From Eledone cirrhosa (taxonomy: Eukaryota), in contig CAXHJY010000383.1 in NCBI GenBank assembly GCA_964016885.1, forward strand, positions 1 through 55,587: DNA of 55,587 nt, given 5' to 3'. The notes below the pieces were generated by a model that saw only the letters and a list, made by a program, of their open reading frames with translations, ran no database searches and was not told the origin of the DNA. The translations under genes and the position numbers were made by a program. Below, piece after piece: positions 1 to 55,587 of the stretch; the first letter of the stretch is position 1, and every line of letters starts with the position of its first letter.

Positions 1-123
1 AAAGGAGGTGGAAGTGGAGCCAAAATAGGTGAAGGAATTGGTGTCAATACATATAACAATTTCTTTTTGTTTTTGAAATGCGCATAAGAAATACATGGAA
101 CTCATTTAACCATCTTTTGATCT

Positions 124-198
<75 letters not shown>

Positions 199-221
199 AT
201 ATATATTATATATATATGTGT

Positions 222-775
222 GTAGATAAATCTACCAAGAGTTTACGGTAGTGTCCAATCCGTATGAAGAACTCAATGTAATCCGGATATCATGCGAAAG
301 AAGAGATGCAATGAAAAATCACTTTCGGTGAAAGATAAACGGAATACAGAGTCAAGATAAAATATTTAAAAATAATGAATAAAACAATGAAACAGTTCCT
401 TAATTAAACAAAAAAAGTTCATTATTTAACGATCGATTCTGGGATATATATGTGTTAGAATTGGCATGTATATTTAACAGATCTATGTACAAAATTATAC
501 AAAATTATACAAACTATCAAAATTAAATATACATACCAACTCATATATATGCCGTCTTCAGAAATAATCATTTATTTCTGAAGACGGCATATATATGAGT
601 TGGTATGTATATTTAATTTTGATAGTTTGTATAATTTTGTATAATTTTGTACATAGATCTGTTAAATATACATGCCAATTCTAACACATATATATCCCAG
701 AAACGATCGTTAAATAATGAACTTTTTTTGTTTAATATAAGGAACTGTTTCATTGTTTTATTCATTATTTTTTTA

Positions 776-783
<8 letters not shown>
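222..783. mobile_element. Family A PLE mini-insertion: 3'-terminal segment (222-568, minus) plus inverted copy (572-783, plus), forming a palindrome
   Basis: Starts with the family A terminus gtagataaatctacc, also seen at 2061, 15898 and 22661. Segment 572-783 is the reverse complement of about 357-568. Flanked by (TA)n on both sides. Confidence 0.9.
572..717 (+). ncRNA. Type I hammerhead ribozyme (family A), shortened stem I
   Basis: ttattt-CTGAAGA-[long stem II]-GAAA-CGATCG-TT-aaataa. The opposite arm has GAAT instead of GAAA and is probably inactive. Confidence 0.65.
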
Positions 784-2063
<1,280 letters not shown>

Positions 2064-2256
2064 GATAAATCTACCAAGAGTTTACGGTAGTGTCCAATCC
2101 GTATGAAGAACTCAATGTAATCCGGCTATCATGGAAAGAAGAGATGCAATGAAAAATCACTTTCGGTGAAAGATAAACGGAATACAGAGTCAAGATAAAA
2201 TATTAAAAAATAATGAATAAAACAATGAAACAGTTCCTTATATTAAACAAAAAAAG

Positions 2257-2410
2257 TTCATTATTTAACGATCGTTTCTAGGATATATATGTGTTAGAAT
2301 TGGCATGCATATTCAACAGATCTATGTACAAAATTATACAAAATTATACAAACTATCAAAATTAAATATACATACCAACACATATATATGCCGTCTTCAG
2401 AAATAATGAA
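2257..2410 (-). ncRNA. Type I hammerhead ribozyme (family A)
   Basis: Minus strand reads ttcattattt-CTGAAGA-[115 nt stem II]-GAAA-CGATCG-TT-aaataatgaa. 10-bp stem I, palindromic stem III, GUU cleavage triplet. Confidence 0.8.
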
Positions 2411-2999
2411 ATATATTTATTGATAATAACAACAATTCAAAATTACAGGTCTGTTTGGGAACAGAGTTCAAATTGACCAATGAAAACGCAAAAAGTTTAT
2501 ACAGTTAGGTGTGTGTATATATGTAAGTAACTTCGTTCACAGATATGCATAAAAATATATGTTCACATGCATACGCATGCCGAAAATATGTATGTAAATA
2601 CAAAAATTCAAGGCTAATGTCTCTGTATGTTTATAATCTACAGATAAAATACGTATACGCATATAAATATAAAAATAAATATATACACACATTCATATAC
2701 TCACACATATACGTACATTCACACACACACGCGCGTATACGCATAAACATACACACAACCACGAACATACATTCACACCCCCACCCCCACACACATATAT
2801 GTGTATATACTATTATCATAAGCATATGGACATTAATGTACGCACATAAACACTGCCACACATATTTAGATCCAGATACAGAAAGTAGGTGGGGGGGGGG
2901 GAGAAGAGGTCAGTATTTAGCGGTGTCAGCAAGCTGCCTATTTATAAATGTATCTATAAATTTAGAAATAAAAGAAAAAGAAAAAAGAAATATATTAAG

Positions 3000-3038
<39 letters not shown>

Positions 3039-3074
3039 AAGTAAAATATAAAATATACATCAATATACATACAT

Positions 3075-3120
<46 letters not shown>

Positions 3121-3288
3121 GTATATATACATACATATACATACACATATACATAAACACATACATACACATACATATACATACACACACCATATAAATA
3201 CACATACACATATAAATACATAGACATATACACATATCACACATATATATATAAGATACACACATACATATATATATATCCATTCACA

Positions 3289-3335
<47 letters not shown>

Positions 3336-3394
3336 CACATATCTACACACATATAAAACACACTCATGTATATACACACATACACATACATACC

Positions 3395-3448
<54 letters not shown>

Positions 3449-3450
3449 CA

Positions 3451-3530
<80 letters not shown>

Positions 3531-3594
3531 CATACACTCACATACACATACACATATACAAAGATATATATACATACACACACACATATAATAA

Positions 3595-3627
<33 letters not shown>

Positions 3628-4052
3628 TATACATACATACATACACAAACATACATACTCATACATAGACATACATATATACACACATACATACACACAT
3701 ACATATACGCATATATACACATACATACACATCCATGTATGCGTATATACATACAAACACCACCACACGCTCACACAACTCAGACATACATAAATAAAGG
3801 GATATACATACACATATATACATATATAAATAGAGATACATATACAGATATAAATATATACACACATACACACACACACACATACATACACATACATATA
3901 CACACGCTCACACAACTCAGACATACATAAATAAAGGGATATACATACACATATATACATATATAAATAGAGATACATATACACATATAAATATATACAC
4001 ACGTACACACACACACACATACATACACATACATACACACATACATATATAT

Positions 4053-4115
<63 letters not shown>

Positions 4116-4221
4116 TATATACATATATATAAAAAAATAAAGAAATAAAAGAAATAAATAAATAAATTAAATAATACACACAGTCAGACAAATATGCACA
4201 CACATACATATACATATACAT

Positions 4222-4260
<39 letters not shown>

Positions 4261-4304
4261 CATACATATACATACATATATATATACACATACACACATC
4301 AACT

Positions 4305-4351
<47 letters not shown>

Positions 4352-4469
4352 AACACTCACATATACATGCGCACATACGTACATATATACACATACACAC
4401 ATATACACATAGACGTATACATGTGCATACATATACATACACACATATACCCACATAAATACATAGATA

Positions 4470-4504
<35 letters not shown>

Positions 4505-5714
4505 TATATACACATATATATATATATATACACACAATCATACACCCTTATTTACATGCGCACATATGTATTTATATACTCACATACAAACACCCAAACA
4601 TACATACCTACCTACATATACATACATACATCCACGCTTACAAATACAAACAATAATAGGGGGGGAAGGGGGGAGGGATTATAGTAAATATAGGTTTCAA
4701 GAAACATAGAATATTAATCTGCATTTAGATCATAATATGTGTTTACATAGTAGTTTCAGTATTAGGAAATGTAAGAAAGAAGGCAAAATTATGCACTTTA
4801 ATATAAGTAGACTATTAATTATAGGTTAACTAAATTAAAGATAGTTAATATATTGATTTCTAAGGTGTTTACTACTTAGGTTTATAATATTTGAAGCGGA
4901 ATTTTGAAGTTAAATAGTAGTAGCGTATTAATTATAGTATAACTAAATTAAAATTATTAACGTTATGGTATCAATATTAGGAAATGAATTTAGTAATAGG
5001 GAAAAAAACAAATAAAGTATTACATCGGTAGTAGAATATAAATTATAGGTTAACTAAATTAAAAATTATATATTAATTTCTATAGTATATGTTAATTTGG
5101 TTTATAATAATTAAAACAGATATTGTATTTTATCTATAGTAGAATATAATTATAGGTAAACAGAAATTAAAATTAATACATACACATATATATATATACA
5201 TATACATATATATATATACATACATATACATATATATACATACACATACATATTTTTTCAAAAATTGCAAAGAATATATTAACTAGGTATACATCCAAAA
5301 CCTATCTCAGTCTATGATTACATGACACTCTGCAATCCATCTGTATTAGGATATTAATTTTAAGCCAATTAAATTAAATTTTTAGGTTAAACAAATTTAA
5401 AACCAAATTATAAATATATTTCTAAAATGTACATTAATTAGGTCTATAATATTAAAAATTATTTCTCTGTCATTGAATACACGATATTTTGTTATATTTT
5501 ATCTGTAAAGGAATTTTAATAAAAGGTTAAATAAATTAAAATTAATCTATAAATTAATTTACGAAGTATATATTAGTAATATTTAAAAGTGTTTCACAAT
5601 TTATGATTACACAATATTTTATAATCTCATCTGTAGTAGAATTTTAATTCAATTAAATTTATAGGTTAACTAACATTTCAATTAAATTATATATTAATTT
5701 CTAAAATAATGTTA

Positions 5715-6593
5715 TTAATTAGGTTTATAATATTTAAATGTTTTTCTTAGTTTATGATTACACGATATAATTAATTCCTGTCGTTTATTTAATAGGATAT
5801 TCTTAGATTTCATTATTTCAAATAGTTCTTGGGAACATAATCTACATTCATTTCTATTATTTTGATAAGGGGTGGCTCTTTTCAGCACACTCCAGGTCAT
5901 ATCATATTCTATATTCTTATTTTTATAACTATTGATTTTTTCTGCTAGAGATGATGTATTAGCCAGTGCTGCATTTTTAAAACTATGTTTGTGGGTATTA
6001 AACCTTACCTTAAAATTGTTAGAAGTAGCTCCTATATATGAACAAATAGAATCTTTAGTTTTAACATTACATTTATAAACTATGTTGTTAACAAGACAAT
6101 TTCCTTTTAATGGGCAGTTTGCTTTGTTTCTACAGTTACAACCTTTCGTTATTTCTGTATTTGAGGAGATATTATGGTTAGTTTGATGTATTGGTGGTAT
6201 ACTTATGGTATTCTTACATTTATATGCATTATAGGCACTTATATTTTGTTTTATGTTATTTGTTGTTGAGTATGAGAATTTAACTCTAGACCTATTTAAG
6301 ATTTGATGGTATTTGTGGTTTGGCGGGAAGTTTTTCTCTAGGATATAAAAATTTTTTTTAGCAATATTATCCTTAATTTGTAAATTAAATGGAGCATTAT
6401 ACCAAGTAACTCGTCTATTACGGTTTCTATGTTGTTTATTAGTTTTATAGGTTGTATCGTGATGTTTACTAGGAGGATTAATGTTAATGATCTCACCACG
6501 CACATTTTTAGTTAGATTTGTAGATTTAGGTGTTTTATCTTGTTTATTAGGAGTTTTATTATTAACATTTATTAGAGTTGTATGATGAGTAGT
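5715..6593 (-). pseudogene. 5'-truncated family A ORF: linker plus GIY-YIG endonuclease
   Basis: [26 protein letters not shown]...[20 protein letters not shown]. Near-identical to the C-terminus of the 20064-22505 ORF. RT is missing. Confidence 0.9.
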
Positions 6594-6727
6594 GTGTATA
6601 TATTTATATGTGTATATGTATCTCTATTTATATATGTATATATGTGTATGTATATCCCTTTATTTATGTATGTCTGAGTTGTGTGAGCGTGTGTATATGT
6701 ATGTGTATGTATGTGTGTGTGTGTGTA

Positions 6728-9118
6728 CTTTTCAACCCAGCTGACAAAACATATAAGATGGGTAATATCTATCCTACGAGGTTACCCTTTAATAAAAGAG
6801 TTTGCATACCACAGCAAATAGATGACGAGACGGAGGCACAGTTCACCATAGCTAGAAATAAGATTAGACAAGTAGTAGACAGGTACACTATGAGACAGAG
6901 CAGACCAGAGGCCCAACAACTTGGGATAAAACCTGTAGAAGGCTTGGTTAGCCTCAAGCAGCGCACAAGGGATGGTGAGGTAGTGTGTCTACCCACAGAT
7001 AAGTCTGGTAGGATGTCAATAGATAGCATGCCGAACTACATCGAGGCAATGCAACCCCACATCACCAACACGAGCGAAGTTGCACAACTAACACACGATG
7101 GGAGAGAAAAAATCCTCAACGCTCACATGATGATGTGGACTGACATCCTAAAGCCAAGCAGACGCACTGCCAACAACTTCCAGGCGTCTAACAATGGCAT
7201 ACCACCCTTGTATGGGCTCCGCAAAGACCACAAGACAGTCGACGACCCGACAACAGGACCACCAACAAGACCCGTATGCGGAGCTAATATAGCTAGCAAC
7301 TACAGGATCTCCTACTTCCTCTCAATGGTTATACGCCCCATAATCAAGATGTCCCCAGATGTATGTGAAAGTACAGAGGACCTCCTCAGCAGAATCAGTG
7401 AGTGCAACAAAAACAGGAGCCTATCCAACTGCATAATAGGCAGCATGGATGTGGTGTCACTGTACCCATCCATTAACATTGATTTTGCTGTGAAAAGATG
7501 TGTGGAGATGATCATTGAGAGTGAGGTGGAGTTCTGCGACGTCGACACAGACGAACTGGGCCTCCTACTTAGACTTACCTACGACACTGACTACCTAGAC
7601 AGCCATGACCTTAGATGTTTCTGCCCTAGTAGACCTATAAGAGGTAGACCCCCCACCATAACCTCAATGGCTAAAAAGACTCCCATAGGAAGGTGGATTG
7701 GGTGGACCAAAGCTATACGGACCCCCCAGAACACTGATCAGGTAAGAAAAATGGTCGCACATGCAATAGGGGCTAGTATCAAAACTACCCTAAAGGGCCA
7801 CATATTTAAGTTCAATGAGAAAATCTACACCCAAAATGAGGGAGCAGCCATCGGCGTCAGCATAGCTGGTGATGTTGCCAACCTTTTCATGGTATGGTGG
7901 GAAAGGAGACTTAAAGATCTCCTTAATGAAAGCTCCATAGACCTCATCATGTACTCTCGTTATGTAGACGATATCAATATAGTTATAAGAACACCCCCAC
8001 TAGAGAGCACTAACAAGTTTGATTTAGAACGTAGCACGATGGAAAGCATCCAGCAGATAGCTAATTCCATACACCAGAGTATAACTGTAACTATAGACTT
8101 CCCTTCCAAACACCCTAACAATAGACTACCTGTATTAGACACAGAACTCTGGATTAACACTATAGACGAGAGAGCTCAAATTCTCCACTCACACTACGCT
8201 AAACCCATGGCCTCCAAATACCTGATACTCAAAAACTCAGCAATGTCCAGTAGTGCTAAGTTTAATATTCTGATCGCAGATTTAGTACGAGTGATGAAGA
8301 ATGTGTCCAGCATGTGCGACCCAACAGAAATGGAAGGACACATCCAACACTTCATCAACCGCATGCAGTTCTCTGGCTACAACCAAAGAGACAGAGTCAG
8401 AGTATACGAAGGAGCCATGGAAAAGTATAAGACCCTCATAGAACTGGACATGAAAGGAATTTGCCCACTATACAGGAGCAAATCATGGAATAGCTTAGAT
8501 AGGGCTAGACATAAGATAGGGAAGGCCACATCATGGTACGACAACCAGAGATATCAGAGTGTCATGTTTGTGGACGCCACCCCTGGAGGGAAATTAGCTA
8601 ACCAGTGTAGAAAGGCCCTGACAAAAACCCACTTAAAAATAAAGGTGGTAGAAAAGCCAGGAACCACCATAAAATCCCTGATCAGCAAAACCTACCCTTT
8701 TAAGAAAACCCACTGTACCAATAGGAAATGTATCATATGTAAGGTGAACCCCCGGATAAACTGTAAAACTAGAAACGTAGTCTATAGCATAAGATGTACA
8801 GAGGGTACTTGCAGAAACACGACAACAACATACATAGGTGAGACAGCTCGTAGCATAGGTGAAAGGATAGACCAACACTGGGGGGAACTAAAAGGACGAA
8901 ACAACGGGTCAGTACTATACGAACATGCTAGACAACAACATGACGGTAACATAGACAACATAGAAATTAGAATAATATATAAACATAGGAATGACCCAGC
9001 AGATAGGCAAATCAGAGAGGCAAGTGAAATAGAAATTAGAAGACCAAAGCTAAACAGAAAGAATGAGTGGAACAACAACAACACCCAAACAAACAACACT
9101 GACCTAAGAGAAGTATAA
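6728..9118 (+). CDS. PLE reverse transcriptase with Cys-rich linker and C-terminal GIY-YIG endonuclease (N-terminus truncated; the first 40 codons of the tracked ORF are microsatellite)
   Basis: RT motifs GSMDVVSLYPSI, QNEGAAIGVSIAGDVANLFM, YSRYVDD. Linker CTNRKCIIC. Endonuclease NVVYSIRC...C...YIGETARSIGERIDQH...EHARQQH (CCHH-type). No internal stop. Confidence 0.9.
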   Translation, partial: LFNPADKTYKMGNIYPTRLPFNKRVCIPQQIDDETEAQFTIARNKIRQVVDRYTMRQSRPEAQQLGIKPVEGLVSLKQRTRDGEVVCLPTDKSGRMSIDSMPNYIEAMQPHITNTSEVAQLTHDGREKILNAHMMMWTDILKPSRRTANNFQASNNGIPPLYGLRKDHKTVDDPTTGPPTRPVCGANIASNYRISYFLSMVIRPIIKMSPDVCESTEDLLSRISECNKNRSLSNCIIGSMDVVSLYPSINIDFAVKRCVEMIIESEVEFCDVDTDELGLLLRLTYDTDYLDSHDLRCFCPSRPIRGRPPTITSMAKKTPIGRWIGWTKAIRTPQNTDQVRKMVAHAIGASIKTTLKGHIFKFNEKIYTQNEGAAIGVSIAGDVANLFMVWWERRLKDLLNESSIDLIMYSRYVDDINIVIRTPPLESTNKFDLERSTMESIQQIANSIHQSITVTIDFPSKHPNNRLPVLDTELWINTIDERAQILHSHYAKPMASKYLILKNSAMSSSAKFNILIADLVRVMKNVSSMCDPTEMEGHIQHFINRMQFSGYNQRDRVRVYEGAMEKYKTLIELDMKGICPLYRSKSWNSLDRARHKIGKATSWYDNQRYQSVMFVDATPGGKLANQCRKALTKTHLKIKVVEKPGTTIKSLISKTYPFKKTHCTNRKCIICKVNPRINCKTRNVVYSIRCTEGTCRNTTTTYIGETARSIGERIDQHWGELKGRNNGSVLYEHARQQHDGNIDNIEIRIIYKHRNDPADRQIREASEIEIRRPKLNRKNEWNNNNTQTNNTDLREV

Positions 9119-9384
9119 ATAAATAAGTAAATTAAATTAAATAAAATAAGATAAATAAATACATACACAAGCACATAAACCCACACTAGTCACCCAGCAG
9201 ACACAACACTATACACACTAGTCACACATCACACATAACACTATACACACACGCAAACGCATGCGCAGAGAAGACAAAATAAAATAAGATAAACAAACAA
9301 GCAAATAAATAAATAAATATATAGACAGACTGAACAAAAAAAATGGCGTAGACATACAACACAACAGGAGGAACAGTGAATATA

Positions 9385-9426
9385 ACACCACTGACGATGT
9401 TGCAGATGTGCAACGAAAGATTTATG
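9385..9426 (+). ncRNA. Hammerhead-like core in family B 3' region (incomplete)
   Basis: CTGACGA-t-GTTGCA-gatg-TGCAAC-GAAA (9391-9418) with a perfect stem II. Stems I and III are not convincingly found. Confidence 0.45.
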
Positions 9427-9640
9427 TAAATTATGTAAACTATATATATATGTGTTTGTCTATATTGTATCTGTATTATTTTTGACCGCCGGTCAGTCAA
9501 TGACAACATTGAGGACCGAGTAAGTTAGATCGCAGATATGTATATATAAAAGACAGCGAGAAGCGAAAACCAACCAAACAGTGAGTGTGTTCTGTTATTA
9601 ATTCTGGCAATATTACGCAAATATGACCCTCCCCAAATAT

Positions 9641-9769
<129 letters not shown>

Positions 9770-10356
9770 CTTAATATATTTCTTTTTTCTTTTTCTTTTT
9801 ATTTCTAAATTTATAGATACATTTATAAATAGGCAGCTTGCTGACACCGCTAAATACTGACCTCTTCCCCCCCCCCACCTACTTTCTGTATCTGGATCTA
9901 AATATGTGTGGCAGTGTTTATGTGCGTACATTAATGTCCATATGCTTATGATAATAGTATATACACATATATGTGTGTGGGGGTGTGTGTGTGAATGTAC
10001 GTTCGTGGTTGTGTGTATGTTTATGCGTATACGCGCGTGTGTATGTGAATGTACGTATATGTGTGAGTATATGAATGTGTGTATATATTTATTTTTATAT
10101 TTATATGCGTATACGTATTTTATTTGTAGATTATAAACATACAGAGACATTAGCCTTGAATTTTTGTATTTACATACATCTTTTCGGCATGCGTATGCAT
10201 GTGAACATATATTTTTATGCATATCTGTGAACGAAGTTACTTACATATATACACACACCTAACTGTATAAACTTTTTGCGTTTTCATTGGTCAATTTGAA
10301 CTCTGTTCCCAAACAGACCTGTAATTTTGAAATGTTGTTATTATCAATAAATATAT

Positions 10357-10509
10357 TTCATTATTTCTGAAGACGGCATATATATGTGTTGGTATGTATA
10401 TTTAATTTTGATAGTTTGTATAATTTTGTATAATTTTGTACATAGATCTGTTGAATATGCATGCCAATTCTAACACATATATATCCTAGAAACGATCGTT
10501 AAATAATGA
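10357..10509 (+). ncRNA. Type I hammerhead ribozyme (family A, inverted arm of A1)
   Basis: ttcattattt-CTGAAGA...GAAA-CGATCG-TT-aaataatga. Confidence 0.8.
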
Positions 10510-10564
10510 CCATTTTTTGTTTAATATAAGGAACTGTTTCATTGTTTTATTCATTATTTTTTAA

Positions 10565-11897
<1,333 letters not shown>

Positions 11898-11901
<4 letters not shown>

Positions 11902-13262
11902 CACATAGATTGCGTAGGACTTACCTCACCCTCAAACCGCATAATGACCGGGGGGGGGGTAGACTAGGGCTATAACAGCCCACTTGCTGATTTTGCAATG
12001 GGTAACCCCTGCTTGCCAAGGGAGACGTAAGATCTTCTTTGTATTCTTTTATCGCTTCCTTTATTTCCTTCCCCCCTCTCTCCTTAGTCCTTCTACCCCA
12101 GCTCTTCTCCTTTGTCAGCGTCTTTTCTCGCCCACCCAGGCTGCCCTTTGGCGCCTTGTAGCCTTAGTACCCCCACCCCCTCCCCTAGTCTATGATAGAT
12201 TTGGCGGACTTACCCTTTATAGCAGTTGGTTTAGACCCCGGATACTTGTCCCCTTTTTCCGACCGCTCCCACTATTCTCTGTGCCCTCTATATTTCTTAG
12301 TGGCACTTATGCCTTATTTTTTCGTTTCAGTATTTCTTTCTTCGCTTTTCTTTTGGGCGGGGTGGCTTCTGAATTTATTTTTCGGTATTCTACCTTTACT
12401 TCGTACGAACTTTCATGTAGCTTGTTTTAGATCTTTTAGAGTTAGCATTAGTATATTTTTTTCTCGGGACTCAGAATTATTATCTCGTACTAGTTCACTT
12501 TGCTGCACTGGGTGGTTGCTGGCATTGTGCCCGGAATGGAAACCTTTATTGTTTATTTCGTGGTAGTCTCTTTAGTATTTTGGCCCCTTTTGTTGACCCG
12601 TCACCGTATCTTTTACGTACTTATACCTCTTAAAAGGGTCCTTGCCTTATCCGTCCCACCTAGTTCTTTTACTTATTTCGTTATTTCTTTATTTATTTCT
12701 TTACTTCTTTCTTTCTTTATTTATTTATTTATTCTAGCCTAACAATAGCTAGAGACCTAGGTCGTAGAATTTAATTTACTTTACATTTTTCTTTACACTT
12801 ATTTGCTTTTCTTCACTCTCAGTATTTTTTCTTTCCTATATATTTCTACCCCCCATTGTTCTACCTACCGTTCCGACTTCCTCCCCCTCCCCCTCCCCTG
12901 TATCTTCTTTGACCTCATGCCCAGCTGTAGCTGGCACTACCAACGCTTGATTGGGTCTACTCCACCCCCTCCCCTCTTTCTCCTACTGGCAGGTTTAGCC
13001 ACCATCTCCCCTACTAATTTGCAACCACAGAATTACTACTGATTTTTGACAATCACTTTGACCATATATGGAATTACCCCTTGAGAAGATCGGCTATTTA
13101 AATACCAGGATAAATTTTCATTTAGTCCAGAATTAGCCGTCGAAACGGCTTGAGCTCAGCTGTCGGGGTCTTACTGGTTCCTATTACCCACTCTACTACC
13201 TCAAGTATTGAGTACTTTGGTGCGTTATGGTCCACCTGGTTCCTTACCACATTTCCTTCGTT
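11898..13262 (+). mobile_element. Family E PLE 3' fragment (last ~25 codons, 3' UTR, hammerhead, terminus)
   Basis: 11898-11975 encodes [17 protein letters not shown]..., matching the C-termini [13 protein letters not shown] (A) and [13 protein letters not shown] (C). HHR near the 3' end. gtattgagtac motif shared with family C. Flanked by (TA)n. Confidence 0.7.
13076..13169 (+). ncRNA. Type I hammerhead ribozyme, U3:A8 core variant
   Basis: acccc-TTGAGAA-ga(t)cggcta...tagccgtc-GAAA-cggc-ttgagctca-gctg-TC-ggggt. All three stems pair. GUC cleavage triplet. Confidence 0.72.
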
Positions 13263-13358
13263 ATATACGTATATATATATACGTATATATATATATATAT
13301 ATATATACGTATATATATATATATATATATATATATACGTATGTATATATATATATAC

Positions 13359-13394
<36 letters not shown>

Positions 13395-13530
13395 GTATAT
13401 ATATATATACGTATATATATATATATAGGTATATATTTTTAAGGAACGATCGACTTTTGTCAAATCGGACCGAGGGAACAATGTTTCCGTTGGTCTTTCC
13501 AATTGCTAATACTATCTATCGGTCGCAACT

Positions 13531-13657
13531 CCAGGTAGAAGGAGCAACGAGAAATAAAGTGTCTTGCTCAAGGACATAACGCATCGCCTGGTCCAGGAAT
13601 CGAACTCACAACCTTACGATTGCGAATTCAATTCTCTAACCACTCAGCCACACGCCT
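13531..13657 (-). mobile_element. tRNA-derived SINE 5' portion
   Basis: Minus strand has a Pol III A box TGGCTGAGTGG (13640-13650) and B box GTTCGATTCC (13596-13605), followed by the conserved SINE central motif tgtccttgagcaagacacttt. The 3' boundary is approximate. Confidence 0.75.
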
Positions 13658-13720
13658 TCTAGGTATATATATATATATATATATACGTATATATATATAT
13701 ACGTATATATATATATATAC

Positions 13721-13778
<58 letters not shown>

Positions 13779-13900
13779 GTATATATATATATATATACGT
13801 ATATATATATATATATACGTATATATATATATATATACGTATATATATACGTATATATATACGTATATATATACGTATATATATATATATATACTTATAT

Positions 13901-14460
13901 ATGGTGGCTGCCAACTCGTTTTCAAGTACGGCCACTACTTTATATCCATGTAGGAGAACCCCTACCGATGCGCTGAACGAGTGTGACTTTTTAGTTCAGC
14001 CAGCGACTTGAAAACTCTGGTACAAACACTACACCTGTGACAATTATTGACACATAGTGCTGGGCCCATGGTACCATGTGACGACAAGTGCAGAGAGATC
14101 TCCAGATATAAAGCAATGCCTGTGCCGTGAAGCTTTTATAGTGAGCAAAGGCACTGCACAAAGCCAGTCCCACTCTCTTAACCAAGATGATATTTACCAA
14201 AAAGAAGAACAAGTCAACATCATTGGATACCATCAGGGTTGCAGGTGTTATAACAGAGTTTTCCTTCTCCTAGAATTCTGCCTTGACAAAGGCTAAGGGG
14301 TCATCTCTCCCGGTGATTTTGGATGGCCATTGAATCTTAAGAGTTCCTTTACCCTTTGACAGGTTTTGTTTTTAGTCCTCCAGGATGTCCAAAGTCACCC
14401 TCCTCACCAAGAAACCTTGGTGGGGTTGCCAGTTTAGTCGCCAACGACCCGACCATGAGA
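13901..14460 (-). mobile_element. Degenerate interspersed-repeat fragment, possibly related to an RTE-type LINE 5' region or SINE
   Basis: Higher-GC island between TA arrays. Minus strand contains tctaggagaaggaaaactctg, a motif I associate with RTE-related repeats. No intact ORF. Confidence 0.3.
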
Positions 14461-14499
14461 CATATATATATATATATACGTATATATATATATATATAC

Positions 14500-14573
<74 letters not shown>

Positions 14574-14595
14574 GTATATATATATATATACATAC

Positions 14596-14655
<60 letters not shown>

Positions 14656-14760
14656 GTATATATCTATATATATACTATATATATATATAGGTATATATAT
14701 ATATATATACGTATATATATGCGTATATATATATATATACGTATATATCTATATATATAC

Positions 14761-14834
<74 letters not shown>

Positions 14835-14873
14835 GTATATATATATATACGTATATATATATATATATATATA

Positions 14874-14904
<31 letters not shown>

Positions 14905-14939
14905 CGATATATATATATATACGATATATATATATATAC

Positions 14940-15005
<66 letters not shown>

Positions 15006-15099
15006 GTATATATCTATATATATATATAGGTATATATATATATATATACGTATATATATGCGTATATATATATATATACGTATATATCTATATATATAC

Positions 15100-15141
<42 letters not shown>

Positions 15142-15210
15142 GTATATATATATATATATATATATACGTATATATATATATATATACGTATATATATATA
15201 TATATATATA

Positions 15211-15250
<40 letters not shown>

Positions 15251-15303
15251 GATATATATATATATACGATATATATATATATACGATATATATATATATA
15301 TAC

Positions 15304-15377
<74 letters not shown>

Positions 15378-15378
15378 G

Positions 15379-15424
<46 letters not shown>

Positions 15425-15453
15425 CGTATATATATATATATATATATATATAC

Positions 15454-15505
<52 letters not shown>

Positions 15506-15506
15506 G

Positions 15507-15542
<36 letters not shown>

Positions 15543-15572
15543 CGTTATATATATATATATATATATATACGT

Positions 15573-15624
<52 letters not shown>

Positions 15625-15627
15625 AGT

Positions 15628-15679
<52 letters not shown>

Positions 15680-15835
15680 AGTTATATATATATATACATA
15701 TATATATATACATATATATATATACGTATATATATATACGTATATATATATACGTATATATATATATATATATATATACAATTATATATATATATATACG
15801 TATATATACATATATATACATATATATATATATAC

Positions 15836-15871
<36 letters not shown>

Positions 15872-15897
15872 GTATTTATATATATATATATATATAT
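14461..15897. repeat. (TA)n array with TACG and rarer interruptions (cgata, tgcgt, caatt)
   Basis: Directly visible. Confidence 0.97.
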
Positions 15898-16093
15898 GTA
15901 GATAAATCTACCAAGAGTTTACGGTAGTGTCCAATCCGTATGAAGAACTCAATGTATTCCGGATATCATGGAAAGAAGAGATGTAATGCAAAATCACTTT
16001 CGGTGAAAGATAAACGGTATACAGAGTCAAGATAAAATATTAAACAAATAATGAATAAACAATGAGACAGTTCCTTATATTAAACAAAAAAAG

Positions 16094-16245
16094 TTCATTA
16101 TTTAACGATCGTTTCGGATATATATGTGTTAGAATTGGCATGCATATTCAACAGATCTATGTACAAAATTATACAAAATCATACAAACTATCAAGATTAA
16201 ATATACATACCAACACATATATACGCCGTCTTCAGAAATAATGAA
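16094..16245 (-). ncRNA. Type I hammerhead ribozyme (family A, A2 downstream copy)
   Basis: Same fold as the other copies. Lacks the TA dinucleotide before GAAA (reads ...atatccGAAAcgatcgtt). Confidence 0.8.
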
Positions 16246-16873
16246 GTATATTTATTGATAATAACAACAATTCAAAATTTCAGGTCCGTTTGGGAACAAA
16301 ATTGACCAATGAAAATACAAAAGGTTTAATGCAGTTCGGTGTGTGTATATACATGTAAAACCCTTACACATATTTTACAAAAATGTATGCATAACTTGTA
16401 TACGCATACTAAAAGGATGGATGCAAATACAAAATTTCAAGGTTAATGTCTCTGTAAGTTTATAATGCACAGATAAGATGCGTATAGACACACAAATATG
16501 AAATAAGTGTATAGATATATTTTCATACTCACACATATCCGTACAATCACACATACACGCGCGTATATGCATAAATATACACATAACCACGAACATACAA
16601 ACACACACACACCCCCACTCACATATATATATGTGGATATAAAATCATAAGCACATGGATATTAATTCACTCACATAAACACTGGCACACACATTTAGAT
16701 CAAGATACAGAAATTAGGTGGGAGGGGGGGGAAGAGGTCAGTATTCAACGGTCTGGGCAGACTGCCTAATATAGATGTATCTATAAACTAAGGAAATAAA
16801 AAATAATAAATAATAAATAAACATTAAAGAGGAAAGAATAGAAAAAGAAAAAAGAAAAAAGAAATATATCAAG

Positions 16874-16921
<48 letters not shown>

Positions 16922-17067
16922 CACACACACACACACATACATATATATACACATATACAAACACGTACATACATATACACACATCCACACTAAGAACATA
17001 CATACACACACATATATAAACATATACATATACACACATACATACATATACACACATACATATAAAT

Positions 17068-17120
<53 letters not shown>

Positions 17121-17414
17121 CATACACACATACATACACATATAATCACACATACTATATAGACACACATATATATACACACATACACGCACATATACAT
17201 ACACTTACATACTTATATACATACAGATATACACATACATAGCTATATATACACACAAATACATACAGACATACATACATACATACAGACAAATACTTAC
17301 GCATCTATATATCGGTATATACATACAAACACCACTACACTATCACACAACTCAGACATACAAAGAAAAAGGTATATACCTATACACACATACATATACA
17401 AATAGAAAAACATA

Positions 17415-17494
<80 letters not shown>

Positions 17495-17705
17495 CATATA
17501 CACATACACACACATACACATACATACACATACATACATGTACACACACATAGAAATATATACGCATACATACATACACACATACATATAAAGTCATACA
17601 CACACATACACCTACACGAACATACACATACACATATATAAAGATATATACACACACACACACACACATACACACACACACATATATATAAAAAATAAAT
17701 AATAA

Positions 17706-17762
<57 letters not shown>

Positions 17763-18099
17763 CATATACATACACACATACATAGACATACATGTACATA
17801 CATACACATACATAGATACATACACACACATACATACATATATATATACACACATAGACATATACATACATACACACACCACTTACATACACACATATAT
17901 ATTCATACATAGAATTAGATATATAATCATACATACATATGCACTTACATATACTCATATATACAAATACATACGCATCCATATATGCGTATATACATAG
18001 AAACACCACTACAACCTCACTCAACTCAGACATACAAATAAAAATAAAAAGGCATATGCATATACATATATACACGCATTAATAGAGATATATATACAC

Positions 18100-18130
<31 letters not shown>

Positions 18131-18382
18131 TACACACATACACTCATATATATATATACATACCCACACACACATACCACCATAAATACACATACAAACA
18201 CCCACATATACATATATATACACATATATATATATATATACACACACATAAAAAACAGACATGCACATATATATTTTTTTACACATATATATACACATAT
18301 TATATACATATACACACCCTCACATATACACACATACACATAAGTTATATTATAATAATAAATAATATATATATATATATAT

Positions 18383-18421
<39 letters not shown>

Positions 18422-18463
18422 TACACACATACGAATATAGACATATATACACACATAGACACC

Positions 18464-18498
<35 letters not shown>

Positions 18499-18694
18499 AT
18501 ATACACAGACACATATACACACTCACATATATATGTGTGTGCACACACACATATATACACATACACACATATACACATAAACACATATATGTGTATACAT
18601 GCACACACACACATATATCCACATAGATACGAAGATAGACATATAAATAGAGAGACATACATATATATACACACACACATATACATACATACAT

Positions 18695-18741
<47 letters not shown>

Positions 18742-19089
18742 CACACATACACATACACACACATATACACATGCATGTATACACATATACACATACATAC
18801 ACACACACATATATACACACACAATCTTACATTCATATTTGCATGCGCATATATGTATTTTTATATTCAGATATAAATACCCAAACATATATACACCTAC
18901 CTACATATATATTCATACATACACGCTTACAAACACAGATGATAATAGTATGGGGGAAAGGGGGGGGGGGGTTGGAGAAGGGGATTATAGTAAATATATG
19001 TTTCAAGAAACATAGAATATTATCCGTATCTGGATCCAATGTATGTTTTTACATAGTTTCAGTGTTAGGAAATACAATAAACAAGAAAT

Positions 19090-20135
19090 AAGGCAAAATT
19101 TATGCATTTCAAAATAAATAAGTATACCATTAATTATATGTTAACTAAACTAAAGATAGTTAACATATTGATTTCTAAGGTGTAAATTAGTTAGGTTTAT
19201 AATATTTGAAGCAGAATTTTGAAGTTAAATAGTAGTAGAGTATTAATTATAGTATAACTAAATTAAAGTTAATAACGTTATGGTATCAATATTAGGAAAT
19301 GAATTTAGTAATAGGGAAAAAACAAATAAAGTATTACATCGGTAGTAGAATATAAATTATAGGTTAACTAAATTAAAAATTATATATTTATTTCTATAGT
19401 ATATGTTAATTAGGTATATAATAAATAAAACAGATATTGTATTTTATCAATAGCAGAATATAATTATATGCAAATAGAAATCAAAATTAATACATATACA
19501 TATACATACACATACATATATACATATATATACACATATATATATACATATATACACATATACACACACACACACATACACATACACATATACATATACA
19601 TATTTTTTTCAAAAAATTGCATAGAATATATTAACTAGGTATATATCCAAAACACATCCCATTCTATGATTACATGACATTCTGCAATTCGTCTGTATAA
19701 GGATACTAATTTTAAGCAAATTAAATTAAATTTTTAGGTTGATTAAAATTAAAACCAAATTATAAATATATTTCTAAAATGTATATTAATTAGGTCTATA
19801 ATACTAAAAATTATTTCTCTGTCATTGGATACACGATATTATTTTGTTATATTTTATCTGTAAAAGAATTATAATAAAAGGTTTAAATAAATTAAAATTA
19901 ATCTATAAATTAAATTACTAAGTATATATTAGTAATATTTAAAGGTTTTTCCCAATTTATGATTACATAATATTTTATATTCTCATCTGTAATAAAATTT
20001 TAATTAAATTAAATTTATAGGTTAACCAACATTTAAATTAAATTAATTTCTAAAATAATGTTATTAATTAGGTTTATAATATTTAAATGTTTTTCTTAGT
20101 TTATGATTACACGATATAATTAATTCCTGTCGTTT
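19090..20135 (-). repeat. Degenerate ~110-155 bp tandem repeats derived from the ORF 3' end
   Basis: Recurring ttaattaggt(t/c/a)tataa, tatgattaca and gttaactaaattaaa motifs at about 19190, 19410, 19635, 19790, 19930 and 20070. Confidence 0.6.
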
Positions 20136-22505
20136 ATTTAATAAGATATCCTTAGATTTCATTATTTCAAATAGTTCTTGGGAACATAATCTACATTCAT
20201 TTCTATTATTTTGATAAGGGGTGGCTCTTTTGAGCACACTCCAGGTCAAATCATATTCTATATTCTTATTTTTATAACTATTGATTTTTTCTGCTAGAGA
20301 TGTTGTATTAGCCAGTGCGGCATTTTTAAAACTATGCTTGTGGGTATTAAACCTTGTCTTAAAATTGTTAGAGGTAGCTCCTATATATGAGCAAATAGAA
20401 TCTTTAGTTTTAACATTACATTTATAGACTATGTTGTTAACAAGACAATTCCCTTTTAATGGGCAGTTTGCTTTGTTTCTACAGTTACATCCTTTCGTTA
20501 ATTCTGTATATGAGGAGATATTATGGTTAATTTGATGTACTGGTGGTATACTTATGGTTTTCTTACATTTATATGCATTATAGGCACTTATATTTTGTTT
20601 TATGTTATTTGTTGTAGAGTATGAGAATTTAACTGTAGACCTATTTAAGATTTGATGGTATTTGTGGTTTGGCGGGAAGTTTTTCTCTAGGATATAAAAA
20701 ATTTTTTTAGCAATATTATCCTTAATTTGTAAATTAAATGGAGCATTATACCAAGTAACCCGTCTATTACGGTTTCTATGTTGTTTATTATTTTTATTAT
20801 TTTTATAGGTTGTATCGTGATTTTTACTAGGAGGATTAATGTTAATGATCTCACCACAACCATTTTTAGTTATATTTGTAGATTTAGGTGTTTTATCCTT
20901 TTTATTAGGAGTTTTATTATTAATATTTATTAGAGTTGTATGATGAGTAGTTTTTTGAGAGTTACTATACTTTATATTAGAAGATTTGGTATTTTGGGGT
21001 ATAGTGTGGGTGGCATTTAGGTGTGTACTTTTCATTTGGTGTTTGTTGGTAATATTAGGTTGTATGCTTTCAGTATTTTTAGTAGAAGGTATATATTCTA
21101 ATCTATTTTTGTGGCCACTTCTATCTAGAGCTTCGTTATAGAAGGTCGCATTTTTATCAAATACATCTTGGTTAGAAGAAAGGTTAGAAATTCTAAGTGA
21201 AATATTATATGCAAGGTTTTTAAGGATAGATTTAGGGTGATTAGATTGTGAGTGTATGTAATGTAAGTTTTGGTTAGGTTTATGGTAAGGTTGGTAGATA
21301 CCCGTAGCTAAATCTAAAGTTATATCTAGGAAATTTACTACTTTACTTGTTTTTTCAAAAGTAATATTAAGATTATAATAGTCTTTAAGGAAAGTTCTAA
21401 TATGTTTTTTGTTTTTTTCAATTTCTGAAAGGCTAAGGTTGTTAGAAAGAAGAAGACAGTCATCACGATATAAACCACCTTTGAGGTGGGGAAAAGAGGC
21501 ATTTATGTTGAAAAGGAGAAAGAGGCCCACAAGATCAGTAATTTGGGCGGAATCGCTTGAACCCATAGTAATATCAAATAGATTACTATATGTGTTTCTG
21601 GTCCAGTATTCATTCTGAAATTCAATAAGTGTTAGTCTAGCATGTGTAATAATATCAATGTCATCCAAAGTTAAGTTAGATCTATTTTTAGCAAATGTCA
21701 ATGCTTTGTTCAGGAGTATAGGTGATATAGAAGAATAGTAATTATCTATATCAAATTGTAGAAATGAAGCAGAAGATTTACATCTAATATTTTTAAACCA
21801 GTTAATTACCTGGGAGGTGTTTTCCCAGAGTGGTAAAATAACGTGTTTTCTTATTTGTGGGATGACTCTATCTAAAATTTTTTTGCTAATTATTCCAATA
21901 TCTGATTTGGAGGGACATATAAGTCTAATAGAAGGATTTGAGTTAAAGTTTGATTTATGATCCTTCAGGTTGAAGTGTGGTCTTTTCAATGCCAAAGGTT
22001 CAGTTCTATCTTCAATGTTTAGTTTTTTTACTATGTTGTGTGTTTTGTTGTTGATGTTGGTGAGTGACGCATTATTAGATTTTTTATAATTTTTTCTGAG
22101 TTCTTTATATATGAACTCGTTATAATGTTCAATATCCATATGATACAAGTTACCAGTTTTGTCCGAGTGGACATGGATTTTTTTAGACTTTTTTAGGTCC
22201 AATAGGGTAGAATCAAGGTCCTTTTGAAAGACGGATTTATACTTTTTAAATTTGAGGTGTTTAATTAAATTAAAAAGGTCTTTCTCGAAGTCTTCAAGTA
22301 AAAAGTTGTGTGGTGGATTCTTGTAAGTATTGAAATCATACATATATTTCCGATCTGCTTGTTTAGATTTTCTATCGAAGTGGTAGGCTCTCCATCTAAC
22401 CCTTCTGATAAAATTATTAGTTTTCTGAATCATAAGGAGTAAGAAGTCATCCTTAGAAGGTATTGGTATGTTTTTTAAGGAGGTTCCTAAATATTGTTTT
22501 TCCAT
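20064..22505 (-). CDS. Intact PLE polyprotein (813 aa from ATG): reverse transcriptase, CxCx5C linker, GIY-YIG endonuclease; Hydra-clade-like
   Basis: N-terminal TSLKNIPIP. RT motifs [74 protein letters not shown]...[20 protein letters not shown]. No stops or frameshifts. Confidence 0.95.
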   Translation of the reverse strand: MEKQYLGTSLKNIPIPSKDDFLLLMIQKTNNFIRRVRWRAYHFDRKSKQADRKYMYDFNTYKNPPHNFLLEDFEKDLFNLIKHLKFKKYKSVFQKDLDSTLLDLKKSKKIHVHSDKTGNLYHMDIEHYNEFIYKELRKNYKKSNNASLTNINNKTHNIVKKLNIEDRTEPLALKRPHFNLKDHKSNFNSNPSIRLICPSKSDIGIISKKILDRVIPQIRKHVILPLWENTSQVINWFKNIRCKSSASFLQFDIDNYYSSISPILLNKALTFAKNRSNLTLDDIDIITHARLTLIEFQNEYWTRNTYSNLFDITMGSSDSAQITDLVGLFLLFNINASFPHLKGGLYRDDCLLLSNNLSLSEIEKNKKHIRTFLKDYYNLNITFEKTSKVVNFLDITLDLATGIYQPYHKPNQNLHYIHSQSNHPKSILKNLAYNISLRISNLSSNQDVFDKNATFYNEALDRSGHKNRLEYIPSTKNTESIQPNITNKHQMKSTHLNATHTIPQNTKSSNIKYSNSQKTTHHTTLININNKTPNKKDKTPKSTNITKNGCGEIININPPSKNHDTTYKNNKNNKQHRNRNRRVTWYNAPFNLQIKDNIAKKIFYILEKNFPPNHKYHQILNRSTVKFSYSTTNNIKQNISAYNAYKCKKTISIPPVHQINHNISSYTELTKGCNCRNKANCPLKGNCLVNNIVYKCNVKTKDSICSYIGATSNNFKTRFNTHKHSFKNAALANTTSLAEKINSYKNKNIEYDLTWSVLKRATPYQNNRNECRLCSQELFEIMKSKDILLNKRQELIISCNHKLRKTFKYYKPN

Positions 22506-22856
22506 TGTGATATGGATGATGGACAATTGAAAGAGCTCAACTAAATGTATATGGGTTTATAAAATCATACATATATATATGTATATACATAAATATAAAA
22601 TTAATACACGCATACAGTACAATAATACGAATATTTCCGTGAAAATAGGAGCAAAATTATGTAGATAAATCTACCAAGAGTTTACGGTAGTGTCCAATCC
22701 GTATGAAGAACTCAATGTATTCCGGATATCATGGAAAGAAGAGATGTAATGAAAAATCACTTTCGGTGAAAGATAAACGGTATACAGAGTCAAGATAAAA
22801 TATTAAACAAATAATGAATAAACAATGAGACAGTTCCTTATATTAAACAAAAAAAG

Positions 22857-23010
22857 TTCATTATTTAACGATCGTTTCTAGGATATATATGTGTTAGAAT
22901 TGGCATGCATATTCAACAGATCTATGTACAAAATTATACAAAATCATACAAACTATCAAGATTAAATATACATACCAACACATATATACGCCGTCTTCAG
23001 AAATAATGAA
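22857..23010 (-). ncRNA. Type I hammerhead ribozyme (family A, upstream of the intact ORF)
   Basis: Same fold. 6763 nt from the downstream HHR. Confidence 0.8.
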
Positions 23011-23639
23011 GTATATTTATTGATAATAACAACAATTCAAAATTTCAGGTCCGTTTGGGAACAAAATTGACCAATGAAAATACAAAAGGTTTAATGCAGT
23101 TCGGTGTGTGTATATACATGTAAAACCCTTACACATATTTTACAAAAATGTATGCATAACTTGTATACGCATACTAAAAGGATGGATGCAAATACAAAAT
23201 TTCAAGGTTAATGTCTCTGTAAGTTTATAATGCACAGATAAGATGCGTATAGACACACAAATATGAAATAAGTGTATAGATATATTTTCATACTCACACA
23301 TATCCGTACAATCACACATACACGCGCGTATATGCATAAATATACACATAACCACGAACATACAAACACACACACACCCCCACTCACATATATATATGTG
23401 GATATAAAATCATAAGCACATGGATATTAATTCACTCACATAAACACTGGCACACACATTTAGATCAAGATACAGAAATTAGGTGGGAGGGGGGGGGAAG
23501 AGGTCAGTATTCAACGGTCTGGGCAGACTGCCTAATATAGATGTATCTATAAACTAAGAAAATAAAAAATAATAAATAATAAATAAACATTAAAGAGGAA
23601 AGAATAGAAAAAGAAAAAAGAAAAAAGAAATATATCAAG

Positions 23640-23701
<62 letters not shown>

Positions 23702-23847
23702 CACACACACACACACATACATATATATACACATATACAAACACGTACATACATATACACACATCCACACTAAGAACATACATACACACACATATATAAA
23801 CATATACATATACACACATACATACATATACACACATACATATAAAT

Positions 23848-23908
<61 letters not shown>

Positions 23909-24202
23909 CATACACACATACATACACATATAATCACACATACTATATAGACACACATATATATACACACATACACGCACATATACATACACTTACATAC
24001 TTATATACATACAGATATACACATACATAGCTATATATACACACAAATACATACAGACATACATACATACATACAGACAAATACTTACGCATCTATATAT
24101 CGGTATATACATACAAACACCACTACACTATCACACAACTCAGACATACAAAGAAAAAGGTATATACCTATACACACATACATATACAAATAGAAAAACA
24201 TA

Positions 24203-24276
<74 letters not shown>

Positions 24277-24489
24277 CATATACACATACACACACATACA
24301 CATACATACACATACATACATGTACACACACATAGAAATATATACGCATACATACATACACACATACATATAAAGTCATACACACACATACACCTACACG
24401 AACATACACATACACATATATAAAGATATATATACACACACACACACACACATACACACACACACATATATATAAAAAATAAATAATAA

Positions 24490-24558
<69 letters not shown>

Positions 24559-24891
24559 CATATACATACACACATACATAGACATACATGTACATACATA
24601 CACATACATAGATACATACACACACATACATACATATATATATACACACATAGACATATACATACATACACACACCACTTACATACACACATATATATTC
24701 ATACATAGAATTAGATATATAATCATACATACATATGCACTTACATATACTCATATATACAAATACATACGCATCCATATATGCGTATATACATAGAAAC
24801 ACCACTACAACCTCACTCAACTCAGACATACAAATAAAAATAAAAAGGCATATGCATATACATATATACACGCATTAATAGAGATATATAT

Positions 24892-24930
<39 letters not shown>

Positions 24931-25174
24931 CACACATACACTCATATATATATATACATACCCACACACACATACCACCATAAATACACATACAAACACC
25001 CACATATACATATATATACACACATATATATACACACACATAAAAAACAGACATGCACATATATATTTTTTTACACATATATATACACATATTATATACA
25101 TATACACACCCTCACATATACACACATACACATAAGTTATATTATAATAATAAATAATATATATATATATATAT

Positions 25175-25215
<41 letters not shown>

Positions 25216-25257
25216 TACACACATACGAATATAGACATATATACACACATAGACACC

Positions 25258-25290
<33 letters not shown>

Positions 25291-25486
25291 ATATACACAG
25301 ACACATATACACACTCACATATATATGTGTGTGCACACACACATATATACACATACACACATATACACATAAACACATATATGTGTATACATGCACACAC
25401 ACACATATATCCACATAGATACGAAGATAGACATATAAATAGAGAGACATACATATATATACACACACCCATATACATACATACAT

Positions 25487-25563
<77 letters not shown>

Positions 25564-26900
25564 CACATACACACATACACATACACACACATATACTCAT
25601 GCATATATACACATATACACATACATACACACACACATATATACACACACAATCTTACATTCATATTTGCATGCGCATATATGTATTTTTATATTCAGAT
25701 ATAAATACCCAAACATATATACACCTACCTACATATATATTCATACATACACGCTTACAAACACAGATGATAATAGTATGGGGGAAAGGGGGGGGGGGGT
25801 TGGAGAAGGGGATTATAGTAAATATATGTTTCAAGAAACATAGAATATTATCCGTATCTGGATCCAATGTATGTTTTTACATAGTTTCAGTGTTAGGAAA
25901 TACAATAAACAAGAAATAAGGCAAAATTTATGCATTTCAAAATAAATAAGTATACCATTAATTATATGTTAACTAAACTAAAGATAGTTAACATATTGAT
26001 TTCTAAGGTGTAAATTAGTTGGGTTTATAATATTTGAAGCAGAATTTTGAAGTTAAATAGTAGTAGAGTATTAATTATAGTATAACTAAATTAAAGTTAA
26101 TAACGTTATGGTATCAATATTAGGAAATGAATTTAGTAATAGGGAAAAAAACAAATAAAGTATTACATCGGTAGTAGAATATAAATTATAGGTTAACTAA
26201 ATTAAAAATTATATATTTATTTCTATAGTATATGTTAATTAGGTATATAATAAATAAAACAGATATTGTATTTTATCAATAGCAGAATATAATTATATGC
26301 AAATAGAAATCAAAATTAATACATATACATATACATATACATACACATACATATATACATATATATACACATATATATATACATATATACACATATACAC
26401 ACACACACACACATACACATACACATATACATATACATATTTTTTTCAAAAAATTGCATAGAATATATTAACTAGGTATATATCCAAAACACATCCCATT
26501 CTATGATAACATGACATTCTGCAATTCGTTTGTATAAAGATACTAATTTTAAGCAAATTAAATTAAATTTTTAGGTTGATTAAAATTAAAACCAAATTAT
26601 AAATATATTTCTAAAATGTATATTAATTAGGTCTATAATACTAAAAATTATTTCTCTGTCATTGGATACACGATATTATTTTGTTATATTTTATCTGTAA
26701 AAGAATTATAATAAAAGGTTTAAATAAATTAAAATGAATCTATAAATTAAATTACTAAGTATATATTAGTAATATTTAAAGGTTTTTCCCAATTTATGAT
26801 TACATAATATTTTATATTCTCATCTGTAATAAAATTTTGATTAAATTAAATTTATAGGTTAACCAACATTTAAATTAAATTAATTTCTAAAATAATGTTA

Positions 26901-28647
26901 TTAATTAGGTTTATAATATTTAAATGTTTTTTTTAGTTTATGATTACACGATATAATTAATTCCTGTCGTTTATTTAATAAGATATCCTTAGATTTCATT
27001 ATTTCAAATAGTTCTTGGGAACATAATCTACATTCATTTCTATTATTTTGATAAGGGGTGGCTCTTTTGAGCACACTCCAGGTCAAATCATATTCTATAT
27101 TCTTATTTTTATAACTATTGATTTTTTCTGCTAGAGATGTTGTATTAGCCAGTGCGGCATTTTTAAAACTATGCTTGTGGGTATTAAACCTTGTCTTAAA
27201 ATTGTTAGAGGTAGCTCCTATATATGAGCAAATAGAATCTTTAGTTTTAACATTACATTTATAGACTATGTTGTTAACAAGACAATTCCCTTTTAATGGG
27301 CAGTTTGCTTTGTTTCTACAGTTACATCCTTTCGTTAATTCTGTATTTGAGGAGATATTATGGTTAATTTGATGTACTGGTGGTATACTTATGGTTTTCT
27401 TACATTTATATGCATTATAGGCACTTATATTTTGTTTTATGTTATTTGTTGTAGAGTATGAGAATTTAACTGTAGACCTATTTAAGATTTGATGGTATTT
27501 GTGGTTTGGCGGGAAGTTTTTCTCTAGGATATAAAAAAATTTTTTAGCAATATTATCCTTAATTTGTAAATTAAATGGAGCATTATACCAAGTAACCCGT
27601 CTATTACTGTTTCTATGTTGTTTATTATTTTTATTATTTTTATAGGTTGTATCGTGATTTTTACTAGGAGGATTAATGTTAATGATCTCACCACAACCAT
27701 TTTTAGTTATATTTGTAGATTTAGGTGTTTTATCCTTTTTATTAGGAGTTTTATTATTAATATTTATTAGAGTTGTATGATGAGTAGTTTTTTGAGAGTT
27801 ACTATACTTTATATTAGAAGATTTGGTATTTTGGGGTATAGTGTGGGTGGCATTTAGGTGTGTACTTTTCATTTGGTGTTTGTTGGTAATATTAGGTTGT
27901 ATGCTTTCAGTATTTTTAGTAGAAGGTATATATTCTAATCTATTTTTGTGGCCACTTCTATCTAGAGCTTCGTTATAGAAGGTCGCATTTTTATCAAATA
28001 CATCTTGGTTAGAAGAAAGGTTAGAAATTCTAAGTGATATATTATATGCAAGGTTTTTAAGGATAGATTTAGGGTGATTAGATTGTGAGTGTATGTAATG
28101 TAAGTTTTGGTTAGGTTTATGGTAAGGTTGGTAGATACCCGTAGCTAAATCTAAAGTTATATCTAGGAAATTTACTACTTTACTTGTTTTTTCAAAAGTA
28201 ATATTAAGATTATAATAGTCTTTAAGGAAAGTTCTAATATGTTTTTTGTTTTTTTCAATTTCTGAAAGGCTAAGGTTGTTAGAAAGAAGAAGACAGTCAT
28301 CACGATATAAACCACCTTTGAGGTGGGGAAAAGAGGCATTTATGTTGAAAAGGAGAAAGAGGCCCACAAGATCAGTAATTTGGGCGGAATCGCTTGAACC
28401 CATAGTAATATCAAATAGATTACTATATGTGTTTCTGGTCCAGTATTCATTCTGAAATTCAATAAGTGTTAGTCTAGCATGTGTAATAATATCAATGTCA
28501 TCCAAAGTTAAGTTAGATCTATTTTTAGCAAATGTCAATGCTTTGTTCAGGAGTATAGGTGATATAGAAGAATAGTAATTATCTATATCAAATTGTAGAA
28601 ATGAAGCAGAAGATTTACATCTAATATTTTTAAACCAGTTAATTACC
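26901..28647 (-). pseudogene. 5'-truncated family A ORF (RT core plus GIY-YIG)
   Basis: Begins at VINWFKN. Only a few amino-acid differences from the intact ORF. The tracked Met is created by the inversion junction. Confidence 0.9.
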
Positions 28648-28648
28648 A

Positions 28649-29023
28649 TTTAGTATGCGTATACAAGTTATGCATACATTTTTGTAAAATATGTGTAAGG
28701 GTTTTACATGTATATACACACACCGAACTGCATTAAACCTTTTGTATTTTCATTGGTCAATTTTGTTCCCAAACGGACCTGAAATTTTGAATTGTTGTTA
28801 TTATCAATAAATATACTTCATTATTTCTGAAGACGGCGTATATATGTGTTGGTATGTATATTTAATCTTGATAGTTTGTATGATTTTGTATAATTTTGTA
28901 CATAGATCTGTTGAATATGCATGCCAATTCTAACACATATATATCCTAGAAACGATCGTTAAATAATGAACTTTTTTTGTTTAATATAAGGAACTGTCTC
29001 ATTGTTTATTCATTATTTGTTTA

Positions 29024-29031
<8 letters not shown>
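28649..29031 (+). mobile_element. Inverted arm of the A2 composite, ending at the short terminus ...taatatttta
   Basis: Reverse complement of about 22795-23178. Confidence 0.9.
28817..28970 (+). ncRNA. Type I hammerhead ribozyme (family A)
   Basis: ttcattattt-CTGAAGA...GAAA-CGATCG-TT-aaataatgaa. Confidence 0.8.
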
Positions 29032-29928
<897 letters not shown>

Positions 29929-29973
29929 TAAACAAATAATGAATAAACAATTCCTTATATTAAACAAAAAAAG

Positions 29974-30128
29974 TTCATTATTTAACGATCGTTTCTAGGA
30001 TATATATGTGTTATAATTGGTATGCATATTCAACAGATCTATGTACAAAATTATACAAAATTATACAAATTATCAAGATTAAATATACATACCAAACACA
30101 TATATACGCCGTCTTCAGAAATAATGAA
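29974..30128 (-). ncRNA. Type I hammerhead ribozyme (family A)
   Basis: Same fold as the other copies. Confidence 0.78.
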
Positions 30129-30937
30129 GTATATTTATTGATAATAACAACAATTCAAAATTTCAGTTCAAAATTGACCAATGAAAACACAAAGGGTTAA
30201 ATGCAGTTCGGTGTGTGTATATACATGTAAAACCCTTACACATATTTTACAAAAATGTATGTATAATTTGTATACGCATACTAAAAGGATGGATGCAAAT
30301 ACGAAATTTCAAGGTTAATGTCTCTGTGAGCTTACAATGCGCAGATAAGATACTTATGAAATCAAGTATATAAATATATTTTTTCATACTCACACATATC
30401 AGTACAATCACACATACACGCGCGTATATGCATAAATATACACATAACCACGAACATACAAACACACACACACCCCCACTCACATTTATATATGTGGATA
30501 TAAAATCATAAGCACATGGATATTAATTCACTCACATAAAACACTGGCACACACATTTCTAGATCAAGATACAGAAATTAGGTGGGAGGGGGGGGAGGGG
30601 TCAGTATTCAACTGTCTGAGCAAACTGTCTAATATAAATGTATCTATAAATTAAGAAAAATAAAAAAATAAAACAATAAAATATAATAAATATAATATAA
30701 TATACATACACATACAGATATATACACATACATACATGTACGCACACATAGAAATATTTACGCATACACACATACACACATACATATACAGTCATACACA
30801 CACATACACTTACACGAACATACACATACACATATATAAAGATATATATATACACACACACACACACACACGCAACACATACACACATACACATATATAT
30901 AAAAATAAATAATAAAGATATATACCTATATATATAT

Positions 30938-30986
<49 letters not shown>

Positions 30987-31382
30987 CACACACATACATC
31001 TAAATATACATACACATACATACACACATACATGTACATACATGTACATACATATACGCACATCGATATACATATATATATATATACATATATATATATA
31101 CACATACATAGACATGTAGATACATACACACACAACTTACATACACACATATATATATACATGTATATTCATACATAGAATTAGATATATAATCATACAT
31201 ACTTATGCACTTACTTATACTCATATATACAAATACATACGCATCTATATATGCATATATACATAAAAAAAACTACAACCTCACCTAACTCAGACATACA
31301 AATAAAAATAATAATAAAAAGGCATATGTATATACATACACACACGCATTAATAGAGATATATATATAGAGACACATACATA

Positions 31383-31445
<63 letters not shown>

Positions 31446-31448
31446 ACT

Positions 31449-31492
<44 letters not shown>

Positions 31493-31563
31493 GATATCCA
31501 CACACTCATATCACCATAAATACACATACAAACACCCACATATATATATATATATACACACAC

Positions 31564-31604
<41 letters not shown>

Positions 31605-31724
31605 TAAAAAACAGACATGCACATATATATATACATTAATTACACTTATATATACACATATTATATACACGTACACAACCTCACTTATACATACATACAC
31701 ATAAGTTATATTATAATAATAAAG

Positions 31725-31781
<57 letters not shown>

Positions 31782-31875
31782 TATACATACATACATACAC
31801 ATACATACATACATATAAACATATACATACATAAATACACACCTACTAATAAAGACATATATTCACACATAGACA

Positions 31876-31917
<42 letters not shown>

Positions 31918-33036
31918 TATATACATATATACACACACACACATATACACAGACACATATACACACTCACATATATATATGTGTGTGTGCGCACACACAC
32001 ATATGTACACACACACACACAAATACACATAAACACATACATATGCATACATGCACACACACACACACATATATCACATAGATACGAAGATAAACATATA
32101 AATAGAGAGACATACATATATATACAACACACATACACACACATACATACACACGCATATACATATACATATATATATACATATATATATTCCTATATAT
32201 ACATGCATACACATATATACACATACATACACATATACGTACACACATTCACATACACATACATATATAATGCATATATACACATATATACATACATATA
32301 CACACTCATATATACAGACGCAATCTTACATTCATATTTGCATGCGCATATATGTATTTTTATATTTAGATATAAATACCCAAACCTATATAGACACCTA
32401 CCTACATATATATTCATACATAGACGCTTACAAATACAGATGATAATAGTATGGGGGAAAGGGGGGGTTTGGAGAAGGGGATCAAAGTAAATATATGTTT
32501 CAAGAAACATAGAAAATTTTCCGTATTTTTATCCAATGTATGTTCTTACATATTTTCAGTGTTAGGAAATACGACAAACAAGAACCAAGGCAAAATCTAT
32601 GCATCTCAAAATAAATAAGTATATCATTAATCATATGTTAACTAAACCAAAGATAGTCAACATATTGATTTCTAAGGTGTAAATTAGTTAGGTTTATAAT
32701 ATTTGAAGCAGAATTTTGAAGTCAAACAGTAGTAGATTATTAATTACAGTATAACTAAATTAAAGTTAATAACGTTATGGTATCAATATTAGGAAATGAA
32801 TTTAGTAATAGGGAAAAAAATAAAATAAAGTATTACATCAGTAGTAGAATAAAAATTATATGTTAACTAAATTAAAAATTATATATTTATTTCAATAGTA
32901 TATGTTAATTAGGTATACAATACATAAAGCAGATACTGTATTTCATCAATAGCATAATATAATTATATGCAAATAGAAATCAAAATTAATACGCATACAT
33001 ATACATATACATACACATACACATATACATACATAT

Positions 33037-33085
<49 letters not shown>

Positions 33086-33611
33086 TACATACATACACAT
33101 ACACATACACACACACACATACACATACACATATATATATACATATCTTTTTCAAAAAAAATTGCATAGAATATATTAACTAGGTATATATCCAAAACGC
33201 ATCCCATTCTATGATTACATGACATTCTGCAATTCGTCTGTATAAGGATACTAATTTTAAGCAAATTAAAATTAAAATTTTTAGGTTGATTAAAACTAAA
33301 ACCAAATAATAAATATATTTCTAAAGTGTATATTAATTAGGTCTATAATACTAAAAATTATTTCTCTGTCATTGGATACACGATATTATTTTGTTATATT
33401 TTATCTGTAAAAGAGTTATAATAAAAGGTTTAAATAAATTAAAATTAATCTATAAATTAAATTACTAAGTATATATTAGTAATATTTAAAGGTTTTTCAC
33501 AATTTATGATTACATAATATTTTTATATTCTCATCTGTAATAAAATATTAATTAAATTAAATTTATAGGTTAACTAACATTTAAATTAAATTAATTTCTA
33601 AAATAATGTTA

Positions 33612-34670
33612 TTAATTAGGTTTATAATATTTAAATGTTTTTTTTAGTTTATGATTACACGATATAATTAATTCCTGTCGTTTATTTAATAAGATATCCT
33701 TAGACTTCATTATTTCAAATAGTTCTTGGGAACATAATCTACATTCATTTCTATTATTTTGATAAGGGGTGGCTCTTTTGAGCACACTCCAGGTCAAATC
33801 ATATTTTATATTCTTATTTTTATAACTATTGATTTTTTCTGCTAGAGATGTTGTATTAGCCAGTGCGGCATTTTTAAAACTATGCTTGTGGGTATTAAAC
33901 CTTGTCTTAAAATTGTTAGAGGTAGCTCCTATATATGAGCAAATAGAATCTTTAGTTTTAACATTACATTTATAGACTATGTTGTTAACAAGACAATTCC
34001 CTTTTAATGGGCAGTTTGCTTTGTTTCTACAGTTACATCCTTTCGTTAATTCTGTATTTGAGGAGATATTATGGTTAATTTGATGTACTGGTGGTATACT
34101 TATGGTTTTCTTACATTTATATGCATTATATGCACTTATATTTTGTTTTATGTTATTTGTTGTAGAGTATGAGAATTTAACTGTAGACCTATTTAAGATT
34201 TGATGGTATTTGTGGTTTGGCGGGAAGTTTTTCTCAAGGATATAAAAAAATTTTTTAGCAATATTATCCTTAACTTGTAAATTAAAAGGAGCATTATACC
34301 AAGTAACCCGTCTATTACGGTTTCTATGTTGTTTATTATTTTTATTATTTTTATAGGTTGTATCGTGATTTTTACTAGGAGGATTAATGTTAATGATCTC
34401 CCCACAACTATTTTTAGTTATATTTGTAGATTTAGGTGTTTTATCTTTTTTATTAGGAGTTTTATTATTAATATTTATTATAGTTGTATGATGAGTAGTT
34501 TTTTGAGAGTTACTATACTTTATATTAGAAGATTTAGTATTTTGGGGTATAGTGTGGGTGGCATTTAGGTGTGTACTTTTCATTTGGTGTTTGTTGGTAA
34601 TATTATGTTGTATGCTTTCAGTATTTTTAGTAGAAGGTATATACTCTAATCTATTTTTGTGGCCACTTCT
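33612..34670 (-). pseudogene. 5'-truncated family A ORF (linker plus GIY-YIG)
   Basis: The 323-aa tracked ORF is nearly identical to the C-terminus of the intact ORF. Confidence 0.9.
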
Positions 34671-35353
34671 GTGTGTGTGTTTGTATGTTCGTGGTTATGT
34701 GTATATTTATGCATATACGCGCGTGTATGTGTGATTGTACTGATATGTGTGAGTATGAAAAAATATATTTATATACTTGATTTCATAAGTATCTTATCTG
34801 CGCATTGTAAGCTCACAGAGACATTAACCTTGAAATTTCGTATTTGCATCCATCCTTTTAGTATGCGTATACAAATTATACATACATTTTTGTAAAATAT
34901 GTGTAAGGGTTTTACATGTATATACACACACCGAACTGCATTTAACCCTTTGTGTTTTCATTGGTCAATTTTGAACTGAAATTTTGAATTGTTGTTATTA
35001 TCAATAAATATACTTCATTATTTCTGAAGACGGCGTATATATGTGTTTGGTATGTATATTTAATCTTGATAATTTGTATAATTTTGTATAATTTTGTACA
35101 TAGATCTGTTGAATATGCATACCAATTATAACACATATATATCCTAGAAACGATCGTTAAATAATGAACTTTTTTTGTTTAATATAAGGAATTGTTTATT
35201 CATTATTTGTTTAATATTTTATCTTGACTCTGTATACCGTTTATCTTTCACCGAAAGTCGTTTTTCATTACATCTCTTCTTTCCATGATATCCGGAATAC
35301 ATTGAGTTCTTCATACGGATTGGACACTACCGTAAACTCTTGGTAGATTTATC

Positions 35354-35356
<3 letters not shown>
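34671..35356 (+). mobile_element. Inverted arm of A3 with full terminus ...gtagatttatctac
   Basis: Reverse complement of about 29921-30470 plus the terminal ~135 bp. Shares A3-private variants (tracked peptides 30006..30200 and 34942..35136 are identical). Confidence 0.9.
35014..35168 (+). ncRNA. Type I hammerhead ribozyme (family A)
   Basis: Same fold as the other copies. Confidence 0.78.
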
Positions 35357-35388
<32 letters not shown>

Positions 35389-35432
35389 GTATATATATAT
35401 ATACGTATATATATATATATATATATATATAC

Positions 35433-35466
<34 letters not shown>

Positions 35467-35648
35467 CGTATATATATACGTTATATATATATATAACATA
35501 TATATATACATATATATATATACGTATATATACGTATATATATACGTATATATATATATATACATATATATATATACAATTATATATATATATATACGTA
35601 TATATACATATATATACATATATATATACGTATATATATATATATACG

Positions 35649-35679
<31 letters not shown>

Positions 35680-35755
35680 CGTATATATATATATATATAT
35701 ATATATACGTATATATATATATATATATATACGTATATATATATATATATACGTA

Positions 35756-35813
<58 letters not shown>

Positions 35814-35909
35814 TATATATATATACGTATATATATAAATATATATACGTATATGTATATATATATATATATATACGTATTTATATATATATATATATAT
35901 ATACGTATA

Positions 35910-35945
<36 letters not shown>

Positions 35946-35946
35946 C

Positions 35947-36002
<56 letters not shown>

Positions 36003-36003
36003 C

Positions 36004-36071
<68 letters not shown>

Positions 36072-36090
36072 GTATATATATATATATGCG

Positions 36091-36128
<38 letters not shown>

Positions 36129-36318
36129 CGTATATATCTATATATATTCTATATATATATATTGGTATATATATATACGTATATATATGCGTATATATAT
36201 ATATATACGTATATATCTATATATATACGTATATATATATATATATATATATATATAGGTATATATCTATATATATATACGTATATATATATATATACGT
36301 ATATATCTATATATATAC

Positions 36319-36351
<33 letters not shown>

Positions 36352-36372
36352 TATATATCTATATATATATAC

Positions 36373-36432
<60 letters not shown>

Positions 36433-36433
36433 C

Positions 36434-36471
<38 letters not shown>

Positions 36472-36501
36472 GTATATATATATATATATATATATATATA
36501 C

Positions 36502-36583
<82 letters not shown>

Positions 36584-36668
36584 TACGTATATATATATAT
36601 ATATATATACGTATATATATATATATATATATATATATACGTATATATATATATATATATATATATAC

Positions 36669-36734
<66 letters not shown>

Positions 36735-36825
36735 GTATATATATATATATATATATATATGATATATATATATATATATACGATATATATATATACGATA
36801 TATATATATATATATATATATATAC

Positions 36826-36857
<32 letters not shown>

Positions 36858-36874
36858 GTATATATATATATGCG

Positions 36875-36923
<49 letters not shown>

Positions 36924-37078
36924 GTATATATCTATATATATTCTATATATATATATTGGTATATATATATACGTATATATATGCGTATATATATATATAT
37001 ACGTATATATCTATATATAAACGTATATATATATATATATATATATATATGGGTATATATCTATATATATATATACGT

Positions 37079-37164
<86 letters not shown>

Positions 37165-37165
37165 G
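35357..37165. repeat. (TA)n array with TACG and barcode interruptions
   Basis: Directly visible. Confidence 0.97.
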
Positions 37166-37749
37166 TTATTCCGAGTTGAATCGGAGGTAACCACAGTAAG
37201 TAAGGTACTCAATACATAGCAGAGTATAATAGTTTTAATATAGAAGAGATTCTACAGGACTAGAACTGTTTCATTCATTAGAAATCATCAGGAATCTGGG
37301 TATCAAAAAATAAATATGGTATTTATAGGTCTCTACAAGTGGTAGGAGAGGGTGGGGAGTGGGATGGGTGCAGGTCATTGGTTGATAGAGAAGGGAATTC
37401 ATTAAAGGCTAATTCTACATAGCTATAGTTAAATTATATTTATTTATGTTTTTAGAGTAACAAAGGCAGACAGAAATGCTATAAACAAGTTCCGGATGGC
37501 ATACCATTCCTTGTCAATAAGTTTCTCTTAAGCTAGCAGATGTCTATAAAATCAGTGGGGGGTCATTCATGCTCGATAGAATTAAAGGAAAGGGAGATTC
37601 TTTAAAAGCTAAAGTCATTAAGTTCTGCTAAGTGACAAAGGTCTAGGGAATTCTGCAGACAGATTCAAAATACTGAGTGCATATCTTACTATTATCTTCG
37701 AACTTCTCTTAAACTAATCAACAATATGCCAAATCAACAGACACATTCA

Positions 37750-37788
<39 letters not shown>

Positions 37789-38011
37789 ACACCTAAAAAA
37801 AAAAAAAACCAAAAAAACACACATACTCACTCACACACTTACGCGCAACCATAAACACACACATAAACACAAATACACACATAAAAACACACACACATAT
37901 ATAAAAAAGTATATAAATATATACAAATATATATTCATGTACACGCACATACATACACATATACATACATACATACATATATAAAATACATATACACATA
38001 TACATACGCAC

Positions 38012-38093
<82 letters not shown>

Positions 38094-38210
38094 CACACAC
38101 ATACACATACATATATACACATATATATATATATATACACACACATACACACACACACACATACATACATATATATATACACATATATATACACACATAC
38201 ATATATATAC

Positions 38211-38253
<43 letters not shown>

Positions 38254-38258
38254 CATAC

Positions 38259-38291
<33 letters not shown>

Positions 38292-38426
38292 CACACACAC
38301 ACGGATACACACACATACACATACATACACACATACACACATATATATATACACAAGTGAATACACTCACACGCATACATACAAACACGAGTATACATAT
38401 GTATAAATATCTATACACACACACAT

Positions 38427-38492
<66 letters not shown>

Positions 38493-38553
38493 ATATACAC
38501 ACATACACATACATACACACACACATACACATATATACACATACATACACATA

Positions 38554-38594
<41 letters not shown>

Positions 38595-38604
38595 ATATAT
38601 ACAT

Positions 38605-38651
<47 letters not shown>

Positions 38652-38712
38652 TACATACACACACACACATATACATACATATATATATATCTCTCTAAAC
38701 ACACACATACAA

Positions 38713-38751
<39 letters not shown>

Positions 38752-38915
38752 TATATACACATGTATATATATATATATATATACACACATATATATATAT
38801 ATACATACATATATCCATACATACACAAACATACACATGCATACACAGACCTATACATAAATATACACATATATATACAGAGATATAACGCACAAATACA
38901 CACACATATATACAT

Positions 38916-38949
<34 letters not shown>
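37166..38949 (-). mobile_element. Inverted arm of family C PLE (3' UTR, HHR, full terminus)
   Basis: Reverse complement of about 42360-43287 plus 44374-45210, with an extra ~60-bp terminal segment. Confidence 0.9.
37247..37297 (-). ncRNA. Type I hammerhead ribozyme (family C)
   Basis: agattc-CTGATGA-tttctaatgaat-GAAA-cag-ttctagtc-ctg-TA-gaatct. Confidence 0.8.
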
Positions 38950-38952
<3 letters not shown>

Positions 38953-40920
38953 AATGATGAGAAGTTCGGCTTCAAAACGAATAAGACACCACCCACCAAC
39001 AGCCTACTCCAACCATTTGAGGAAGACCTCTTCAAGATGATCAAGGATATTAAATTCCGTAGAGCCACCACACCATTCCAGGCCTACTTAAATGCCGAAT
39101 TACGGAATATAAAAAAATCCCCTAATCTTTATGTCTCCTCCGATAAAACCAAAAACGTTTATGAGGTAGACCCACAGACCTACAATAAGCTGGCAAAAAA
39201 TACCATCACGACCACCTACAAAAAGGTAATAGAGAGGGCGCTGACTGAGACAAACGCGGCCGGAAAAGAAATCGCCAAGTCCCTTAAATTACATGACCGA
39301 ACCGAACCTTTAAGGGTAAAGACCCCGCACTTTACCCTGAAGGACCATAAGGGAAACTTCCTCAACAAACCTTCAGTCAGACTTATCAACCCCACTCGCT
39401 CTGACATCGGCTCTATCAGTAAGAAGATCCTGGATAGAGTTCTACCATTATTGCGGGCGGCCTCACCACTTCCACTCTGGAGTAGAACATCTGAGGCAAT
39501 ATCATGGTTCCAAGAATTACCCGATAAACACCACACTCGCTTCCTGCAACTCGACATAGAAAACTACTATGCCTCTATCTCGGAGCCCCTCCTGAAGGAC
39601 GCAATTAACTTTGCCAGGAATTTTACCACCATTACCGATGCCGAGCAAGTTATTATCCTCCACGCTCGTAAGACCTTTCTATACCACGATGGATCTTACT
39701 GGATCAACAAGAAATCTCAGACCCCATTTGACGTTAGCATGGGGGCGAGTGACTCGGCTGAAATTAGCGACCTTGTGGGCCTGTACATCCTACATAACCT
39801 GAAGAACCTCTTTACCGGCCTTACTGGAGGTTTATACCGAGACGACGGCCTCTTCGCCCTGCATAAGGTTAGCCCCAGAACCACCGATGGGTTTCGGAAA
39901 AACTTAAGCTCTTTCTTCTCTAATCTAGGATTTAGTATTACTATAGATTCTAATTTGACTAGGGCCAACTTCTTAGATGTCACTCTCGACCTAGATACTT
40001 CCCTCTATTACCCGTACCACAAACCTAACGAGTCCCTTAAATATATTAATGTTAATTCAAACCACCCCCAAAACATTACTGATAACCTAGTAAAAAGCGT
40101 CTCTATTAGAATATCTGGCCTCTCCGCCAACAAAGATATTTTTAATGCATCTGCCTCCTACTACAATGACGCCCTAGCCCGTAGCGGATTTAAAGATAAG
40201 ATAACTTACCTAGAAACCACCGCAAAATTGCAGAGGAGGAATAGACATAGGCAGATTAGCTGGTACAACCCTCCCTTCAATAGAGAGGTATCTACTCCGA
40301 TAGCTAGGATTTTCTTCACTTTACTGAAATTACACTTCCCCATACAACATAGGTACTACACCATCTTTAATAAGAACACTATAAGACTGTCTTACTCCAC
40401 CACACCTAACCTAGCTAGGAATATAGCCAACCACAACTCTAAACTAAATAAGCCAACCACCTCCGAAACCAATCCCCGGACTGGGGCTCTATGTAATTGC
40501 CTAAATAAGGAAACATGCCCACTAGAAAACAAATGCCTCACAAACGACATCGTATACAAATGCGATGTCATCTCGGGCACCGAGGATTGCAAAAAAACTT
40601 ACATCGGCATGACATCCAACACCTTTAAGACCCGCTGGTATGCCCATACCCACTCCTTCAGAAGACCGGATAAATCAAACCAAACAACACTCGCCTCCTA
40701 CGTTTGGGACCTCAAAAGGAACTCCACCCCCTTCACGCTTAATTGGAAAATACTCCAGAAAGCGCGCTCTTACGACGGAGGACACAAGGGCTGCGACCTT
40801 TGTATTTCAGAGAGTTACGAAATTTTATTCGCCAAGGGCCCGCTACTGAACAAACTCTCTGAACACTGCCCGAATTGCATGCACAAGAACTTTGCAACAT
40901 TCAAACACTTTAAGCCAGTG
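38950..40920 (+). CDS. PLE reverse transcriptase, CxCx5C linker, GIY-YIG endonuclease (N-terminus truncated; frame stays open to 42957)
   Basis: [65 protein letters not shown]...[20 protein letters not shown]. Alignable to the family A protein throughout. The end coordinate marks the end of homology, not a stop. Confidence 0.88.
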
Positions 40921-41240
40921 TTTAAAGCCCGATGGCTAAAAACGACCTCCCCCTATTGGCCCCTATACCTCCTCCCCACCCTACCCCCACCCCTCCTCAA
41001 CCTGAAATACGGCCACTATGGTCATGTGAGTACCTCTTTTGTATCTACTTTTTCTGCCTGTAGAGGTGTCTTTATGTGCCTGTGTATATGCGTATATTTA
41101 CTGAGTACCTATTTACTTGTATGTGTATATATTTGTTTGTATATGTGTATATGTGTATGTGTTGTGTGTGTATATATATATATATGTATGTGTATGTGTA
41201 TATATATATGTATGTATATATATATATATATATGTATGTA

Positions 41241-41287
<47 letters not shown>

Positions 41288-41425
41288 ATGTATATATGTG
41301 TATATATACATATGTTTGTGTGAATACGTGTTTTATGTGTGTATATTTATGCAGGTATATGTTTGTATGTGTCTGTATTTATGTTTGTATGTATGTATGT
41401 ATGTGTGTGTATGTATGTATATGTA

Positions 41426-41482
<57 letters not shown>

Positions 41483-41619
41483 GTATATGTACGTATATGT
41501 ATGTGTATGTATTTGTGTGTATGTATGTATGTGTATGTATATGTATGTTTGTATATGTGTGTGTGTATATATTTGTCTGTATATATGTGTGTATGTGTAT
41601 ATGTATGTGTATGTATATG

Positions 41620-41657
<38 letters not shown>

Positions 41658-41723
41658 TATGGATATATATATATATATATATATTTATGTGTATATATAT
41701 ATATATGTATATATATGTGTATA

Positions 41724-41765
<42 letters not shown>

Positions 41766-41803
41766 CGTGTGCGTGTGCGTGTGTGTATGTGTGTATATGT
41801 GTG

Positions 41804-41853
<50 letters not shown>

Positions 41854-42104
41854 GTGTATATGTATGTGTTTGTATGTATGTATATGTATATATGTGTGTA
41901 TATATATGTGTGTGTATTTGTGAGTGTATATGTACATATATGTGTGTGTGTGTATGTACGTATGTGTATGTATATGTATGTGTATATGTATATGCATGCG
42001 TGTATATATATATATGTATATATATGTATATATATATATGTATGTATGTATGTGTATGTGTATGTGTGTGTATGTATGTATTTGTATGTGTCTGTGTATA
42101 TATG

Positions 42105-42195
<91 letters not shown>

Positions 42196-42280
42196 GTGCA
42201 TGAGAGAGAGAATGTGTGTGTGTATATATATTTTGTGTGTGGGTGTGTGTATGTGTGTATGCACGCGTGTGTGTGTGTAA

Positions 42281-42312
<32 letters not shown>

Positions 42313-42328
42313 ATGTGTGTGTGTATGC

Positions 42329-42392
<64 letters not shown>

Positions 42393-42556
42393 ATGTATAT
42401 ATGTGTGTGTATTTGTGCGTTATATCTCTGTATATATATGTGTATATTTATGTATAGGTCTGTGTATGCATGTGTATGTTTGTGTATGTATGGATATATG
42501 TATGTATATATATATATATGTGTGTATATATATATATATATATACATGTGTATATA

Positions 42557-42595
<39 letters not shown>

Positions 42596-42656
42596 TTGTA
42601 TGTGTGTGTTTAGAGAGATATATATATATGTATGTATATGTGTGTGTGTGTATGTA

Positions 42657-42705
<49 letters not shown>

Positions 42706-42715
42706 ATGTATATAT

Positions 42716-42756
<41 letters not shown>

Positions 42757-42817
42757 TATGTGTATGTATGTGTATATATGTGTATGTGTGTGTGTATGTA
42801 TGTGTATGTGTGTATAT

Positions 42818-42897
<80 letters not shown>

Positions 42898-43034
42898 ATG
42901 TGTGTGTGTATAGATATTTATACATATGTATACTCGTGTTTGTATGTATGCGTGTGAGTGTATTCACTTGTGTATATATATATGTGTGTATGTGTGTATG
43001 TATGTGTATGTGTGTGTGTATCCGTGTGTGTGTG

Positions 43035-43068
<34 letters not shown>

Positions 43069-43074
43069 TGTATG

Positions 43075-43123
<49 letters not shown>

Positions 43124-43240
43124 GTATATATATGTATGTGTGTATATATATGTGTATATATATATGTATGTATGTGTGTGTGTGTGTATGTGTGTGTATA
43201 TATATATATATATGTGTATATATGTATGTGTATGTGTGTG

Positions 43241-43291
<51 letters not shown>

Positions 43292-43633
43292 AAATAACGA
43301 AACGAAATTAAATTTCGTTTCGTTTGTAACTCACTTTTGTATGACTGACGCTTAAACAATTAAGTTAAAGATGTACATCCATATATGTATACTGAAATAC
43401 TAGTATGTATATGAATACACACACGTATACATATGTAGATGTACCAAGTTTTTTTCACTGGTCACTTTACTGTGAGTGGCCAGCTATTCTGTATGTAAAC
43501 ACACAGACAAACCGGTTGAACCGGTACTTACTCACACTCTGTGCGGATTAGTCTGCCCACTACTAATTTTCATAGAAAAAGCATATAACGATATGTGCTT
43601 TTACGATTCTCTAGAGAGGCCGGAAGATAGGTA

Positions 43634-43678
43634 AATATTGCTGATGAGTTGTAACAACAACGAAACTAGTTCAATATT
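43634..43678 (+). ncRNA. Type I hammerhead ribozyme (468-bp repeat, copy 1)
   Basis: aatattg-CTGATGA-gttgt-aaca-acaac-GAAA-ctag-TT-caatatt. Canonical core, palindromic stem III. Confidence 0.92.
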
Positions 43679-44101
43679 CCTTGTCTGGCTTTCTGGAGAA
43701 TAGAGGAAAGGTGTTTCCTCAAAAACCAGTATGACTCTAAAAACCGGTTTGTCTGTGTGTTTACATACAGAATAGCTGGCCACTCACAGTAAAGTGACCA
43801 GTGAAAAAAACTTGGTACATCTACATATGTATACGTGTGTGTATTCATATACATACTAGTATTTCAGTATACATATATGGATGTACATCTTTAACTTAAT
43901 TGTTTAAGCGTCAGTCATACAAAAGTGAGTTACAAACGAAACGAAATTTAATTTCGTTTCGTTATTTGTTTTTATCGTCTCCGTTGAACCGGTACTTACT
44001 CACACTCTGTGCGGATTAGTCTGCCCACTACTAATTTTCATAGAAAAAGCATATAACGATATGTGCTTTTACGATTCTCTAGAGAGGCCGGAAGATAGGT
44101 A

Positions 44102-44146
44102 AATATTGCTGATGAGTTGTAACAACAACGAAACTAGTTCAATATT
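44102..44146 (+). ncRNA. Type I hammerhead ribozyme (468-bp repeat, copy 2)
   Basis: Identical to 43634-43678. Confidence 0.92.
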
Positions 44147-44372
44147 CCTTGTCTGGCTTTCTGGAGAATAGAGGAAAGGTGTTTCCTCAAAAACCAGTAT
44201 GACTCTAAAAACCGGTTTGTCTGTGTGTTTACATACAGAATAGCTGGCCACTCACAGTAAAGTGACCAGTGAAAAAAAACTTGGTACATCTACATATGTA
44301 TACGTGTGTGTATTCATATACATACTAGTATTTCAGTATACATATATGGATGTACATCTTTAACTTAATTGT

Positions 44373-44434
<62 letters not shown>

Positions 44435-45141
44435 GTGTGCGTATGTATATGTGTATATGTATTTTATATATGTATGTATGTATGTATATGTGTATGTATG
44501 TGCGTGTACATGAATATATATTTGTATATATTTATATACTTTTTTTATATATGTGTGTGTGTTTTTATGTGTGTATTTGTGTTTATGTGTGTGTTTATGG
44601 TTGCGCGTAAGTGTGTGAGTGAGTATGTGTGTTTTTTTGGTTTTTTTTTTTTTTTTAGGTGTGGTTTTTTTTTTTTTTTTTTTTTTTTTGTGAATGTGTC
44701 TGTTGATTTGGCATATTGTTGATTAGTTTAAGAGAAGTTCGAAGATAATAGTAAGATATGCACTCAGTATTTTGAATCTGTCTGCAGAATTCCCTAGACC
44801 TTTGTCACTTAGCAGAACTTAATGACTTTAGCTTTTAAAGAATCTCCCTTTCCTTTAATTCTATCGAGCATGAATGACCCCCCACTGATTTTATAGACAT
44901 CTGCTAGCTTAAGAGAAACTTATTGACAAGGAATGGTATGCCATCCGGAACTTGTTTATAGATTTCTGTCTGCCTTTGTTACTCTAAAAACATAAATAAA
45001 TATAATTTAACTATAGCTATGTAGAATTAGCCTTTAATGAATTCCCTTCTCTATCAACCAATGACCTGCACCCATCCCACTCCCCACCCTCTCCTACCAC
45101 TTGTAGAGACCTATAAATACCATATTTATTTTTTGATACCC

Positions 45142-45192
45142 AGATTCCTGATGATTTCTAATGAATGAAACAGTTCTAGTCCTGTAGAATCT
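45142..45192 (+). ncRNA. Type I hammerhead ribozyme (family C)
   Basis: agattc-CTGATGA-tttctaatgaat-GAAA-cag-ttctagtc-ctg-TA-gaatct. GUA cleavage triplet. Confidence 0.8.
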
Positions 45193-45210
45193 CTTCTATA
45201 TTAAAACTAT

Positions 45211-46089
<879 letters not shown>

Positions 46090-46242
46090 ATAAATGCTCT
46101 GAAATAGCGATATATATGTGAATATAGACATAGAATATTCGAAAATATTCTGTATGTTTATAATAAACATTTTGAAGACCTAATCGCTATAGAATAGAAT
46201 ACGTCACGTATTACAATTAGATTCTCGATAAAAGCAAGGGAA

Positions 46243-46285
46243 GTAATCTACGCGTTTCATTCTCGTTAGAAATCATCAGGACTAC
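46243..46285 (-). ncRNA. Type I hammerhead ribozyme (310-bp repeat, copy 1)
   Basis: gtagtc-CTGATGA-tttct-aacg-agaat-GAAA-cgcg-TA-gattac. Confidence 0.88.
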
Positions 46286-46552
46286 ATATCCAGTGCTTTT
46301 ATCGAGAATGACACAGCTAGAGACTTATAGAATACTTAGCTGTGTACAGGAACTGGTTTGAAAGAGCGGTTGCCGGTCCGGCAGAAATTAGAAATTGGAA
46401 TAAATGCTCTGAAATAGCGATATATATGTGAATATAGACATAGAATATTCGAAAATATTCTGTATGTTTATAATAAACATTTTGAAGACCTAATCGCTAT
46501 AGAATAGAATACGTCACGTATTACAATTAGATTCTCGATAAAAGCAAGGGAA

Positions 46553-46595
46553 GTAATCTACGCGTTTCATTCTCGTTAGAAATCATCAGGACTAC
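46553..46595 (-). ncRNA. Type I hammerhead ribozyme (310-bp repeat, copy 2)
   Basis: Identical, offset +310. Confidence 0.88.
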
Positions 46596-46862
46596 ATATC
46601 CAGTGCTTTTATCGAGAATGACACAGCTAGAGACTTATAGAATACTTAGCTGTGTACAGGAACTGGTTTGAAAGAGCGGTTGCCGGTCCGGCAGAAATTA
46701 GAAATTGGAATAAATGCTCTGAAATAGCGATATATATGTGAATATAGACATAGAATATTCGAAAATATTCTGTATGTTTATAATAAACATTTTGAAGACC
46801 TAATCGCTATAGAATAGAATACGTCACGTATTACAATTAGATTCTCGATAAAAGCAAGGGAA

Positions 46863-46905
46863 GTAATCTACGCGTTTCATTCTCGTTAGAAATCATCAGG
46901 ACTAC
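46863..46905 (-). ncRNA. Type I hammerhead ribozyme (310-bp repeat, copy 3)
   Basis: Identical, offset +620. Confidence 0.88.
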
Positions 46906-47081
46906 ATATCCAGTGCTTTTATCGAGAATGACACAGCTAGAGACTTATAGAATACTTAGCTGTGTACAGGAACTGGTTTGAAAGAGCGGTTGCCGGTCCG
47001 GCAGAAATTAGAAATTGGAATAAATGCTCTGAAATAGCGATATATATGTGAATATAGACATAGAATATTCGAAAATATTCT

Positions 47082-47114
47082 ATATATATATATACGTATA
47101 TATATATATATGCG

Positions 47115-47157
<43 letters not shown>

Positions 47158-47256
47158 GTATATATCTATATATATTCTATATATATATATTGGTATATAT
47201 ATATACGTATATATATGCGTATATATATATATATACGTATATATCTATATATATAC

Positions 47257-47289
<33 letters not shown>

Positions 47290-47338
47290 TATATATTTAT
47301 ATATATACGTATATATATATATATATATATATATATAC

Positions 47339-47398
<60 letters not shown>

Positions 47399-47420
47399 GT
47401 ATATATATATATATATATAC

Positions 47421-47489
<69 letters not shown>

Positions 47490-47490
47490 C

Positions 47491-47522
<32 letters not shown>

Positions 47523-47564
47523 GTATATATATATACGTATATATATATATATATATATATATAC

Positions 47565-47620
<56 letters not shown>

Positions 47621-47662
47621 GTATATATATATATACGTATATATATATATATATATATATAC

Positions 47663-47698
<36 letters not shown>

Positions 47699-47709
47699 GT
47701 ATATATATA
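47082..47709. repeat. (TA)n array with TACG and barcode interruptions
   Basis: Directly visible. Confidence 0.97.
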
Positions 47710-48774
47710 TAGATAGAAGTGGCCACAAAAATAGATTAGAATATATACCTTCTACTAAAACTACTAAAAGCATACAACCTAATATTACCAACAAACACCA
47801 AATGAAAAGTACACACCTAAATGCCACCCACACTATACCCCAAAATACCAAATCTTCTAATATAAAATATAGTAACTCTCAAAAAACTACTCATCATACA
47901 ACTCTAATAAATATTAATAATAAAACTCCTAATAAAAAAGATAAAACACCTAAATCTACAAATATAACTAAAAATGGTTGTGGTGAGATCATTAACATTA
48001 ATCCACCTAGTAAACATCACGATACAACCTATAAAAATAATAAAAATAATAAACAACATAGAAACCGTAATAGACGGGTTACTTGGTATAATGCTCCATT
48101 TAATTTACAAATTAAGGATAATATTGCTAAAAAATTTTTTTATATCCTAGAGAAAAACTTCCCGCCAAACCACAAATACCATCAAATCTTAAATAGGTCT
48201 ACAGTTAAATTCTCATACTCAACAACAAATAACATAAAACAAAATATAAGTACCTATAATGCATATAAATGTAAGAAAACCATAAGTATACCACCAATAC
48301 ATCAAATTAACCATAATATCTCCTCAAATACAGAATTAACGAAAGGTTGTAACTGTAGAAACAAAGCAAACTGCCCATTAAAAGGGAATTGTCTTGTTAA
48401 CAACATAGTCTATAAATGTAATGTTAAAACTAAAGATTCTATTTGCTCATATATAGGAGCTACTTCTAACAATTTTAAGACAAGGTTTAATACCCACAAG
48501 CATAGTTTTAAAAATGCCGCACTGGCTAATACAACATCTCTAGCAGAAAAAATCAATAGTTATAAAAATAAGAATATAGAATATGATTTGACCTGGAGTG
48601 TGCTCAAAAGAGCCACCCATTATCAAAATAATAGAAATGAATGTAGATTATGTTCCCAAGAACTATTTGAAATAATGAAATCTAAGGATATCCTATTAAA
48701 TAAACGACAGGAATTAATTATATCGTGTAATCATAAACTAAAAAAAAACATTTAAATATTATAAACCTAATTAA
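47710..48774 (+). pseudogene. 5'-truncated family A ORF (linker plus GIY-YIG) with a +1 frameshift in the terminal poly-A run
   Basis: Tracked ORF 47802..48755 ends KLKKNI* rather than [12 protein letters not shown]. Confidence 0.88.
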
Positions 48775-50035
48775 TAACATTATTTTAGAAATTAATATAT
48801 AATTTAATTTAAATGTTAGTTAACCTATAAATTTAATTTAATTAAAATTCTACTACAGATGAGAATATAAAATATTGTGTAATCATAAATTGTGAAAAAC
48901 CTTTAAATATTACTAATATATACTTAGTAATTTAATTTATAGATTAATTTTAATTTATTTAACCCTTTATTAAAATTCCTTTACAGATAAAATATAACAA
49001 AATATCGTGTATCCAATGACAGAGAAATAATTTTTAGTATTATAGACCTAATTAATATACATTTTAGAAATATATTTATAATTTGGTTTTAAATTTAGTC
49101 AACCTAAAAATTTAATTTAATTGGCTTAAAATTAGTATCCTAATACAAACGGATTGCAGAGTGTCATGTAATCATAGAATGGGATGTGTTTTGGATGTAT
49201 ACCTAGTTAATATATTCTTTGCAATTTTTGAAAAAATATGTATATGTATGTATGTATATGTATGTGTATGTATGTATGTATATGTGTGTATATATATATA
49301 TATATGTGTATGTATATGTATATGTATATGTATTAATTTTGATTTCTATTTGCATATAATTATATTCTGCTATTGATAAAATACAATATCTGTTTTATTT
49401 ATTATATACCTAATTAACATATACTATAGAAATTAATATATAATTTTTAATTTAGTTAACATATAATTTATATTCTACTACCGATGTAATACTTTATTTG
49501 TTTTTTCCCTATTACTAAATTCATTTCCTAATATTGATACCATAACGTTAATAACTTTAATTTAGTTATACTATAATTAATACTCTACTACTATTTAACT
49601 TCAAAATTCTGCTTCAAATATTATAAACCTAACTAATTTACACCTTAGAAATCAATATGTTAACTATCTTTAGTTTAGTTAACATATAATTAATGGTATA
49701 CTTATTTTGAAATGCATAATTTTGCCTTATTTCTTGCATTTCCTAACACTGAAACTATGTAAAAACATATATTGAGATCCAAATACAGATTAATATTCTA
49801 TGTTTCTTGAAACATATATTTACTATAATCCCCTTCTCCACCCCCCCTTTCCCCCATACTATTATCATCTGTGTTTGTAAGCGTGTATGTATGAATATAT
49901 ATGTAGGTAGGTGTTTATATGTTTGGGTGTTTATATCTGAGTATAAAAATACATATATGCGCATGCAAATAAGAATGTATGATTGTGTGTATATATATAT
50001 GTATATATATATATGTGTATATATGCATGTGTATA

Positions 50036-50068
<33 letters not shown>

Positions 50069-50899
50069 GTGTATATGTGTATATGTGTGTGGGCGTGTAT
50101 GTGTGTGTATATATATATATATGTGTGTATGTATGTGTATGTATATATGTGTATGTATATGTATGTCTCTCTATATATATGTCTATCTTCGTATCTATGT
50201 GGGTATATGTATATGTTTATGTGTATATGTGTGTATGTGTATATATGTACGTGTGCGCACATATATATGTGAGTGTGTGTGTGTGTGTATATATATATAT
50301 GTATATCTATGTGTGTATATATATATATTCGTATGTGTATATATATATATTATTTATTATTATAATATAACTTATGTGTATATGTATATATGTGAAGGTG
50401 TGTATATGTATATATATGTATATATATGTGTAAAAATATATATGTGTATGTGTGTTTTTGTGTGTGTGTGTATATATATGTATATATGTGTGTATGTATG
50501 TGGTTGTATGTGTGTATATGGTTGTATGTGTGTGTGGGTATATATATAAATGTATGTGTATATATATATATATATATGTGTATATGTATCTCTATTAATG
50601 TGTGTATATATGTATATGTATATACCTTTTTCTTTGTATGTCTGAGTTGTGTTAGAGTGTAGTGGTGTTTGTATGTATATACGCATATATGGATGCGTAT
50701 GTATTTGTATATATGCGTATATGTAAGTGCGTATGTGTGTATGAATATATATCTATGTCTATGTATGAGTATGTATGTGTGTGTATGTATGTGTGTGTGT
50801 ATGTATGTATGTGTGTATGTGTGTATATATATATATATGTATGTGTGTATATATATGTATGTATGTGTATGTATGTACATATATGTGTATGTATATGTG

Positions 50900-50945
<46 letters not shown>

Positions 50946-51138
50946 TATTTTTCATATATATGTGTGTGTGTGTATGTGTGTGTGTATATATATCTTTATA
51001 TATGTGTATGTGTATGTTTGTGTAGGTGTGTGTGTGTGTGTGTGACTATATATGTATGTGTGTATGTGTGTATGTATGTATGTGTATGTGTGTGTACATG
51101 TATGTATGTGTATGTATATATGTGTGTATATATGTATG

Positions 51139-51177
<39 letters not shown>

Positions 51178-51541
51178 GTTTATGTATCTCTATTTGTATG
51201 TGTATATGTGTATATGTATATACCTTTTTCTTTGTATGTCTGAGTTGTGTGAGAGTGTAGTGGTGTTTGTATGTATATACCGATATATGGATGCGTAAGT
51301 ATTTGTATATATGCGTATATATAAGTACGTATGTGTGGGTGAATATATATCTATGTCTATGTATGAGTATGTATGTGTGTGTATGTATGTGTGTATGTGT
51401 GTATGTATATATGTATGTCTGTATGTATATGTGTGTATATATATGTATGTATGTGTATGTCTGTATGTATATAAGTATGTATATGTGCGTGTATGTGTAT
51501 ATATATGTGTGTCTATATATGTGTGTGTGTATATATGTGTA

Positions 51542-51584
<43 letters not shown>

Positions 51585-51653
51585 ATATGTGTGTATATAT
51601 ATATATGTATATGTTTATATATGTGTGTGTGTGTGTGTTGTATGTGTAGATGA

Positions 51654-51702
<49 letters not shown>

Positions 51703-52308
51703 CTTGATATATTTCTTTTTTCTTTTTTCTTTTTCTTTCCTTTTCTTTTTATTTCTAAGTTTATAGATACATCTATAAATAAGCAGTCTGCCCAAACAGT
51801 TGAGTACTGACCTCTCCCCCCCTCCCACCTAATTTCTGTATCTTGATCTAAATGTGTGTGGCAGTGTTTATGTGAGTGAATTAATATCCATGTGCTTATG
51901 ATAATATTATATCCACATATATATGTGTGTGAGGGTGTGTGTGTGTATGTATGTTCGTAATTATGTGTATGTTTATGCATATACGCGCGCGTGTGTGTGA
52001 GTGTACGGATATGTGTGAGTATGAGAATATGTGTATACACTTATTTCATATTTATGTGTCTACACGCATTTTATCTGTGGATTATAAGCTTACAGAGACA
52101 TTAGCCTTGAATTTTTGTATTTGCATACATCTTTTCGGCATGCGTATGCATGTTGAGCATACATCTTTGTATAAATATGTGTACGGGGTTACATGTATAT
52201 ACACACACCAAACTGCATAAAACTTTTTGTATTTTCATTGGTCAATTTTGAACTCCGTTCCCAAACGGACCTGAAATTTTGAATTGTTGTTATTATCAAT
52301 AAATATAT

Positions 52309-52463
52309 TTCATTATTTCTGAAGACGGCATATATGTGTGTTTGGTATGTATATTTAATCTTGATAGTTTGTATAATTTTGAATAATTTTGTACATAGAT
52401 CTGTTGAATATGCATGCCAATTCTAACACATATATATCCTAGAAACGATCGTTAAATAATGAA
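52309..52463 (+). ncRNA. Type I hammerhead ribozyme (family A)
   Basis: ttcattattt-CTGAAGA...GAAA-CGATCG-TT-aaataatgaa. Confidence 0.8.
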
Positions 52464-52660
52464 CTTTTTTTGTTTAATATAAGGAACTGTTTCATTGTTT
52501 TATTCATTATTTGTTTAATATTTTATCTTGACTCTGTATTCCGTTTATCTTTCACCGGAAGTGATTTTTCATTACATCTCTTCTTTCCATGATATCCGGA
52601 ATACATTGAGTTCTTCATACGGATTGGACACTACCGTAAACTCTTGGTAGATTTATCTAC

Positions 52661-55430
<2,770 letters not shown>

Positions 55431-55587
55431 GTTAAAAGAATAGAGGTGTAACACACAAGTTATTATATATTGGTAAACGGAATAGAAAATGCTGGACAAA
55501 TTGTTCACAGTTGAAAAATGGTTTAATTAGGATTAAAAGAGTATTAGTGATTGTATGGGTTAGTATTCAGTTGTGCTTTTAAGTTTT

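Follow-up and report, generated by a model that had tools for sequence, protein, structure and literature searches.

The question raised by this locus is how a repeat that carries hammerhead motifs and no gene comes to lie, with one part inverted, in a TA microsatellite inside a Penelope-like element (PLE). The window, that is the whole stretch of DNA analysed, is a 55,587-nt contig of Eledone cirrhosa, and the insertion occupies its positions 43288-44373. We consider it highly likely that this insertion is a non-LTR retrozyme, a tandem hammerhead repeat without coding capacity, and that it was pasted into the TA microsatellite by the reverse transcriptase (RT)-endonuclease borrowed from a PLE, using as template an RNA of a single haplotype that was likely circular and likely edited. 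Retrozymes as a class, their proposed link to PLEs, inverted arms and tails have each been published already, and the repeat described here is a further retrozyme. The insertion is made up of the following features, in which unit positions are counted from 43672 (unit position 1).

43288-44373, whole ribozyme-repeat insertion, flanked by TA tracts on both sides
43288..43517, minus strand, inverted arm, unit positions 71-300; its outer end, 43288, is site B (unit 300) and it carries the tail
43515..44373, plus strand, direct arm of 1.83 units, with site A (unit 233) as its outer end at 44373
43515..43517, no strand, GTT overlap of 3 nt at the head-to-head junction of the arms
43906..43975, plus strand, tail of ~70 nt between site A (unit 230-235) and site B (unit 299-304), with a long AACGAAACGAAATT hairpin
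44006..44044, plus strand, helix of unit positions 335-373, the 5' strand of which is an A-to-G hotspot
43245..43287, no strand, left (TA)n target tract, 43 nt
44374..44391, no strand, right (TA)n target tract, 18 nt

Self-alignment bears out the first-pass annotation, which had described 1.8 direct copies of a 468-bp unit with a hammerhead, together with a 230-bp inverted arm. Positions 43515-43905 recur at 43983-44373 over 391 nt, at 99.7% identity with one gap and a period of 468, and the direct arm of 859 nt amounts to 1.83 units of 468 bp with a type I hammerhead. The inverted arm, 43288-43517, is the reverse complement of about 43742-43971 (229 nt at 100%). The insertion had also been called unrelated to the 310-bp repeat at 46084-47092, and this holds, as it is the ribozyme core alone that aligns between the two (E 0.16). 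This neighbour, on the minus strand, consists of 3.3 copies of a 310-bp hammerhead repeat, and its core resembles the minimal hammerhead found at 45148 in the element that hosts the insertion.

The host element and its empty site are laid out as follows.

37166..45209, plus strand, host element of family C, a Hydra-type PLE with a 5'-truncated ORF from 38950 and a minimal hammerhead at 45148
37166-38950, inverted arm of family C, with a 64-nt one-sided tail at 37166-37229
38059..38089, no strand, empty-site (TA)n tract of 31 nt in the family C inverted arm

Translation of the family C ORF revealed a C-terminal endonuclease (EN) and the DKT, CxCx5C linker, CxxC and CxH motifs listed for Hydra elements in PMC8557442, and by these motifs the host may be placed in the Hydra clade. 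A Pfam search with the three PLE ORFs of the window left two without a match, that of family C among them, and gave a weak RVT_1 match for the third. The two other ORFs are at 20064-22556 on the minus strand (830 aa, Hydra motifs, several nested copies) and at 6593-9118 on the plus strand (an 841-aa frame with CX4CXXC before the endonuclease, Neptune- or Nematis-like by motif alone), the whole 55-kb contig being a nest of (TA)n-targeting PLEs. It had been proposed that the homologous (TA)n tract of the family C inverted arm is empty, and that the insertion is a true one, later than the family C copy. When the reverse complement of 37150-38960 was aligned to 42340-45230, 1,730 columns were obtained with small microsatellite indels and only 2 mismatches, the first of which lies where the insertion begins or ends and the second within the unmatched tail; the 38059-38089 tract is empty as claimed, and the order of events is supported. 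Since the family C arms are near-identical and one of them lacks the insert, the insertion followed a very young PLE insertion. TA around the insert amounts to 43 + 18 nt (61 nt) versus 31 nt at the empty site, a difference in which target duplication is inseparable from slippage.

Each tandem unit carries a hammerhead, and the two copies bound a monomer.

43623..43694, plus strand, type I hammerhead copy 1, predicted cut after 43671 (sequence reading and Rfam HH9)
44091..44162, plus strand, type I hammerhead copy 2, predicted cut after 44139 (sequence reading and Rfam HH9)
43672..44139, plus strand, predicted cut-to-cut monomer of 468 nt, strongly folded

Stem I pairs 43634-43640 with 43672-43678 (7 bp) and is followed by CUGAUGA at 43641-43647, a 5-bp stem II (GUUGU/ACAAC, loop AACA), GAAA, a CUAG palindrome in stem III and a GUU triplet. 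Rfam HH9 matched both copies at 37.7 bits (E 1e-7), which is under its 52-bit gathering score. The monomer is 36% GC and its longest ATG-initiated ORFs encode 19 aa on the plus strand and 62 aa on the minus strand. Its predicted fold has a z of -9.5, none of 100 shuffles being equally stable, and is stronger on the ribozyme strand than on the opposite one (-151 vs -126 kcal/mol); the long rod and the hairpins named in the first-pass annotation all appear in it. The ribozyme stems still form in the predicted fold of the entire insertion, so that the inverted arm is not predicted to block the hammerheads. As to size, the monomer had been put at the large end for metazoan retrozymes, which holds against the 150-450 bp given in PMC7229834 but not against the 51-972 bp of bioRxiv 10.64898/2026.07.22.740005.

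Variation within the family was consistent with a functional motif. A two-sided change in stem II (U-A to A-U) was present in 8 of 34 haplotypes, with 2 further two-sided changes in other stems, and over all stems together 35 variant pair types keep the pairing against 25 that break it. The cut base was read in 510 copies whose core is intact; 405 of them have U there, 105 have C, and none has G. The covariation of stem II and the constraint at the cut base are signs of a working ribozyme, the catalysis being predicted from these patterns. Eight of nine predicted Xenopus retrozymes failed to cleave in vitro (bioRxiv 10.64898/2026.07.22.740005).

The genome-wide copy search that the first-pass annotation had proposed uncovered an abundant family. 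The exact ribozyme pattern of the family had 9,305 matches in the 3.0-Gb genome and a looser pattern, which includes a sister family, 23,339, with none in the reversed control in either case. Searching with the unit gave 258 genome matches, and among the 150 matches listed, identities of 98-100% were found at 30 dispersed loci. Forward-strand junctions to (TA)n were counted genome-wide, 1,183 of them at site A and 1,250 at site B (reverse-strand counts, inflated by overlapping matches, were left out), which corresponds to roughly 2,400 insertions. The longest head-to-tail arrays comprise about 30 units and contain no ORF. On the retrozyme side, we found a type I hammerhead in each tandem unit, dispersed head-to-tail repeats, non-coding sequence of GC below 50% and a stable fold; on the PLE side, a head-to-head inverted 5'-truncated arm, with the 3' ends of both arms facing outward, a one-sided tail between fixed end sites and insertion into (TA)n. 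Taken together, these sequence features suggest that the element has the retrozyme characters that were examined and would work like a PLE-mobilised element, without being, at the loci sampled, an autonomous PLE.

The outer ends of the insertions are clustered at the two unit positions A (230-235) and B (299-304), ~70 nt apart, and their pairing is far from random. In the first 76 Mb of contig C1, where 65 A and 67 B listed junctions were ordered by position and not chosen by identity (38 of the 132 remaining unpaired), 45 of 47 facing end pairs were A+B, 2 were A+A and none was B+B (p 8e-12 vs 50%). Of the A+A pairs, L158 turned out to consist of two insertions lying next to each other, and L157 is a genuine case, with a difference between its arms at position 98. 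At 30 young loci whose printed flanks were read by eye, 23 were A+B and 7 were one-ended or unresolved. A 472-nt sister family, which shares 260 identities in 490 columns with the unit, has its own end sites at 251-257 and 311-316, about 60 nt apart, and of 20 loci the 13 that were readable on both sides had one of each. The same one-sided tail also occurs in family C and in two other (TA)n families. The start site used at one DNA end is not independent of that used at the other, and a near-strict rule of one A and one B applies. The PLE-style inversion claimed earlier is thus supported, and it is strengthened by this two-site tail rule, which the first-pass annotation did not contain. Mobilisation by a PLE is, in our judgment, very likely; that this PLE belongs to the Hydra clade is only slightly favoured. 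Counting against the reading, short-word BLAST of the unit and of its 472-nt sister against the window revealed nothing beyond chance with the window PLEs, and a partner hunt with the ribozyme-core pattern gave, among the first 100 matches listed, only copies of the two retrozyme types.

The sister family was found through a chimeric locus (L048:5515-6906, C3, about 124.406 Mb), at which an arm switches from unit position 288 to the 472-nt sister at a shared GAAATT...TTTCGTTT hairpin.

Either arm may be the longer one: the A arm reaches 31 units next to a B arm of less than one (C1, 5.7 Mb), and a B arm of 27 units faces an A arm of 9 on C3. One arm is therefore not a fold-back of the other, and we infer two independent first strands per insertion. 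The first-pass annotation had joined the arms through a GTT microhomology; the overlap is present at the inversion, but it is neither diagnostic nor family-wide among the resolved junctions. Among 15 junctions resolved out of 19 (4 unresolved), 5 overlap by 1-4 nt, 4 are blunt and 6 contain fill-ins of 9-19 nt, and an overlap of at least 3 nt is expected at about 6.5% of random junctions. The mixture of blunt, overlapped and filled-in joins rules out microhomology as a family rule, and the GTT overlap at this insertion is incidental. Both arms of one insertion usually share one haplotype. No difference at all was seen between the arms in 19 of 32 two-armed loci, the remaining 13, which include chimeric, nested and older ones, having 1-26 differences, and locus-wide variants (G86C, C127A, C47T, A98G+A388C) run through both arms.

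Two readings of this architecture would dispense with a retrozyme inserted by a borrowed enzyme. The unit could be the pLTR or the 3' end of a longer coding PLE, present here as truncated tandem pieces, a case that the first-pass annotation had itself named. It does combine PLE ends with a hammerhead, and 24 of 57 Xenopus retrozyme families are homologous to annotated repeats, nearly all of them PLE termini (bioRxiv 10.64898/2026.07.22.740005). About 90 of roughly 2,400 insertions were read, and a pLTR of a coding PLE was looked for in 76 fetched stretches; PLE protein matches were present in many flanks and by coordinates lay outside the arms, and no such pLTR was seen at these loci. The one candidate with a same-strand ORF upstream of the unit (L142) is a nested insertion, as 0 of 14 other copies of that PLE end run into the unit, and arrays of ~30 copies contain no ORF. 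This origin is judged very unlikely. Still less credible is that the inverted arm is a DNA-level fold-back or repair copy, or an assembly artefact in a microsatellite-rich 55-kb contig. The window is indeed the whole of a small contig (C410) and the arms at this locus are identical, but large contigs carry insertions built in the same way, in which the longer arm may be the A or the B arm and each arm has a fixed end site of its own, and the A+B rule contradicts such an origin.

Insertion of a retrozyme by a PLE remains the preferred reading, and the sequence of the arms bears on the RNA that was copied. The copy in the window has G at unit positions 338, 342 and 343 (44009, 44013 and 44014, and also 43541, 43545 and 43546), at which the family majority has A; the sister family keeps A across the same stretch. 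Genome-wide, 4,995 copies match the 35-nt helix exactly, and allowing G at five 5'-strand adenosines adds 1,712 copies, counts that are made up of non-independent events. As controls in the same helix, T-to-C at five 5'-strand T added 20 copies, A-to-G within the 3' half added 139, and C-to-T at three C that pair with G added 50, or per site about 17 copies for the wobble-keeping C-to-T change versus about 340 for A-to-G. G was found on 5 backgrounds at position 338, 1 at 342, 6 at 343, 7 at 344 and 7 at 347. A>G was also in excess outside the five hotspot sites, where it affected 52 sites and T>C only 22 (p 4e-4). In the unit as a whole, A-U to G-U changes (22 of 89 sites) did not differ significantly from C-G to U-G changes (7 of 51, p 0.14), nor, at unpaired sites, did A>G (12 of 59) from T>C (7 of 48), and the 5'-neighbour bias was weak. 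Position 347, which is among the most recurrent hotspot sites, lies in a UAG context, and UAG is the preferred ADAR triplet. We moderately favour that the hotspot reflects A-to-I editing written back into DNA, as this sequence pattern suggests. A helix-state survey, for which 20 of 88 loci were chosen for carrying G, distinguished 13 states among 87 loci, with a uniform state in 72 of 77 arrays and rare states equal across the arms in 20 of 21 loci.

Two further explanations, one of the A-to-G excess and one of the template, have more in their favour than those above. Misincorporation by the RT, or selection for G-U wobbles, amplified by a few successful subfamilies, would account for the excess: among the 1,712 copies, 827 have G at 344, and in the first 100 of these to be listed G at 347 is mostly present too, while the non-significant whole-unit wobble control and the weak neighbour bias fit as well. 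The twenty-fold or so gap between C-to-T and A-to-G copies per site within one helix argues against it, as do the recurrence of four of the five sites on 5-7 backgrounds and the prominence of the UAG site; it is a real contender, though we rate it below editing. As regards the template, many recurrent states, each uniform across its array, point to a single-unit bottleneck such as a monomeric circle would give, although uniform arrays could alternatively have been inherited from uniform donors. In the rival explanation of the template, the PLE inserts in the same way but copies a linear multimeric transcript of a donor array; long arrays would be inherited or lengthened through unequal exchange, a circle would be unnecessary, and in vivo the hammerhead would have weak activity or none. 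Such a template suits L186, where at least two unit types form a mosaic in both arms, and the variant G437T, found in register in the fourth unit of both arms at C4a; uncut RNA is moreover the main PLE substrate in vitro (PMC11167929). Periodic variants confined to one arm (C3big, L168 and the 31-unit C1 array) may be counted on the same side, and they indicate that arrays grow after insertion, for which reason long arrays were dropped as proof of rolling-circle copying. However, with 13 states in 87 loci and uniformity in 72 of 77 arrays, a multimeric template needs a repeated single-unit bottleneck, and the core, the cut base and the stem II pairing are conserved across subfamilies that are 87-100% alike. 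We regard the linear multimer as rather unlikely and infer, with fair confidence, that the template RNA was circular.

At L186 (C5, about 63.09 Mb) the unit types alternate in the right arm and differ mostly by A/G; this mosaic array is a candidate product of a template with two or more units. When contigs from 4 of 6 listed sequencing runs were compared with 43200-44450 of the window, three runs (X4, X5 and X6) labelled as three other organisms (B, C and D) also contained close variants of the unit, which may reflect relatedness or contamination. A 497-nt contig of run X4 that closes on itself, going back 467, was set aside as a sign of circles, since a tandem array fits equally.

The favoured mechanism, copying of a circular RNA by a borrowed PLE enzyme, may be pictured as follows. 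Arrays would be transcribed and, quite probably, would self-cleave to 468-nt monomers; cleavage is likely to proceed through dimers because stem III is limited to two base pairs, A-U and C-G, closed by a palindrome. In this weak palindromic stem III the unit resembles the axolotl retrozyme motifs, which cleave better as dimers. By analogy with other animal retrozymes, ligation of the monomers into circles is reasonably likely, and retrozyme circles have been demonstrated in coral, mussel and axolotl (PMC7229834). A PLE protein that targets (TA)n, acting as a dimer, would then cut both strands and extend each end from a different start site, so that one cDNA begins at site A and the other at site B, which lies 70 nt to the 3' side. 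Each cDNA would span from 0.1 to about 30 units, the two being joined head-to-head by blunt, overlapped or short fill-in end-joining. Inosines of the RNA may well be copied as G, and some arms would expand further after insertion. More tentatively still, and with the odds somewhat against it, a single PLE dimer might prime both TA ends on one edited circular RNA, always at A and B, and roll round it, in which case the insertions would be clonal records of one RNA and written-back ADAR editing would drive the germ-line evolution of the family. In vitro work has shown that the tail of a PLE reaches from one internal RT start site to another and that the enzyme cuts and extends both strands, and it predicts a dimer (PMC11167929). 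In the same study, the start site was equal on both DNA strands, which counts against strand-specific priming at A and B here.

The repeat shares with animal non-LTR retrozymes (PMC7229834; bioRxiv 10.64898/2026.07.22.740005; PMC7761336) a non-coding tandem structure with a type I hammerhead per unit, low GC, a strong fold and thousands of copies, as well as the proposed PLE helper and the proposed copying from circles. Bipolar insertions, a two-site rule and genomic A-to-G hotspots are absent from the main texts, supplements aside, of PMC7229834 and bioRxiv 10.64898/2026.07.22.740005 as excerpted, and RNA editing is named as one possible cause of circle heterogeneity in PMC7229834. EN+ PLEs of the Hydra clade (PMC8557442, PMC3846280, PMC11167929) have in common with it an inverted 5'-truncated arm, a one-sided tail, (TA)n targeting and a hammerhead. 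The repeat differs from them by having no ORF and, in the comparison with the window PLEs, no detectable pLTR homology, and its tail of about 70 nt is longer than the 30-40 nt published for a PLE (PMC11167929). Derivatives of Chlamys PLEs such as MRC1 (PMC8557442) are likewise non-coding, multicopy, head-to-tail and PLE-made; their 3' end resembles that of an autonomous partner and canonical hammerheads are mostly absent from them, whereas here no partner match was found among the window PLEs. The literature searched, which left most subscription journals outside its coverage, contained no account of retrozyme insertions with inversion and tail, of a counted A+B rule or of A-to-G hotspots in genomic copies. 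The partnership between retrozymes and PLEs has been published as a hypothesis based on co-occurrence and pLTR homology, and the insertions described here add a mechanistic footprint to it, in the form of the tail, the inversion and the target. The near-strict rule of one A and one B, being based on counts, constrains models of the still unsolved cycle by which PLEs insert, and the 468-nt non-coding template, with its start sites mapped, could be used directly in the in vitro PLE assay that already exists. Should the hotspot be due to editing, RNA edits that became heritable through retrotransposition are recorded in thousands of genomic copies.

Two other abundant elements were encountered in the course of the analysis. 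A 60-nt arm joined to the unit at L036 had been considered as a partner and was rejected, as it belongs to an abundant tailed palindromic element of ~200 bp and not to a coding PLE. This element (L036:4226-4300, L068-L086; 710 candidates) has two inverted arms of ~60 nt and a one-sided tail of ~80 nt in (TA)n, and from this structure it may be a MITE-like PLE derivative; at L036 a T run connects one of its arms to a retrozyme arm that has B as its end site. Another abundant PLE end (L204-L218; 1,594 candidates) has two end points about 64 nt apart, which equals the length of the family C tail.
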